Assembly (NCBI GenBank): GCA_050012755.1
Contig: JBEKGO010000002.1
Coordinates: forward strand, 96,735 to 160,734
DNA: 64,000 nt
Reading direction: 5' to 3'
Source: Candidatus Bathyarchaeia archaeon
GTDB taxonomy: Archaea; Thermoproteota; Bathyarchaeia; Bathyarchaeales; Bathycorpusculaceae
Shown here: positions 1 through 64,000 of the stretch, piece after piece
Layout: each line of letters opens with the position of its first letter
How positions within the stretch are numbered: position 1 is the stretch's first letter
Program-made: the position numbers and the translations under genes
The notes under the pieces: model-generated
What the model was told of the DNA's origin: nothing
Databases searched by the model: none
The model's input: the letters and a program-made list of their open reading frames with translations, nothing else

Positions 1-508
1 AGAGTGTCGCGGAAGAATTAGATCCTTGATTAGGGTCGAGATACAGAGACAGCGTTATGTTGTACCACATGTTAGGAGTTAGTAGAATATTTGTTTCGTT
101 GGCGTTGTTGTCCCAGTCAAATATGATTCCGTTGGCATCTTGGTATATGGCTATCCATCCAGTATTTCCCGTTAATGTTGCAATTCGAGAATAACCTGAA
201 GTGTTTGTGGCATAGAGCATTTGAACGTATAATCGCCCCGTCGTATCGTCAAAAGTTGCGTAGCTACTTGGAGAACTGTTTGGGGACACTTGAAGTGAGC
301 ATGGTGAGGTAACGTAAAGAACATTGTTCATTGTGTCATTGGAGCCTATTATAAACTGTGGATTGGGTTGGCTGGTGTCAAAGTCGTCGCTAAAAAGAAC
401 ACCTGACTGTGCTTGAACCGAATGGACTACGCCAAATGCTAGAAACATGTTTGCTGCAAGGATGGCCACCAATAGAGCAATTAGAATTCTTGTCTTTTGC
501 CATTTCAA
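1..508 (-). CDS. Secreted beta-rich (ConA/LamG-like) protein, 3' end truncated by window edge
   Basis: Not in the ORF track. Manual translation from TTG at 508 (GGTGA SD upstream) gives MKWQKTRILIALLVAILAANMFLAFGVVHSVQA-QSGVLFSDDFD...NMWYNITL and stays open to position 1. Classic Sec signal peptide; the fold call is inference. Confidence 0.75.
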   Translation of the reverse strand, partial: MKWQKTRILIALLVAILAANMFLAFGVVHSVQAQSGVLFSDDFDTSQPNPQFIIGSNDTMNNVLYVTSPCSLQVSPNSSPSSYATFDDTTGRLYVQMLYATNTSGYSRIATLTGNTGWIAIYQDANGIIFDWDNNANETNILLTPNMWYNITLSLYLDPNQGSNSSATL

Positions 509-600
509 ATTTTCATCACCTTTTTCTCTTGTTGCTAAATGAACATTCAACGCTTGAAAAGCACCAGAAAAAATGGGAAACCATTATTTTTGGTACAAGC

Positions 601-3600
601 TCAAGCATTAAAATCCACCACCACCCACACCAAAGTGCACTCCACAGTAGTGCCAGAGGAACGATGCAGGACAACTCCACTTTGAAGATTGTCAATGTCT
701 GTCCACGACCACGATCCACCGCCTGGTTTTGAGAGCACATTTGAATGGCTTGTCCATGTATTAGCTGTAGTCGGAGTCCATTGTGCACCAGTTATAGAGT
801 TGCTTCCTAGTGCGAGATATGTTTGTGCATAGGGACCACTTGTCGACGTTACATTTACTCGAATATTATCAGTAACACTGTTTATTGTGCCAGTTGCTGA
901 ACCATGGTCCTGAGTCGCGTAGGAATCTGTATAGGTACCGGTCTGGGAAGTTGTTGCATACACATATTCGGCGTTATCCACACCGTTATGATCTGAAACG
1001 GCTTGCCAGTGTGTGCTAGCTCCGTTCACATCGGGTATTCCAGTGTTAGTTCCGGCGCCATCAGGATAAAGAGTCATTAGTCCATGCCAATTCCAGGTAA
1101 TGCTAGATGCTGAGTTAAGACTGAAGGTAATAGTTTGAGTTGTGCCACTTGCAGGTGGACTACCAGTCCCGGTGTAACCTGTTGAGGTGTAATTTATTAT
1201 TGGTGGACCATTAAGATTTATTGCGGCTAATACTGAAGAAGTGATACTTGTGCCAGCGTCGTACCAACCCGAACTCTGTCCGGCGGGAGTCCCAACTGCA
1301 GAAGTCACAGTAAATTGGTACTGAGTTTGCCAGTTCCAAGTAATAGCAGCCGAACCAGTAATAGTGAATGTCATAGTAGTAGCACTACCGGTAGCAGGTA
1401 CACCACCGGACCCACCGCTCCAACCAGTACATCGATACTGCGTTCCGCCAGAGACATCAGCAGGACTAGTTACGCTCTCCGTCACCTGTGCATTAGCGTT
1501 AAACCATGAACCAGTAGCAGGAGAAGGCATATCATGAGCAGAAGTCACCGTCAATTGGTACTGAGTCTGATATGTAGCTGCGTCCGTCCCTGAAGTTACC
1601 AAAGGTGAAGCAAGTCCAGAACTCCCAGTCAAAACAAACTGCGTTCCTGAACCGCCTGAAACAGTAGACGCCCAACCGAAAGTCGTTCCAGTATCAACCC
1701 ACACGTTACTGGGCAAAGTATTGTAAACATAATTCGTTGAACCAATAGTCAAAACCGTATTAGAACCAGCAGACCCAGCCACACCAGTCTGTGAGAAACC
1801 GACCTGCCATTGAACTACATAGGATTCGGAAACTGCATTCGGCGCAGAAACCATAATGGGTGAATTAGTACCAGACAAACCGCCAGCTCTATATTGCTTG
1901 CCAGTTAAACTGCTCGTAACTGGACCAACAAAAGAATAGGTCACACTTGCTCCACTATCAACCCAGATAGCACCACCTGACGTCCCAAGCGGACTGGTAG
2001 CACCGGAATACTGACCTCCCGTTACGCTGAAAGACAAAAGATTGCCAGAAGCGTCACCGCCCAAACCAGAACTTGAAAATGTTTGTTGCCATTGAGTCAC
2101 ATAAGTACCCGCAATCGTGTTCGCACCGGAAACAGAATAACCAGATGCCGGACCAGAAACGCTACTAAACCGATACTGCTTTCCAGTTATGCTGCTTGAC
2201 ACTGGATTTTGGAAAGTATAAGAAACTGTCGCGCCGTTGTCTACCCACACGCTACCTCCCGAAATACTAATTGGGCTTGTTCCAAAATACTGACCGCCAG
2301 TGACACTAAAGGAAACGAGATTCCCTATCGCATCTCCCACTAGACCTGAATTGCCAAAAGTCTGCTGCCACTGAATCTTATAGCTGACAGTAACTGTGGC
2401 GTTTGACATTGGAACAGTGTAGGCATGTGTTTGAGCCCCTCCGTCACCCCATGATACCCATGCGTATTGTTTGCCGGCTCCGGCGGCAACCGTGCTGGAT
2501 GCGGTTATTGTATGTATCGACCCTGCTTGCCAAGTGAATGAAGATGGAAGTGTTGAGTACGTGTATGGTACAGAATCTATTATTAAAATTGTCGAGGTTC
2601 CTGCGTCGCTACTGATTCCACTGGGTTGAAAGACAATGGTCTCCGTCGGGACTATCGTAAAGTTTGCCCATGCAGAATTAGAGCTTGTGTCAGTAGCAGT
2701 TATCATGTAAGATCCAGCAGCATAAGATGGAATGACAAATGTAGTTCCAAACGGAATCTCTCCGTAAGCAGTCGATCTAGCTGTAGCTACAGTGTTCCCG
2801 TTGAATGTAATTCTTATCTGGGAGTAGGGTAAGAACCCACCGCCCGATAGTGTGACAGAGGTGCCTACAGTACCGGATGAGGGAGACAAATTTATCGAAG
2901 CCGCAGCTGAAGACTGAGGAGTAATTGTTACTGAGGGAGGTTGCTCAACAAGAGCCCATAAACCAGAGTTTCCATTGTTGTCGTATATTGGATTTATACC
3001 ATCAAATGTTGTTACAGAACCGCACCAAGTTAGATCCAAAGCTGAAGTGAAATCAACTGGACCTGTCGAAGTGACAGGGTCAAGTTCAATGACTGGGACA
3101 GAACTGTTTACATAAAGTGCTCCTGTAAATTTGCCAGCCATTGCATCAAAAGCATAGAGCTGTTGATTCGCGCTATCTGTAAACATTATTCCTGTTCCTT
3201 GAGATGCATCATTAATTAGTTGACTCCAATGATGGACATTCCCAGCGCTGTTATTGAAATATCCATTGCTGTTTGAAACATTGGGAATTCCGTTTGTAGT
3301 TCCGTTTTCAGTCATGGCTTGCACTGGGCTTATCGAAGTTGTCAGTTGAATTGGACTGATATCGTTGATATTTCTGGCCGCTGCGGAGTTTATGAAAATT
3401 AGTCTAAGCTGGTAAGTGTAGTATGTTGCATTCGCGGGAAGCGTAAACACGATTTGGGAGTAAACATTCGGGCAGTTAGTAGGTCCGTTGTTCCATTCTG
3501 CTTCTTCCTGGACAATATCTCTAACTACGCCGTATTGTACCACGTAAGCAGGCGAGCCCGACCCATACACGCTAGCATCGGCATCGATTCTCATGAAATT

Positions 3601-4812
3601 AGCGGTACTACTCACGCTTCCCACCGTCGATTTTATCTGAAAATGACTATTTGGATAGCTGAATTGCAGAGTCATGTTTCCATTTGAGAGAGTCCCAACA
3701 GCAGGATTGTCGCTATTAAAGCACGTGTCCTTGTAGGCAGCAGATGGTTGGAGTGCTCGATCACTTCCGTTCCACCAAAAAGTTAATTGAGACATTGAAG
3801 GATTTACTTCAAAAACGACCATCTGGCTATTACTAAAGATAGTATAATTTGTAGTCAGACCCAATGGAATCTGATATCCTGATGTCCAATCTTCCACTTG
3901 AAAAGGAATATCCGAAGTCGGACCAGTTTGACATAAATGCAAGGACGCTACCGAAATAGGAGGAATAGGTTGCACCTGAGTCACATTTAGCGGACCTTGC
4001 CCGAACCAAAGCATAGTACCATTCTGCAATAATTCTACTACAGATGGAGCAGGAGAGCTCTGAGGAGAAAATGTAAAGTCTATGTTGTAACTGTTGAATG
4101 AAGATGCCTCAACCATAATTCCCCGTGAATCCGTAACTTGAACCATATATGCCGAAGAGTTTATTCCAGGAGGAACACTGATCAGATATGTCCCATTAGT
4201 GAAAACCGTCGGCGTCAAACTCGGATTTACCTGTTGCCAGTTTGAAGTCATGTAATTGTAATAGTAGAAGGCAAAGTTTTGTTGTCCTAAACTGGTTAAC
4301 GGTTGAGCTAAGTCCTGTGTAACGCTTAATCGTACTTGATTGTTGTTTGGTGAATTATATATTTGAACACCTAAGCTGCAAGAAGCGGTGTAATTTACGC
4401 CGTAGATGCCGAGGTCTGCTAGATCGTAAACAACCGAAAGCGTGCCTGAACTAATACTAGGATTTGAATACCAATTATTGTTAAGTGTCAGGCTCGTCAT
4501 GTTTATCGATTCTCCTAAAGAGGGATTCATGCTTGCAATGTACTGTAAAGCGCTATTCATGTAAAGCGTCGCATTAGCATAAGCGTACGATTGGTTTCCT
4601 GTTACTTGAAGAATAGAGGCATAATAACCTACAGTAAAACCTAGAGCTTTCAGAAGAGCCGAATTTGTTTCATCTGTCGCAGTTAATGTTTGTGGCGTTT
4701 GACTTTGACTCGAATCATAACGAATCGTTGCGTAGGCCGCTATTAATGTGCCAGCAAGAACTATTGCAACAAGCAAAGCCGCAATAATCGTGAATTGTCC
4801 CCGATTATCCAT
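601..4812 (-). CDS. Giant pilin-like adhesin (class III signal, IPT/TIG-like domain, InlB-B-like beta repeats)
   Basis: N-terminus MDNRG/QFTIIAALLVAIVL resembles a type IV prepilin cleavage site. Ser/Thr/Gly-rich, with LSPSSGTVGTSVTLSGGGF (IPT-like) and repeats starting QWQQTF or QYQxTVTS. Lies in the pilus operon. Confidence 0.75.
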   Translation of the reverse strand: MDNRGQFTIIAALLVAIVLAGTLIAAYATIRYDSSQSQTPQTLTATDETNSALLKALGFTVGYYASILQVTGNQSYAYANATLYMNSALQYIASMNPSLGESINMTSLTLNNNWYSNPSISSGTLSVVYDLADLGIYGVNYTASCSLGVQIYNSPNNNQVRLSVTQDLAQPLTSLGQQNFAFYYYNYMTSNWQQVNPSLTPTVFTNGTYLISVPPGINSSAYMVQVTDSRGIMVEASSFNSYNIDFTFSPQSSPAPSVVELLQNGTMLWFGQGPLNVTQVQPIPPISVASLHLCQTGPTSDIPFQVEDWTSGYQIPLGLTTNYTIFSNSQMVVFEVNPSMSQLTFWWNGSDRALQPSAAYKDTCFNSDNPAVGTLSNGNMTLQFSYPNSHFQIKSTVGSVSSTANFMRIDADASVYGSGSPAYVVQYGVVRDIVQEEAEWNNGPTNCPNVYSQIVFTLPANATYYTYQLRLIFINSAAARNINDISPIQLTTSISPVQAMTENGTTNGIPNVSNSNGYFNNSAGNVHHWSQLINDASQGTGIMFTDSANQQLYAFDAMAGKFTGALYVNSSVPVIELDPVTSTGPVDFTSALDLTWCGSVTTFDGINPIYDNNGNSGLWALVEQPPSVTITPQSSAAASINLSPSSGTVGTSVTLSGGGFLPYSQIRITFNGNTVATARSTAYGEIPFGTTFVIPSYAAGSYMITATDTSSNSAWANFTIVPTETIVFQPSGISSDAGTSTILIIDSVPYTYSTLPSSFTWQAGSIHTITASSTVAAGAGKQYAWVSWGDGGAQTHAYTVPMSNATVTVSYKIQWQQTFGNSGLVGDAIGNLVSFSVTGGQYFGTSPISISGGSVWVDNGATVSYTFQNPVSSSITGKQYRFSSVSGPASGYSVSGANTIAGTYVTQWQQTFSSSGLGGDASGNLLSFSVTGGQYSGATSPLGTSGGAIWVDSGASVTYSFVGPVTSSLTGKQYRAGGLSGTNSPIMVSAPNAVSESYVVQWQVGFSQTGVAGSAGSNTVLTIGSTNYVYNTLPSNVWVDTGTTFGWASTVSGGSGTQFVLTGSSGLASPLVTSGTDAATYQTQYQLTVTSAHDMPSPATGSWFNANAQVTESVTSPADVSGGTQYRCTGWSGGSGGVPATGSATTMTFTITGSAAITWNWQTQYQFTVTSAVGTPAGQSSGWYDAGTSITSSVLAAINLNGPPIINYTSTGYTGTGSPPASGTTQTITFSLNSASSITWNWHGLMTLYPDGAGTNTGIPDVNGASTHWQAVSDHNGVDNAEYVYATTSQTGTYTDSYATQDHGSATGTINSVTDNIRVNVTSTSGPYAQTYLALGSNSITGAQWTPTTANTWTSHSNVLSKPGGGSWSWTDIDNLQSGVVLHRSSGTTVECTLVWVVVDFNA
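1085..2370 (-). repeat. Five ~80-100 aa intragenic beta-sandwich repeats in the adhesin
   Basis: Two QWQQTF..SGL.GDA.GNL.SFSVTGGQY..WVD.GA.V.Y.F..PV.SS.TGKQYR units, one QWQVGF unit and two QYQ.TVTSA...W.....ITWNW units. Boundaries are approximate. Confidence 0.8.
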
Positions 4813-4813
4813 T

Positions 4814-6169
4814 CTATTTGCCTCCGACAGTTCCCAGCTGCAACACTACGAGTCGATTGCTTCCTGCAGCCGTATAGAGAGAGCTATATTTAGTCGGTTG
4901 ATAATCACACAGAATGCCTAGAGCAGCTAGTCTAATGTCTGAGATTCTGGTCATTCCGAGCGCAAAAAATCCACCCTGATAGTTTGTCCCATTCACGTTT
5001 GTAGTCCAATGTCTGTAGACCGCACCTGGATTGTACAGGCTCCCGTCAAAAGTTGTGTTAAACAAATAGGTTGTGACCATCAAATTGTACTGCGCTGTTA
5101 TTGAAGTGGGTAAGGCGCGAGTAGAGGTCTGATAAGCAGAGGGGTAAAGCCCGTAATAATTGCACAAACTTTGGACCTGGCTGGACAAATATACGACACC
5201 TGGCGGCGCGCCCGTTATCCACGTGGTATTGTATACGTACGGTTGGTTAGCTAATCCTTCAAGAAAAGCGTTGAGCCCTTGTGAGCTAACAGCATCCATC
5301 CCATATATTCCCCAGCTGTTTTGAGAATTACTCAGGGAGCCAGTATTGGTAACGTAGTAGAAGGGATACCCCACTATACTGACCCAAGTCCAATTATACA
5401 ACTGGGTAATTTTGCCCAAAGTGTAATCATACTGGGCGTAAGAATTATCGCCAGAATCATAACCTTGCGTATAATTAAGCCCAGAACTACTGCTAAAACT
5501 TGATGGTATTGGTACGGCTTCACCGCAGGTATTGATAATAACTGAATTATCGACAGCTTCTCCTTGAAGCGACTGACCACTTAGTAACTGATTTAGCTGA
5601 TTTGTGTTTTGAACCATTACAGTATTTTTAAAGTAGGGAGACAGAAGGCTGTACGTTGTTTGAGCAAGACTGGAAGGAGTGTAGCCGGTAATCCACCAAC
5701 CATTAGTATCGCTGCAGTTTAAGATGTACAGAGTTATGGGGACCCCATTTGTGGAAATTTGCTGCGGTGTAGAGATATAAGTCACATTGGATGAGGCCTC
5801 TAAGTATGAAGAAGCATCTGAACTTTCTATGCTCGGCGTATTAGAAAGAGAAAATACACTTGAGTAGAGAGGTGCTCCATTTGAGGCAGTATTTATGTCG
5901 TAGACTGTGAGGTTATAGTCCATGTTTGGGGGCAATGATGCTGAAAGTGCAATCTGAAGGTTACCCCATGCTGCGACGTTATTCGTTTGGAATGCTGCTG
6001 AGCTCAAATCGTAATGCGAATCAAGTTCTTGGAGAGTAGTGTAGGCAAGTCTGCTCATATCTAAAGGAGATACTTGATTCGGGGATGGAAGTGCAATGTA
6101 GCTCGAAGTTGCCACATACGCTGCGCCCAAAAGTATGACGACTAACAGAACTTCAACTGTTCGCATCAT
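4814..6169 (-). CDS. Pilin-like / minor pilin protein, 451 aa
   Basis: Single N-terminal hydrophobic helix MRTVEVLLVVILL with Glu at +5; tightly coupled within the pilus operon. Confidence 0.6.
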   Translation of the reverse strand: MMRTVEVLLVVILLGAAYVATSSYIALPSPNQVSPLDMSRLAYTTLQELDSHYDLSSAAFQTNNVAAWGNLQIALSASLPPNMDYNLTVYDINTASNGAPLYSSVFSLSNTPSIESSDASSYLEASSNVTYISTPQQISTNGVPITLYILNCSDTNGWWITGYTPSSLAQTTYSLLSPYFKNTVMVQNTNQLNQLLSGQSLQGEAVDNSVIINTCGEAVPIPSSFSSSSGLNYTQGYDSGDNSYAQYDYTLGKITQLYNWTWVSIVGYPFYYVTNTGSLSNSQNSWGIYGMDAVSSQGLNAFLEGLANQPYVYNTTWITGAPPGVVYLSSQVQSLCNYYGLYPSAYQTSTRALPTSITAQYNLMVTTYLFNTTFDGSLYNPGAVYRHWTTNVNGTNYQGGFFALGMTRISDIRLAALGILCDYQPTKYSSLYTAAGSNRLVVLQLGTVGGK

Positions 6170-6170
6170 G

Positions 6171-7382
6171 TTAGCTCGCCTCCTGATGGCCTTGTACGCT
6201 CCAAAGAGAGAGCTTTGCCTGATAAGAAACTCCGTTGATTTGCACTTGACGTAAATCTGTTGCTACCCAGCCATGGTTAACTGGAATTCCTCCGAATGTC
6301 ATGGAAAAACCCAAGGAGCTAAGTCCCCACGGCATCATAACCACGCCATTGTTGCCAATGTTACTGTAAGCTATTACAAGAATACCTGGAGTGAAAGAGC
6401 CCATGCAAATTGATACGGGCGAATTTCCTGCGCCCGAATTAACTTGACCATATGAATTTGAACTCCCGAGAGAGGTTTCTTGAATAGCATAATTTTGACT
6501 TTCTAAAATGAAAGTCGAATTATAATACAAAGTATTATTCTGAGGGGCATTGTTGGGAACATCGTCGCTATGTGCCAAGGTTACACTTTGAGTAGAAAGT
6601 GGACCAAGAAATGGCACAATACTCTGATTTCCTACAGGGGAATGCTCATAGTAACCTACACCGGTTATACCATCAAGATAGGCATAGGCTACAAAAACGT
6701 ACGTCACGTTTGGGTTAAGAGAGAAATTCGAGAATGTTAAGGAAGCTAAGCCAACACTATTCGTTTTCACGTTGCCTGCCTGATTAGCGGAAGTTTCAAA
6801 ATCTGGATAGCCCATATTGAGAAACACTGGAATTAAGAGGTAGTTTACGTTAGCATTTGCAAGAGGATAGCTAGTTCCAGTGACATCCAGCGTCAAGCTT
6901 AGTGGGTTAGTTGAAATTTCGGCTATAGATATGTTCACCGTCGGGGTTAACGACAGTTGAAATCCGTAAGTATTGTTTATTCCCAGTAATGACAGCGCGG
7001 TTGAATAATTAATCATGTCAGTATATGGGTAAAGCAAGTAATTGTTGGGGCTAGTTTTTATTGTACTATAGGTCAGGGCTGTTTTTTGGTAGCTTACTGG
7101 AACTTCTGATAACGAGTTTAGACGCATCAATGAAAAAGGACTAAGCTGGAATTGAGTCGATGATGGATCTTGCAAGCCAAAAGCTACTGGAGTTCCATTT
7201 GTTGGGATTCCAGGAGTCGAAAGCATGGCATCCAAAAGATCACTGCACACTTTTGCGGTTGAACTATTGCTCTGATAATTTACTGCAACCGAAAACGTTT
7301 GGTTGAATAGACCCATAAAGAGTAGAACTGCTGCCAATAGCACAATAATTGAAACAAGATGATCGATAGACACACCTGACAC
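6171..7382 (-). CDS. Pilin-like / minor pilin protein, 403 aa
   Basis: N-terminus MSGVSIDHLVSIIVLL followed by a beta-rich, Asn-rich external domain; operon context. Confidence 0.6.
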   Translation of the reverse strand: MSGVSIDHLVSIIVLLAAVLLFMGLFNQTFSVAVNYQSNSSTAKVCSDLLDAMLSTPGIPTNGTPVAFGLQDPSSTQFQLSPFSLMRLNSLSEVPVSYQKTALTYSTIKTSPNNYLLYPYTDMINYSTALSLLGINNTYGFQLSLTPTVNISIAEISTNPLSLTLDVTGTSYPLANANVNYLLIPVFLNMGYPDFETSANQAGNVKTNSVGLASLTFSNFSLNPNVTYVFVAYAYLDGITGVGYYEHSPVGNQSIVPFLGPLSTQSVTLAHSDDVPNNAPQNNTLYYNSTFILESQNYAIQETSLGSSNSYGQVNSGAGNSPVSICMGSFTPGILVIAYSNIGNNGVVMMPWGLSSLGFSMTFGGIPVNHGWVATDLRQVQINGVSYQAKLSLWSVQGHQEAS

Positions 7383-7393
7383 TTTTTTTCCTC

Positions 7394-7870
7394 CTATGTG
7401 CTAAAAGATAGCCAAATTGTGTTGTTGCTATCTTTATAAGCGGTAATGCAGGCGCTAGTTGAGTTACTCATGAAAGTGGAGTTCACCCAATGAGCATTTT
7501 GTCCCAAGGTAACTGGTGCAGTAGTCGAAATCCGAGCCCCAACCAACGAGAGAGTTAATTCCAAGACTTCCCCAGAACCAGAACCAGAAACGGAGACCAA
7601 AGTAGCATTCCCAATGTAAGGATAGTTTCCTATGTATGGAGAAATTCCCAGTACATCCGTTACTGTTCCAGATGATACTGACGGATTGTTTAGAAAGAAA
7701 TAGAGTTGCTCTATTGAACTGCCTAGATGAATTCGGGCGTCATTTAAGGCAATAGTATCAGTGGACGTTGTCCAGTAGCTCATTACAATTCCGGCAGCGT
7801 AAGGCAGCAGAAATATCTGTAAAATCAAAACGGGAATAAGAATCATGTATTCGATGGTTATATGTGCCAT
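7394..7870 (-). CDS. Small pilin-like (TadE-like) protein
   Basis: MAHITIEYMILIPVLIL resembles the TadE/archaeal pilin N-terminal motif; GAGGAGTG SD upstream. Confidence 0.65.
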   Translation of the reverse strand: MAHITIEYMILIPVLILQIFLLPYAAGIVMSYWTTSTDTIALNDARIHLGSSIEQLYFFLNNPSVSSGTVTDVLGISPYIGNYPYIGNATLVSVSGSGSGEVLELTLSLVGARISTTAPVTLGQNAHWVNSTFMSNSTSACITAYKDSNNTIWLSFST

Positions 7871-7889
7871 GTGTCACTCCTCGCCAGCA

Positions 7890-8723
7890 TTAAGCAACCA
7901 TCCCTATTGAGACAACAATTGTGCCAACAAAAAATTCGACGAAAGAACCAGAAGGTAATGCTACCGTTTCAGAAGTGCGATCGAAATTGAAGAAAGCAGA
8001 ATCGAAACCTGGAGGAGTTGATGGGACAGCTAAAGCTGTAGCATTAATGCGAACCTGAGTAACAGCTCCACTAGGCGTTAAGCCAGTCAGACTAATGCCT
8101 GTCAATGTGACAGATTGCGAAAGATATGGATTTGACCCCCCAACAAGAGACGGCAAGTAAAACTTATAGTTGCTCACGCCTGTAATCATGGTTGAATTCA
8201 ACACTCTGACTGTGGGAACTGCAACTATTCTTGAATAACTTCCATCTGCCATAGCACCCTTTTGTGTTTCAAATACCTGGCAAACCGGTGCAGAAGCGTT
8301 CCACTGCAAAAATGAACCGCTGTCGGATGGTATTACTCTACTAAAGTAATTATTGCCCAAATTGTAATCGCTCGCGTGCATGTTGAACAGTATCATACCG
8401 GTTGTAAAATTGTAGATAGTCTGCCATGAACTTGCATTATTGATTTCAACGGTGTAGTTAATGACGTTGGGTACGAATTTTACTTGTCCATATTTTGCTG
8501 TGTAATCAACTGTTTCTGTTCGTCCAATTGTCCATGCCACATTATCTATCTGCTGACCAGTTGATTGCATGCACTGCCTATTTGCGTTAAACTCGTCCGC
8601 AGCCAACTGACTTGTTAGGCTACTGTTTGCAACGTTCATAGCCACAAGAACCAATACCACAAGCGCCGCTGTCATAATCACGGTGGAAATTGCCGTGCTT
8701 ATTGCACAGTTATCTTTTCGCAA
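7890..8723 (-). CDS. Pilin/archaellin-like protein with class III signal peptide
   Basis: RKDNCA/ISTAISTVIMTAALVVLV resembles the archaeal [KR]x[GA]/[IV]S..I..V cleavage motif. Confidence 0.7.
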   Translation of the reverse strand: MRKDNCAISTAISTVIMTAALVVLVLVAMNVANSSLTSQLAADEFNANRQCMQSTGQQIDNVAWTIGRTETVDYTAKYGQVKFVPNVINYTVEINNASSWQTIYNFTTGMILFNMHASDYNLGNNYFSRVIPSDSGSFLQWNASAPVCQVFETQKGAMADGSYSRIVAVPTVRVLNSTMITGVSNYKFYLPSLVGGSNPYLSQSVTLTGISLTGLTPSGAVTQVRINATALAVPSTPPGFDSAFFNFDRTSETVALPSGSFVEFFVGTIVVSIGMVA

Positions 8724-8765
8724 GTTTTTTCGGACTTGAATAGATACCGTGTTTTTTCCCTCCGA

Positions 8766-10493
8766 CTAAATTTTTACGAACAACGGTATTATTTTCGCAG
8801 CTAATACAGCAATTATTACCAAGATGGCTGCATGTTTGAATCCTGCAGAGATTGACTCTTCGCTTATTTTTCCTCCGACAATTCCAATAAGATAACTGTT
8901 GAAGATGACTGCTGTCATGAATATTGTTTGCATCAAGCCCTTGCCTTGTGCAGCCGTTGACGATACTCCTGTCGTTGTTGCACCAAATCCAGTGGTGAAA
9001 CTCATCATCATAACGGTTGTTGCTACTAGAAGAATCGACGCCAGATAGGGCATCATCACGTACGGACGAACAGACATTTTCTTCTCTTTTTCAACTTCCT
9101 GAGTCAAATTGTTAAAACGAGCCAAAGATTCAATCATGCCAATTGTGCCACCGCCCACATCTATAGTTTCGACCAAGAGAAACATGACTATTTGTACCAT
9201 CCAACTGCGCGTGCGACTAAGAAAATCCATCATCACTTTTTTAATAGGTAAACCCCACGAAATCTCAGAGCTAATTTTTCGAAGTTCTTTGGTGAAAGAA
9301 CCGTAATCGCGGGTTGATAGATTTTCAATACATTTCTCTGGAGATAACCCTGTTTTTCGAACTTCGGTGAGGTCTCTTAGAAAACTTGTGACTCCTGCAT
9401 CCATGCTGTTCTTGATTTTTGCTAACCGCATATGAACGATGGCGGCTGGTGCCGTAGAAATAAACAAAGCTACTGCGATAGCCACAGGCAAATCAACCCC
9501 CAAGCCTTGCAAGGCGCTGAACAAGGAAATATGAGTCGCTCCCATGAAGTTTGTTAGCAGCAAGAATACAACTACGCCAACAACGCTGCATAGGCCGAAG
9601 ACCTTGTAGGGGCGCATTTCCACCATCGGCGTTTTCGGTTGCATACTGTGGGCAAGATAAATGAACAATCCTGAGAGCAATGGTGTAAAGAGATAAGTGT
9701 ACATGAGTATGCCTGAAAATGATGATAGACTAGAGTTTGCAGTAGTCCCAGTCTGGATTTGCTGAACAGCGAAAAGTATGTAAAAACAAAGCGACATCAT
9801 AACCATGACAATAATGAAGGTTTCAAGTAACATTCCTAAGCGTTCTGCAGCAGCTTTAACGCGAAGCGCACGAATCTTGAAAATATCTTCAGCTTTGCGC
9901 TCAAGGAAGTGCCCTATATCGCCGCCGATTATAACAGTTGAAGCGTAACCGCCTAAGAAGTCCTTGAATGTATCAAGCGGCGTCTTCTTTGCAGCTCCTT
10001 CAAGGGCTGATAATGGATCAACACCGAAAACTTCTACGTCTTTCATTATGTCTCTTGCTTCTTTAGCCATTGTGGGCATGAGATCTACTACCGACAAGCG
10101 CTTGAAGCTAGTGTATGGAGCTATGCCTCCCGATGCCATGACGCTGATGTATGCCGCCGCAAAAGGCATTTCACGCTCCAGGTTTGATGATCTATCGCTT
10201 GCTTTGGACTTCGGTGCAACCATGAAGCCAACAATTACAAAGAGAGGGATGGGGATCAAAATTAGCAACGGTAAAAATCCCGTGTACAAAGCCATCACTG
10301 CGCCAAGAACTGATATAGGGAGGGTTAACAAGGCAGTGAAAAACATCAAAGACACGTAAGCTTCAGGGTAAATTCTTACCCGTCCCATGTCTAAAGAACT
10401 CTTCAGTGTTTGAAATGGATTTTTCAGAAGTTTTTGTGCCACTCGCCCAAAAAAGCGATAAGACACAGCTTCAAGCTTCTCTAACAACGGCAA
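8766..10493 (-). CDS. Type II secretion F-family platform protein (TadC/FlaJ-like, two T2SSF domains)
   Basis: Multiple TM helices, with EREMPFAAAYISVMASGG and FLRDLTEVRKTGLS motifs; adjacent to the secretion ATPase. Confidence 0.9.
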   Translation of the reverse strand: MPLLEKLEAVSYRFFGRVAQKLLKNPFQTLKSSLDMGRVRIYPEAYVSLMFFTALLTLPISVLGAVMALYTGFLPLLILIPIPLFVIVGFMVAPKSKASDRSSNLEREMPFAAAYISVMASGGIAPYTSFKRLSVVDLMPTMAKEARDIMKDVEVFGVDPLSALEGAAKKTPLDTFKDFLGGYASTVIIGGDIGHFLERKAEDIFKIRALRVKAAAERLGMLLETFIIVMVMMSLCFYILFAVQQIQTGTTANSSLSSFSGILMYTYLFTPLLSGLFIYLAHSMQPKTPMVEMRPYKVFGLCSVVGVVVFLLLTNFMGATHISLFSALQGLGVDLPVAIAVALFISTAPAAIVHMRLAKIKNSMDAGVTSFLRDLTEVRKTGLSPEKCIENLSTRDYGSFTKELRKISSEISWGLPIKKVMMDFLSRTRSWMVQIVMFLLVETIDVGGGTIGMIESLARFNNLTQEVEKEKKMSVRPYVMMPYLASILLVATTVMMMSFTTGFGATTTGVSSTAAQGKGLMQTIFMTAVIFNSYLIGIVGGKISEESISAGFKHAAILVIIAVLAAKIIPLFVKI

Positions 10494-12165
10494 CTTGTTC
10501 TACCTCCTTTTCCCGGAAGATTTTCTGATAGAATTCCTTTGGTCTTGCGTAGTATTCAGAAATTATTGCGGCCACTTCTTTGTAACTTCGGATTTTTTGT
10601 TGCCCCATCCAGCGTAAAACGTTGCTGCGTTGCTTCATTTCTTCTATTAGCTGCTCACGTGTTATTCCAAGTCGCTCAGAAATGTTAGTAAGTAGAAAGC
10701 TAGAATTCAGATCTATGATTTGTTGGTCTTTTATGGGATCCCATTTGAAGGGATTCACGTATTTTTCAGCGTCGATAATTTCGTTAACCGAAAGGACACG
10801 GCGGAAAGCTTTCTTTACTCCTTTTTTAACTAATTGAACTCGTTGAACAGACATCACTATGTTCATTAATGGTATGTAAGCTGGTGAAATATCCATAGGC
10901 TTTTGGGTGAGACGTCTGATGGCTGATTGCACGTTTTCTGCGTGCATAGTACACATACCTCCGTGACCTGTTGCGAGAGCCTGAAACAGAACGTACGCTT
11001 CTTGGCCTCTAACCTCACCCACAATCATAAGGTCGGGGCGGTGTCTCATGCAAGTCTTCACTAAGTCGAAGAGCGCGACTTCGCCAACGCTGCTACCGCC
11101 TAAACCGTAACTTTGCCTTGCAATAAGCGAGACCCAGTTTTCACTTGAGAGATTTAGTTCGGCGGTTTCTTCAATTGTCATAATTTTGCTGCCGGGTTTA
11201 ATCAAACAGCCCAAAGCATTTAGAGCAGTGGTTTTGCCTGCCGCTGTGCCACCGAGAACCATAACGGAAGCCCGATTTTCAAGGCAAATCCAAAGGTAGG
11301 CAGCCATTTCCTCTGTGAAAGTACCGATGTTGATAAGATCGATGATTGAATAAGGATCGTCTCGGAACTTTCGGATGGTGAAGGCTGTACCAAATGGAGT
11401 AATTTCTCGCCGATAAGCTACTGCCAGTCGGTGTTTTCCTGGAAGTGAGGCGTCTACGATGGGGAAAGCAGAACTAACGTGCTTTCCCGCCATGTGAACT
11501 AGTTTACCGACCAAGTTGTCAAGATCTTCATCACTTTCAAATCTGACGTTTGTTTCGATGCTTTCAAAGTTGCGATGCCAAATGTAGAGTGACTTCTCTA
11601 CTCCGTCGCAAGAAATGTCTTCAATGTTTGGGTCGCGCATTAATGGGTCGATTTTGCCAAAGCCGACAAGATCTCGTTCTGCATAATAGAGAATTTTGTA
11701 CCATGAGACATCAGGCAACCAGCCTAAACTAATTCTGTATTTGTCAACTATTTTTTTTGCCGCTTCAGCGAAGAATTTCCTGGGATCTTTGATTTCTTCT
11801 TTTGGTGATTCAATTTCGGCAAGTAACATATCTATTATGCGGTTGTATATTCCTCGTTCCATTAGATCAAGTTGAAGCTCATCCAGAATGTATTTGTGCT
11901 CACCTGTTTTGGGGTCTTGAACTATTATTACTTGGGCAAAAGGCTCGTATAATGGGTATTTGTCTATTATTTTGATTCCTTTGGGTAAAGTTGGTGTGGA
12001 CGAGGCTATTGTTTCTATTTCAGGTTTTTTCTTCTTGAAAGTTATGTTAATTTTTGGTAGTTGGAATTTCGATTTCTTTGTTTTGATGTTTGTTTTATTT
12101 TCTGTTAGTTTTTTTGGTTTATCGATGGATTTGTGGAATCTTTCTTTGAGGCTTTGTTTTGGCAT
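10471..12165 (-). CDS. Type II/IV secretion system ATPase (FlaI/TadA/VirB11 family)
   Basis: Walker A GGTAAGKTT, IEETAEL, RHRPDLMIVGEVRG, ATGHGGMCTMHA. Confidence 0.95.
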   Translation of the reverse strand: MPKQSLKERFHKSIDKPKKLTENKTNIKTKKSKFQLPKINITFKKKKPEIETIASSTPTLPKGIKIIDKYPLYEPFAQVIIVQDPKTGEHKYILDELQLDLMERGIYNRIIDMLLAEIESPKEEIKDPRKFFAEAAKKIVDKYRISLGWLPDVSWYKILYYAERDLVGFGKIDPLMRDPNIEDISCDGVEKSLYIWHRNFESIETNVRFESDEDLDNLVGKLVHMAGKHVSSAFPIVDASLPGKHRLAVAYRREITPFGTAFTIRKFRDDPYSIIDLINIGTFTEEMAAYLWICLENRASVMVLGGTAAGKTTALNALGCLIKPGSKIMTIEETAELNLSSENWVSLIARQSYGLGGSSVGEVALFDLVKTCMRHRPDLMIVGEVRGQEAYVLFQALATGHGGMCTMHAENVQSAIRRLTQKPMDISPAYIPLMNIVMSVQRVQLVKKGVKKAFRRVLSVNEIIDAEKYVNPFKWDPIKDQQIIDLNSSFLLTNISERLGITREQLIEEMKQRSNVLRWMGQQKIRSYKEVAAIISEYYARPKEFYQKIFREKEVEQVAVVREA

Positions 12166-12355
12166 TGTTGGTCAGTAATTAGGAGTACTAATTCTTAGGC
12201 TTATTAAGTATTATGTCTTCATACACGCTAATGTTGAAGCGTTGAACACCTATACAAGAACCGGCAATAAATGTTAAACCGTATTACACCAACAAAACAA
12301 TTTTAAACCAATAAAACATGACATTACACAAACACGTTAGCGGAAGAATAAAAAG

Positions 12356-13051
12356 TTGAACCAAATAACGAAAATCATCAACCAAGCAAAAAAAGAGGGC
12401 AGAAAAGCTCTCCTCGAACCCGAAGCCAAAACAATCTGTACAGAATACGGCATCCCAGTCACCAAATTCAAAGTCGCATCAAACCAAAAAGAAGCATCAA
12501 AATTTGCTGACGAAATCGGTTATCCAGTTGTCCTGAAAATTGTTTCCCCAGACATAATCCACAAGTCAGACGCTGGAGGAGTAATAGTTAACCTGAAAAC
12601 CCCAGACGAAGTCACCTCAGGCTATAGCAAAATTTTGGAAAACGTTAAGAAATATAAAGCAGACGCGAAAATTGTGGGCGTTCTAGTGCAGGAGATGGCG
12701 CCAAATTCAACTGAGGTCATCGTTGGAGCAATCAAAGACCCGCAGTTTGGGCAGACAATAATGTTTGGTTTAGGCGGAATATTTGTTGAAGTCCTCAAAG
12801 ATGTTAACTTTAGAATTGCGCCCTTAAACGATGATGACGCAAGAGAAATGATTACTGAGCTAAAGGCTTATCCGCTTTTGAAGGGTTTCCGAAACACACC
12901 TCCTGCAGACATTGAAGCGTTAGTTGGCATACTTTGCAGTACGTCACGTTTAGTCATGGATAACCCAGAAATCAAAGAGTTAGACCTCAACCCAGTTTTG
13001 GCTTATCAGAAAGGCGCAAAAACAGTTGACGCAAGAATAATTTTAGAGTAA
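12356..13051 (+). CDS. acdB: Acetate/acyl-CoA ligase (ADP-forming) beta subunit, ATP-grasp
   Basis: IGYPVVLKIVSPDIIHKSDAGGV, DPQFGQTIMFGLGGIFVE, ELDLNP. Confidence 0.9.
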   Translation: MNQITKIINQAKKEGRKALLEPEAKTICTEYGIPVTKFKVASNQKEASKFADEIGYPVVLKIVSPDIIHKSDAGGVIVNLKTPDEVTSGYSKILENVKKYKADAKIVGVLVQEMAPNSTEVIVGAIKDPQFGQTIMFGLGGIFVEVLKDVNFRIAPLNDDDAREMITELKAYPLLKGFRNTPPADIEALVGILCSTSRLVMDNPEIKELDLNPVLAYQKGAKTVDARIILE

Positions 13052-13100
13052 ATACAACCCAAATTTTATTTTCAAAATAAAAAGGAAAAACAAAAGAAAA

Positions 13101-14393
13101 CTAGGGTTTTTTGGTTAACTCTTCAAGAATTTCTTTAGCTCGGTCAACCCTTACTTTGCGTTCTTTTACCATCCGTTCCGCAACCTTGTCAACCAAGTCG
13201 TCTTTGGCTCCTGCGGTTATTGCGATGTTTCTAGCGTGCAGATTCATGTGACCACGTTGAATTCCTTCATTTGACAGCGCCCTAAGTGCGCCGAGGTTTT
13301 GGGCTAAACCGATGGCCGCTAAGACTTCTGCGAATTCGTTGGCTGATTTGACTCCGAGAATTTTCATGGCTATTCTTGCGATTGGGTGAGTTTTTACTGC
13401 TCCGCCGATTAAGCCTACAGCCATTGGCAACTCAATTACACCTTCTAGGTCGCCGTTTTTGTTTTTTGTCCATTTAGAAATTGTTGTATAAGGTCCGTTT
13501 AACGCGGCGTAGGCGTGAGCTCCAGCCTCAATTGCGCGGTGATCATTGCCTGTGGCTAAAACAACGGCGGTTATCCCGTTCATTGCACCTTTATTGTGCG
13601 TGGCTGCTCGGTATGGGTCGGTTGCCGCAAAAGCTGAAGCATAAGCGATGCCGTCTACGACTGCTTCTCCGCCAAGGGCTTCTTTAGGTACGGTGCACCA
13701 TGCTTTCGCCAGCCGTTTAGTGGCTAAGTTCGAGATTATGCGCAAGTAAACGTGTCCGCCTGTTAACTCCTCAATCATCGGTGCTACTGCTTCTGCCATC
13801 GTGTTAACGGCGTTTGCACCCATGGCATCTCTGCAGTCAACATATAACTCTACAATGACCATTTTTCCCATGGTGGTATCGATGATTTTAGCATCCATGT
13901 CTTTGGCTCCGCCGCCGAAAGAATTCAGGACTGGATCTTGGTCGTTCGCTTTCTTAAGAATTTGAGCTTTAGCGTCCAAAACCTGTTTTTTCGCTACTTT
14001 GGCGTCTTTGATTTTGACCAATTGGATTTGCCCTATCATTACAGGGGCGGTACTGCTGGTGTGGAAGCCTCCGCCATCTCTCACCATTTTGGCGGCGTAG
14101 CTGGCTGCAGCAATCACGCTTGGCTCCTCCGTTGCCATCGGAATAATGTAGTCTATTCCGTTTATTTGGAAGTTAACGCCGACGCCTAAAGGTTCAGGGA
14201 AAACGCCGATAACGTTTTCCACCATATGGTCAACTAAATCTAAAGGTAAAGAACCTGTGTTCTCAAGTAAACGAATTTCTTCATCGGTTAAACCCGCAAA
14301 ATCTTTAATGATTGCTAAACGCTCTTTGAGTGGAAGTTTATAGAAACCTGAGATTACTGATGATTTAGCCATTCTTCTAATCCTCGATTGCAA
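13101..14393 (-). CDS. mvaA: HMG-CoA reductase, class II
   Basis: ENVIG, DAMGANAVNT, ATHNKG and GIQRGHM motifs. Start may be at the nearby MAKSS. Confidence 0.92.
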   Translation of the reverse strand: MQSRIRRMAKSSVISGFYKLPLKERLAIIKDFAGLTDEEIRLLENTGSLPLDLVDHMVENVIGVFPEPLGVGVNFQINGIDYIIPMATEEPSVIAAASYAAKMVRDGGGFHTSSTAPVMIGQIQLVKIKDAKVAKKQVLDAKAQILKKANDQDPVLNSFGGGAKDMDAKIIDTTMGKMVIVELYVDCRDAMGANAVNTMAEAVAPMIEELTGGHVYLRIISNLATKRLAKAWCTVPKEALGGEAVVDGIAYASAFAATDPYRAATHNKGAMNGITAVVLATGNDHRAIEAGAHAYAALNGPYTTISKWTKNKNGDLEGVIELPMAVGLIGGAVKTHPIARIAMKILGVKSANEFAEVLAAIGLAQNLGALRALSNEGIQRGHMNLHARNIAITAGAKDDLVDKVAERMVKERKVRVDRAKEILEELTKKP

Positions 14394-14452
14394 GGACTTA
14401 GTCTGTTTTTTCGCTTTTAAGCTTTAAGCAACGGTTGGCGGAAAAATGGGTT

Positions 14453-15469
14453 TTACAGCGTAGTTTGCCCCGCAGTTCGGGGCATAGCGACTGCGGAAAC
14501 GCCCAGGCGCTTGCGGATTTCCTTCGCTAAAACTACACCATGGCTCCTGTAATTGTCAGTGACAACTTGTTTTGCATGTGAACGCTTAACATATTCGATT
14601 AAGCCGTCAAAATCAGAGTGATCACTTAGGGCAACCAAGAATTCTCTATCTCCGATTTGCCGGCAGGGTGCACTGAATTCCCAGCCGCTGACGCAAATGC
14701 GTGAATTATTCAAACCCACATGTTGGCGAGAATTCATGTGGTAAAATGCTACACATGGAAGATTACCGTCCAATAGTTCACGTCCATCTTCGTCAGTGGA
14801 AAGTGAGAGGCAGCCAAGATCCATTCCATGTTGTTCGCAAACCTTAGTTACTTTGTAAACCCTCTCAGGCATTACAAATGGAACTGAAACATCGGCTTTT
14901 CTGAGAAGTTTCATGATTTCTTGAAGCTTTCCATGGTAACCGAAGACATAAACTGTGCCGCCTCGCAAGCGTTTCTCAATCATAGAAACCAACAGTTCCC
15001 GAACATCCACCCCAAAATTCCGTCTAAATGATGGGCTTCCGTATGTTGCTTCAACGACGAGAATATCACATTCGACAACAGGTGTGTCGTCAATTCTGAA
15101 GTCGCCTGTGTAAGCAATTCTTATTCCACCTGCATCCTCGACTAATACTTGAGCTGCACCCAAAATATGGTCTGCTTTGATAAGAGTAATTTTTTCGTCG
15201 CCGTACTTGATGGCTTTTCCATATTCCATGGTTTTTACTGGAGTCCCATGAAGATTAAGTGAGCCGTCAAGGGTTTCCGCAAGGTCTCTTGTGGCTTTAG
15301 TCATAAAAACTTTCTCGCAGCACTTCAAGCTTTTCCGTAAACCGCCAAGGTGATCTGCGTGGGCATGAGTTACAATCCGCAAGGGCCTAGAATCATCGAA
15401 AGCGTCACATGCAACACTGTCACCTAACAATACAGCACCGTTTTTAGTGACCTTCGCCCTTGCGGACAA
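14453..15469 (-). CDS. MBL-fold/beta-CASP nuclease-like protein
   Basis: THAHADH, ADHILGAAQ, YTGDF and SDHSDF motifs. Start moved to the TTG after a GAGG SD. Confidence 0.8.
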   Translation of the reverse strand: MSARAKVTKNGAVLLGDSVACDAFDDSRPLRIVTHAHADHLGGLRKSLKCCEKVFMTKATRDLAETLDGSLNLHGTPVKTMEYGKAIKYGDEKITLIKADHILGAAQVLVEDAGGIRIAYTGDFRIDDTPVVECDILVVEATYGSPSFRRNFGVDVRELLVSMIEKRLRGGTVYVFGYHGKLQEIMKLLRKADVSVPFVMPERVYKVTKVCEQHGMDLGCLSLSTDEDGRELLDGNLPCVAFYHMNSRQHVGLNNSRICVSGWEFSAPCRQIGDREFLVALSDHSDFDGLIEYVKRSHAKQVVTDNYRSHGVVLAKEIRKRLGVSAVAMPRTAGQTTL

Positions 15470-15480
15470 CAGTAATCCTC

Positions 15481-15885
15481 TTACCTTCCGGTTTTTTCGG
15501 CAAGCCACTCGATGAGCCCTTGCGGATTGCCGGTTTCAATAGTAACCTTTATTGGGCCTAGTGGTGACTCAGCTGTTTCCTCACAAAAAGAGATGTGCCC
15601 TGCAAATGCTACCTGCTTGTTTAGGCAAAACCTTACCGTGTTGCCTCTTGTGCTGCGAAAAAGCGCTTTTCTAGATGCATCACGAACTCTGTCACAGCGC
15701 ATAATGTTGCGCAGTTTAACCAAAGATTCTTGTCCTTTAGCTTCAGCAATCAAAATGTTTACTTTGTCCTCGGTCTTGATTGTCATCGAAGCGTTGCCTA
15801 GAATGTTAGCTACTGCTGCTTTGACTTTTTCCTCGCTTTCAGTCGGATAAATTTCGGCTTCCACATTAACATTTACTTCATCCAT
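15481..15885 (-). CDS. UPF0201/DUF54 RNA-binding protein
   Basis: AEIYPTESEEKV, LNKQVAFAGHISF and SPLGPI motifs; usual neighbour of the archaeal dephospho-CoA kinase-like gene. Confidence 0.85.
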   Translation of the reverse strand: MDEVNVNVEAEIYPTESEEKVKAAVANILGNASMTIKTEDKVNILIAEAKGQESLVKLRNIMRCDRVRDASRKALFRSTRGNTVRFCLNKQVAFAGHISFCEETAESPLGPIKVTIETGNPQGLIEWLAEKTGR

Positions 15886-16439
15886 TTCCGCTCAATCCTC
15901 CTCAAAGCCTCTGCAATCCTAGCCTTAACCTCTTCAACACCGACATCGTTAATTATCATCTGTTCAGCCATCGCAATCACGTTGCCTAAGCCAACGCTGA
16001 GTTCACGCATATCCCGTTCATGAAAGACTGCCCAACCGTTTGAATCGTCGCTTCGACGACGGTTAGAGAGTCGGGTAAACCTTGTTTCTGGAGATGCGTG
16101 AACAGCGGCTATGCTGAATTTTGCAAAATGAGTTTTGAAAGCTTCAACTTCATGAAGGCTTCTTAAACCGTCAATTAGTACTTTATTTTTTTCTTGTATT
16201 TCGATTTTTGGAATGCATTTTTGAGCAACCACTGTGACGCCTCCGTCGGCTCTAAGTTGAAGCATAACTTTTCCCACGTTCGCCGGTGTTAAATCTAAGC
16301 CAAGCTTCAAGGTTTCCTCTCTAATAACGTCTCCCATAATCACAATGTCGTAGCCTAATTCCCGTGCAGTTTCAACGACTAGAGATTTGCCTGAACCCGG
16401 CATCCCGGCTAAACCCACAACTATTTTGTCACCGCTCAT
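15873..16439 (-). CDS. UPF0200 dephospho-CoA kinase-like P-loop kinase
   Basis: GLAGMPGSGKS, MGDVIREE, IDGLRS, RDMREL. Confidence 0.85.
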   Translation of the reverse strand: MSGDKIVVGLAGMPGSGKSLVVETARELGYDIVIMGDVIREETLKLGLDLTPANVGKVMLQLRADGGVTVVAQKCIPKIEIQEKNKVLIDGLRSLHEVEAFKTHFAKFSIAAVHASPETRFTRLSNRRRSDDSNGWAVFHERDMRELSVGLGNVIAMAEQMIINDVGVEEVKARIAEALRRIERKWMK

Positions 16440-16661
16440 AACTAACCCCTTTTTTGGTTCTATTACGGTAACTTCCATTAAAGACTATCCATAAACAAAG
16501 TCAGCGATTCCGTAGAGATTAGTGTTCGCAGCGTACCCTGAGGAGCCTATGTCTTCCTCTATGCTCTTAAGAATTTTTGCGCCATAACTGGCTCATTAGG
16601 CTTAGTGTGCAGTTCAGACTTGAAATTTTGGGTTGATATTTAAATCAGTAACACCTATTGC

Positions 16662-16683
16662 CAACGGGGAGATGAAACCGTTG
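16662..16683 (-). terminator. Short hairpin just downstream of the KH gene
   Basis: CAACGG-N10-CCGTTG inverted repeat, 2 nt past the stop codon. Confidence 0.3.
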
Positions 16684-16685
16684 AC

Positions 16686-17261
16686 TTACTTTTCCTGCGG
16701 TTTTTCCCATAGCTGAAGTTTCTGTTTCTTAAGTTCAGTTCGTTTCTTCTGTAAATAATTGTAAACCGTATGATGCTCGCAACCCTCAACAATCATCTGA
16801 ACAGCGTTTCTTGCGGCGTTGGCTTCTTCAAAACTGCCGATTATCCCCACAGTGTGACCATAAACAACTACGTCAGCCTCAGTTAACTCTTCAATCAGCT
16901 TTCTTGTTTTGCCCTCTGCACCGATGATTCTGCCTTTTATACGTTTAATATCTGATTCTGAACGCCCAAAAATCACCCGTAAATCTATCATGTGGAAAAT
17001 GTCATCTTCGTTGCGTATCAAACGGAAAGCTGTTTCAGGAGGGAACCCTCTGCCGATTGCAGTTACAACATCTTTAGCTTTTAGCAATAAAGAGGGATCC
17101 TTTGATGTTTCCAAAAGAACGAGGGTGACGCTTCCTTCAGTGTCAATTTCAAGTTTGACCTCAAGTTTCTCTTCGATGTACCTCTTAACTTTACCTTCTG
17201 GACCAATAAGTATGCCAATGCGTTCTTTTGGAATTTTTACAAACATGTCTGGACGGGACAT
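16686..17261 (-). CDS. KH-domain rRNA processing protein (Dim2/Pno1/Krr1)
   Basis: IGILIGPEGK, AIGRGF, KGRIIGAEGKTR; conserved rio1-dim2 context. Confidence 0.92.
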   Translation of the reverse strand: MSRPDMFVKIPKERIGILIGPEGKVKRYIEEKLEVKLEIDTEGSVTLVLLETSKDPSLLLKAKDVVTAIGRGFPPETAFRLIRNEDDIFHMIDLRVIFGRSESDIKRIKGRIIGAEGKTRKLIEELTEADVVVYGHTVGIIGSFEEANAARNAVQMIVEGCEHHTVYNYLQKKRTELKKQKLQLWEKPQEK

Positions 17262-18055
17262 TATTTACCAACAACCATTTTATGAAATTCTTCAATTGGA
17301 ATAACTCTAACATTTAACCTACTAAAGAACCTATTTACGTTCGCTAAATCTCTGCGCAACATAAAATCTGCCATGGGATGCTGGGTTGAAACGGATTGGG
17401 ATACGTCAAAAACCACGGGTCTGCCTTTCCACATCATAATGTTGTATTCGCTCAGGTCACCATGGACAATTCTGGCTTTTTGGTAGAGACGCTTTAGGTA
17501 AGTGACTAGAATTTTATAGACTTTTTCAGGGTTATTTGGCGACTGCTCCTTCAGCGAGGGCGCACTAACCCCTTCCTTACCTATAAACTCCATAACCACA
17601 ACATTACTTTTGACTGCTATGGGTTTTGGCACATGGACCTTTGCCGCGTAAGCGTCCCCTAAATTCCGAAATTCCTTCTGCGCCCAAACAGCAATCAATG
17701 AACGTGTATCATGTTTAACGTCTTTGAAGCGTGGGTCACCTTCAATGTATTTGTGCATGCCTCTTTTAAATTCGGCAGAGGAGGTTAAGTAAATCTTTAC
17801 TGCTAAATCCGTGCCTTCTTTGTTCGTAGCCCAGTAAACGCGAGCTTCCTTGCCTGAACTAACAACGCCATTGAGCTCATAGAACACACCGCTGTTGAGC
17901 AAGTCAAAGACAACCATGCGTGTGGTTTGGTCAAAAACCTCTTCCACGGTTGCGCGTTCTTTTGTCATGTCGTGGACGAGCATTTTGTCTCTTCTTTCGA
18001 TTCTTCTTTCGTTGTGCGCAAGGCGTTCTTGAGCTTTTCTAGACATTCTATTCAA
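17261..18055 (-). CDS. rio1: RIO1 serine/threonine kinase
   Basis: SSGKEARVY, WAQKEFRNL, VHGDLSEYNI, FDVSQ. Confidence 0.95.
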   Translation of the reverse strand: MNRMSRKAQERLAHNERRIERRDKMLVHDMTKERATVEEVFDQTTRMVVFDLLNSGVFYELNGVVSSGKEARVYWATNKEGTDLAVKIYLTSSAEFKRGMHKYIEGDPRFKDVKHDTRSLIAVWAQKEFRNLGDAYAAKVHVPKPIAVKSNVVVMEFIGKEGVSAPSLKEQSPNNPEKVYKILVTYLKRLYQKARIVHGDLSEYNIMMWKGRPVVFDVSQSVSTQHPMADFMLRRDLANVNRFFSRLNVRVIPIEEFHKMVVGK

Positions 18056-18157
18056 GCATTCTAACTGCTTCAGGGTATTTAAAACCGATCAAACAAGAAA
18101 GCCCTAGTGCCAAGCTAACAATCGTATGATAATAAAATTGAGCGCTAAAGTAGAAGA

Positions 18158-18463
18158 TTAAAGGGTTAAAATGCCCTTGCGTCTCAGCGTGTCAGCTTGG
18201 CCGTGTGTGTAACGCCAAACAACGTCGCCGCGTTTATCGGTTTGGAATTCCCAGGGTGAAACAATAACGATGTCTCCTTCTCGAATCCAAACACGTCTTT
18301 TCATTTTTCCGCGAATACGGCATAAACGTTCAGCGCCATCTTGACATTTAACTAGAATGCGGTCGAATCCAAGCAGTTTAACAACTACGCCTAAGACTTC
18401 GCCTTGTCCAGGATAAACTAGTTCGCCGATTGCGCCTTCGCTTAATACTTTTTTCTTTCCCAA
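18158..18463 (-). CDS. eif1a: Translation initiation factor aIF-1A
   Basis: RLCRIRGKMKRRVWIREGDIVIVSPW. Start moved to the TTG at 18463 after GAGGT. Confidence 0.95.
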   Translation of the reverse strand: MGKKKVLSEGAIGELVYPGQGEVLGVVVKLLGFDRILVKCQDGAERLCRIRGKMKRRVWIREGDIVIVSPWEFQTDKRGDVVWRYTHGQADTLRRKGILTL

Positions 18464-18699
18464 ACAGTAAACCTCTGCTACAGATATTTGAAAACAATTG
18501 CTTTTCGTGCTTAAAAGCGTGTTCGTTAACCTAACAGATTTCACAGCAAAAATTTGTATTTTGCAAAATTAAAACTGAATGTTTTAGCTATTTTACGGTA
18601 TTTTTACGCTAACAAATAGCTACCTCTTCCCAATCGGTTCAAAAGCCATTTATGATTCTCGGCCAACAATAATACCAGGACTCTCTTTGAATTGTCTGG

Positions 18700-19284
18700 G
18701 TGTCATTGATGATTGTTGGAGCTGTTGTGTTAGCGGCTGGAAAATCCGAAAGAATGGGGAAAAACAATTTTCTTTCAAGTTTGAATGGCAAAACATTAAT
18801 TGAGAATATTTTGGATGCGTTGACAGTTGTTGGCATAAATGAGCAGGTGGTTGTTTTGGGAAATAAACTTGAGGAGATTGTTGAAGTTATAAAGCCGAGG
18901 CTTGGCAAGGTCAAGATTGCGTTAAATTTAGACGGCGAGACTGGGATTATTCCTTTTTTTCAAACAGGGCTTATGGTACTTTCAAAGGTTGACGCGGCGT
19001 TTTTGGTTCTTGGCGACCAACCAATTATAAACTCAAATCTTCTAACGACGATGATTCAGAAGATGGAAAACGATGCAGACGCGTTAATAGTGAGCCCGAT
19101 TCACAACGGCGAGAAAGGACACCCACTGCTTTTTAGAAGGCAACTGTTCATCGAAATACTCAGCCTTAAAGACTCACAGACTATCGGCGACGTGGTTCAT
19201 GCCCATGCTGATAAATTGTTAACGGTTGAGGCGCCAGCGTGGACTATAATAGATATTGATACGTCCGAAAAATACCCGCAGTAA
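18700..19284 (+). CDS. MobA/MocA-like nucleotidyltransferase
   Basis: VLAAGKSERMG, LGDQP, GHPLLF, DIDT. Confidence 0.85.
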   Translation: MSLMIVGAVVLAAGKSERMGKNNFLSSLNGKTLIENILDALTVVGINEQVVVLGNKLEEIVEVIKPRLGKVKIALNLDGETGIIPFFQTGLMVLSKVDAAFLVLGDQPIINSNLLTTMIQKMENDADALIVSPIHNGEKGHPLLFRRQLFIEILSLKDSQTIGDVVHAHADKLLTVEAPAWTIIDIDTSEKYPQ

Positions 19285-19342
19285 TACTAATGTAAGTTTA
19301 AATGCTGACACCGGATAATCATTTTAATGGTGCATCCGTAAA

Positions 19343-20158
19343 GTGTCATACGTCTTCAACATACCATATCGAAAAAACGCCAAACTCAAACAGGTAATGG
19401 AACGAATAAAAGAAGATAAGAAACTTCAAACTTATTGGAAATGCGCTAACGTAATGGCTATAGAACGCATGGGCTACACTGACCACGGTCCAACACATGT
19501 TAAAATCGTATCTAACATTGCACTGAGACTTTTGCGCATTCTCATCGAAAAAAACCTCATCACCCCTAGCATAGTTGAAAGCTATAAAATGCAAAACGAC
19601 GATGCCGAAGTAGTTGTTGTTTTAGGCGCAATCTTTCACGATCTAGGTATGATTGTGCAACGATATAATCACGAAAAATATAGTGCAACTTTAGCTTTGG
19701 AATTTCTTGAAAAATGTTTAACTCCAACATACAACGAGGAGCAACAGGCAATAATCACATCGGAGGTTCTGCATGCAATAGTTTCCCACGAACAGCCACC
19801 AAGCAATGAGTCAACCCATAGAATATTAACCAAAGAAGCTGGCATTGTGGGCATTGCAGATGCATTAGACATGGAAGCGGGAAGAGCACGAATACCCTTC
19901 CAAGCGGGAAAAATAGACATCCACGCAGTCTCAGCACTATCCATTGAAAAAGTTGAAGTAGAATGCGTTGATAACGCCAAAAACGGAGAAAAACCAATCA
20001 ACATAAAAATAAAAATGTCAAACTCCGCAGGCGTATTTCAAATTGACGAGCTTCTTAAGCCAAGAATCGTCAATTCAGGGCTGGAACAGTTCTTTCATGT
20101 AATAGCAGAAATCACAGGCGAAAAAGAAAACAGGATCATCGAGAAATTCGAAATCTAA
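19343..20158 (+). CDS. HD-domain phosphohydrolase
   Basis: TDHGPTH, FHDLG, IADALD. Confidence 0.85.
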   Translation: MSYVFNIPYRKNAKLKQVMERIKEDKKLQTYWKCANVMAIERMGYTDHGPTHVKIVSNIALRLLRILIEKNLITPSIVESYKMQNDDAEVVVVLGAIFHDLGMIVQRYNHEKYSATLALEFLEKCLTPTYNEEQQAIITSEVLHAIVSHEQPPSNESTHRILTKEAGIVGIADALDMEAGRARIPFQAGKIDIHAVSALSIEKVEVECVDNAKNGEKPINIKIKMSNSAGVFQIDELLKPRIVNSGLEQFFHVIAEITGEKENRIIEKFEI

Positions 20159-20179
20159 AATTTTTGAGGCAACCAACAA

Positions 20180-20527
20180 TTGATTCATAAATATGATGTT
20201 GTGGTTGTTGGCGGTAGAATCGCAGGGTTGTACAGTGCTTTAATTGCGTCGGAACATTGCGGAGTTGCTGCTTGTCCGGTCATCCTAGAGCAAGAACCAA
20301 AATTTATCGGTCCGGCAGCCATCTTGAGAGCACAAAAGTACATATTTGATTCTCGAAGAAGTGATGCATCCGAGCGTATGGATGTTATGGAGAAGCCCTA
20401 TGGAATTTGGGGTTGCAAAAGCTACTATATGTGCACAGTTGTGTGTCCAAAGAAAATTAAAGTAACCGAGCAGATAATAAAGACCAAGAAGAAAATTATT
20501 CAGGAACTTCATCCTGAAAGCAGGTAA
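20180..20527 (+). pseudogene. In-frame chimera of SdhA/FrdA N-terminus and SdhB/FrdB C-terminus
   Basis: HKYDVVVVGGRIAGLYSAL (FAD-binding start, GxGxxG degraded) is joined directly to ACP..FIGPAAI....KYIFDSR...GIWGCKSYYMCTVVCPKKI (SdhB Fe-S C-terminus). Confidence 0.75.
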
Positions 20528-20544
20528 AGAGAGGCAAAAAGAAA

Positions 20545-21897
20545 ATGGAAACTCGAAAAGAAACCGATCCATTAGGTGAGAGATTAATTCCCAAAGAAGC
20601 CTATTACGGAATTCAAACACTTCGGGCTATTGAAAATTTTCCAGTAAGCGGCATAAAAACGCCCTTGCCCTTCATTAAAGCCTATGCTCTTATAAAAAAG
20701 GCAGCTGCAACTGCAAACATGCAGGTGGGCTGGCTTGAGAAAAAGAAAGCAAAAGCCATAATTGAGGCTTGCGATGAAGTGTTAACTGGCAAACTCCTTG
20801 ACCAGTTCATAGTTGATGTTTTCCAAGCCGGCGCGGGCACTTCTTTTAACATGAACGTTAACGAGGTCTTAGCAAATAAGGCTCTTGGAATCTTGGGCAA
20901 ACCGAAAGGCGATTACAAAACAGTTAGCCCAAACGACCACGTGAATATGGGACAATCAACCAACGATACGTTTCCAACAGCACTTCATATTTCGGTTCTA
21001 ATGTCTCTGCAGCCTTTACTTGTTGCGCTTGACGAATTGGCAGATTCATTCAATGAGCTGGGCAAAAAAAATAATCATATCTTAAAGTCAGGCAGAACTC
21101 ACCTGCAAGACGCAGTGCCAGTTACAATTGGCCAAGAATTCACCGCGTATGGTTCAGCAATCGCCAATGCCGCAGTTGAATTACGCAATAGGCAGGAAAA
21201 CTTGTACGCCGTTGCTCTAGGAGGCACAGCAGTTGGAACAGGAGCAAACGCTCATCCCGATTACAAGAGTGTCGCTATAGCCGAGTTGGCGAAGTTGACG
21301 GGTTTCCCACTTAAGCCTGCAGCAAACAATTTTGAAGCGCTGCAAAGCCATAGGTCAGCACAGACGGTTTCAAGCGGTCTCAAAGAATTAGCCCTCGAGC
21401 TTATCAGAATAGCAAATGACCTGCGGCTTCTAGCTTCTGGTCCTACAACTGGGTTAAACGAGATTGTACTTCCGCCTGTACAGCCTGGCTCATCCATTAT
21501 GCCTGGAAAAGTGAATCCCGTGATGGCTGAATGCTTAGACATGGTAGCGTTCCAAGTGGTCGGTAACGATTTGGCGACGTCTTTGGCAGTTCAGGCAGGG
21601 CAAATGGATCTAAACGTTATGACGCCAACCATCATGTACAACATGCTCTTCTCCATCCAAATTCTGACCAATTACATTCCAGTCTTTACTAGCAAATGCG
21701 TCAAAGGCATAACCGTCAACGTGAAACAGTGCAATCGTTACTTGGAAAAGAACCCGTCGTTAGCTACTCTTCTATCGCCTTACGTCGGCTACTTGGAAGC
21801 AGCAAAAATCGCCAAACAAGCCCAGGCCGAAAACCGTTCAGTAAAAGAGATAGCGCTGGAAAAGAAGCTGCTTAAGCTTCACATACATCCTTTTTAA
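20545..21897 (+). CDS. aspA: Aspartate ammonia-lyase / class II fumarase family (AspA-like)
   Basis: DVFQAGAGTS, GRTHLQDAVP and GSSIMPGKVNP. C-terminus looks slightly clipped; fumarase cannot be excluded. Confidence 0.8.
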   Translation: METRKETDPLGERLIPKEAYYGIQTLRAIENFPVSGIKTPLPFIKAYALIKKAAATANMQVGWLEKKKAKAIIEACDEVLTGKLLDQFIVDVFQAGAGTSFNMNVNEVLANKALGILGKPKGDYKTVSPNDHVNMGQSTNDTFPTALHISVLMSLQPLLVALDELADSFNELGKKNNHILKSGRTHLQDAVPVTIGQEFTAYGSAIANAAVELRNRQENLYAVALGGTAVGTGANAHPDYKSVAIAELAKLTGFPLKPAANNFEALQSHRSAQTVSSGLKELALELIRIANDLRLLASGPTTGLNEIVLPPVQPGSSIMPGKVNPVMAECLDMVAFQVVGNDLATSLAVQAGQMDLNVMTPTIMYNMLFSIQILTNYIPVFTSKCVKGITVNVKQCNRYLEKNPSLATLLSPYVGYLEAAKIAKQAQAENRSVKEIALEKKLLKLHIHPF

Positions 21898-21976
21898 TCC
21901 ATTTTAAAAAGGTTAAAATCAACTATCCTCGTCATTCTTCTGCAAAGTTTTTAGAATCTAACAACCATAACCAAAG

Positions 21977-23323
21977 TTATCCAGCAGTACCATAGCCACT
22001 AATGGTTACCACAGCGTTTGTTGAGCTGGAACTGGATTGAGCATCAACCACGACAGCCCAAATTACATCTTGGGAAGGATACAGCTGCATCATATCATCG
22101 TCATTTAACCACACTGCGGTGCTATTGTTGAAGGTTTTGGTAACGCTGTTTGAGATTACGTTGTCAGCAAATTGTAAACGAATCCTAACTGTTATCGTTT
22201 CATTGTTAGTGAAGCTGCCTGTAACCTGAATTTTAGGTGTGAAAGTGAAGATTTTAAGCGGAAGCGTTTGAATAGTTACATTGGTGCCGTACTGGCTGTT
22301 GACACCAACCGGAACATTCTCGTTTTGTCTTTCAAAAGCACTTCCGACTCCAGAAATCCATATGCCATATGGGTTGTGAATCATAGCAGTCCAATTGCCC
22401 AAAAAGCTGACGCCGCCATCTAATATCGGAGGATATTTAGCGGTTTGTCCAATGTCAATGGCGTACATGCTGTTGGGTTGGTCTGTAAACGATTCGAAAA
22501 CCACTCCGACAAAGAGGGATTGAGTCATTGTTCCGCCGAGTAAAAGTCCAGTTTGATTATTTACCCCGTCTTGACCCATCCACATTCGTACATCTTGAAT
22601 TTGACTGTCTGAAAACTCGGCCAACGGCTCAACATTCAGGCCGATGCTGTTGTCTCTCAGGTTGAAGAAGCAACGGTCAATTTGTGAGCTTGCGTATGAA
22701 CCTGTAGCGTTGCCAATCGGAGTTCGGAGTGCTATGCCTTCTGTTGCATTGATGAAGTGGCAGTCTTCAATTTTGGTGTTTTCACTCCAAGATTTTGTGT
22801 TGGCCAACTCTATTCCGGTCGTGGTGTTTTCGAAGATCATGTTTGTTATGGTGGTTCCAAAAGAATTTTCGATTCTAATTGTTCCATTAATTATTGTTAA
22901 GCCTGAAATGACTGCATATTCTGAAGTGGTATAGTTGTCCCCGCTTAAGATTATTTTATGACCGTTTCCAACTATTGTTGCTCCGTCGCCGACAATTTTG
23001 GCATTTATTTTGTTTGAAACCAAAATGTCTTGATTTAAAATGTATGTTCCTGGATTAAGATAAACTGATTTTCCTTGAGCAAACGCTGTGTTAATGGCAG
23101 ATGAAGCGCCTGAAGAGACACTGGCTGAGTAACCCGTTAACACATTTTTCAACTGGTAATTATTGCCGTTTGGAGAAACAACAAAATCATAAGGAACAGC
23201 AGTGGCGGGACCATTTGTTCTTACAAGAATTAGGTAAGTATTGAATCCCGAAAACACAAGCAAAGCAACAAGAAGAATAACAATAACACGTTTGGAGATA
23301 ATTATCTTTGAATTAACTGTCAT
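21977..23323 (-). CDS. Membrane-anchored protein with pectin-lyase-like beta-helix
   Basis: N-terminal TM helix, AINTAF..GKSVYLNPGTY, and Asn-rich I.N..F repeats. Confidence 0.65.
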   Translation of the reverse strand: MTVNSKIIISKRVIVILLVALLVFSGFNTYLILVRTNGPATAVPYDFVVSPNGNNYQLKNVLTGYSASVSSGASSAINTAFAQGKSVYLNPGTYILNQDILVSNKINAKIVGDGATIVGNGHKIILSGDNYTTSEYAVISGLTIINGTIRIENSFGTTITNMIFENTTTGIELANTKSWSENTKIEDCHFINATEGIALRTPIGNATGSYASSQIDRCFFNLRDNSIGLNVEPLAEFSDSQIQDVRMWMGQDGVNNQTGLLLGGTMTQSLFVGVVFESFTDQPNSMYAIDIGQTAKYPPILDGGVSFLGNWTAMIHNPYGIWISGVGSAFERQNENVPVGVNSQYGTNVTIQTLPLKIFTFTPKIQVTGSFTNNETITVRIRLQFADNVISNSVTKTFNNSTAVWLNDDDMMQLYPSQDVIWAVVVDAQSSSSSTNAVVTISGYGTAG

Positions 23324-23523
23324 CTTGTAAGGCTCAGCCGGTTTTAAGGTACATGTAGAGAATCTATGTTAATTAAATTTTATCCCATTATGGCATTTTT
23401 AGAGCTGAACCTTAGGTTTCTCAAACCAAAGTTCCGTTCTGCATACTAGCAATTAATCTCAAATCATTTCGAGAAAATATGGGAAACTGGAAAATTACTT
23501 ACTGTTGTCTGAGCGCTAAATGA

Positions 23524-23820
23524 TTAGAGTTTTATTATCTGTGCGTGAGGTACGCCTTCGATTTTTATAACCGCTTCAGGATGCACAAACCCTTTCGATA
23601 TTGCTTTTTCAACGCATGCTTTGCCTACAAGATTTACTATGGTTGAATTATCAATCATGCCCATAGCTTCCTCAACCGTTGCTTTTCGTCCATTGTAAAA
23701 CTCGTCTTTAATATGAAAGACAATTTTGCCTTCTCGAAGTGTCCTGCCGAGAAGTTCACAGTCGCAAACAGCTAACAGCACGTTTCTGCCGACTTGTTTG
23801 AGGTTTATGTAAACTTCCAT
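23524..23820 (-). CDS. DUF424 family protein
   Basis: LAVCDCELLG, FYNG, IVNLVG, GVPHAQ; usual neighbour of aIF-2beta. Confidence 0.88.
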   Translation of the reverse strand: MEVYINLKQVGRNVLLAVCDCELLGRTLREGKIVFHIKDEFYNGRKATVEEAMGMIDNSTIVNLVGKACVEKAISKGFVHPEAVIKIEGVPHAQIIKL

Positions 23821-23830
23821 TTTAGCGCAC

Positions 23831-24241
23831 TCACAACTGTTTGATTGATGATTTGGCACCGCAGGCATTACAAACCAAGAAAGAGAGGCGTTTTTCCTTA
23901 ACTATTCTGGTATCAGGACGCTTACAAACGGGACAAGTAACATAGTTTTCCAAATACCGCTGCAGTAACCGTTCAAAACTGTCGCCGCGAAATTTTCCTT
24001 GAAAAATTGCTCTTGAATCCTGGAAAGTCGCTGCCGTAGCCATTTCTCTTGTCAGGAACTTCAAGATGTGTTGGGGATCTCGATCTAAAGCTTCAGCAAC
24101 TTCTTTGAAATTAGAGATTATTGTTCGCATACCAACCGTATTGATGTACAATCTTGGTAATTCTAAGCGCTCACGCTTCGTCGAAACTTCGGGCATCTGA
24201 GCACATGCTTTTTTTAGGAGTTCGTCATAATTGAAGGACAT
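23831..24241 (-). CDS. eif2b: Translation initiation factor aIF-2 beta
   Basis: YDELL, TIISNF, CPVCKRPDT...CNACGA zinc ribbon. Confidence 0.95.
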   Translation of the reverse strand: MSFNYDELLKKACAQMPEVSTKRERLELPRLYINTVGMRTIISNFKEVAEALDRDPQHILKFLTREMATAATFQDSRAIFQGKFRGDSFERLLQRYLENYVTCPVCKRPDTRIVKEKRLSFLVCNACGAKSSIKQL

Positions 24242-24400
24242 ATCTCTCATCTCAACAGAGGATTGTGTTAGGATATATTTAAAAATTATAATGAAAACAC
24301 TGATATTGAACGGTGAAAATATCATATTTTCCACAGATAACTAATATAAATTCGGAAATAGGAATCATCATAAGCTTGAACCAACATATGGAGCTATCTC

Positions 24401-25378
24401 ATGAGCAATGAACAGAAGACCGTCAGAATAGAAGACATCCACCAACAAATCGAAAAGCTAAAGGAACAGGCTAATACAGCAAACGCTCAAATAACAAAAC
24501 ATATCGAGCAAAGAGACCAGTTAAACGAATTAGTAAAGAAAACTCATCAAGAAATCAATGAGTTGAAGACAGAGCGCGACAGCTTAAACGAAAAAGTCAA
24601 GTTGCTGAAACAGCAACGAGACATTATCAGAGCCAAAGCCTCACCCATTATCGAGCAAATAAATGCCAGAAAAGAAAGAATCGCTGAATACAAAAAAAAG
24701 TTACCGCGTGAACGGCAGCAGGATCTTCAGCAAGAGTTTGAAGCAATTGAATGGAAAATACAGACGACTTCTCTTGATTTGCAAGAAGAAAAAAGGCTGA
24801 TTGAAAATGTCAAGCAGCTTGAAACTCTTCTCAGTGCTTACAAAAAAATTGATGCCCAAAACAAAAAAATCAAGGATTTAATAATTCAACGTAAAGCCAT
24901 TGAAGATGAAGCTGACGTATTTCATAATGAGCTAACTGAATTAGCCAAGAAAAGTCAAGATTTACATTCGAAAATGATTGAAAAAGTGAACGCTGCGAAA
25001 ATCAGCAGAGCTCAAGCTGACGGCTTACATCAAGCTTACATTAAAACAAAGGAAGATATTGTCCAGATGTACGTGAAAATCGCGGAATTAACTGGGCAAT
25101 TACGTGCTTTACGGACAGCCATGTATGAGGAGGAAAAACTCAGAAGAATGGCAGCGCAGCTAGCATATAGGGAAAAAGAGAAGGCGTATAAAGAAAGAGA
25201 GAACGCAGCTAAAGAACAACAACAAGTTGTGAAAGAAAAACAGCAAGCTATTAAAGAGAAACTTGGGGCTGAAGCGAAAGAAAAGCTGAAAAGGGGCGAA
25301 AAATTAAGTTGGAATGAATTCCAGCTTGCTTTGGGCGACGAGCCTGAAGAGGATCCTGAAACAAAAAATTCAAGTTAA
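24401..25378 (+). CDS. Archaeal coiled-coil protein (COG1340-like)
   Basis: Long heptad pattern, IEWKIQTTSLDLQEEK, C-terminal GEKLSWNEF. Confidence 0.8.
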   Translation: MSNEQKTVRIEDIHQQIEKLKEQANTANAQITKHIEQRDQLNELVKKTHQEINELKTERDSLNEKVKLLKQQRDIIRAKASPIIEQINARKERIAEYKKKLPRERQQDLQQEFEAIEWKIQTTSLDLQEEKRLIENVKQLETLLSAYKKIDAQNKKIKDLIIQRKAIEDEADVFHNELTELAKKSQDLHSKMIEKVNAAKISRAQADGLHQAYIKTKEDIVQMYVKIAELTGQLRALRTAMYEEEKLRRMAAQLAYREKEKAYKERENAAKEQQQVVKEKQQAIKEKLGAEAKEKLKRGEKLSWNEFQLALGDEPEEDPETKNSS

Positions 25379-25406
25379 CTTAGGTGTATTGGGAATAGAG
25401 ATGTAG

Positions 25407-26612
25407 ATGGCTAAGAGGGAAACGCAAGAACCAACGCAAAAGCGTATCCTAATTTTATGTGTTGATAGAGATGGCGATTTGGAAATTAAGGCAAGAATAA
25501 AAACGCCGCTTTTGGGAAGAACCGCAAATTTGGACGGCGCAGTTTCTTTAGCCTTAAAAGATCCAGAAGAACCTGACGCAAATGCCATGTTTGAAGCTGT
25601 TAGGCTTTATGATAGATTACAGAATGAAAAGCAGCCTGAAGAAATCTTTGAAGTTGCCACTATATCGGGGTCTGAGTTAGGCGGCGTTAGTGCTGACAGA
25701 AAACTGGTTGTTGAATTAAGCAATTTGCTTGAATCGTTTAGCGCCAATGAGGTTATTCTGGTTTCTGACGGCTACTCTGACGAGGCAATTTTACCTCTTG
25801 TAGAATCCAGAGTGCCTGTTTCTTCAGTTAGACGAATAGTAATAAAGCATAGTGAATCAATCGAAGAAACCGCAGCTCTTTTCACAAAATATCTTCGATT
25901 AATTGTGGATAACCCAAGATATGCACGTATGGCTTTGGGTTTGCCCGGTCTGTTGGTTTTCATTTTTGGTATTTTATGGGGAATCAACCTGTTTTATCCG
26001 GGCACTATATATTATTACGGAGTAGCGATAGTCATTGTTCTTGGCGGTTTCTTACTTGTCAAGGGCTTTGGCGTGGACAAATCAGCTAAAAGCCTCTACA
26101 CATGGGCAAAAGAATATTCGCCACCATCGCTGCCGATGCAAATTTCAAACTACACGATTATCGCAGGAATACTATGTGTGGCAGTAAGTGTTTATCTTGG
26201 CATAGCAAACGTCACAAACAACGATGCACCTTTCGTTCTCACACCAAGAATAGCCACTTTCTTTATCAAAGGTATCCAGGACCTTATCGTAGCAGGCATA
26301 ATAATTGTTCTTTTTGGACGAAGTGTGCGCCTATACTTTGAAAGAGACTCAAGATTGCTTCGCAATGTTGCATTGATAGTTACAGTTGCATGGTTCCGCT
26401 GGATTTTGGAAGCAACAGCAAACGTAGTTGCCAACGCATTTAACTCAACAGGACAGCCCATAATTGGCTTTAGCAACCCATACTTTTCAACCTTCATCTT
26501 TACTATAGTAGTCGGCATTCTAATCGGCATTGCTTCAGTTCTATTAATTTTCATTACCAGCAGATCAACAAAAGATTTCTTTCAAAAAACAGATAAGAAT
26601 CTCGCAAAATAG
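25407..26612 (+). CDS. DUF373 family membrane protein
   Basis: LCVDRDGD, DPEEPDAN, VSDGYSDE followed by TM helices. Confidence 0.88.
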   Translation: MAKRETQEPTQKRILILCVDRDGDLEIKARIKTPLLGRTANLDGAVSLALKDPEEPDANAMFEAVRLYDRLQNEKQPEEIFEVATISGSELGGVSADRKLVVELSNLLESFSANEVILVSDGYSDEAILPLVESRVPVSSVRRIVIKHSESIEETAALFTKYLRLIVDNPRYARMALGLPGLLVFIFGILWGINLFYPGTIYYYGVAIVIVLGGFLLVKGFGVDKSAKSLYTWAKEYSPPSLPMQISNYTIIAGILCVAVSVYLGIANVTNNDAPFVLTPRIATFFIKGIQDLIVAGIIIVLFGRSVRLYFERDSRLLRNVALIVTVAWFRWILEATANVVANAFNSTGQPIIGFSNPYFSTFIFTIVVGILIGIASVLLIFITSRSTKDFFQKTDKNLAK

Positions 26613-26716
26613 TTTTCTCCCGAAACTAGGGCAAGATTTAATTGAATCCAATAAGGTTTAAAATATAATGCATCGTTCAAAACGTCAAATACGCTTAACA
26701 TGCGAGGTCGCGCTTA

Positions 26717-27514
26717 ATGCTTAAAAAAATGCTTTCTGCCATCGGCGCCTACAAGATATACGAAAAATGGCTTTGGCAACAGGTCAAAAACGGAGTAAAA
26801 CCTGAACACATCGCCATAATACTAGATGGAAATAGGCGATGGGCAAATGAAAAAGAAACTAAACCTTTGCTTTTGAAGGATAAATGGGGTCATGCCGAGG
26901 GCGCTGACACTGTGGAACAACTTTTAGATTGGTGCCATCTGATCAACGTAAAATATGTAACGCTTTACACTTTTTCGACAGAGAATTTTGCCCGACACTC
27001 AGATGAAGTAGAAAAAATTATGCAGCTTGCTGAGGAGAGGTTTCGCAAGCTTCTAAAAGATGAACGTTTACATCGGGACAAGATTCATGTTAAAGTCATG
27101 GGCAGAGTTAACATGTTGCCTGAAAGTTTACAGAAAACCATCGCCGAGCTTGAGAAAGCAACTGCTGAATATGATTGTTACTTCTGGAACTTTGCTTTCG
27201 CATACGGCGGCAGAGCTGAAATTATAGATGCAACTAAAAAGATTGCATTGAAAGTCAAGGAAGGTGAGCTGGATGTGGATGACGTGAATGAGAGCACTTT
27301 TGAAAAGTACCTCTATACTTCACACATGGATAAGCAAGATCCTGACATGATTATAAGAACGTCAGGTGAAGAACGGTTAAGCGGATTCTTGCTTTGGCAA
27401 GCCGCCTACAGCGAACTGCTCTTTTTAGATGTGTATTGGCCTGACTTCCGCTTAATCGATCTGTATAGAGCAATTAGAACTTTCCAAAACCGTAAACGTC
27501 GGTTCGGCGCCTAA
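26717..27514 (+). CDS. uppS: cis-prenyltransferase (polyprenyl diphosphate synthase)
   Basis: HIAIILDGNRRWA, YTFSTENF, YGGRAEI, IRTSGEERLSGF. Confidence 0.95.
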   Translation: MLKKMLSAIGAYKIYEKWLWQQVKNGVKPEHIAIILDGNRRWANEKETKPLLLKDKWGHAEGADTVEQLLDWCHLINVKYVTLYTFSTENFARHSDEVEKIMQLAEERFRKLLKDERLHRDKIHVKVMGRVNMLPESLQKTIAELEKATAEYDCYFWNFAFAYGGRAEIIDATKKIALKVKEGELDVDDVNESTFEKYLYTSHMDKQDPDMIIRTSGEERLSGFLLWQAAYSELLFLDVYWPDFRLIDLYRAIRTFQNRKRRFGA

Positions 27515-27520
27515 GAAGGT

Positions 27521-28744
27521 CTAAACGCGTTTTTTGGCGCTAACTATCGAGATGACGTCTCTGTCTTTCAAGATAGCGTCTTCACCGATTCTTCTTTTGT
27601 CCCGGGCGTCCACCGCATAAATGAAGTTATCTCCAAGCTCACTATGAATTACGTAGGCGAATTGCCTTGCAGTTGTTCCTTGCGGAACCAAATAAGTGTC
27701 TGGCAACACTCTTCCATTGTGGTCAGAGAGATGCTCCAAATCTTCAACAGGATAAACCGTAATCATGTTGAGAAGCTTAAAGTAAGCCATGTTCATAGCA
27801 TTTTGGACGCCTGTTGACCCGTAGTTAACAAGCACTTTTTCATGTATTGCCTCCAGAGCTTTAATCTGTACAGTTGATAGTTTTTCTGAATGCGTTATCT
27901 TAAAGTCACTGTCGCCCGGCTTGTAATCAATTAATTGTTTTTCGGCAGCTCGCCTCAGCCCAAGTTCAGCTTCGGAAGAACAGGGAATGACCATGTAATC
28001 AAGCTCTTTCATACGCCGTAAATTTGCTTCAGCTGTCGGCAAATCAATCTTGTTTGCAACAATCAGCATTGGTTTTGACATGCACCTTAAGGTGTCAACA
28101 AACCGGTAAAAGTCGTCGTCAGACCAAGTGGTTGGTTTGTCTATGTTTAAATTGGCTTTTCGAATGGCTTCACCGACTAGCTGCCGCTTTATGCCTAAAC
28201 CTGTTAGTCGATCCTCAAGCGGCAAAGCAATGCCTTTTTTATCGGCTTCAGCGGTTCGAGCAATTTTTGACCAATCTTTCTTAAGAATTGTCACCATCCA
28301 CATTGTTATTTCCCGTTCAAGAAACTTTACGTCTTCCAGCGGGTCATGCTCACCAGGTTTGCAGCTTTTTCCTTCGCAGTCTGTTCCACCTGAAGCATCA
28401 ACCACATGGACAAGTGCATCGGCTCTGCGTATTTCGTCTAGGAATTGGTTGCCTAAGCCACGTCCTTCCCAAGCACCAGGAACAATTCCAGCAATGTCGA
28501 TCAATTCTACGGGAACAAGCCTTACGCCATCGAGGCAAAGCGAATTTTTCGGGTTATCCTTAACTTCAAATTCTTCATGAACGCAGGGCGTTCGAACATA
28601 ACCGACGCCTCTGTTTGGTTTAATGGTAGTGAATGGATAATTGGCGATTTCAGCAGCCACTAGGGTTGCTGCACTGAAAAATGTCGATTTGCCCGTATTA
28701 GGCTTTCCAACTACGCCGAGTAAACGCGAATAAGACTTTTGCAT
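27521..28744 (-). CDS. ychF: Obg/YchF-family GTPase/ATPase with TGS domain
   Basis: GKPNTGKST, NYPFTT, DIAG, GLGNQFL, ANKID. Confidence 0.92.
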   Translation of the reverse strand: MQKSYSRLLGVVGKPNTGKSTFFSAATLVAAEIANYPFTTIKPNRGVGYVRTPCVHEEFEVKDNPKNSLCLDGVRLVPVELIDIAGIVPGAWEGRGLGNQFLDEIRRADALVHVVDASGGTDCEGKSCKPGEHDPLEDVKFLEREITMWMVTILKKDWSKIARTAEADKKGIALPLEDRLTGLGIKRQLVGEAIRKANLNIDKPTTWSDDDFYRFVDTLRCMSKPMLIVANKIDLPTAEANLRRMKELDYMVIPCSSEAELGLRRAAEKQLIDYKPGDSDFKITHSEKLSTVQIKALEAIHEKVLVNYGSTGVQNAMNMAYFKLLNMITVYPVEDLEHLSDHNGRVLPDTYLVPQGTTARQFAYVIHSELGDNFIYAVDARDKRRIGEDAILKDRDVISIVSAKKRV

Positions 28745-28960
28745 TTTTGGTTCCTGCAGTATCCTTGCGGTGTATAGTGCTATATTAATTGTGCTTCTGC
28801 AATAGGAAAACAGCAATGTATAGGCTTTCAACAAGCTGAATATGTTCAGGTGATATCCTAATTTAGCATTCAGATGAACCCAGCAGCACTCGCTCGCTTC
28901 CCTAAAGCTGATACATTTTTAAGAGTGAGCGGTTGAAGTTTTTCTAAGAAGCGATTAACC

Positions 28961-29629
28961 TTGAAAATCGTAAATGGAATCTATCAGGTTGAAGGCGTGA
29001 ACTGCAATGTTTACCTTGTTGAAGACGGAGACAAACTGATTCTAATCGACACTGGTTTGCCTCGAAGCGACAAAAAAATAATAAAATATATTGAAAGTTT
29101 AAGTCATAGGCCCTCAGATGTAGCTACGACTGTTATTACACATTTCCATATTGATCACGTAGGGTCCCTCAAAAAAGTGCAGGAAGCCACAGGCTCGAAA
29201 GTTGCAGTTGGCGAATTTGACGCTGAAATTGTTGCTGGAAAGAAATCGCCGCCTAAACCTAAGAATTTAATGTTCAGGGCGTTTAGTTCTGTTATTAAAC
29301 CTGCACCCATAAAGCCTGACGCTGTTTTGAAAGAAGGCGATAGTATTGGAGGGCTCACAGTTATTCTTACCGCTGGACATAGTGAAGGAAGCATTTCATT
29401 GTTAGACACCAAAAGAAAGGTTATGTTTGTTGGGGATGCTCTCAGATTCGTGAATGGTAAACTTACTGAGTCGCCCGGACAATTTAATTTAGATTCAGCT
29501 AAAGCAAGAGAGTCTATAGGTAAAATCTCAACATTTGATTTCGACGTAATGCTTGGGGGACATGGCGACCCCTTGATGCCTGACGCTTCGCAAAAAGTGA
29601 AAGATTTCTATGCTACTCTAAAACAGTAG
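28961..29629 (+). CDS. MBL-fold metallo-hydrolase
   Basis: IDTG, THFHIDH, AGHSEG, GGHG. Confidence 0.9.
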   Translation: MKIVNGIYQVEGVNCNVYLVEDGDKLILIDTGLPRSDKKIIKYIESLSHRPSDVATTVITHFHIDHVGSLKKVQEATGSKVAVGEFDAEIVAGKKSPPKPKNLMFRAFSSVIKPAPIKPDAVLKEGDSIGGLTVILTAGHSEGSISLLDTKRKVMFVGDALRFVNGKLTESPGQFNLDSAKARESIGKISTFDFDVMLGGHGDPLMPDASQKVKDFYATLKQ

Positions 29630-29753
29630 AGCTCATGTCAGGTTTGTTTTCTGTTTTGCCGTTAGCACAGTAACCATTGTTTTTGCCCCTTAATGCTGAG
29701 AAGATAACTGCAGTGAAACAGAGCACCGCTACGATTGTAAAGGCTTCACTTGC

Positions 29754-30557
29754 TCATTGGATGTTCTTTGCTTTTGGGCCCTTCAATTCCAACAGAGTTT
29801 CCAAAGTTTTATGGCATTTACTGCATTGTAACATGGAATTTCCACAGGCGGAACAGAACAACTCCCCTTTCTGAAGACGCTCCAAAAGCTCCAGCAAATC
29901 TGCTTTATTCTCCAAATCCCGAGCTGTCTCCTCTTTTGCTATTGGCGCCTCCATCACATCTGTTTTTGGCTGCTCACCCGAAACAATCTCGCTGTAAACG
30001 TGAGTTATGCTGGTTTTGCCATCTCGAAGTTTCTGCTTGTCATCTTCGCTTGCTTTTTCCAGTATTTTTTTGCCTCGCTCAAAAGTGCGTGTTGAAACAC
30101 CGGCTTTTTTGGCGACTACTTCGGTTGCTTTTGCCTTAAATTCGGGCTCAGCGTCTTCTGGCGCTAATCCTAACTGTAGGTTTCGTCCATTCTTTCCGCC
30201 CTTAGACTGCCGTTGCTTTGCCAGGGCCTTCTCGATCTCAAGCAGCGGTACGGCCAACTCTACAAGCTGAAAATTGTTCAGGTGACGACGTCTAAGGTTA
30301 GTTTCTATTACAAATTTTTTCTCTAAGAGTTTATCGTCAAACTTTCGGACTTCAAAATCCGGTTCAATACCCAGTTCAGTACATGCACGGTACCTATGAT
30401 GCCCATCTAAAACTTCCATGTCCTCGTTCACTATTATGGCATAATGCTGTCCTTCCGCTTGTATGGATGCTTTTAGCTCGGCGAATTCTTCTTCAGACAT
30501 TTTAGGCAGCAATTTTTCGTATTCTGGGTTAATGCGTAGGCTCATGGCAGTCGCCAT
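29754..30557 (-). CDS. ParB/Srx N-terminal domain protein with HTH and C-terminal Cys4 motif
   Basis: VLDGHHRYRAC, ETNLRRRHL, VAKKAGVSTRTF HTH, CSAC-x6-CSKC. Confidence 0.85.
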   Translation of the reverse strand: MATAMSLRINPEYEKLLPKMSEEEFAELKASIQAEGQHYAIIVNEDMEVLDGHHRYRACTELGIEPDFEVRKFDDKLLEKKFVIETNLRRRHLNNFQLVELAVPLLEIEKALAKQRQSKGGKNGRNLQLGLAPEDAEPEFKAKATEVVAKKAGVSTRTFERGKKILEKASEDDKQKLRDGKTSITHVYSEIVSGEQPKTDVMEAPIAKEETARDLENKADLLELLERLQKGELFCSACGNSMLQCSKCHKTLETLLELKGPKAKNIQ

Positions 30558-30831
30558 TTGTGGATTTACCTTTTGGCTGATTTATTATTTAAGTTAAAGG
30601 GTAAAGCCTGCCACAGGTGAGAGAGTCGACTTTTTAGCTGAAAGATTACTTGGAAAAGAGAAGAGGAAATCAATTTAGCCATGTAATTAGCCAGCAAATT
30701 GGGAGACAAGCGCTCAGAAAACAAGTGAGTTAAGGCTAAGAGACTATAATGTTGGCTCCACGAAGCAATAACATACTCTTTTATTTTTTGTTGAGATTTG
30801 TGTATATGCGCAGTGACGACCTAAGCAGTTC

Positions 30832-30931
30832 GTTTGGCGAATCAATAGTTAACAAAAATGTGACCTTCTCTCTCCTCGATTCTCCTAGATTTTTTAGATG
30901 TCGCATGGTTAACTGGACTGATTCGCCGAAC
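30832..30931 (+). ncRNA. Candidate structured RNA / long imperfect inverted repeat
   Basis: Three nested stems: GTTTGGCGAATCA/TGATTCGCCGAAC, AGTTAAC/GTTAACT and ATGTGAC/GTCGCAT. The non-Watson-Crick positions within the stems are G.U on the + strand. Confidence 0.45.
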
Positions 30932-31181
30932 AATACTTTTCGTTAATTAAGCAACCTAAAGCCATTTTAAGGAAATATGTAACATTTTTTTTCAACCTCT
31001 GGAAGGAACTAAAAAAACGAAATACACGGGACATGTAGCTGGACTACGCAAGTTATATTAAATAGCATGCACCTAAATTTTATCAAACTAATAAGATAAT
31101 TAAAATCTCATTATTGCGAGATAAACTCGCTATATGCGATTTAATATAATTAAATAATTTACAAATAGGAAGTGCATATTT

Positions 31182-32360
31182 ACGGGAACATCCCAAACAT
31201 TTACGATAAAGTACGTTATCCACGCGAAATTTGAAATTGAAGGCGTAGTTGAAAAACCTGATGTTATAGGCGCAGTTTTTGGTCAAACAGAAGGGCTTTT
31301 TGGACCTGAACTTGATCTTAGAGAACTCCAAAAAACAGGCCGCATCGGAAGAATCGAAATTGATTTACATTCCAAAAACGACAAGACCTCGGGTTTAATA
31401 ACTATTCCAACAAGTTTGGATCGAGTTTCGACAGCTCTTATTGCAGCAAGCATCGAAAGCATTAACCGTGTCGGTCCGTGCTCAGCAAAAGTCGGAATAG
31501 ACAGAATCGAAGATATTCGAGAAGCACGTAGAAAAGTCATTATTGACCGAGCTAAAGAAATCCTTCACAAATGGACTATAGAGTCAATGCCAAGCGTCGA
31601 TGACGTTTATAAAGAAATCTCTGAAACTATGAAAGTTGGCAAAGTGGAAAAGTATGGTCCAGAAGATTTGCCTGCTGGTCCAGGGTTAGATGCTGCTAAA
31701 GAAATTTTTGTTGTTGAAGGACGCGCAGATATCATCAATTTAATGCGTTGCGGAATTTTCAATACCGTTGCCCTTGAAGGCGCCAAAGTTCCAGAGTCAA
31801 TAAAGAAGTTAACCAAAGAAAAAATAGCCACTGCCCTACTGGATGGCGACCGAGGCGGCGATTTAATACTTAAAGAGCTAATCCAAGTTACAAACGTCAA
31901 ATTTGTCGGCCGCGCCCCGAGAGGAAAAGAAATCGAAGAATGCAACTGCAAAGAAATCGCTGAAGCCATAGAAAATAAACTACCAATAACAGAAGCCGCA
32001 GCCCCACCACCTAAACCCGCCAAAAAACCTGAACCGCCAGCACCTCACCACATTAAAGTTGAAGTCCCAGAGCCTGTAGGTCAAGCGGCAAAAGCATTAC
32101 AAGGCACACTTGAAGCAGTTTTGCTGAACGATAAATTTGAATTTGTTGAGCGGTTACCTGTAAGCCAATTAGCTGAGAAACTTCAGCAAGTAACTGGCGT
32201 TGACACAGTAGTTTTCGACGGCATCATCACCCAGAGAATCGTTGACATTGCAGCTGACAAAAACATCAGACGCATCGTTGCATCGCGAATTTCAGAAGCA
32301 GTGAAGCCAGCATTAAACGTAGAATTGGCAACTTTCCAAGATGCCATACCTCAAGCCTAA
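31182..32360 (+). CDS. dnaG: Archaeal DnaG (TOPRIM primase-like / exosome subunit), probable non-canonical start
   Basis: Conserved N-terminus TIKYVIHAKFEIEGVVEKPDVIGAVFGQTEGL lies in frame 78 codons upstream of the track's start; TOPRIM motifs VEGRAD and DGDRGG. Confidence 0.92.
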   Translation, partial: TGTSQTFTIKYVIHAKFEIEGVVEKPDVIGAVFGQTEGLFGPELDLRELQKTGRIGRIEIDLHSKNDKTSGLITIPTSLDRVSTALIAASIESINRVGPCSAKVGIDRIEDIREARRKVIIDRAKEILHKWTIESMPSVDDVYKEISETMKVGKVEKYGPEDLPAGPGLDAAKEIFVVEGRADIINLMRCGIFNTVALEGAKVPESIKKLTKEKIATALLDGDRGGDLILKELIQVTNVKFVGRAPRGKEIEECNCKEIAEAIENKLPITEAAAPPPKPAKKPEPPAPHHIKVEVPEPVGQAAKALQGTLEAVLLNDKFEFVERLPVSQLAEKLQQVTGVDTVVFDGIITQRIVDIAADKNIRRIVASRISEAVKPALNVELATFQDAIPQA

Positions 32361-34744
32361 ACATAATCCATTAAGCTTCTGATTTCTTCAGTTTCTTTTG
32401 CTTCCTTTTTGATCAACTCTTTTTCTGTCACATTGAAGAATCCAAGAATTCTAGCGGCAGCAGGAACTATCTGGTTGGTGATGTAGTAATCGACATCGAC
32501 TTCATCGTATTTTGCGAAAACGTAGGGTTTCACGCGACTGTAAAAACGTCCTTGACCCCCAAGTATGACAAAGCCTACCTTGTCGCCTGCTGTTAGACGC
32601 CAGCCTTTTTCTTTAAGCATCTTTGCAGCTTCAACATGGGGAGCTCTAATGGCGTACTGTTCAGGGGCTTTAGTTAGCGTTTTCCAAATTATGAGGTCAT
32701 GAAACGGAACTTTTCTTTGCCTTAGCTCTGCTATTACTTTGTGAACGTATGCTGTTGCATTTTCAGGGGATTGTTCCTTTAGAATTATTTCAAGAACGTG
32801 TTCTTGCACTTTTTTTGCAACTTCAGCCCAATCTCCACGGATAACTTCCAGTCCAACGATGTCTAAACTACCGTCCAGCCGCAAGCCTGCATAACGTTTT
32901 TTGGCTTCTGTGAAGAAAATGCGTTTGTAAACTTCACCAACTTCTACCTCTAAACCTAAATCTTCGCCGATTTTCCCTTTAAGTTCAAGAAGCTTTTTTT
33001 CGTCATTTGTCAAGAAGAGGCTGTCTGTGTCACCGTAAATAATTGTTAAGCCTTTATTTTCGGCTAAGTGGGTAGCGCTTAATATCGTGTGTCGGCCCCA
33101 CGCGGATGCTGCTTCTGCGACTGGTTTAATGTACCATCTTGCGCCAACCCAGCCAGCGTAGCCGTAAGCGGCGTTTGTAATGATTTTTACTGCCTTTTGT
33201 CTTGCATCCAAAATGCTGTACTCAACTGTGCTGGGGCTTAACCTTTTCATTTGCAAGCGTATTTTGCTTCTAACCTCTATCAGGTAGGTTAATGCTTCTT
33301 TGTAGAAACCAGGTGGTGCCTTGCGGAATCGATGCTTGACTTCTGGCGCTTCATAAACTCCTGCTGGTGGTTCAGGCTCCTCTGGTGCAACGTAGGTGTC
33401 TGGGGAGAGATTGTATCTTATCATGATATTAGGATACATTGATTTGAAATCTAAAACGGCTACATTATCATGCAATCCCGGTTTTGGACTAAGCACTAAC
33501 CCCCCAGCGTAAGGGCGATAAGGCTGCTCTATACGTCTAGGTATGAGCTCGCCGATTTTGCTGGTTTGCTTAATCAAAAACCACTCAACCCTAAATCCTA
33601 CGGCGGCAGTCATCACATGGTCCAATGGTAAACTGACTAAGTTTGAAAGTTGCATTGCGAAATCAAGCAGCAAAGTAGCGGATTGGTGGATTTTTCGAGC
33701 GTTGTTTAAGCTGAACTCTTTGAGGGCTTCTCTTTTTTGCGGTTGATCCCAGTAATCTGGAAATTCAACATCTTCAATTTCCGTGTTTGACTGGTTTTTC
33801 ATTACGCCTAAATAGTAAGCCAAGTTGGAAAGGGTTCTAATTTTCACTTCGGGAAAAACATCCATAAAATCGGCGAGATCAACGTTTGCTATGCCTGTAA
33901 ATGAGACGTGACCGTAAATGCTGGTATGCGGTTCTTTTTTGCTTCGGTCGACGTCAAAGGTTCTCTGGAGACGGTGGCTTCGCTTTATGAGGTAATCCCA
34001 ATCTTGCGCGTTAGCCCCAAAACCAACAATGACGTCAGGATCAAACAGGCAAACGTAATCAATGAATTCTTGAAGAATAGGATTGTCGTTCTTGTCGTCA
34101 CCCGCGGTAAACTGCTTTTCTTTTCCATCGCTTGCAACGGTAGAAATTATTACTACTGGATTTCTGTCTGGTTTGGGCGAGCCCTCCCGACTGTAACTTA
34201 TCATTGAGAAACTGATTGTTTTAAGCGGGGGTTTATCGACGCAATCAAGCTGTTTGGGAATGGATTTCGCAACATAAACTTTGTCAACTCTTACGTTAGA
34301 TTTCCTTTCTTCTTCCTCAACCTCTGCTTCGTGCCAAGCGCACGGAGCCACATCGTTATCAATTAGGTATCGCATTGCAACGCGAATGTCGTCTTCGAGG
34401 CATTCTTTTATTCCTTCGAAGCTTCGAAGCTCCTTTGCAAGCTTGACTGTTTCAGTTGCAACCTTGCAGCAGATTTTTATTGCTTTCACGGGCTTGCCGA
34501 AGAACTTGCGCTCAACAGCTTCCGCTTTCACGATTGAAGATGGGTAAGCGTTCATGATTTCAGATGCAGTATGCAATACGTCACATTCGTCTTTGACCAC
34601 AACGTAAAAGTAAGCATTAACATTTCTTTCAATAATTAACACTCGGTCTCCGCTTTTGTCAATTCCCCAGAGCCACAACTCAACAGATGTACCATCAATT
34701 TTGGGATTAATGTCTAGAAGCCAAAAAGACACTTTCACAGACAA
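32357..34744 (-). CDS. polB: Family B DNA polymerase (PolB3-like), proofreading motifs degenerate
   Basis: DFKSMYP, KIITNAAYGY, YGDTDS and KKRYAG are intact. Confidence 0.95.
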   Translation of the reverse strand: MSVKVSFWLLDINPKIDGTSVELWLWGIDKSGDRVLIIERNVNAYFYVVVKDECDVLHTASEIMNAYPSSIVKAEAVERKFFGKPVKAIKICCKVATETVKLAKELRSFEGIKECLEDDIRVAMRYLIDNDVAPCAWHEAEVEEEERKSNVRVDKVYVAKSIPKQLDCVDKPPLKTISFSMISYSREGSPKPDRNPVVIISTVASDGKEKQFTAGDDKNDNPILQEFIDYVCLFDPDVIVGFGANAQDWDYLIKRSHRLQRTFDVDRSKKEPHTSIYGHVSFTGIANVDLADFMDVFPEVKIRTLSNLAYYLGVMKNQSNTEIEDVEFPDYWDQPQKREALKEFSLNNARKIHQSATLLLDFAMQLSNLVSLPLDHVMTAAVGFRVEWFLIKQTSKIGELIPRRIEQPYRPYAGGLVLSPKPGLHDNVAVLDFKSMYPNIMIRYNLSPDTYVAPEEPEPPAGVYEAPEVKHRFRKAPPGFYKEALTYLIEVRSKIRLQMKRLSPSTVEYSILDARQKAVKIITNAAYGYAGWVGARWYIKPVAEAASAWGRHTILSATHLAENKGLTIIYGDTDSLFLTNDEKKLLELKGKIGEDLGLEVEVGEVYKRIFFTEAKKRYAGLRLDGSLDIVGLEVIRGDWAEVAKKVQEHVLEIILKEQSPENATAYVHKVIAELRQRKVPFHDLIIWKTLTKAPEQYAIRAPHVEAAKMLKEKGWRLTAGDKVGFVILGGQGRFYSRVKPYVFAKYDEVDVDYYITNQIVPAAARILGFFNVTEKELIKKEAKETEEIRSLMDYV

Positions 34745-34909
34745 TTCGCCAATAATAACTAGAACAAATTTGCCTTTAAACTTTTAACGGGGCAAACAGT
34801 CTAACAAGTCATTAATTCTAAATACTAAAAGCGACTATAAAACGAGCAAGGGTTAATATGAAATCTTTAACTTTACGTGGCATTGCTTAAGGTATGGCGT
34901 GAATGAATT

Positions 34910-35644
34910 ATGATAATGGATTATGAAGTGTTTGAACCAGAAGATGAACGCCTTGCAAAGATTATCGTAAGATTTCTTCAGGAAAAAGGGTACAATGCCA
35001 GTTATCAACTCGGTTACCCTAATAATAAAATCTTCATAAGAGTTGACACTAAAGAAGAAGCAAACAGAATTTCAGGGATAATTAGAAGGTTCATGGAAGA
35101 GTTCAGACTAACTGGAAGCGAAATAACATTTGACGAATTAAGGAAGTCAATAAGTATACCCGACCGCGCACTGACAGAAGCAGAAAATGCAGCAAATTTG
35201 GCAACAAAACCTGAACCCGAATCAGAAAAATCCGAGCCAGAAGAACCTGAACCAGAAGAACTAGAGCCAGAACTTGAAGAACCTGAAGCAGAACCAATAT
35301 TTGAACTTGAGCCAGAGCCAGAAACCGAAGAACCTAAACTAGAACCAACTCCTGAAATAGAGTTAGAACCTGAACCCGAAAAACCTGAACCAGAACCAAC
35401 TCCTGAGCTAGAACTAGAGACAGAACCAGAAAAATCTGAGACAATTTCCGAACTTGAGCTAGAACCAGAAACCGAAGAACCTGAACTAGAACCAATACTT
35501 GAACTCGAGCCAGAACCAGAAAAACCTGCGCTAGAACCAACTCCTGAGCTAGAACTAGAGACAGAACCAGAAGAACCTGAAAAACCTGAACCAGAAAAAA
35601 AACCCGACGCGAAGAACAAATCCCAATTTCAATTCTCCTTATAA
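34910..35644 (+). CDS. Hypothetical protein with long Glu/Pro-rich repetitive tail
   Basis: ~85 aa globular N-terminus followed by EPEPE repeats. Confidence 0.7.
35392..35572 (+). repeat. Exact 40-nt direct repeat within the E/P tail
   Basis: AGAACCAACTCCTGAGCTAGAACTAGAGACAGAACCAGAA at 35392-35431 and 35533-35572. Confidence 0.85.
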
Positions 35645-35769
35645 GTGGAGCGGTTCATTTTACTAAACTCTCCACTATTACGGAGAGTTGTTTCAACTCT
35701 TGCCTTATGTAGCTACTTAGTTTGATTGAAAGTTATGGTTAGTTTGGAAAGGCCTTGAGCGTACGCGCT

Positions 35770-35913
35770 TTATATTTCATATGGCTGGGGGTTATTTTCC
35801 ACAAAAAATCTTTTAAAACGTACAGTGCTGCAATGTTTACATATGGTTAAAATTTCATCTCCGCGAACTTTGGTCGCAATTTCGCGGCAACCACAATTGG
35901 GACATTTATTCAT
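35770..35913 (-). CDS. 47-aa CPxCG zinc-finger microprotein
   Basis: MNKCPNCGCREIATKVRGDEILTICKHCSTVRF...; below the ORF-track cutoff. Confidence 0.6.
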   Translation of the reverse strand: MNKCPNCGCREIATKVRGDEILTICKHCSTVRFKRFFVENNPQPYEI

Positions 35914-36419
35914 TGGCTAAAACCTTTTGATTTTAATTGATGGTCTACCTAGCTTTTACAGACTTCAAGTTCTTCAATAATCTGTTTTGGTTTAAAGAAT
36001 AATAAGCCTTATGAATCAAAAATATGAATCAGAAAGTTTAGCGTTAGAGCCCAAAAATATCACTCATCTTTATCCTCACTTCCCAACTTCATTCTGAACG
36101 TTAATTTGATGAAGAAACGGCTAACAGGCTAAGGTATCGCCTTCTAATTTCTAAAAAGAAGAAAAATCCTCCACCATCTACAACCAAAGCATTAATTTTT
36201 ATTGAAAGAACAACAATTGGAAAACGGTTGTTGTGTTCTTCTTCCTTTCATATACGCTTGCATTTACACCAACTCAAACGTGTATTCAAGATTTCAGATT
36301 GAGTGTTTTGGGGATTTTGGTGAAGACCACCTAGTCATTGACGGATAAGCTGGTTAAGATTCCTATTTTAGTTGTGGATAGGAAAGTATTTTAGAATAGG
36401 ATAATACTTTTAATGTTGA

Positions 36420-36668
36420 GTGAACAGAATGGAAATCTTAGATTCAAAAGTAGTGAAGGTTACGCGAAGGGGGCAGACTACCATTCCTGTGGAGATTAGG
36501 GAACAGTTTGGAATCAAAGAAGGCGACAAACTCCTTGTACAAGTCACGGAAAAAGGAATACTGTTCAAGCCCGTACCAAAACTCTTGGATATGGCAGGAA
36601 TCGATGCAGGATATGCAGCACCTGAAAAAATAAATAAGATGATTGATAAACTCAGAGAAGAATACTGA
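36420..36668 (+). CDS. vapB: AbrB/MazE-family antitoxin (VapB)
   Basis: VKVTRRGQTTIPVEIREQFGIKEGD. Confidence 0.9.
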   Translation: MNRMEILDSKVVKVTRRGQTTIPVEIREQFGIKEGDKLLVQVTEKGILFKPVPKLLDMAGIDAGYAAPEKINKMIDKLREEY

Positions 36669-36669
36669 T

Positions 36670-37068
36670 TTGAAAGAAGTTTTAGATACAAGGTTTCTGA
36701 GAGAATATTTCTATCCCAGTCGAGCAGAAATAAAGGAAAAAGCCACCAGAAAACTAGATGCCATCATCGCAAAAAACGAAGGCATACTGCCGACGATAGT
36801 AATAGCGGAAATAACTCAAATTACGTGTGAAATAAGAGGAAAGGACATGGCAGAAAGCCGCTATCAAGCCCTAATTCAAAGCGGTTTGGAAATCCAAAAT
36901 CTTACCCCAATAATTGCAAAACAAGCAGGTCTATACAAGACACAATGCAAGAATTTACCCATGGGTGACTGCATAATTGCTGCAACTGCAATAATAAACC
37001 ATGCAAAAATACTATCAGATGATCCACATTTTGATTGTTTAACAGAAACAAGACGGGTATGGATCTGA
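36670..37068 (+). CDS. vapC: PIN-domain toxin (VapC)
   Basis: VLDTRF, IAE, GDCIIAATA, SDDPHF; starts 1 nt after the antitoxin stop. Confidence 0.9.
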   Translation: MKEVLDTRFLREYFYPSRAEIKEKATRKLDAIIAKNEGILPTIVIAEITQITCEIRGKDMAESRYQALIQSGLEIQNLTPIIAKQAGLYKTQCKNLPMGDCIIAATAIINHAKILSDDPHFDCLTETRRVWI

Positions 37069-37144
37069 ACTTAATTACTGAAAAGGTATTACCCTTAAAT
37101 ATACACTTAAAGTGGTATTGTAAGCGAGTAATGGATGGTCAATT

Positions 37145-37819
37145 ATGCGTTTAGTAGTGCGGATAGGCGGCTCAGTAGTTGCGTCACCAATAAATACCAA
37201 GTTGATGAGCGAATATGTTGACTTGATAAAAGCCGTGAATGCAAAAGGGCATGAGGTTGCGGTTGTAGTGGGAGGCGGCGCCTTAGCACGGGAATTTATC
37301 AAAATTGCTAAAGATTTGGACTTAGACATGCAAGCGCAGGATGAAATTGCCATTTCTTGTTCACGCTTGTTTGCTCAGCTTTTCCTTAAAAAATTGGGCG
37401 CGACGGGATGCAGCAAAGTTGCAATAACGCTCGATGATGCTGAAGCCTGCCTAGCCAAGGGCAAGATTGTCGTGATGGGAGGTTTAAAACCTGGAATCAC
37501 CACAGACGCAGTTGCAGCATTAGTGGCCGAAAGGGTTAATGCTGATTTGCTGATTAAAGGCACCGATCAGAATGGCGTATACAATAAGGACCCCAGAAAA
37601 CATGCGGACGCGGTTAAGCTGGATCATTTAGGTTTTGACGATTTATCCAAGGTTTTCGAAGAGAGTGAGCACAAAGCAGGGATACATCAAATTATTGATC
37701 CTGAAGCCGTCAAAGTTCTGAAGCGGAAACAGTTGAAGCTGATCGTTGTTAATGGATTTAAGCCACAGAATATTTTGGCTGCGATCGAAGGCAAGAACGT
37801 AGGTACAACAATAAGTTAA
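37145..37819 (+). CDS. pyrH: Uridylate kinase
   Basis: IGGSV, VVVGGGALAR, PGITTDAVA, GVYNKDP. Confidence 0.93.
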   Translation: MRLVVRIGGSVVASPINTKLMSEYVDLIKAVNAKGHEVAVVVGGGALAREFIKIAKDLDLDMQAQDEIAISCSRLFAQLFLKKLGATGCSKVAITLDDAEACLAKGKIVVMGGLKPGITTDAVAALVAERVNADLLIKGTDQNGVYNKDPRKHADAVKLDHLGFDDLSKVFEESEHKAGIHQIIDPEAVKVLKRKQLKLIVVNGFKPQNILAAIEGKNVGTTIS

Positions 37820-38077
37820 AACCTCTCTCATTCTCCAACTCCGCGATATTTACTGCAATCAAAAACTCAAGATGTTTACCAGAAATCATGTATCCTTAGC
37901 GGTTGCACCTATTTTGTGATGGGGGAACTGTAACTTTTGAGAGCAAAAAAGGTGATGGTACAAAATGCACCGTCAAATTTCCAGTTCCAAGTAAATTACA
38001 CACACTTTGCAGTTTATCTTTCTTAGACTTTTTAACAAATTTTTTCCCGTATATTTGTATTGATTAACGGCAATAAA

Positions 38078-38135
38078 TTTAAATATCACATTCGATATCG
38101 CATTTGACATCGATAACGATATCAATAGTGATATG
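38078..38135 (+). promoter_or_regulatory. TATA box overlapped by five GATATC-like hexamers at 12-bp spacing (putative PadR operator array)
   Basis: TTTAAATA at 38078; AATATC 38082, GATATC 38094, GACATC 38106, GATATC 38118, GATATG 38130. Confidence 0.7.
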
Positions 38136-38137
38136 TA

Positions 38138-38746
38138 ATGGATAAAGAAGAAAGAGAAGAAAAGAAAGAAATTAAACATCAACTTCGTGAAGAAAAACAC
38201 ATGATGTTCCATAGACGCAACTGGCTACGACACAATGCCATGGTCCCAAAAGGATTCCTGCGATACCATGTTCTTGAAGCACTCAACGAAAAACCGATGT
38301 CCGGTTCAGAACTCATGGATCAAATACAAAAACACACAGAAGGAGCATGGAAACCTAGCCCAGGCTCAATCTACCCGCTTCTTGCTTGGCTCCAAGACAA
38401 CACCTACGTAAAAGAGCTGCCTAACGAGAATGGGTTTAAACGCTATGAGTTAACTCAAAACGGCAAAGACTTTTTTGAGGAACAAACCAAAATCAGAGAA
38501 AAATTTACTCCAGATTCAGGTTTTCTAGCTAGTCCCTTCTTTGACAGATTCGTTGGAAATATCCCAGAGGAAAAAACAAAGCAAATACGAGGGTCAATGA
38601 GACGCCTCTTCGTTGCGTCAATTAAACTTGCTAAAGCCTTGAGACAAAACTATTCTGAAAAAGAATTAGATGAAGCACTTAAAGTGCTTGATGAAGCCTC
38701 AACAAGACTTGAAGAAATACGAAACAAAATGACAGGCGAAGACTAA
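38138..38746 (+). CDS. PadR-family transcriptional regulator
   Basis: KPMSGSEL, WKPSPGSIYPLL, KRYELTQNG. Confidence 0.92.
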   Translation: MDKEEREEKKEIKHQLREEKHMMFHRRNWLRHNAMVPKGFLRYHVLEALNEKPMSGSELMDQIQKHTEGAWKPSPGSIYPLLAWLQDNTYVKELPNENGFKRYELTQNGKDFFEEQTKIREKFTPDSGFLASPFFDRFVGNIPEEKTKQIRGSMRRLFVASIKLAKALRQNYSEKELDEALKVLDEASTRLEEIRNKMTGED

Positions 38747-39754
38747 ATGAATGAAAATGAAGAAGTCATAAAAGTGGAAGGGTTAACCAAAGTTTACAAC
38801 CATAGCTTAACTGCCGTGGACCACATAAGCTTCGGTGTTAAACGCGGCGAAATCTTTGGTTTTCTCGGGCCCAACGGTGCAGGAAAAACCACCACCATAA
38901 GCATGCTAATAACAGTTACAAAACCAACCGAAGGAAAAGCCACCATTCTAGGCGGCGACATCTCAAAACAAAGTATGGATGTACGAAGTGTAATCGGTGT
39001 TGTCCCGCAGGAATATACTGCGGACGAAGACCTAACAGGCATTGAAAATATACTCTTATGCGCAGACCTCTACGGCATTCCCCGCTTAGTGTCAAAAAAA
39101 CGGGCTGCAGACCTTTTAAATCTAGTTGAGTTAACCTCATTTAAAGACAAACGGGTCCAAACGTACTCAGGCGGAATGCGCAGAAGATTAGAACTGGCAT
39201 GCGGCTTAATTAACCGTCCAAAAGTCCTCTTTCTAGACGAACCCACATTGGGCTTAGACGTGCAAACTCGAGCAGCAACCTGGAATTATGTTAGAATGCT
39301 CAAAAAAGAATTCGGCATGACCCTCTTCTTAACCACACATTACCTTGAGGAAGCAGATGCCTTGTGCGACCGCATAGCAATAATTGATCATGGAAAAATC
39401 GTTGTAATTGGCAGCCCAATTGAACTTAAAGATAGCTTAGGCGGAGACATCATAACTTTAAGCATTCAAAAAGACGAAGACATCACTGGATTAATCGGTA
39501 AAATTGAGCATGTTAAAGAGGTCAAAAAAGAAAATGGATCCTACATGATAAAATCTTCTAACGGAGAATTAACCGCGCCCTTAATCATTGAAGCACTACG
39601 AAAGAATGGACACGTGGTAACAAAACTCTCATTGACAAAACCAACCTTAAACGAAGTCTATCTTATGTACACTGGAAAGTCAATGCGTGACGCAGAGGAA
39701 TCCCGTGAAGCAGTTATGCAGCAAAGAATGGCTATGAGGAGGGCAGGACGATGA
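38747..39754 (+). CDS. ABC-2 exporter ATP-binding subunit (DrrA-like)
   Basis: GPNGAGKTT, YSGGMRRRL, LFLDEPT, TTHYLEEAD. Confidence 0.93.
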   Translation: MNENEEVIKVEGLTKVYNHSLTAVDHISFGVKRGEIFGFLGPNGAGKTTTISMLITVTKPTEGKATILGGDISKQSMDVRSVIGVVPQEYTADEDLTGIENILLCADLYGIPRLVSKKRAADLLNLVELTSFKDKRVQTYSGGMRRRLELACGLINRPKVLFLDEPTLGLDVQTRAATWNYVRMLKKEFGMTLFLTTHYLEEADALCDRIAIIDHGKIVVIGSPIELKDSLGGDIITLSIQKDEDITGLIGKIEHVKEVKKENGSYMIKSSNGELTAPLIIEALRKNGHVVTKLSLTKPTLNEVYLMYTGKSMRDAEESREAVMQQRMAMRRAGR

Positions 39755-40665
39755 GCGGAACGAATGATACTCAAAATTCAAAAAGCAGAATGCATGGTCT
39801 TTGGGCACTAACTAATCGGGAACTCAAAAAATGGTATCAACAACCCTTTGTTTTAGTGATGGGGATACTTCAGCCGATTCTGTGGCTATCACTACTAGGA
39901 AAAGCAATGAACATAGGAAATCTTTTTTCGGCCAAATCCTTGCCGCAGTTGCCACAGCTAACGCCGGCTTTGACGCCATCACAGCTCCAGGGGCTAGGCG
40001 CTTACTTTGGTAGTTTTCAGAGCACCGTCATGCAGCACACTTTCGGAACAGCAGATTATTTCTCATTTATGGCAATGAGCATGGTAGCATTCACCGTAGT
40101 ATTCACAACAGCATTCGTAGGCATGTCAGTAGTTTGGGATAAACGCCTAGGCTTCATGAATAAAGTCCTGAGCACTCCAGTATCAAGATCAGCCATTATC
40201 ATGTCAAAAGTACTTGCTGCAAGCGTCCGAGCAATATTCCAATCGGCCATTGTGGTAGTAGTAGCATTCGCGTTGGGACTCAGCACAGGAACCAACTTCG
40301 CTTGGTACAGTATATTCGGAATATTCGCCATTGTATTCCTGATTAGCGTTGGCCTATCATCGTTCTTCACTGCCTTAACACTGAGAGCAACAAGAATGGA
40401 GATGCCTCAAGCAATCTTCCAACTGGTGACCCTGCCACTGATGTTTGCAAGCAGCGCCTACTTCCCAATTGCCCAAATGCCAAATTGGCTTCAAGCAATC
40501 GCAAACGTGAACCCAATATCATACACAATTGACGCAGTAAGAAGACTAATGGTGTATAGTGATGGATTCGGACCTCTACCACTTGACTTTGCATACGTCG
40601 GAATCTTCGCAGTCGTCGTGACTGCTGTATGCGTCGTTCTCTCATGGAGATACCTGAACAAATAA
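39751..40665 (+). CDS. ABC-2 exporter permease (DrrB-like)
   Basis: Six TM helices, LSTPVSR, NPISYTIDAVR. Confidence 0.9.
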   Translation: MSGTNDTQNSKSRMHGLWALTNRELKKWYQQPFVLVMGILQPILWLSLLGKAMNIGNLFSAKSLPQLPQLTPALTPSQLQGLGAYFGSFQSTVMQHTFGTADYFSFMAMSMVAFTVVFTTAFVGMSVVWDKRLGFMNKVLSTPVSRSAIIMSKVLAASVRAIFQSAIVVVVAFALGLSTGTNFAWYSIFGIFAIVFLISVGLSSFFTALTLRATRMEMPQAIFQLVTLPLMFASSAYFPIAQMPNWLQAIANVNPISYTIDAVRRLMVYSDGFGPLPLDFAYVGIFAVVVTAVCVVLSWRYLNK

Positions 40666-40710
40666 ATACATGAATTATCTAACGACACGGAAGCAACGGA
40701 GCAAAAAGCT

Positions 40711-41400
40711 ATGCCAACAATCGTCGAAGCAATAGACCTCAAGAAAACTTACATGTTAGGAAAGGTTCCAGTTGAAGCACTTAGAGGAGTAAACCTCAAA
40801 GTTGAGGCTGGAGACTTCGTTTCCATCCTCGGGCCATCAGGAAGCGGCAAATCAACAATGCTCAACCTAATCGGCGCCTTAGACAAACCAACATCGGGCA
40901 GAATGCTGATCGACGGTGTTGACATTTCAACACTCAATGACAACCAATTAGCCGATTTGCGCAGACGAATCGGTTTTGTTTTCCAATTTTTTAATTTAAT
41001 TCCAAGATTAACCGCGAAAGACAATGTTGAATTGTCAATGTCAATTGCGGATACAGGTAAAGCAGAAAGATCAAAAAGGGCTATCGAGCTTCTCGAAACC
41101 GTCGGCTTAAAAGATCGAATAAACCATAAGCCCGCTGAATTGAGCGGTGGACAGCAGCAACGAGTCGCAGTTGCAAGAGCGTTGGCAAACAACCCCAAAT
41201 TTTTGCTGCTTGACGAGCCAACGGGAAATATTGATTCTAAAACTGCAAATGAAGTTATAACTTTAATCAAAAAGCTCAACGTTGAACATAAAGTCAGCAT
41301 CATCATGGTTACTCATGACCAACATTTAGCGAGAGAAGCAAATAGAACTCTGCAGATGTTTGATGGCCAAATAATTTCAGAAACGGTGGATCAACAATGA
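40711..41400 (+). CDS. ABC ATP-binding protein (LolD/MacB type)
   Basis: GPSGSGKST, LSGGQQQRVA, DEPTGN. Confidence 0.93.
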   Translation: MPTIVEAIDLKKTYMLGKVPVEALRGVNLKVEAGDFVSILGPSGSGKSTMLNLIGALDKPTSGRMLIDGVDISTLNDNQLADLRRRIGFVFQFFNLIPRLTAKDNVELSMSIADTGKAERSKRAIELLETVGLKDRINHKPAELSGGQQQRVAVARALANNPKFLLLDEPTGNIDSKTANEVITLIKKLNVEHKVSIIMVTHDQHLAREANRTLQMFDGQIISETVDQQ

Positions 41401-42749
41401 AGACAGTAGACATTTTCGGGTACTCTTTCAGCGCAATTAGACTCCGCAAACTACGTGCAGCATTAACAACCCTTGGCGTAATCATTGGTATCGCCGCAAT
41501 AGTAGCTTTGTTATCTATTACTCAGGGGTTGCAGACTACCATAACTGGCTCGCTAAATCGAGGATTGTCAGCCACTACACTTATAGTTCTTCCTGGCAGC
41601 AACGCTCTAGGCGGAATTGGCACTAGTGGCACAAGCACCGGAAGTGGCGTGGGTGGTCTAGGCGGAAGAGGCGGAGGAGGAGCGGGAGGCGGCGTATCTT
41701 TAGGTGGTTCAAGTGCCAGTAGCTCCGGTTTTGCATTGTACGTTAATTACACTAGTCAAATTGACGCCTTATCGCCAGATATCAATTCTTCTACCGCTGT
41801 AATACAAAGAACCGTCTACATAAACACTGGAACAGTAAATAATACTGTAAGCATTTACGGTGTAGATTTTGCCCAGTATGCTCAGCAGTATCCAACAACC
41901 TTCGTCGCAGCATCAGGAACCATTCCGACAAACCCAAGCGATAACCAGATAGTTGTCGGAACACGAGTGACTGACCCTAGAGAAAACGGTACAATCCTCT
42001 TTAGTGCTGGCGACAAAGTTGGAATCATATGGACCAATGCAACAACGCTGGCAATAGTAAACGAAACTTACACAGCAAACGTTGCTGGCGTTCTCCAAAA
42101 AGTTGGAGGCTTTGGCGCTGCTGGACCGTCAGACTCTGGCGTTTACATGCCTCTTAGTAAGGCAGAGAACTTCTTTGGAACCGATCAATGTGACTACATA
42201 ATTGTCCAACTAAAGAACAGCAACAATGCAACTATAACAAGCGTTACCAAAGCTATAACTGACCACTTCAGCGGTCAAGTTACAGTCATTTCTTCGACAG
42301 CTGTTCTAAGTTTGCTTTCAACTATCTTCAGTACAATACAGTTTTTCCTTGGCGGAATAGCTGCAATTTCTCTAATCGTAGCAGGCGTTGGAATCATGAA
42401 CATAATGATAGTCTCATTAATTGAGCGAACACGAGAAATTGGCATCCTTAAAGCCTTAGGCATGAAAAGCAGAACGGTATTAATGATTTTTCTAGGTGAA
42501 TCAGTAATAATCGGTGTTATAGGCGCAATAGCTGGAGTCGCTTTAGGCTGGGTTGTAGCAAATGTTACAACCAGAATTTTAGCTTCAGGATTATTTGGCG
42601 GAAGCGGATTTAACGTGACTCCATTATTGACACCAGAAGTATTTCTGGGTGCTTTAGGTTTCGGCATTGGAGTTAGCGTTATCTTCGCTTTATATCCTGC
42701 TTGGCGCGCATCCAAATTGAAACCCGTCGAAGCTTTAAGATACGAGTAA
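41397..42749 (+). CDS. MacB/FtsX-type ABC permease
   Basis: LTTLGVIIG, IMNIMIVSLIERTREIG, YPAWRASKLKPVEALRYE. Confidence 0.92.
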   Translation: MKTVDIFGYSFSAIRLRKLRAALTTLGVIIGIAAIVALLSITQGLQTTITGSLNRGLSATTLIVLPGSNALGGIGTSGTSTGSGVGGLGGRGGGGAGGGVSLGGSSASSSGFALYVNYTSQIDALSPDINSSTAVIQRTVYINTGTVNNTVSIYGVDFAQYAQQYPTTFVAASGTIPTNPSDNQIVVGTRVTDPRENGTILFSAGDKVGIIWTNATTLAIVNETYTANVAGVLQKVGGFGAAGPSDSGVYMPLSKAENFFGTDQCDYIIVQLKNSNNATITSVTKAITDHFSGQVTVISSTAVLSLLSTIFSTIQFFLGGIAAISLIVAGVGIMNIMIVSLIERTREIGILKALGMKSRTVLMIFLGESVIIGVIGAIAGVALGWVVANVTTRILASGLFGGSGFNVTPLLTPEVFLGALGFGIGVSVIFALYPAWRASKLKPVEALRYE

Positions 42750-42773
42750 CATAGGACCACAAGAGGTTTCCCT

Positions 42774-43217
42774 TTGAAGAGGCTATACCCTGACCAGCCA
42801 GTTGTAGGAGTCGGCGCAGTAATAGTCAAAGAGTGCAAAATTGCTCTCATTAAACGGGGAAACGAACCAAGCAAAGGAAAATGGACGATTCCGGGCGGCT
42901 TAGTTGAGCTTGCTGAAAGCCCAGAGCAAGCAGTTGTCCGAGAAGCCAAGGAAGAAACAGGCTTGGACGTTGATACTCCAACTTTAATTGATGTAGTTAG
43001 CAATGTTGATTTTGATGATAAGGGCAAGGTGAAATATCATTACGTCATAATTGACTATTTTGTGCATGTGAAAAACGGGATAGCTCAGGCTTCAAGCGAT
43101 GCCAAGGAGCTGCGTTGGGTTCCCTTTGAAGAAGCAGAAAAGTATGACTTAACCGCGTCTTTTCGGCTTTTCTTTAGGCATAATAGGAAAAAATTGGAAA
43201 AAACCAATTCTTATTGA
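42774..43217 (+). CDS. Nudix hydrolase
   Basis: Nudix box PGGLVELAESPEQAVVREAKEETG. Confidence 0.92.
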   Translation: MKRLYPDQPVVGVGAVIVKECKIALIKRGNEPSKGKWTIPGGLVELAESPEQAVVREAKEETGLDVDTPTLIDVVSNVDFDDKGKVKYHYVIIDYFVHVKNGIAQASSDAKELRWVPFEEAEKYDLTASFRLFFRHNRKKLEKTNSY

Positions 43218-43292
43218 ACATTTGTCAAAGTCTAAAAGAAAATAACTTCAAGAATCAATGAACATTAGTAAATAATGAATTCTTGTTTGTTT

Positions 43293-43439
43293 CTAATATT
43301 CCCGAGAATATTTAGACAAAGTACCGCACGTATCACATCTAAATAGTGCTACACAGAAAACAGAATTCTCTAATTCCCTATTGGGTTTGGCCAACTCTTT
43401 TCCGCATTTTGGACATTTATGTTTGTAACTGGAAATCAC
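43293..43439 (-). CDS. 48-aa CPxCG zinc-finger microprotein
   Basis: MISSYKHKCPKCGKEL...FRCDTCGTLSKY; below the ORF-track cutoff. Confidence 0.6.
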   Translation of the reverse strand: MISSYKHKCPKCGKELAKPNRELENSVFCVALFRCDTCGTLSKYSREY

Positions 43440-43565
43440 GAGATCAACTTGATTATATCCGCGGCTCAACTATATGAAAACTAGTTGTCACATCGAGCAA
43501 CAACAATATTTTAACGGCTTAACCCTTAAACAATCATTCTTTTTTGAAGCAAAAAAAAATTGTAA

Positions 43566-45026
43566 CTAATTCTTATCTTTAAAAAACAACCTCGTTTCAC
43601 CTAGTGTTTTGATATCTAAGGCTCGGACTCTTGCTACTATGGGGAAGTCGCTTACGACTTTGCCTAAGGTGAGACAGTGGTGGGGTGGGAGGTCCCGTGC
43701 GATTGAACGCACGGTTTCGGCGTCTACACGGGCGGCTCTGCTGACAACATCTAAGTCATGTTCGTTAGTGAAGTTGAATAGGAATATGTTGTCGGCTTGG
43801 CGGTAGATGGTTTCTTGGATGGTATCTGGCTGATTTGTAATAAACGTGGTGAATATGCCATAATGGCGCATACGAGTTACGATGTCGTCCCAATATGTTT
43901 CTCGCAGATACAAGTGGGCTTCTTCAGCGAAGAGAAAGACAGCTTTGAGTTTCCAATTTGAGAGAGAATCAACCAGTTTACCAAGGACATATTCAACTAC
44001 GATCTGACGGTCAATGTTTGATGTGTTCTTTAGGTTTATGACTATGGCGCCGCCGTTGTCTTTGGATCTCAAAATGCTCTCATCCAGCAAGGTTGCTTCG
44101 CCTAGACTATCAGTGAAAAAGCCGGAGTTAGCAAAAGAGTGGAACCTTGATGCCAATGCATCCCGCACATGTTGGTTGCAGTTTAAATCGCGAATCGCTT
44201 CGCCTAGCTGTTGCATGTTGAGTTTTCCCTGCTCTTTGAGCATTTTCCAAAGGCGTCTGAATTCCCGAGCTGAAGTTCCTGGCAGGTGCAGCGCATTTAC
44301 TAGTATCCCCATTACCGTGTTTAGAGGCAGCTGTTCAAGGGCTGCTTTGAAGTTCTGCGATGGGGATAGTGTGTGGATTTTGTCATAATACATGTTTCTT
44401 TTGCCATCGTTTGTCACTCCTAGACTGCTGTATTCGCCGTTTAAGTCGAAGATGACCACGGTTGCTTTGTACCCGACAAGGTTAACCATGAGGAGTTTTG
44501 AGAGGTGCGATTTGCCGCAGCCTTTCTTGCCCGTTATGATGTTTAACGTGCCATCTAGGTCTGTAGCGTCGATGGTTAATAGTGAGGAGTCCTTGGTACC
44601 ACCCAACATAATAGGGAGTTTTCCATCATTTTTTGCCAGTTTCAAAAGCATAGGTATGGATAATTTCTTTATTGTGGATTGGGAACGGCTGGGTAACCAA
44701 CTGCTGCTTGGACTCAGCATTTCATTTTCCAAGGTTGCCCTTATCTTGCAAATCAAAAGGCTCGCATCTTGAATGTAAGTAATATGAGGAGCAATTTCCA
44801 TGGGGTCAATATCTTCGCCCTGCAACGGTTCACCTCCATCCGGCAAAGTACGTAAAAGTTCTTCTAGAACGCCGGGAACAGCGGCAAATTGCACGTCAAT
44901 GACCTGCGCAATTAGAGCCTTCGCTGCATCTTGGTCTTCAACGAGGAGGTAATCGCCTTTTTCTGCACTCTCTGTTGGGAAACTAATGATTTGAAGGATG
45001 TTCCCCTCTTTTTTGTAGAGTTTCAT
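43566..45026 (-). CDS. herA: HerA/FtsK-family ATPase (DUF87)
   Basis: GKKGCGKS, FDLNGEY, FAEEAH, RMRHYG, TNQP. Start MKLYKKEG overlaps the nurA stop (ATGA). Confidence 0.85.
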   Translation of the reverse strand: MKLYKKEGNILQIISFPTESAEKGDYLLVEDQDAAKALIAQVIDVQFAAVPGVLEELLRTLPDGGEPLQGEDIDPMEIAPHITYIQDASLLICKIRATLENEMLSPSSSWLPSRSQSTIKKLSIPMLLKLAKNDGKLPIMLGGTKDSSLLTIDATDLDGTLNIITGKKGCGKSHLSKLLMVNLVGYKATVVIFDLNGEYSSLGVTNDGKRNMYYDKIHTLSPSQNFKAALEQLPLNTVMGILVNALHLPGTSAREFRRLWKMLKEQGKLNMQQLGEAIRDLNCNQHVRDALASRFHSFANSGFFTDSLGEATLLDESILRSKDNGGAIVINLKNTSNIDRQIVVEYVLGKLVDSLSNWKLKAVFLFAEEAHLYLRETYWDDIVTRMRHYGIFTTFITNQPDTIQETIYRQADNIFLFNFTNEHDLDVVSRAARVDAETVRSIARDLPPHHCLTLGKVVSDFPIVARVRALDIKTLGETRLFFKDKN

Positions 45027-46102
45027 GAGTAAATTTCCCCCTTGCCAAATGGCCCGAAAAGTAGCCGATGCATGTCTGGGCGGTTGATTATTTGTATACC
45101 GTGTTTGCTTGTGATGAAGTGTTTCATAGCTAAGACTTCGTTGGCGGTGAATGTACAAAGAATATGGGAGAGTCGCAAGGTTTCGGGGTAGTTTTGCGTA
45201 TATAGATCGTTGCCAAGCAGTTTCTGTACTGCATCCATTCTCTGTTCAGGGGACGTCTCTTTGTCGATATCTAAACGGAAGGCAAAGTTTGCCTTGTTTA
45301 ACCGCGCCACATAAACATCGCCAAGCAAAACGATTGGAGGTTTGGAATGCAAACCTATGGTTTCAAGCAAGTATGGCGGATCACGATTTGGAAGCTGCTC
45401 AGTTATCAAGATGCCGTTAGCCCTCAGCGTAGTTGCTTTTGAAAAAGCCAGTACGGTGCTATTGTTTCTTCTTGCATGACTCAGAATTTCTCTGAGGCGT
45501 TGGACTGGCGTGTCAATGGTTCCTGACGTTAAGGAACCGTCGAAGAGCAATACGCCGCTGTTTTTGGTTTTTGCAAGCATCGTTTGAAGCCACCGCTCGA
45601 GAAGACTAGCAAGCCGAGTCGGCATTTGCATAATGTTGGGCGTTGCTTGATGCATGCTACCATAGGTTGTACTGAAATAGGCATGTTCAAGGGTGTTATA
45701 GAGTTGGTTTTTGTTTTCTTCAGTTATGTGAAATATGAACGGACCTAGTCGTGTGTATTTGTAGGTTTGGTTTTGTTTCCAGGTGGTTGCTCCTCGGACA
45801 GCAATTATCATACCTGTGCTTGTGTCGCCGATTTTTATTGTTGAAGTATCCACTGCGGCAACTAAGGTTTCTTGATGGTTTGGTTTGATAGTGATTGGTT
45901 CCGCTTTGAGCTGCAAGTTGGAGGGATAGTGCTCTGAAATGCTGAATTGTTGGAAGTCTTGGGTGTTCAGTTGTAGTGTTTGGTGTTGTGCTTGATTGAG
46001 GGAGTAGAGGCTTTGCTCCAAAAAGCGCTGGGGGAGGATTGTGTCGGTGGTTGGTTGTGGAAAGTTATATTTGTTAGTAATTGTATATTGTTCAATCACC
46101 AT
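45023..46102 (-). CDS. nurA: NurA-family nuclease
   Basis: AAVDTS, LLFDGSL, AFSK and YPETLRLSH catalytic motifs. Confidence 0.8.
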   Translation of the reverse strand: MVIEQYTITNKYNFPQPTTDTILPQRFLEQSLYSLNQAQHQTLQLNTQDFQQFSISEHYPSNLQLKAEPITIKPNHQETLVAAVDTSTIKIGDTSTGMIIAVRGATTWKQNQTYKYTRLGPFIFHITEENKNQLYNTLEHAYFSTTYGSMHQATPNIMQMPTRLASLLERWLQTMLAKTKNSGVLLFDGSLTSGTIDTPVQRLREILSHARRNNSTVLAFSKATTLRANGILITEQLPNRDPPYLLETIGLHSKPPIVLLGDVYVARLNKANFAFRLDIDKETSPEQRMDAVQKLLGNDLYTQNYPETLRLSHILCTFTANEVLAMKHFITSKHGIQIINRPDMHRLLFGPFGKGEIYS

Positions 46103-46104
46103 GA

Positions 46105-46172
46105 TTCACCAATATTCAATATCTCTATTGGTGAAATATTTAAGTATTGTGCATGTGCATCTTGCACAATAC
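46105..46172. promoter_or_regulatory. Divergent promoter flanked by two perfect 10-bp inverted repeats
   Basis: TTCACCAATA-N11-TATTGGTGAA (46105-46135) and GTATTGTGCA-N9-TGCACAATAC (46144-46172), with a TATA-like ATATTTAA between them. Confidence 0.7.
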
Positions 46173-46192
46173 AATAGACAATAAGTGAGAAC

Positions 46193-46600
46193 TTGACAGA
46201 AAAACAGCAAAATCCTCCAATACGTGTAAAGATGAAAGTCGGCGAAATAGAATTCGAAATCGAAGCCCAGCCAGATCAAATCCAAACTGCCGTAGATAGA
46301 ATCCTTGCCACAGTTACCGAACGGCTAAAAAACACAAATCTAGCCCAAGTCGCCGAACGCCCATCACCACCTCCACGAGCAGAAACATGCAAAGGCGTCA
46401 TCCAAAAACTCTGGGAAGAAAACTGGTTCACCGAGCCAAGAGGCTTAGATGACGTCCACACCGAGCTAGCACGCAAAGGATTCCACTATGACCGAACCGC
46501 AGTAGCCCACGCACTCGTTGACCTCGTCAAAGACAACATATTGACCCGCATTGGCAAACCACGCAGATACCAATACGCACAAAAAAGACCACCAACATAA
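46193..46600 (+). CDS. Winged-helix DNA-binding protein
   Basis: C-terminal pattern WF.EPR.L.DV..EL...G..Y....V..AL..LV....L.R.G..RRYQY; divergent from nurA. Confidence 0.7.
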   Translation: MTEKQQNPPIRVKMKVGEIEFEIEAQPDQIQTAVDRILATVTERLKNTNLAQVAERPSPPPRAETCKGVIQKLWEENWFTEPRGLDDVHTELARKGFHYDRTAVAHALVDLVKDNILTRIGKPRRYQYAQKRPPT

Positions 46601-46658
46601 CGCTCTGCCAAATGAAAACTCTGAAGTTTTAAATACTAATTTGACCCAAACAAGTTCC

Positions 46659-47150
46659 ATGCAAGTCACCGATTTAATTCGCTACAATCATGTTGTTCGG
46701 AGTTTGTATTTTGAGGCTATGACGAAATTGCCTTGGAGTGAAGTTGCTGCAGATAAAGGTCTAAGTTTTGAATCTATCCGTAACGTATTTTTACATTTAA
46801 CCCTTGTTGAGGATAGGTGGATCAGCTATACTATTCCAGGTCGGTTCAAAGATTGGGTCGACCCTGAGTTCACAACATTTGTGGATATGGATTCATTGAA
46901 GAAATACATGCAACATGTGAAAGACAATACCGAAGCGTACCTAAGAGAGCTTTCTGCGGAGAAATTGAGTCAACAAATTGTTATCCCGTGGGGTGACAAG
47001 CCAAACACAAAAATCACCATCGAAACAGGGCTGATTCACATGGTAATGGAAGACATGATTCATTATGGCGAGTTATCAGCGGTTCTTTGGCAAATGGGTT
47101 TAGAAGCGCCTTACATGGGTTTTTGGCGGTACAAACACCAGCATCCATAG
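46659..47150 (+). CDS. DinB/YfiT-family protein
   Basis: YN, SIRNVFLHL, HMVMEDMIHYGE. Confidence 0.8.
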   Translation: MQVTDLIRYNHVVRSLYFEAMTKLPWSEVAADKGLSFESIRNVFLHLTLVEDRWISYTIPGRFKDWVDPEFTTFVDMDSLKKYMQHVKDNTEAYLRELSAEKLSQQIVIPWGDKPNTKITIETGLIHMVMEDMIHYGELSAVLWQMGLEAPYMGFWRYKHQHP

Positions 47151-47218
47151 ATTAACAAGGTTTAAAACATATTTCATCAATTATACTTCGGTGGATTTTC
47201 AAGTTTATTGAATTTACA

Positions 47219-47647
47219 TCAGAGATGTTGCCTTATTTTCTTTGCCATTTCATCAAGCTTGACTCGCTCAACAGGTCTAAGCTCGCTAAAACTAGGCATT
47301 CTCTGACCTTCAAATCTTGGAACTACATGCACATGAAAGTGGAATATGTCCTGGCCTGCTGATTTGCCATTTTGTTGGATAATGCTGATACCATCTGCTT
47401 TGGTTGCTTTTTTAATTGCTGGCGAGATTAGTTTTGAAACTCCATGAATATTACATAGTTCATTTTCTGGAATATTAAAAATGTCAACGAAATGAGGCTT
47501 TGGTACAACAAGCGTATGACCCAGGTTTAACGGTCGTATATCAAGGAAAGCCATTACTGATTCGTCTTCGTATATGATGCTCGACGACGCTTGCTTTTTT
47601 ACTATTTTGCAAAATATGCATGATTCATCAAACGCTATCGCCATCAC
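47219..47647 (-). CDS. HIT-family nucleotide hydrolase
   Basis: CIFCKI, GHTLVVPK, HFHVHVVPR. Confidence 0.93.
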   Translation of the reverse strand: MMAIAFDESCIFCKIVKKQASSSIIYEDESVMAFLDIRPLNLGHTLVVPKPHFVDIFNIPENELCNIHGVSKLISPAIKKATKADGISIIQQNGKSAGQDIFHFHVHVVPRFEGQRMPSFSELRPVERVKLDEMAKKIRQHL

Positions 47648-47854
47648 CTTTGCATTTAATTACTCTAAAGCAAAACTTAGATTTTAAGCATCCTAAACCT
47701 GCATTTCATAAAAAACAAAGGCTGAGCCATCATTTCACTGTTTTTTGCATTGCAGCATTTGTCAGGGTCATAATGCAAAAGAAAAAACCCAGATGCGTTC
47801 GGTTTATATGACTGTCAATTCATATTTCTTTCACTTATATTAGAGGTTAATAAA

Positions 47855-48142
47855 ATGAGCGAACTAGAAAATAAGGTACGCGTAGAAGTAGGCAAAGTAG
47901 AAGACCCAGAAACTGGACAATCATTCACTGAAATGCAAATGATTCAAACCGTTAAAGAAACAGCTCCAGGAGAAGTCACCGTAGAATTTGTACCTACAAG
48001 CCCATTCTGCCCTATAGCATTCAAACTTGCCGCTGACATAAAAGCTGCAGCCAAAACTGTTCCTGGCGTCAAGAAAGCGACTGTTTTCTGCCGTGGACAC
48101 GCGATGGAACAACAAATCAACGAAATGACCAACAAAGAATAA
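47855..48142 (+). CDS. DUF59/MIP18 Fe-S assembly protein
   Basis: DPETG and PTSPFCP motifs. Confidence 0.85.
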   Translation: MSELENKVRVEVGKVEDPETGQSFTEMQMIQTVKETAPGEVTVEFVPTSPFCPIAFKLAADIKAAAKTVPGVKKATVFCRGHAMEQQINEMTNKE

Positions 48143-48278
48143 ACCCGATTTTCTTAAATTTTTTTCAATTTTCAATTTCAAGTTTTATCTCCCATTTGTT
48201 CCAGAAGTTTATTTAACCACATTTAGAGAATACCAACAGAAGACAATCTCAAAAAATACTAGAACATGAGGAAGAACG

Positions 48279-48455
48279 ATGGCAGAAGAAAAAAACAACA
48301 ACAAATGCTACAAATGCCCCCACTGCGCCTGCGTGTTTTTAACCCAAGCGGATCTGCAAAAACATATGAACTGTTTCGGCGCCGACAAAACGGAGCACGC
48401 GTCATATTATCAAAGAATTCACGGCAGAATTGAACACGGGTACGGCGAAGAATAA
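48279..48455 (+). CDS. 58-aa C2H2-like zinc-finger microprotein
   Basis: YKCPHCACVFLTQADLQKHMNC matches Y-x-C-x2-C-x3-F-x5-L-x2-H; GAGGA SD upstream. Confidence 0.7.
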   Translation: MAEEKNNNKCYKCPHCACVFLTQADLQKHMNCFGADKTEHASYYQRIHGRIEHGYGEE

Positions 48456-48549
48456 GCCCACTTTATCCGCCCTCTTTTACTCGAAGAAATGTCTAACCGA
48501 AAGCTCTAAATGCGCTTGTTAAGGTATTTTTTTACTGCATTGTCAGGGT

Positions 48550-48624
48550 GGGCCGGTAGATCAGCTCGGTATGATCGCCGCGTTCGCAACGCGGAAGCCG
48601 CGGGTTCAAATCCCGCTCGGTCCA
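48550..48624 (+). tRNA. tRNA-Ala(CGC)
   Basis: Acceptor stem GGGCCGG/TCGGTCC with G3.U70; anticodon arm CCGCG-TTCGCAA-CGCGG; GGTTCAAATCC T-arm. No intron; CCA not encoded. Confidence 0.97.
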
Positions 48625-48721
48625 CTCCCAACAAGGTTTAAATCCTATTGAGTCCGCTATCGGTAACAAACCCTCAATTTCTGGTGCGTCTTAAGTATCG
48701 GAATCCATTCTGTTTTTTCTC

Positions 48722-49486
48722 CTAGCTGACAACTTTTCTGAATTGGTACAGGGTTGCTGACAAGGCCACAACGGCAAGTAATCCGATGACGAGATACGCA
48801 GAGGCAAACGTACCCCAAGCCAGCCCACCTTGAACTAGGTCCCTAATGACGTTAGAAGCATAGCTCAAAGGGTTGTAGTCAGAAACAGTCTGCGCCCAAA
48901 GCGGCATGATGGCTATCGGGAAAAGAGCACTGCTCACAAAAAGAAGGGGAAAAGCCAAAAGATTGCCCACCGCTGATACAGTTTCTGCCTTTCTTGTTTT
49001 CAAGCCCAAGGCAAGCAAAAGCCCTGACCAGGCGAGCCCAAAGAACGCGAGAGTCACGAAAATGAGTAACAGTCCTGTTAGTCCAGTTGCGATGTTTAGA
49101 CCTATCAGCATTGCCACCCCAACTATTATGGCTGACTGGATCATAAACACAAGAAGGTCGGTCATCAAACGGCCGAGCAAAATTGCTGCTCGGCTAACAG
49201 GGGTTAAAAGCAGCTTCTGAAGAAAACCGGAATTGAAATCGTTCACAATAGACATGCCCGATTGAAATGCACCCGTAACAGCATTCAGCACAAGGATTCC
49301 AGGGGTAAGATAAGCAAGGTAACTTCCAGAGAACCCTGGCAAGCTAGTAAGTTTTTGCAGTAACTGCGAAAAAAGAAGCAGAAACAGCAACGGTGTGAAA
49401 AGATTTACAAACAACAAGGTGGGATTCCTAATTATTTTTGTCAAAGCTCTGGTAAACAATGACTGCGTGTCGTAAAATAGTGCCAT
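48722..49486 (-). CDS. ABC-2 exporter permease (DrrB-like)
   Basis: YLTPGIL, LLLTPVSR, NPLSYASNVIR. Confidence 0.9.
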   Translation of the reverse strand: MALFYDTQSLFTRALTKIIRNPTLLFVNLFTPLLFLLLFSQLLQKLTSLPGFSGSYLAYLTPGILVLNAVTGAFQSGMSIVNDFNSGFLQKLLLTPVSRAAILLGRLMTDLLVFMIQSAIIVGVAMLIGLNIATGLTGLLLIFVTLAFFGLAWSGLLLALGLKTRKAETVSAVGNLLAFPLLFVSSALFPIAIMPLWAQTVSDYNPLSYASNVIRDLVQGGLAWGTFASAYLVIGLLAVVALSATLYQFRKVVS

Positions 49487-49498
49487 CTTTAACTCACC

Positions 49499-50494
49499 TC
49501 ACATCAAAAATGCTTCAGTTGTCTTTCTACCGAGTTCTTCCGATCTTATCCTTCTTCCCGTATGGTGCAGGAAAACATCGTCCAGTGTTGGAGAGGACAT
49601 GCTCAAAGACATTGGTCGAATATTGTTGTGGTCCAACGCTGCAACCATGTCGGCAATTATTTCGTTGGCATTCTTCGCATGAGCGACAACGCCTTCGTCA
49701 GAATCAGTAACATCTGCTACTCCTTGAACTTCCTGCAAAACCTTTTTCGTTTCGGATCTCAACAGGGCGTCTTTTGGGTTTTTTAGCGAGAGGGTTATGG
49801 TGTCATGTCCGATTGCTTGTTTGAGTTCTGTTGGTGAACCGTTAGCGACGATTTTTCCATGATCGATTATTGAGAGCTGCCGACAGAGCTTGTCTGCCTC
49901 TTCCAAATACTGTGTAGTTAGGAAAATTGTGATGCCTTCTTCCCTGTTTAGTTTATCTAAATAGTCCCATATTGACGCCCTGGACTGGGGGTCAAGTCCG
50001 GTTGTGGGTTCGTCAAGGAAAAGTAGTTTGGGCTTATGAATCAGTGCTGAAGCGAGGTCAAGTCTTTTCTTCATGCCTCCGGAGTATCTTCCAGCGGGTT
50101 TGTTTGCGAATTCCTCAAGTTGCACCATCTTCAACAGCTCATCCACGCGTTTCTCAAGGGCGTTTCCGTGCATCTGTTCCAGACGACCTTGGAGACGAAG
50201 ATTTTCTTTGCCCGTTAGATCCACGTCGACAACTGTTTCTTGGCTCAAAACTCCGATGACTTTTCGAATTTCCTTTTGCGATTTATCTAAATCGTAACCG
50301 GCTACCAAGACGCGTCCTAAAGTCTTTCTAAGGAGCGTAGTAAGGACTTTGATTGTGGTGCTCTTTCCAGCGCCGTTTGGTCCAAGAAATCCGAAGAACT
50401 CGCCTTCTTTCACGTCGAAAGAAATGTCGTCGATGGCCTTTGTCCCGTCGGCGTACACTTGAGTGAGGTTTTTTACCGTTATGATGCCCTGCAT
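49499..50494 (-). CDS. ABC-2 exporter ATP-binding subunit (DrrA-like)
   Basis: GPNGAGKST, YSGGMKKRL, DEPTTGLD, PTLDDVF. Confidence 0.93.
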   Translation of the reverse strand: MQGIITVKNLTQVYADGTKAIDDISFDVKEGEFFGFLGPNGAGKSTTIKVLTTLLRKTLGRVLVAGYDLDKSQKEIRKVIGVLSQETVVDVDLTGKENLRLQGRLEQMHGNALEKRVDELLKMVQLEEFANKPAGRYSGGMKKRLDLASALIHKPKLLFLDEPTTGLDPQSRASIWDYLDKLNREEGITIFLTTQYLEEADKLCRQLSIIDHGKIVANGSPTELKQAIGHDTITLSLKNPKDALLRSETKKVLQEVQGVADVTDSDEGVVAHAKNANEIIADMVAALDHNNIRPMSLSMSSPTLDDVFLHHTGRRIRSEELGRKTTEAFLM

Positions 50495-50495
50495 G

Positions 50496-50523
50496 TTAGG
50501 TCAGCCTAATTAGGTTAACCTAA
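50496..50523 (-). promoter_or_regulatory. Two tandem DtxR/MntR/SirR-type boxes
   Basis: TTAGGTCAGCCTAA (50496-50509) and TTAGGTTAACCTAA (50510-50523), 1 nt upstream of the ABC ATG and next to a DtxR-family gene. Confidence 0.8.
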
Positions 50524-50608
50524 GTAATAGCTGTTCAATAAAAATCTTTCTCCGGAAGAGTTACGTGGGCAAAACGTAATCCACGAGAAATTATATAATC
50601 AAAAACGT

Positions 50609-51043
50609 TTACTTTGCTTTAATTGCAGAAACTAGACAACATTTGCCTTTCGGAATAGTATTTCCATGAGGACAATGTCTAGGGTGATTCAATAGCGTGC
50701 ATAACGCATTCGTAAATTCTTCGTCCATGTGGTGTTCCATGCCGCAGACGGTTTCTTCTCGAATGTCTGTTTTAAGTGCTTCCTTCATCAACACTTCAGT
50801 CAGTCTATGAGCGCGAATAATTCTTCTTGCTACTATCCTCCCCTTTTCCGCAAGTTCAATGCCCAGTCTCGCCTTGTAAATTACATAGCCTTCTTTCTCT
50901 AATTTCTTAAGCATCTCTAAGGCGCTCGGAGCTGCTACTCCTAGGTGATCTGCCACCCATGTGAGGTGCGCTAGTTTTTCACCCCTTTCTTCTGAAATCC
51001 AAAGTGCTTCTAAATATTCTTCGACGCTTTCCGAAGTGGGCAT
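50609..51043 (-). CDS. DtxR/MntR-family metal-dependent regulator (no FeoA domain)
   Basis: SVEEYLEAL, RAHRLTE, MEHH, CPHGNTIP. Confidence 0.92.
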   Translation of the reverse strand: MPTSESVEEYLEALWISEERGEKLAHLTWVADHLGVAAPSALEMLKKLEKEGYVIYKARLGIELAEKGRIVARRIIRAHRLTEVLMKEALKTDIREETVCGMEHHMDEEFTNALCTLLNHPRHCPHGNTIPKGKCCLVSAIKAK

Positions 51044-51318
51044 GAATGATTTTAAAAAAGCTTTCTTTTGTTTAATTAATTGCCCAAGTTTGCCTTCAGC
51101 TGTCAAGATTTATCAACTTAACGTCGGTTAAATTTGTAGCTATCTTAAAAATAATGTATGTTTAAGGACTTAAAAGTTTGTTCTATTTGCTGCTCTAGGG
51201 TGCGGCGCGCGCTATGAATTGTAGTCCTAATTAGTAAATTGTTGATTTTAGCATGTTTTGAAACGTGACTGTTATTAGCCTCGGTCTTAACTCTTCTAAG
51301 CATCTGTTGACTCGTCAT

Positions 51319-51831
51319 ATGAAAAAAACCAAATTCCTCATATCTGCTACATTAGCTGTTCTCATGTTAACGTCATTAATGATTCTTTCAGCATTTGCCT
51401 CCACAGCCACATTTCCCACTTTCACCTTGTCTTCATCATCGACACAATTACATTATGCGCTACCTACAGGCACTCAGTTTAATGGTTCAATTTTAACTAC
51501 TGGTCCGGTTCGCTTTTTCTTAAGCGCACCCAACGGAACCGTTATTGTCAACTTGGGCTTAGTGGATAAAGCCACCACATTTAGTTTCACTGCATGGCAG
51601 ACTGGAAACTATACATTGAATTTCGAGAATGACCTGCCTAACTCGATTCAAGTGACATTCTCTTATGTAACAAACCCAGATATTTCAGGCGACAGCAATT
51701 CAGGAGGAATACCCCTAATCTACTTACCGATATTCATAATTATCACCGTCTTCGGAAGCATTCTAATCATTTTTGTCGCACGTCGAAAAAACTTGAAACA
51801 AAATAGCGAAAATGGCTTTTTGACCCCCTGA
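51319..51831 (+). CDS. Type I membrane protein with p24/emp24 GOLD-like domain
   Basis: Signal peptide, F.L.APNG...FSFTA.QTGNYTLNFEN, C-terminal TM helix and basic tail. Confidence 0.6.
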   Translation: MKKTKFLISATLAVLMLTSLMILSAFASTATFPTFTLSSSSTQLHYALPTGTQFNGSILTTGPVRFFLSAPNGTVIVNLGLVDKATTFSFTAWQTGNYTLNFENDLPNSIQVTFSYVTNPDISGDSNSGGIPLIYLPIFIIITVFGSILIIFVARRKNLKQNSENGFLTP

Positions 51832-51834
51832 AAG

Positions 51835-52404
51835 GTCTTAAATCTGCATAGTGTAGAAGCGATTATTTATGAGTAAAATAAACAGGGAAGTTCGTTTGCA
51901 CCTCGCACTTATCGGTGTAAATCTAATCTTTTTGGGATTATTTTTCTTTATAATAAGTTTGTTGAAATTTTATGAAGAAAGCTCTATTTTACCAATAGTA
52001 GAAATATCTTTCGTTCTTATTGGCAGTCTAATGGTTTTTATTGGGTTAAAAGGCTTTAATCGAAATAGCCCAAAAGTGTTAGATAGTCTCTTTGACAGTA
52101 ACAAGTCTTAAATCTGAACAGCGTAGAAATAGAAGAATCAAAAGAAACAACGGTAGCAAAAACTAAAGTGGGAGAAGATAAGTACGACCGAAAATAAAGT
52201 GATTGGTTATTTAGATTTCTTTGGCAAAGTGAACGCCGTTGTAGTTAAAGATGGAAAAGTTGAACTCCAAGAAACCAAAATAAAAAAGTCTGATTGTTGC
52301 TGGATAGATTAGAAAAATAATTTTTGTTTTTCGCAATATTTAGCCAAGTTTAATTTCACTATTTTCATTGATGATAAGTCTTAAATCTGAAAAGTGGAAA
52401 TAGA
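51835..52404 (+). repeat. Three copies of GTCTTAAATCTG-nAnAGnG(TA)GAA at ~270-bp spacing
   Basis: Copies at 51835, 52105 and 52378 (spacings 270 and 273), each with an identical 12-bp core. Confidence 0.8.
51869..52111 (+). CDS. Small two-TM hypothetical protein
   Basis: Two hydrophobic helices; starts 34 nt after repeat copy 1 and its stop lies inside copy 2. Confidence 0.5.
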   Translation: MSKINREVRLHLALIGVNLIFLGLFFFIISLLKFYEESSILPIVEISFVLIGSLMVFIGLKGFNRNSPKVLDSLFDSNKS

Positions 52405-52419
52405 CCATGGGCAGAGTCA

Positions 52420-52542
52420 ATGATTAATGAAGAAATTAGGAATCAAATCCATGAAGCTGCAGTTGAAATACTTGAAGCTGTAATAGGTTTTGCAGAAAAA
52501 ACAAAAACAGCTTTTAGAAGAATCAAGAAAAAGATTACTTAA
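52420..52542 (+). CDS. 40-aa helical hypothetical microprotein
   Basis: MINEEIRNQIHEAAVEILEAVIGFAEKTKTAFRRIKKKIT, downstream of repeat copy 3. Confidence 0.35.
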   Translation: MINEEIRNQIHEAAVEILEAVIGFAEKTKTAFRRIKKKIT

Positions 52543-52751
52543 TTATGGTTAGTCAAACCCAAATATCTGCCTGCTGTAATGTGGGAAGAGAAGTATGACA
52601 AGTTTAGAGGACTTGAGCAACATCAAGAACGTCCAACTATTCTATTTTATTGGTATTATATTTAGACTGGCTGTTTTATCACTTCTGTGTACGCAGCCTA
52701 CAAACAAAAAAATTAATGAAACCCCGTTGGCTTTTGCTTTCCCCATTTTTC

Positions 52752-52800
52752 CTTTGGACTTTTTAGACTTAATTTGACTTTTCTTGACTTTTTTTGACTC
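52752..52800. repeat. Five phased T-tract-GACT repeats (~10-bp period)
   Basis: GACT at 52757, 52766, 52776, 52786 and 52796, each preceded by a T-rich run. Confidence 0.7.
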
Positions 52801-52937
52801 AACCTGCAAAGGATTCAAGCTCTATTTCAAAAAAGCAGCCTAAAACACAAAGAACAAAACTTGCGCTAAAATCCGTCAATAAGTGATTTAACCATTAAAT
52901 TTAAATTGACAATTTTATCATTCTGAGCTTTCATTTT

Positions 52938-54068
52938 TTAGGATTCAATGCCTTTTTGGTGTTCTCTCTCGGTTTCTGAATCCTTTTTTCTGGTATTTTC
53001 CATTCTTCTTTTCAGGTCTTCAGGTTTGGCGGCAAGCAGGTTTTTAGCTCCAACAACTTGTACGCAAATAAAGCCCACAAATAAGGGGAACCAGAAGCCT
53101 GCGCTTCTTAGAACGACTGCGGCGATTCCGCTTATTCCAGGGTTTATTCCGTAGAGCAGGAAAATCGTGGCCAAAAGAATCTCAAGTGAACCAACAGAGA
53201 AGCTTGCTGCGGCATCTTGAACTGCGACGGCTATGAAGAAGACAACGATGTAGAACTCTGGGTTTGAAGAAGGTATTCCCAATGCATAAAAAACCAGGAC
53301 ATAGACTAGTAGTCCAAGTATGTATGATATTGAGTGAAAGAAAAAAGGTTTTACCAGTAATTTTGGGTTTTCACGGAAATTTCGAAAACCATTGTAAAAA
53401 TCTTCAAGTGATTTTCTAGTTTTATCTATTTCGCTTAAGCGGTAATGTTTTGGTCTGAACGTTTTTAGAAGTATAAGATAAAGTTTTGTTATGTTTTTTG
53501 CAGCTTGTTTTCCAATCGCTAAATACAGGAGAACTCCCATGTAAATCGTTACTCCAACCAAGAACAAGATGAAAACATTCGTTATGGTTGGCGAAACACT
53601 TGGCTTCAAAAATATTAGCACTGCTCCACCGTATAACCCAACAGTTACCACGGTGTATGCAACTATACGGTTAGTTACTGCTGCAGAGGCAAGAGCACCG
53701 TAATTTTCTTGTGTTTCTTTCTGAACTAGATATAGTCTTGTTAACTCACCACAAACTGTGGCGCATGGAACAACTAAATCTGTAAAGTAACTAACCCAAT
53801 AGTACAGGTAAGCTCGCCTGTAAGAAACTCTGATTGAAAGTGCTCTAAGGATATTGTTCCAAGCTACCGACCAAAAAAACACGGACGCCAAAACTGCAAG
53901 CAGAGCAAGTGAATAATAAAACGCGTATTGTGATGAGTTTACCTTGTTTAAAACTAATGTTATTTGAGATAAGCCAATGTAGAAGTAGAGATAAAGGGCG
54001 AAAACTACTAAACCTGCAATCATAAACAGAAAAGACTTTTTAAGTGACAGGTATCGCACAAACGACAA
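52938..54068 (-). CDS. UPF0104/AglD2-like (LPG synthase TM) flippase-like membrane protein
   Basis: P.ATVCGELTRLY, GSLE and LRSAGFW motifs with many TM helices. Start is approximate. Confidence 0.8.
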   Translation of the reverse strand: MSFVRYLSLKKSFLFMIAGLVVFALYLYFYIGLSQITLVLNKVNSSQYAFYYSLALLAVLASVFFWSVAWNNILRALSIRVSYRRAYLYYWVSYFTDLVVPCATVCGELTRLYLVQKETQENYGALASAAVTNRIVAYTVVTVGLYGGAVLIFLKPSVSPTITNVFILFLVGVTIYMGVLLYLAIGKQAAKNITKLYLILLKTFRPKHYRLSEIDKTRKSLEDFYNGFRNFRENPKLLVKPFFFHSISYILGLLVYVLVFYALGIPSSNPEFYIVVFFIAVAVQDAAASFSVGSLEILLATIFLLYGINPGISGIAAVVLRSAGFWFPLFVGFICVQVVGAKNLLAAKPEDLKRRMENTRKKDSETEREHQKGIES

Positions 54069-54225
54069 ATTTGGTTCACACAGTATTACGCAAAATCTTT
54101 TGTTATTGTTAAGATAGACTTTAGGGTTATATTCTTTTTCCGCCAAGACGAGGATTGGTTGGTATCCAAAGAGGCGGAAGATTCTGTCGTTAATGTTCAA
54201 TAATTAAAAACAAAATATTGGGTTT

Positions 54226-55617
54226 TCATTGTTTATTGTTTAGTTCCTGTTTCTTTAGATGGATAGCTGCTACGGTGACGTTAACGTTTTTTTCTTCAAC
54301 GACAAGTATTATTTGTGAAGTGTGAGGAGCAAAAATACCGCGTTTAATGTTGATGCCTGATATTGCGCTGATAGCCAATGAAGCAACACCTGGAGAATCC
54401 TTCATCCTGTCGCCAATCAAGGTAACGACTCCTAAACCGTACTCTATTTTCATGTTTTCATCAAAGCCTTTGAGTTTTTCCTCGTTTTTCTTTAGGAAAT
54501 CTGAGTCTAAGAAGAGGAAATCGCGAATCTGCTCGCCTGTCTCCATGATTTCTGCGCCCAAATCCATAAAATCATTTCTTCTTTCCCAAATTCTAAGAGA
54601 ATCCTCCAATGAGCGGCTTTTCTCGTCATTCATTGATAAGATTGCACAACGAGATTTGCCTGTTAAACATTTCACTATTTCTCCGCCGCTTGTTTCTGCC
54701 TCAATTACCGAGTACATTTTTGGCTCATCGATCGGTACTATTCTCAAAGGTTGCATGAAGCGCCGCGCCATCGCGATTGCTGGACTCTGCACAATTTTCA
54801 TACCCATCATTGAAGCCTTATGAGCCTCATTATAAGTAAGCGCCAAAACATGCTCAGTTTTCTGCCCACGCACAACTTTGGGGTCAGCACTTTGAACTAG
54901 CACATCTTTATGCAGCAAAGTTTCAGTTTTGTACAAATCTTTTAGGAGACAGGAAACGAAAACCGCTGTTAAGTCTGAACCGCCTCTGCCTAATATGGTT
55001 TCAAGACCATCAGTTGTGACGCCTAAGAAACCTGCCAAACAAACAATTTTGCCGTCTTCAAGCGGTTCAATTAATGTATGAATCCTTTTTTTGCTTAATT
55101 CGTAGTTAGGTATGGCGTCTTCAAAATTGTCGTCGGTTACAATCGGCCAATTTTCAAGCGAGACACTGCATGAATCCAAACCGTTGCTCTTCAAAATGTA
55201 ATCGGCCAATGTGGACATTGCAAGTTCTCCGCCTAACGTAAGGATTCTTGCTTTAATGTTGCCGCTAAAACGCTTGTTAACGGATTCAAGAGTTGCCAAG
55301 GTTAAAGCTTTGTAGTTAGCCAACTCATTTTCAGCAGGTTTGAGATATTTGCCCTTGACATAAGCTTTCGCTAGTCCCTCATAAACTTCAAAAATTGGAT
55401 CTAAAGGAAGCGAGCATGCTTCTGCATAAGACTCACCTATGTTAATGAGTGCGTCAGTGCAGCCTGCAGGGGCTGAAAAAACAACGATTGGACCAAAGCC
55501 GTCTTTTTGGTTGATTTCTTTTATTCTTTTTACGATTTTTGGGATTCCTTTTCCTTCAACATCCAAGAGGCTGCCGCCGAATTTTGCAATTGAAAGAGCC
55601 TTTAAAGCACATTCCAC
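54226..55617 (-). CDS. lysC: Aspartate kinase
   Basis: AKFGGS, LGRGGSDLTA, ADPK, C-terminal ACT domain. Confidence 0.88.
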   Translation of the reverse strand: MECALKALSIAKFGGSLLDVEGKGIPKIVKRIKEINQKDGFGPIVVFSAPAGCTDALINIGESYAEACSLPLDPIFEVYEGLAKAYVKGKYLKPAENELANYKALTLATLESVNKRFSGNIKARILTLGGELAMSTLADYILKSNGLDSCSVSLENWPIVTDDNFEDAIPNYELSKKRIHTLIEPLEDGKIVCLAGFLGVTTDGLETILGRGGSDLTAVFVSCLLKDLYKTETLLHKDVLVQSADPKVVRGQKTEHVLALTYNEAHKASMMGMKIVQSPAIAMARRFMQPLRIVPIDEPKMYSVIEAETSGGEIVKCLTGKSRCAILSMNDEKSRSLEDSLRIWERRNDFMDLGAEIMETGEQIRDFLFLDSDFLKKNEEKLKGFDENMKIEYGLGVVTLIGDRMKDSPGVASLAISAISGINIKRGIFAPHTSQIILVVEEKNVNVTVAAIHLKKQELNNKQ

Positions 55618-55876
55618 CTAATTTGAGTTAGCAAAGATAATAATGCTTTAACAATTAAAATTTTCTATAGTTAAAGGCGGTTAAAAATTAAATTCCTTAG
55701 AAGATTCCATGGATTGTTTTCTGCTAAATACAAAAATTGCGACCAGCGTGACACCGATAATGTCTTCGGCTGCTATTGCCCATATCAGATAGGTTTGATG
55801 CTGCTTTTTAGCCTGAGCTCTATAGGAAAAGAAAATAAGTGGCTTGAGACTCAAATTACTGTAAGGTTTTGTTAAT

Positions 55877-56293
55877 ATGTACGACGGTTATGTACTTTTT
55901 TGTAATAACGTTTCCCAGCAACAATGCTTAAGCAAAAAACGCTATACTTGGGCACCAAATGAATCTGCTCATTTAGAAGAAATCAAAGCAGGAACAGTTG
56001 TTTTCCTCTTCAATACAGACAATAAAGCTTTGCTGGGACCATTTACAACTTTGAGTGAAGGAGACGAATTAGACGCTGGTACATGGGTTATGGATGTAGA
56101 TGAAAACAATATGCCCTACGAAGACGTTAAAGTGACTTGGGAAGACCTGCACATTCTGCAAAATGCCCCTGAAAAACTCCCGTTTCTAAACGAGACAAAA
56201 ACATGTAAGCTATCAACCACTCAAACCCAGCGCGCTCTGGATCTGCTAAAAGATGGACCACTTTATCTTCATGAAAAAGATAAGGCAAAATAA
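55877..56293 (+). CDS. DCD (development and cell death)/EVE-like domain protein
   Basis: GYVLFCNN...C...Y.....I.AG..VFLFN.....LLGPF.....G......W resembles the DCD consensus as recalled. Confidence 0.6.
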   Translation: MYDGYVLFCNNVSQQQCLSKKRYTWAPNESAHLEEIKAGTVVFLFNTDNKALLGPFTTLSEGDELDAGTWVMDVDENNMPYEDVKVTWEDLHILQNAPEKLPFLNETKTCKLSTTQTQRALDLLKDGPLYLHEKDKAK

Positions 56294-56301
56294 TTTTAAA
56301 T

Positions 56302-56475
56302 CTATTCCTTTTCTAATTTTTTTGCTTCTAAGCTAACAATCTTGTGACAGTTAATGCATCGGGTAAAAGTCAATTCGAAACCGTTTAGGATGTCAAAACA
56401 TCGTTGCGTGTACAATCCATCTGTACCATGACTACAATTACGTAGACTAGCGTCAACTATCCTCTCTTCATCCAT
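56302..56475 (-). CDS. 57-aa putative zinc-binding microprotein
   Basis: MDEERIVDASLRNCSHG...TRCINCHK; AAGGAGA SD upstream. Confidence 0.55.
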   Translation of the reverse strand: MDEERIVDASLRNCSHGTDGLYTQRCFDILNGFELTFTRCINCHKIVSLEAKKLEKE

Positions 56476-56656
56476 TCTCCTTTCTCCAAATTTCTAGAAG
56501 CAAAAATATAGTAATAACTCTTTGGGAAAGCAACATTCTAGAAGAATTTTGTTAAGTAAAGAAATCTGCACTAAGAAACAACTGTGTTTAGTCCAGAAAC
56601 CTATACAAAAACTCCTCTCAGCTAGAGACAAGCGATACGATATCTTGATACCAAAA

Positions 56657-57150
56657 TGACAAAAGCGCACTAATAGCTGCTATCATCCTATCCAATTTTT
56701 TAACCTAATCATTAGCAGAAACACAAGCTCCAACACCACCTAATGTTCCCACTTTAGGCCCTGTCATAATTTGCTCAGACGGAGATAATGGAACTAATGT
56801 CAAAACATTTTCTCCTCAAAACCAGACTTATTCAAACAATCAAATCCAACTGAGTTTTTCAGTAAAGGTAGTTGGAATGTTTGGGCAATTTTACAATGTT
56901 GAATAAAGTTTAGATGGCGGAATCACTAATAGTGTAAGTAACTTTGCCAATAAATCAGCAGATAATGTGGACACTCCAGATTGGTATTGGAACCCTACAA
57001 CAGCTTTTGTAAGTTTGGTTTTGTCTCAGCTTTCTGAAGGAACACATAAAGTTGGGTTTACTACAGAGGGCAATATTTGGGAATCCCAGAAAACCCAAGT
57101 TTGCAAAGATTTGAAGTGTTGACATATGCAAATGTTAATTTTACAAGCCT
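56657..57150 (+). pseudogene. Degraded secreted/surface protein gene
   Basis: Fragments (signal-like start, SPQNQTYSNNQIQLSFSV...SLDGG, LSEGTHKV) broken by stops and frameshifts. Boundaries approximate. Confidence 0.45.
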
Positions 57151-57254
57151 TTATCATCTCAGCGGAAAAACATTGTTATCGGTAGTGGCGTGCACCCAAA
57201 AAAATACGAAAGAGAGAGGGCGTAAAAGGAACCTGTCGAGTGCACGTCACACAT

Positions 57255-57524
57255 TCATGATCTTCTCAGGTGCAGATGGAAAAGTGCTCCATAACTTCTT
57301 CTTGATTTGCTGTAGTTCTGCTGCAGTTTGGTTTTCGGGTAGGCTATTTTTTGTGTGTCTTTGCTTGTGATGAAAACGGATCCGCCGTTTCTCAGGTGCT
57401 CTTTAACTTGGAGAAAATTCACCTGAGTTGCCTCTTGTACTTCCACGTCTTCGCTGGCGTCATTGTCTAGCAATAGAACCTGGAATACTGGCGTCTTTGT
57501 ATTTTTGTTTAAAATCAAGAACAT
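57255..57524 (-). CDS. Hypothetical protein
   Basis: ORF with a plausible domain (FQVLLLD..VEVQE..V.F..VKEHL..GGSVFITS). Confidence 0.55.
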   Translation of the reverse strand: MFLILNKNTKTPVFQVLLLDNDASEDVEVQEATQVNFLQVKEHLRNGGSVFITSKDTQKIAYPKTKLQQNYSKSRRSYGALFHLHLRRS

Positions 57525-57610
57525 CCTTTCCTCAGTTTGAGATTAATCTTATATTAAATTCAAAAATTCTTAAAACTATGTGACTGCCAAAACACAATCA
57601 CAAGGCTATA

Positions 57611-58267
57611 TTACTGCAAAACAAACGTTAGAATTTTACTTTCCTTTAACGTTTTAACTACTAAATCAGGCTTTTCTTTTTCAAGTTCTTGCTTAGAATA
57701 GACGCCTGTTGTAACAGCAACGCAGTCCATGCCTGCAGATTTAGCGGCTTTAACACCGAAAATAGAATCCTCAAAAACCACGCATTTTTCAGGGCTCATT
57801 TTCAGTTCAGAAGCCGTTCTTAGGAAAATCTCAGGGTCAGGTTTCGAGTGAGAAACAGATTCGGCAGTTAATATGACTTCAAAATATTTCTTTAAGTCTT
57901 TTGCTTCTGTCAGATGCATGATTACTGAGCAGTTATTCATTGATGCCAAGCCCAATTTGATTTTACAGTCCAGGGCTTCAAGAAGCTCTCTAGCGCCCGG
58001 AAACAGTTTCACTTGATTTGTTAATTCGATTTCTAGTTGGCTCTTCCGCTCAATTAAATGTTGAACCAATTTTTCGTCGAACGACTTCCCAGCTGACCGC
58101 AATATTTCACGGAAAGTCTCCGCAGCGCCAATTCCGATTCGCCGTTCAATATATTCATCGGTTACTTTACAATTTATCTCGCTCAGGGCTTTTTGAAATG
58201 AGACTACAATTACTTGCCTTGTGTCAGCTAATGTGCCGTCCCAATCGAAAATAACTGCTTCAAACAT
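57611..58267 (-). CDS. HAD-family phosphatase (beta-PGM/CbbY-like)
   Basis: FDWDGTL, KPDPEIF, FEDS. Confidence 0.92.
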   Translation of the reverse strand: MFEAVIFDWDGTLADTRQVIVVSFQKALSEINCKVTDEYIERRIGIGAAETFREILRSAGKSFDEKLVQHLIERKSQLEIELTNQVKLFPGARELLEALDCKIKLGLASMNNCSVIMHLTEAKDLKKYFEVILTAESVSHSKPDPEIFLRTASELKMSPEKCVVFEDSIFGVKAAKSAGMDCVAVTTGVYSKQELEKEKPDLVVKTLKESKILTFVLQ

Positions 58268-58276
58268 AGTCAGGTC

Positions 58277-59083
58277 TTACTGCAGGTTTAGTTTTTCTCT
58301 TATCGCTTGGCTTTTCTTCGTTGCTTCCTCGATAGCGCGTATCATTGCTGGCCTAATTTGACTCTGTTCAATCTGGTAAATAGCTTCGATAGTTGTTCCG
58401 CCCGGTGTCGTGGTCATGTCCCTTATTTTTGCTGGATCCTCATGTAGGTCAAGAACAAGTTTTCCCGTACCCATAACAGTTTGAGCAGCACAAGTCAACG
58501 CAATGTTGCGCGGCAACCCAACTTTCAATCCCGCATAAGTCAAAGCCTCAATAATTATTGACATATACCCTGGTCCACTGCCACTTATAGCCGTAATAGC
58601 ATCCATGTATTTTTCATCCATTTCTTCGCAGATGCCCATCATATTCAAAATTGTCTTGACATTCTCTTTGTCCTCGGCTGTGACGTTTGATTCGCAGACG
58701 TAAGCTGTGAAGGCTGCTTGAACGAGGGCTCCTAGATTTGGCATTATACGTACGATTTTTGCATCGGGGGCATTTTTCTTCAAAAAGCTCAAAGGCACAG
58801 TCGCAGCGACCGAAACCAATAGTTTACCCTTAATTTCCTTGCTGATTTCTCTGAGAACCTTTTCCACATCACCCGGTTTAACGATGATAAAAATGATGTC
58901 TGCATCGCCTGCGGCTTTTCTATTATCAGAAGAAGTTTTTACTCCAAGGGCTTCAAACTCTTTGAGTTTTTCAACTTGGATATCAACTGCTGTTATTTTG
59001 CCCTGATAGCCGCCTTTGACTAAGCTTTTGATTATGCCACCGCCCATCATTCCTGCTCCGATTACTGTTATTTTATCTTTCAT
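58277..59083 (-). CDS. proC: Pyrroline-5-carboxylate reductase
   Basis: IGAGMMG, RIMPN, SGSGPGY, TTPGGTT. Confidence 0.95.
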   Translation of the reverse strand: MKDKITVIGAGMMGGGIIKSLVKGGYQGKITAVDIQVEKLKEFEALGVKTSSDNRKAAGDADIIFIIVKPGDVEKVLREISKEIKGKLLVSVAATVPLSFLKKNAPDAKIVRIMPNLGALVQAAFTAYVCESNVTAEDKENVKTILNMMGICEEMDEKYMDAITAISGSGPGYMSIIIEALTYAGLKVGLPRNIALTCAAQTVMGTGKLVLDLHEDPAKIRDMTTTPGGTTIEAIYQIEQSQIRPAMIRAIEEATKKSQAIREKLNLQ

Positions 59084-59154
59084 AAGATCTCACTTTGCTA
59101 CATTATGGTCTATTGTTTTCGCTCTTTAAACTTTTGTTGCCCAAAAAATGTTAT

Positions 59155-60366
59155 TCAGCTACCGCTTACTTCTTTGAGCAGTTTATCCATCGCAGTCACA
59201 GATGCATTGGTTCTGACGCCTCGAGTGTTAAAATGAGTCTGAACCGCTTGAAATCCATTCTTGCAAAGTGTATTTATGAAGAATAGTATTGAGGATGAAG
59301 GCAATCCCAGTTTTCCACTTAACTTATCAACAATAAAATAAGTTATTGGGGCGCAGGCTTCCTCTTTGGTCAGATTGAGGAGTTTTGTAATTCTAACGCT
59401 GTTCTTGAAAGCCACTGACTTGTTTTCTTTAACCATTGACTCAATGAAAGTTTGATCAAAGATGTTTCCAAGCCAGAGTGGTCCTGCCCAATCCATTTTT
59501 GAGCCGCATTCAGGGCATTGCAGATTGCTGAAGGGTTGATGTGTAGTTTCTCGGTGCAAACAGTTGAAGCAATGCAGGATGTACCCGAGGGTTTTGATGC
59601 TTTCATCTGCCTTCTTGGCGCCATATGCTACTTGGGTGTAAACTCGAATGTAGTGTTCGCTGCTATGGCTGAAAAGAACTCTTATGGCGATATCATGTTT
59701 TGCGGCTATGGTTGCTTCGCAGCCTGCTAAGAGTCGAACAGCGAGTTCATGGCAATATTCTGTGCGTAATGGTCTGCCGCCGTATTTTCGAATGCAGGCT
59801 TTAGCGTGGACTCCACAAAGAGGGGCAAGGTCTGTTGCTGTTGAAGCCAACAAGCCGTTGTTTTTGATTGCTCGAAAGGCTGAGTCTAAGTATGGTACTG
59901 GAGTACCAAACGGGTCAACATCGATAATGTCAAATCTTTTCGGAGGTGAGGTATTGCAGCTCAAAACAGCGTTTGCATCCCTGTGCTTAACTGCAATTTT
60001 ATCTTTTAATTCATTGAGTTCAACGTTATGCTTTGCCAATTTGTATGCTCGCTCGTTAATATCGTTTATTAGCACTCTCTTAACGCCTTCAATCTCAGCG
60101 GCGAAACGCAATCCCCGGATGCCTTGGCTAGTTAGGGGGTCGCAGATCGAGATTTCATGGTTAACCATGCGTTGGTAGGCTTGGAACGCTAAAACGGTTA
60201 TGTCGCGGTTGAACTCCATGACGGGGTTGTAGAACACTGGAGCTCGTGAAGGCGCGTAATCGGATGGGATGACGCCGTAGGCTTCGAGTTTGGGCACTAG
60301 CACTTGCACTTTTCCTTCCCTGATTATTTCGCTTGGAAAATCAGTCTCATACTTCTCTTTTGCCAT
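59155..60366 (-). CDS. trm1: tRNA (guanine26-N2)-dimethyltransferase
   Basis: VFYNPVMEFNRD, GIRGLR, DVDPFGTP, GPLWLG. Confidence 0.95.
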   Translation of the reverse strand: MAKEKYETDFPSEIIREGKVQVLVPKLEAYGVIPSDYAPSRAPVFYNPVMEFNRDITVLAFQAYQRMVNHEISICDPLTSQGIRGLRFAAEIEGVKRVLINDINERAYKLAKHNVELNELKDKIAVKHRDANAVLSCNTSPPKRFDIIDVDPFGTPVPYLDSAFRAIKNNGLLASTATDLAPLCGVHAKACIRKYGGRPLRTEYCHELAVRLLAGCEATIAAKHDIAIRVLFSHSSEHYIRVYTQVAYGAKKADESIKTLGYILHCFNCLHRETTHQPFSNLQCPECGSKMDWAGPLWLGNIFDQTFIESMVKENKSVAFKNSVRITKLLNLTKEEACAPITYFIVDKLSGKLGLPSSSILFFINTLCKNGFQAVQTHFNTRGVRTNASVTAMDKLLKEVSGS

Positions 60367-60436
60367 TCGGTGCGCTCCAGCGGTTTTGTTTATGAAAAGA
60401 ATTTTATCGGCATATTAGACTTCTGGTATAAGTGGT

Positions 60437-60991
60437 GTGAATCGTTTGCAGAAGCGGGTTTTGCTGCTAACTGGTGCTCCAGGTGTTGGAAAAACAACTG
60501 TGCTTGTCAAGATAGTGGACGCTCTCAAGGAGAAGGACATCAGCATTGGCGGTATGATTAGCCGAGAAGCTAGAGAAGACAACGCTCGAGTTGGCTTTGA
60601 AATCATAGACTTAACCAGCAACAAACACGGGTGGCTAGCACATGTCAACCACCAAGGTGGTCCGCAAGTCGGCAAATACCACGTAAACCTCCAAGACCTC
60701 GAAGGTATAGGCGCAAAAGCAATCATGGAAGCAACAGAAAAATGCGATGTTGTCACCATCGATGAAATTGGTCCTATGGAATTGTTCTCTCAAAAATTCA
60801 AACAAGCAGTAGTGCAGGCATTGAAGAGCAAAAAAATCGTTTTAGCTGTGGTTCATGCAAAAGCTCAAGACTGGCTGATAACCCAGGCAAAAGAAAGAGA
60901 AGATGCCGAAATTTTCACGGTTACTCTAACAAATCGGAATAGCTTGCCTCAATCGCTAACAAACCAAGCGACTGTTACCCTCAACAGGTAA
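60437..60991 (+). CDS. NTPase (THEP1/NTPase_1 family)
   Basis: GAPGVGKTT, RVGFEI, IDEIGPME. Confidence 0.92.
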   Translation: MNRLQKRVLLLTGAPGVGKTTVLVKIVDALKEKDISIGGMISREAREDNARVGFEIIDLTSNKHGWLAHVNHQGGPQVGKYHVNLQDLEGIGAKAIMEATEKCDVVTIDEIGPMELFSQKFKQAVVQALKSKKIVLAVVHAKAQDWLITQAKEREDAEIFTVTLTNRNSLPQSLTNQATVTLNR

Positions 60992-61349
60992 CATGAATTA
61001 TCGCTACGAATTTTCTCTTTTCGTTCTCTATTTTATTGATTATTTCAAGAGTGGAAGCGATCATTGCATTATGTTTTTTCAATATTTCAACGGCTTCTGG
61101 CGTAATAGGCAGAGCACGATCATGTCCTGTTCCAATATAGAGGGCATCAAACTTTTCCTGCGGCAGAAAATCAAGTTCGCGTTCTGAAAGCGGTGTATGA
61201 CCGTATTCTGGTTCTAGGTCTTTTGATTTCTTTTTTTCCCTTTTCGTTATTGAGCCGTCTGAATGGATTATGATGTCTTTTTCGTATTTTTTTCCGTCAA
61301 CTTTTATCCAGCCAAACTTGGCTTTCAAAGAAATATTTTTCATAAACAT
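60981..61349 (-). CDS. Mth938-like domain protein
   Basis: FGWIKVDG, YIGTG, C-terminal IHVTC. Confidence 0.85.
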   Translation of the reverse strand: MFMKNISLKAKFGWIKVDGKKYEKDIIIHSDGSITKREKKKSKDLEPEYGHTPLSERELDFLPQEKFDALYIGTGHDRALPITPEAVEILKKHNAMIASTLEIINKIENEKRKFVAIIHVTC

Positions 61350-61408
61350 TCACATATACAAAGTGAACTCTCCAATTTGGGTGTTATGAACAACCGTTTG
61401 CTAATCGA

Positions 61409-61696
61409 CTATTGTTTTTTGGATTTTGTCTTCCGCTTTGCAATTTGGGGTTTTGAAGGTTCGTCCCAATACTTATCAAATTCTTCCGGCGCCATGATGT
61501 CTAAGCTTTTTAGTTGCTGGCTAAAAGCATCAAGCGCACATGGGTTGTTGAGATGTGCACGGTAGACTTCAATTAGAAGGTTAATTGCCATTGACTGAGA
61601 AATCGGTTTTTTCGCCATCAACGTTAATTCTTCAGCGGTCTTTGCTAATTCGTCACTGATTTTTTCGGGTAGACTGAGGGTTTTCATATTAATCAC
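61409..61696 (-). CDS. Small hypothetical protein (possible ribbon-helix-helix)
   Basis: KTLSLPEKISDEL...ISQSMAINLL; coupled to the flavodoxin gene. Confidence 0.55.
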   Translation of the reverse strand: MINMKTLSLPEKISDELAKTAEELTLMAKKPISQSMAINLLIEVYRAHLNNPCALDAFSQQLKSLDIMAPEEFDKYWDEPSKPQIAKRKTKSKKQ

Positions 61697-62237
61697 TACA
61701 GGCTTTCGCTAATTGCTGCGCCTTATTCTTGAGTTTATCTAACTCTTTTGTTGTAGGCTTTCCTCTAATGTCGCCCAGCTTGCCCTTTGTGCTTAGGTCT
61801 TCTCTGCCATGAAACTCACTTGGAACATACCATTCAGCGATCACGTTAAAGCCGAAATGCTCAAAGTATTGCCGCATTGTTTTCCCCGCTGGAGTTGCTT
61901 CATCAATCCCTGTATGTGGACCTGAGTAGGTACAGAAGATTAATGCGTTTTTGCCCTCTACTTTAGGCGCGCAAGGCTTGATTTTTCCTTGGTTTCGATA
62001 ATAATTCAGTTTAGCCTTAAGCAAATCAGCCATGGGTTTAGCTGGTTGCCACTCAATCGATGGAGAACCAACACAAACCAAATCATAATTGAAAAAGTCA
62101 ACCTCAGCGGCTTCCTGAGGCTTTTTCAAATCAACTTTGAAACCTGCATCTTGCAAGCCGTCTTTGATTGCGTTGGCGACTTTCTCTGTGTTTCCCGTAT
62201 TAGAACAATAAATTATTAACGCTGGCTTCATTTTCAT
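61689..62237 (-). CDS. Flavodoxin-family protein
   Basis: YCSNTGNTEKVA, DLVCVGSP. Confidence 0.85.
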   Translation of the reverse strand: MKMKPALIIYCSNTGNTEKVANAIKDGLQDAGFKVDLKKPQEAAEVDFFNYDLVCVGSPSIEWQPAKPMADLLKAKLNYYRNQGKIKPCAPKVEGKNALIFCTYSGPHTGIDEATPAGKTMRQYFEHFGFNVIAEWYVPSEFHGREDLSTKGKLGDIRGKPTTKELDKLKNKAQQLAKACSD

Positions 62238-62336
62238 AACTCCTAACTAATTACTTTATAAATGAAAATATTAAAGCGTTCCAAGCTCATTCAAAGTATA
62301 AATAGCATTCAAGCCATAGTTAGAATCAAGTTTTAG

Positions 62337-63584
62337 GTGACTTCTGTGAGAATAGGATTCTTCGTCTATGAATATCCCCCTCAACTCGTCGGTGGGTTAG
62401 GCACCTACGCAGAATACATAGCCCACGAATATGTTGATATCGGACATGATGTTTCAGTTTTCACACTAAACAACAATGGACTAAAAACAAGAGAAATCCT
62501 GCAAGGCGTTGAAGTACATAGGCCCCTGATAGCTGATGCAAGCAACGTCTGGCCCTTTTTTGTAGTAGATGACCTAAAAAAATGGGGTACAAACATCAAA
62601 CTCTTTAACGATATCTTCATCTATAACATCCTAAGCGCTACAAAATTTATCAATGGCTTAATTGCAAAGGAAAAATATAATTTTGACGTCGTCTGCGTCC
62701 ACGACTGGCTCAGCAGCGTCGCAGGCTTAGTTATCAAGAATGAAACTAAGATACCTGTAATTTTCCATACACATAGTACTGAATGGGGAAGAAGCGGCGG
62801 CCAAGGCTCCGAAGTTGTTTCCCATTTAGAAAGGGCTATGGCTCAGAACGCAGACAAAATAATAACAGTGAGCTATGCAATGCAGGAAGACCTGACAAAA
62901 CATGGTTGGGAGCAGTCGAAAATCAGCGTTGTTTGGAATGGTGTGGACGCTGAAACGTATAACCCGCAAAAAGTAGAAAAAGAAGATATTGTTGCAATCA
63001 GAAAAAAATATGGCATACCTGATGGCTGGAGCATGCTGCTTTTTGTGGGGAGACTTGCTTGGGTAAAAGGTGTGCGGAATTTGTTGCAGGCGATGCCTCT
63101 TGTTCTTAAAGAGAACCCGAATACTAAATTGGTTATTTTAGGCAAAGGTGAAGAGCAAGGTGACATAGAAGAAACAGCTGAGCGACTAAATATCAAGGAT
63201 AAGATTGTTTACCGCTTTGATTTTGTGTCTGAGAAAGAACGAATTGTCCATTATGCTGCTTCGGATGTATGTGTTTTTCCATCGATTTATGAGCCCTTCG
63301 GAATTGTAAGTTTAGAGGCGATGGCTATGGAGAAACCCGTCGTGGTTGGTGCAAGAGGCGTAGTCGGTTTTAAAGAGCAAGTGGTTAATGGCGGTCCCGA
63401 CCAAACAGGAATACACATTAACGGTGAAGACCCCGCGGATATAGCTTGGGGCATAAATGAGACGCTTCGTGACCCAGAGAAAGCCAAAAACTGGGGCGAA
63501 AACGGCAGACTTAGGGTGCTGGAATACTTTACGTGGCGAAAAGTAGCAGAGCAAACGAGCAAAATCTACGAGTCACTAATCTAA
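62337..63584 (+). CDS. GT4 glycosyltransferase (glycogen synthase-like)
   Basis: EYPP..VGGLG, HDW, HSTE, VGRL, EPFGIVSLEAMA. Confidence 0.9.
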   Translation: MTSVRIGFFVYEYPPQLVGGLGTYAEYIAHEYVDIGHDVSVFTLNNNGLKTREILQGVEVHRPLIADASNVWPFFVVDDLKKWGTNIKLFNDIFIYNILSATKFINGLIAKEKYNFDVVCVHDWLSSVAGLVIKNETKIPVIFHTHSTEWGRSGGQGSEVVSHLERAMAQNADKIITVSYAMQEDLTKHGWEQSKISVVWNGVDAETYNPQKVEKEDIVAIRKKYGIPDGWSMLLFVGRLAWVKGVRNLLQAMPLVLKENPNTKLVILGKGEEQGDIEETAERLNIKDKIVYRFDFVSEKERIVHYAASDVCVFPSIYEPFGIVSLEAMAMEKPVVVGARGVVGFKEQVVNGGPDQTGIHINGEDPADIAWGINETLRDPEKAKNWGENGRLRVLEYFTWRKVAEQTSKIYESLI

Positions 63585-63688
63585 AGTCCAAAACTTGATA
63601 TCTAAACAAACGTGAAGAAAGATTTTAGGTGGAGAGAAGAGGGTACATTATTTGTTTGATGGTTCAAATAGTAAAAAGAGCGGAGTGT

Positions 63689-64000
63689 CTATGTTGCAAG
63701 CATATCAGCGACTTGCAGCAACCTTAAGTCAATCGGCTTTTTACCGTTGGCTGCTGTCTCAAGATCATAACCAGCAATTACACCGTTCCGCAGCCCAACC
63801 GCCATATTGCCTTTTCCCTGAAAGATTAAATCAACAGCTTTCTCCGCAAACAAACTGGCAAGTAACCGGCTACGTGCCGTTGGACTCCCACCTCGCTGGG
63901 CATACCCAAGAATCGATAGCCTAACTTCCGATTCTGTTTGCTGTTGCATTTCCAAGGCAAGTTTGTTTGTGTTGCCACAGCCCTCAGCCGCAACTATTAT
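63689..64000 (-). CDS. pfkA: 6-phosphofructokinase (PfkA family), C-terminal fragment
   Basis: IIVAAEG...RLSILGYAQRGGSPTA; the gene runs off the window end. Confidence 0.8.
   Translation of the reverse strand: MIVAAEGCGNTNKLALEMQQQTESEVRLSILGYAQRGGSPTARSRLLASLFAEKAVDLIFQGKGNMAVGLRNGVIAGYDLETAANGKKPIDLRLLQVADMLAT

Follow-up and report, generated by a model that had tools for sequence, protein, structure and literature searches.

An ACG codon as the probable start of dnaG in Bathyarchaeia, one of several near-cognate starts in the lineage

Translation of dnaG in the Bathyarchaeia archaeon studied here, an organism of peat, very probably starts at an ACG codon at position 31182 of the window, i.e., of the whole 64,000-nucleotide stretch of contig JBEKGO010000002.1 that was analysed. 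This assignment is drawn from sequence comparison; the position of the codon, its conservation and its equivalence to canonical starts in orthologues are directly observed. To judge from the other genes described below, the ACG of dnaG is one instance of a lineage-wide widened set of start codons and not a peculiarity of dnaG.

The dnaG Locus and Its Product

The dnaG frame opens on the forward strand after a TAA at 31155–31157 and stays open to 32360. The features of the locus are as follows:

31103..31142, no strand assigned: hairpin or palindrome upstream of dnaG, with outer arms AAATC/GATTT and inner stem GCGAG/CTCGC
31140..31158, + strand: AT-rich, TATA-like stretch TTTAATATAATTAAATAAT, a putative promoter
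31155..31157, + strand: TAA, in-frame stop that closes the dnaG frame upstream
31168..31174, + strand: Shine–Dalgarno (SD) motif GGAAGTG, matching 6/7 positions of GGAGGTG
31172..31174, + strand: GTG inside the SD motif, out of frame here and in frame only with a 6-nt spacer (16/78 loci)
31175..31181, + strand: 7-nt spacer CATATTT, which contains the ATA at 31176; its length varies by 1 nt between loci
31182..31184, + strand: ACG, proposed initiation codon, conserved in relatives, with ATG or TTG there in sister lineages
31182..32360, + strand: dnaG coding sequence as proposed, 392 codons plus stop (NF003108, E = 1.2e-138)
31182..31415, + strand: N-terminal 78 codons, lost if only ATG, GTG or TTG may serve as starts; 91–97% identical across the genus
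31218..31220, + strand: ATC, codon 13, within the conserved block KYVIHA; the public 380-aa protein (MHAKFEIEG) would have its start here
31416..31418, + strand: TTG, first canonical in-frame start, which gives a 314-aa ORF

The product was identified as archaeal DnaG by its match to the NCBIfam profile NF003108 (462.9 bits against a cut-off of 300). Position 1 of the profile aligned to the K of KYVIHA at 31209, and profile positions 1–265 align from there, showing that the N-terminal domain is present. Toprim matches (PF13662 and PF01751) above their gathering scores were found at residues 182–248, in the numbering of the translation from 31158. The first in-frame ATG, GTG or TTG, at 31416, is codon 79 counted from the ACG. 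A run of 78 codons without a canonical start would arise by chance with P ≈ 0.10, since 2.9% of the codons in the rest of dnaG are of this kind. The gap in canonical starts is thus not striking alone; the key observation is that the conserved N-terminus of DnaG is encoded upstream of the first canonical start, from about 31182. In Sulfolobus DnaG, this N-terminal domain has been described as conserved and RNA-binding (PMC4227792). The preliminary description of this DNA had laid out the locus in the same way, with the TAA at 31155, the N-terminal domain from 31182 and no ATG, GTG or TTG between them, and our reading of ORFs and codons confirmed that layout.

In relatives, the upstream in-frame stop of dnaG is found at positions ranging from −15 to −108 nt. 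The hairpin upstream of the gene is a prediction on which single-sequence folds of 68 family loci agree; the inner stem differs between genera with the pairing kept. RNAalifold, run on a MAFFT alignment, gave no consensus structure, and Rfam yielded no match within 30500–31300. The A+T content at −40 to −21 was 0.83–0.94 across 21 genus loci.

Support for the ACG in DNA and Its Conservation

In a metagenome-type assembly such as that of the window, an ACG at this site could be an artefact: a sequencing error hiding an ATG, a 1-nt indel hiding an in-frame GTG (a change of 1 nt would indeed put the GTG at 31172 in frame), or a sign of a decaying gene. The codon was, however, covered by contigs of three DNA runs from three studies, and these contigs contained no other letter at 30928–31220 and no indel, among the matches listed, a table from which 26 rows with less support are left out. 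Records 1, 9 and 10 of the DNA runs were identical to the window over the ACG region, while record 2, which represents a relative, showed 10 differences, all within 31220–31280, among the matches listed. Contigs of co-occurring relatives carry the ACG too. The same codon is found in more than 150 independently assembled loci, and most loci (61/78) have the 7-nt spacer, with which the GTG is out of frame. Gene decay is likewise at odds with an open frame and a protein that is 82–95% identical across the genus. Sequencing error or an indel at the dnaG start was ruled out by the three concordant runs together with the independent assemblies, and we assign next to no probability to an artefact of any of these kinds.

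The aligned dnaG codon was ACG, followed by GGA, in 22/22 loci of the same genus, one of which (L029) has a two-codon insertion after the ACG. Among the other genera of the family, 57/60 have ACG and 3/60 have ATG. Public records titled Candidatus Bathyarchaeota, Bathyarchaeia or Bathycorpusculum contributed 80 dnaG loci, all of them with ACG. The preliminary description had proposed that reads be inspected at 31183 and that dnaG 5′ ends be aligned across Bathyarchaeia. Both comparisons gave ACG, with no ATG in the three DNA runs and a conserved codon in the alignments; the findings that it had named as contrary to an ACG start were not encountered, as neither a sequencing error nor an indel came to light, and standard starts are not universal among relatives.

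At the ACG, the third base is invariant in 78/78 loci, in contrast to the Thr codons 6 and 8 of dnaG, in which the third base varies (information content 0.5–0.95 bits, with three or four synonymous forms). By this comparison, the ACG acts as a nucleotide signal and not as a Thr codon, and is conserved beyond the needs of the amino acid sequence. Changes in codons 2–13 are mostly synonymous, which indicates that the sequence downstream of the ACG is coding. Residues 2–8 (G-S/T-S-Q-T-F-T) are conserved at the protein level and directly follow Met in the ATG-bearing lineages. Upstream of the ACG, the frame is not kept, and the sequence is non-coding, because the spacer measures either 6 or 7 nt, one locus (L005) has a 1-nt deletion there, and L031 and L084, two genera with ATG, have CTTAC-ATG-GGT in place of CTT-ACG-GGT, with the upstream frame shifted.

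Position of the ACG Relative to the Shine–Dalgarno Motif and to Canonical Starts

The 3′ end of the 16S rRNA of this genome reads GGATCACCTCCT and includes the anti-SD, and the expected SD is therefore GGAGGTG. A motif of this type, matching at 6/7 positions or better, was present in 72/78 ACG-bearing family loci. The spacer between SD and ACG is 7 nt in 61 of these 78 loci, 6 nt in 16 and 5 nt in one, which places the SD 6–7 nt upstream of the ACG in 77/78.

Outside the family, the same site is mostly occupied by canonical starts. Of 40 loci from the other families of the class, 36 have a canonical in-frame start (ATG, TTG or GTG) 8–12 codons ahead of the KY motif, the distance for the ACG being 9 codons; among the remaining four, three loci from a single other genus carry ACG and one carries CTG. 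In sister lineages, the ACG position is taken by ATG or TTG, and in eight loci (L020, L023, L025, L026, L236, L237, L243 and L247) an ATG falls exactly at the ACG site and is followed by Gly-Ser/Thr-Ser-Gln. Three lineages outside the family (L021, L022 and L024) read GTG-ATG-CTT-ACG; here, going by the sequence, the ATG two codons upstream of the ACG could be the start. Taken together, the comparative evidence strongly supports the proposal, made in the preliminary description, of an ACG start at 31182 with an SD-like motif 7 nt before it and a product beginning MGTSQTFTIKY.

Competing Start Codons and Public Annotation

Translation might instead begin at another non-canonical codon close to the ACG, namely ATA at 31176, ATA at 31206 or ATC at 31218. 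The start list of NCBI table 11 contains ATA and ATC without ACG, and ORF calling with table-11 starts picks the ATA at 31176. Public proteins begin with MLTG... (codon −2), MKYVVHA (the ATA at codon 9) or MHAKF (codon 13), and the NF003108 profile itself starts at the K of KYVIHA. However, none of codons −2, 9 and 13 is conserved as start-like, and none has an SD at a working distance. Codon −2 is ATA, ACA, ACG, TCG, GCA or ACT in relatives and lies 0–1 nt after the SD; codon 9 (ATA 31206) is GTA in 11/57 genera, and other families have GCT, ACA or GCA there; codon 13 (ATC 31218) is GTA, ATA, ATC or GTG. Furthermore, residues 2–8 are conserved as protein and come immediately after Met where the lineage has ATG. 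The three codons were rejected as the dnaG start on conservation and spacing, and initiation at any such neighbouring codon appears quite unlikely. This applies also to the ATA at 31176, which had been put forward as the alternative to the ACG and which lies only 1 nt past the SD. Access to the GTG at 31172 by a frameshift was rejected as well: this codon is part of the SD, and it cannot be a shared start because only a 6-nt spacer, present in just 16/78 loci, brings it into frame.

With the ACG as the preferred start, the public record of this gene family is in error in several ways. Public DnaG proteins begin with MHAKF, MKYVVHA, MLTGTSQ, MTFTGTSQ, MIRKCIFTGTSQ, MRETLALC... or VIGAVFGQ; among the records examined, at least five different start codons are used and ACG never is. 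Neither gene callers nor NCBI table 11 admit ACG as a start, and the annotated starts therefore lie at five or more wrong positions. The truncation by 78 aa that had been predicted for this gene holds for callers limited to ATG, GTG and TTG, which yield the 314-aa ORF, but not for the public protein, which at 380 aa loses only 12 aa.

Near-Cognate Starts in Other Genes

The whole genome to which the window belongs (2.41 Mb, 65 contigs) was screened for an SD and a following codon, provided that the frame then stayed open for 100 codons or more and that no canonical start was close by. Counts are given below for a spacer of 5–8 nt and, as controls, for spacers of 0–3, 12–15 and 18–21 nt, in that order; those for ACG are small and come from a single genome.

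ATG: 97 at 5–8 nt; controls 11, 12 and 8
TTG: 52 at 5–8 nt; controls 9, 6 and 4
GTG: 14 at 5–8 nt; controls 4, 0 and 2
ACG: 6 at 5–8 nt; controls 1, 0 and 0
ATA: 6 at 5–8 nt; controls 1, 2 and 2

At the same 5–8 nt spacing, ACA, ACT, GCG, CCG and TCG were not found at all, and ACC was found three times.

Besides dnaG, the ACG genes are hflX, a tubulin-like gene, an oppD-like ATPase, nuoL and a tandem Lrp-type regulator. In all five, the family profile begins no more than 10 residues from the ACG, and starting at the first canonical codon would remove 22–51 residues. Orthologues support the ACG start in three of the five (hflX, nuoL and the tubulin-like gene). For hflX, ACG is present in 27/30 loci across the order and is immediately preceded by a stop codon in three; the remaining 3/30 have ATT, ATA or ACC at the site, and other orders have ATG or TTG. 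The seven orthologues of nuoL have ATG at the site (four), ATG one codon upstream (one), TTG (one) or CTG (one). In the tubulin-like gene, compared in 13 genomes, ACG is at the site in 10 and one codon upstream in two, and TTG takes its place in one. Across orthologues of nuoL, the tubulin-like gene and dnaG, one and the same site may thus hold ACG, ATG, TTG or CTG. For the Lrp-type regulator, the profile requires the N-terminus; its 11 orthologues do not conserve the ACG, and in most of them no canonical start is evident either. The oppD-like gene has one orthologue at E ≤ 1e-110, with ATA at the site.

A different near-cognate codon, CTG, starts the ribosomal protein gene uS11 in this genome, where the profile again requires the N-terminus and no canonical start comes before codon 43. 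Among 24 genus loci of uS11, 10 have CTG and 14 have TTG, while six loci of other families have ATG (five) or TTG (one). With ACG in at least three other genes and CTG in uS11, the earlier idea of a device particular to dnaG, of the kind known from infC and pcnB, does not hold up. The sharing of ACG by hflX, nuoL and the tubulin-like gene argues against a gene-specific autoregulatory loop of the infC type.

In principle, C 31183 could be edited to U in the mRNA, as happens in plant organelles, and the ribosome would then meet a normal AUG. DNA alone cannot tell such editing from near-cognate initiation, and strict conservation of ACG at the start position is also what would be expected of an editing site. 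Start-creating ACG-to-AUG editing is known in chloroplasts (PMC9845219). The contigs of the single RNA run (X20) begin at 31221, downstream of the ACG. We know of no description of C-to-U editing of mRNA in archaea, nor of machinery for it. Against editing, it would have to act on four or more genes whose sequences around the ACG are unrelated, and the CTG, ATA and ATT codons found at start positions in this lineage cannot be made into AUG by a C-to-U change, whereas one mechanism of relaxed initiation accounts for all of the near-cognate starts. Because several unrelated sites would be needed and the CTG, ATA and ATT starts would be left unexplained, we regard editing as very unlikely.

The arrangement of two of these genes raises the question of whether the ACG is free-standing or works only through translational coupling, or re-initiation, after an upstream ORF. 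In nuoL, the stop codon of the upstream gene abuts the ACG (TAA-ACG), and in the oppD-like gene the upstream stop overlaps it by one base (GTAACG). In contrast, about 600 nt upstream of dnaG contain no long ORF on the same strand, dnaG has a conserved SD of its own, and the only small frame that overlaps its start, that of the GTG at 31172, ends 60 nt downstream of the ACG. Similarly, hflX has its own GGAGG at 8–10 nt. A dependence on coupling is accordingly highly improbable.

Mechanism of Initiation and Selection

The genome encodes one initiator tRNA, an ordinary one with anticodon CAU, an A1:U72 pair and a GGG/CCC anticodon stem. ARAGORN, run on the whole genome (48 tRNAs, with introns allowed), found none that combines initiator features with a CGU anticodon, and the sole tRNA(CGU) is an ordinary Thr elongator. 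The tRNA set thus rules out a dedicated ACG-reading initiator tRNA; the lack of a special tRNA is, like the position of the codon, an observation. Near-cognate initiation by the ordinary initiator tRNA, kept by selection, is to our minds the likely explanation for dnaG, as far as sequence data can tell. The SD in the short dnaG leader would pair with the 3′ end of the 16S rRNA, and this pairing would put the ACG, 6–7 nt downstream, in the P site. There, the initiator Met-tRNA (CAU) would pair with ACG despite one mismatch at the middle base, and DnaG would begin Met-Gly-Thr-Ser-Gln. ACG would be a member of the working start set of the lineage, together with ATG, TTG and GTG and the near-cognates CTG and ATA. 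We infer the decoding as Met, as well as the lower efficiency and the selective reason considered below; in E. coli, sfGFP started from ACG is reported to carry an N-terminal Met, plus some Thr (bioRxiv 10.1101/063800).

Selection seems to favour ACG itself, because a single C-to-T change would give ATG and yet the ACG has been kept, family-wide in dnaG and order-wide in hflX. Over family- to order-level divergence, the codon would thus have been held by selection in both genes, and the most likely selective reason would be that a weak or condition-dependent start keeps DnaG and HflX scarce. A weak ACG start probably lowers the expression of dnaG, as the preliminary description suggested under the term “down-tuning”; what points to this in our data is the fixation of ACG throughout the family at one C-to-T change from ATG. 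The weakness of ACG as a start is assumed by analogy with other organisms, and the CTG of uS11, a ribosomal gene, hints that near-cognate codons may initiate fairly efficiently in these archaea.

Significance

A broader picture may be sketched, which we offer tentatively, as possible rather than probable. Bathyarchaeia would have a eukaryote-like, relaxed initiation in which ACG, CUG and AUA are regular SD-positioned starts throughout the proteome. Some housekeeping genes (dnaG in a family of at least 60 genera, hflX throughout the order) would be locked on ACG as a conserved means of regulation, their output being set by the state of aIF1, of aIF2 or of the initiator tRNA. If this is true, these genes would be the first natural, deeply conserved ACG-initiated gene set in prokaryotes; our searches of open-access full texts turned up no paper that describes ACG starts in archaea, Bathyarchaeia included. 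The fixation of ACG one transition away from ATG would imply selection for a weak or conditional start in a subunit of the RNA exosome and in a ribosome-associated GTPase.

There are also practical consequences. Callers restricted to ATG, GTG and TTG cut off the conserved RNA-binding N-terminal domain of DnaG, and the same kind of mis-annotation affects hflX, nuoL, uS11 and probably more genes. The class concerned comprises archaea that are abundant in peat and sediments and are known only from metagenomes, and errors in their starts are passed on to protein families, structure models and metabolic reconstructions. The archaeal initiation factors aIF1 and aIF2 are homologous to eIF1 and eIF2 of eukaryotes. 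Since the initiation factors are homologous and the near-cognate starts are conserved, a natural near-cognate start set in a relative of the eukaryote stem provides a comparative handle on the evolution of start-codon stringency.

Comparison with Known Systems

Non-AUG starts that limit expression are known in bacteria from infC and pcnB of E. coli, both of which use AUU. Like these, dnaG is a housekeeping gene with a conserved start other than AUG, GUG or UUG after an SD, thought to limit or regulate expression. It differs in the codon, ACG, in which the mismatch is at the middle base, and in the host, an archaeon with eukaryote-type initiation factors. Moreover, the product of infC itself discriminates between start codons, which has no counterpart in DnaG, and several unrelated genes share the ACG here. 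To our knowledge, DnaG has no role in start-codon selection.

Initiation at ACG was reportedly described in mammalian cells by Peabody in 1987, and is said to have been described for P/C of Sendai virus by Curran and Kolakofsky in 1988; a further viral ACG start is that of AAV VP2. The codon is the same as in dnaG, and it is presumably read by the same initiator tRNA with one mismatch. The eukaryotic and viral starts, however, are reached by scanning, depend on a Kozak-type context and often give a minor isoform, whereas in dnaG the ACG owes its position to an SD and serves as the sole start of a gene that looks essential.

Editing of ACG to AUG in plant organelles shares with dnaG a genomic ACG at a conserved start position (PMC9845219), but it requires C-to-U machinery, and the CTG, ATA and ATT starts found here cannot be explained in this way. 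An ACG reporter in E. coli, described by Hecht et al. (bioRxiv 10.1101/063800), is similar to dnaG in that an SD-led ACG initiates in a prokaryote, with N-terminal Met; that reporter is engineered and of low output, whereas the ACG of dnaG is natural, family-wide and apparently fixed by selection. From the ordinary GTG and TTG starts of archaea, finally, the ACG differs in being absent from the table 11 starts of NCBI and from the public annotations examined, but it resembles them in that it swaps with ATG, TTG and CTG at the same site in orthologues.

Probable near-cognate start codons in the genome

Among the genes led by a Shine-Dalgarno (SD) motif in G000, the whole genome to which the window belongs, ATG is the start codon in 97, and TTG is far commoner than GTG (52 vs. 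14). The gene for ribosomal protein uS11, which is without a usable canonical start in this genome, begins with CTG:

G000 contig C35, start at 15171 (L333:171-572), minus strand: uS11 gene, CTG start 7 nt after GGAGGCG

Loci of the genus have CTG (10) or TTG (14) at the uS11 start site, and of six loci from other families five have ATG and the sixth has TTG. Three more genes have an ATA at SD distance and are candidates for ATA starts:

G000 contig C25:8633: nuoI-like gene
G000 contig C34:2835: signal-anchor protein gene
G000 contig C52:3531: gene for a 107-aa protein

The first canonical start in these three genes is found 36–81 codons further 3'. In the nuoI-like gene, the nuoI profile match starts upstream of that codon, while no NCBIfam model matched the signal-anchor protein or the 107-aa protein. 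Single relatives also carry ATT, ATA or CTG in the start position (loci L116, L121 and L125 for hflX, L154 for nuoL and L245 for dnaG), at sites for which the majority of orthologues use ACG, ATG or TTG.

Surroundings of dnaG

A hairpin or palindrome is located 40–80 nt upstream of the dnaG start:

Window 31103-31142: outer arms AAATC/GATTT, inner stem GCGAG/CTCGC

The element recurs in 68 loci of the family, with a median fold energy of -12.7 kcal/mol, and its inner stem varies by genus with retention of the pairing (GAGAG/CTCTC, GCGG/CCGC, GTAGG/CCTAC). It could act as an operator in the DNA beside the promoter, or at the RNA level. Two DNA runs yielded contigs that appear to skip 64 nt at window 31094-31159, a tentative gap that would take in both the hairpin and the AT-rich box, since the shorter of the two flanks measures just 30 nt; these contigs are probably derived from a related population.

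The depth of metagenome contigs peaks at window 31178-31231, reaching 429, 169 and 40 in three DNA runs, compared to ≈6 in the flanks, and contig breakpoints occur at 31167-31188. Assemblies fragment at the dnaG 5' end because the first dozen codons are near-identical among co-occurring relatives.

At its other end, dnaG meets a convergent ORF:

Window 32357-34744, minus strand: 795-aa ORF, overlapping the end of dnaG by 4 nt

The encoded protein includes the sequence YGDTDS, a motif of family-B DNA polymerases.
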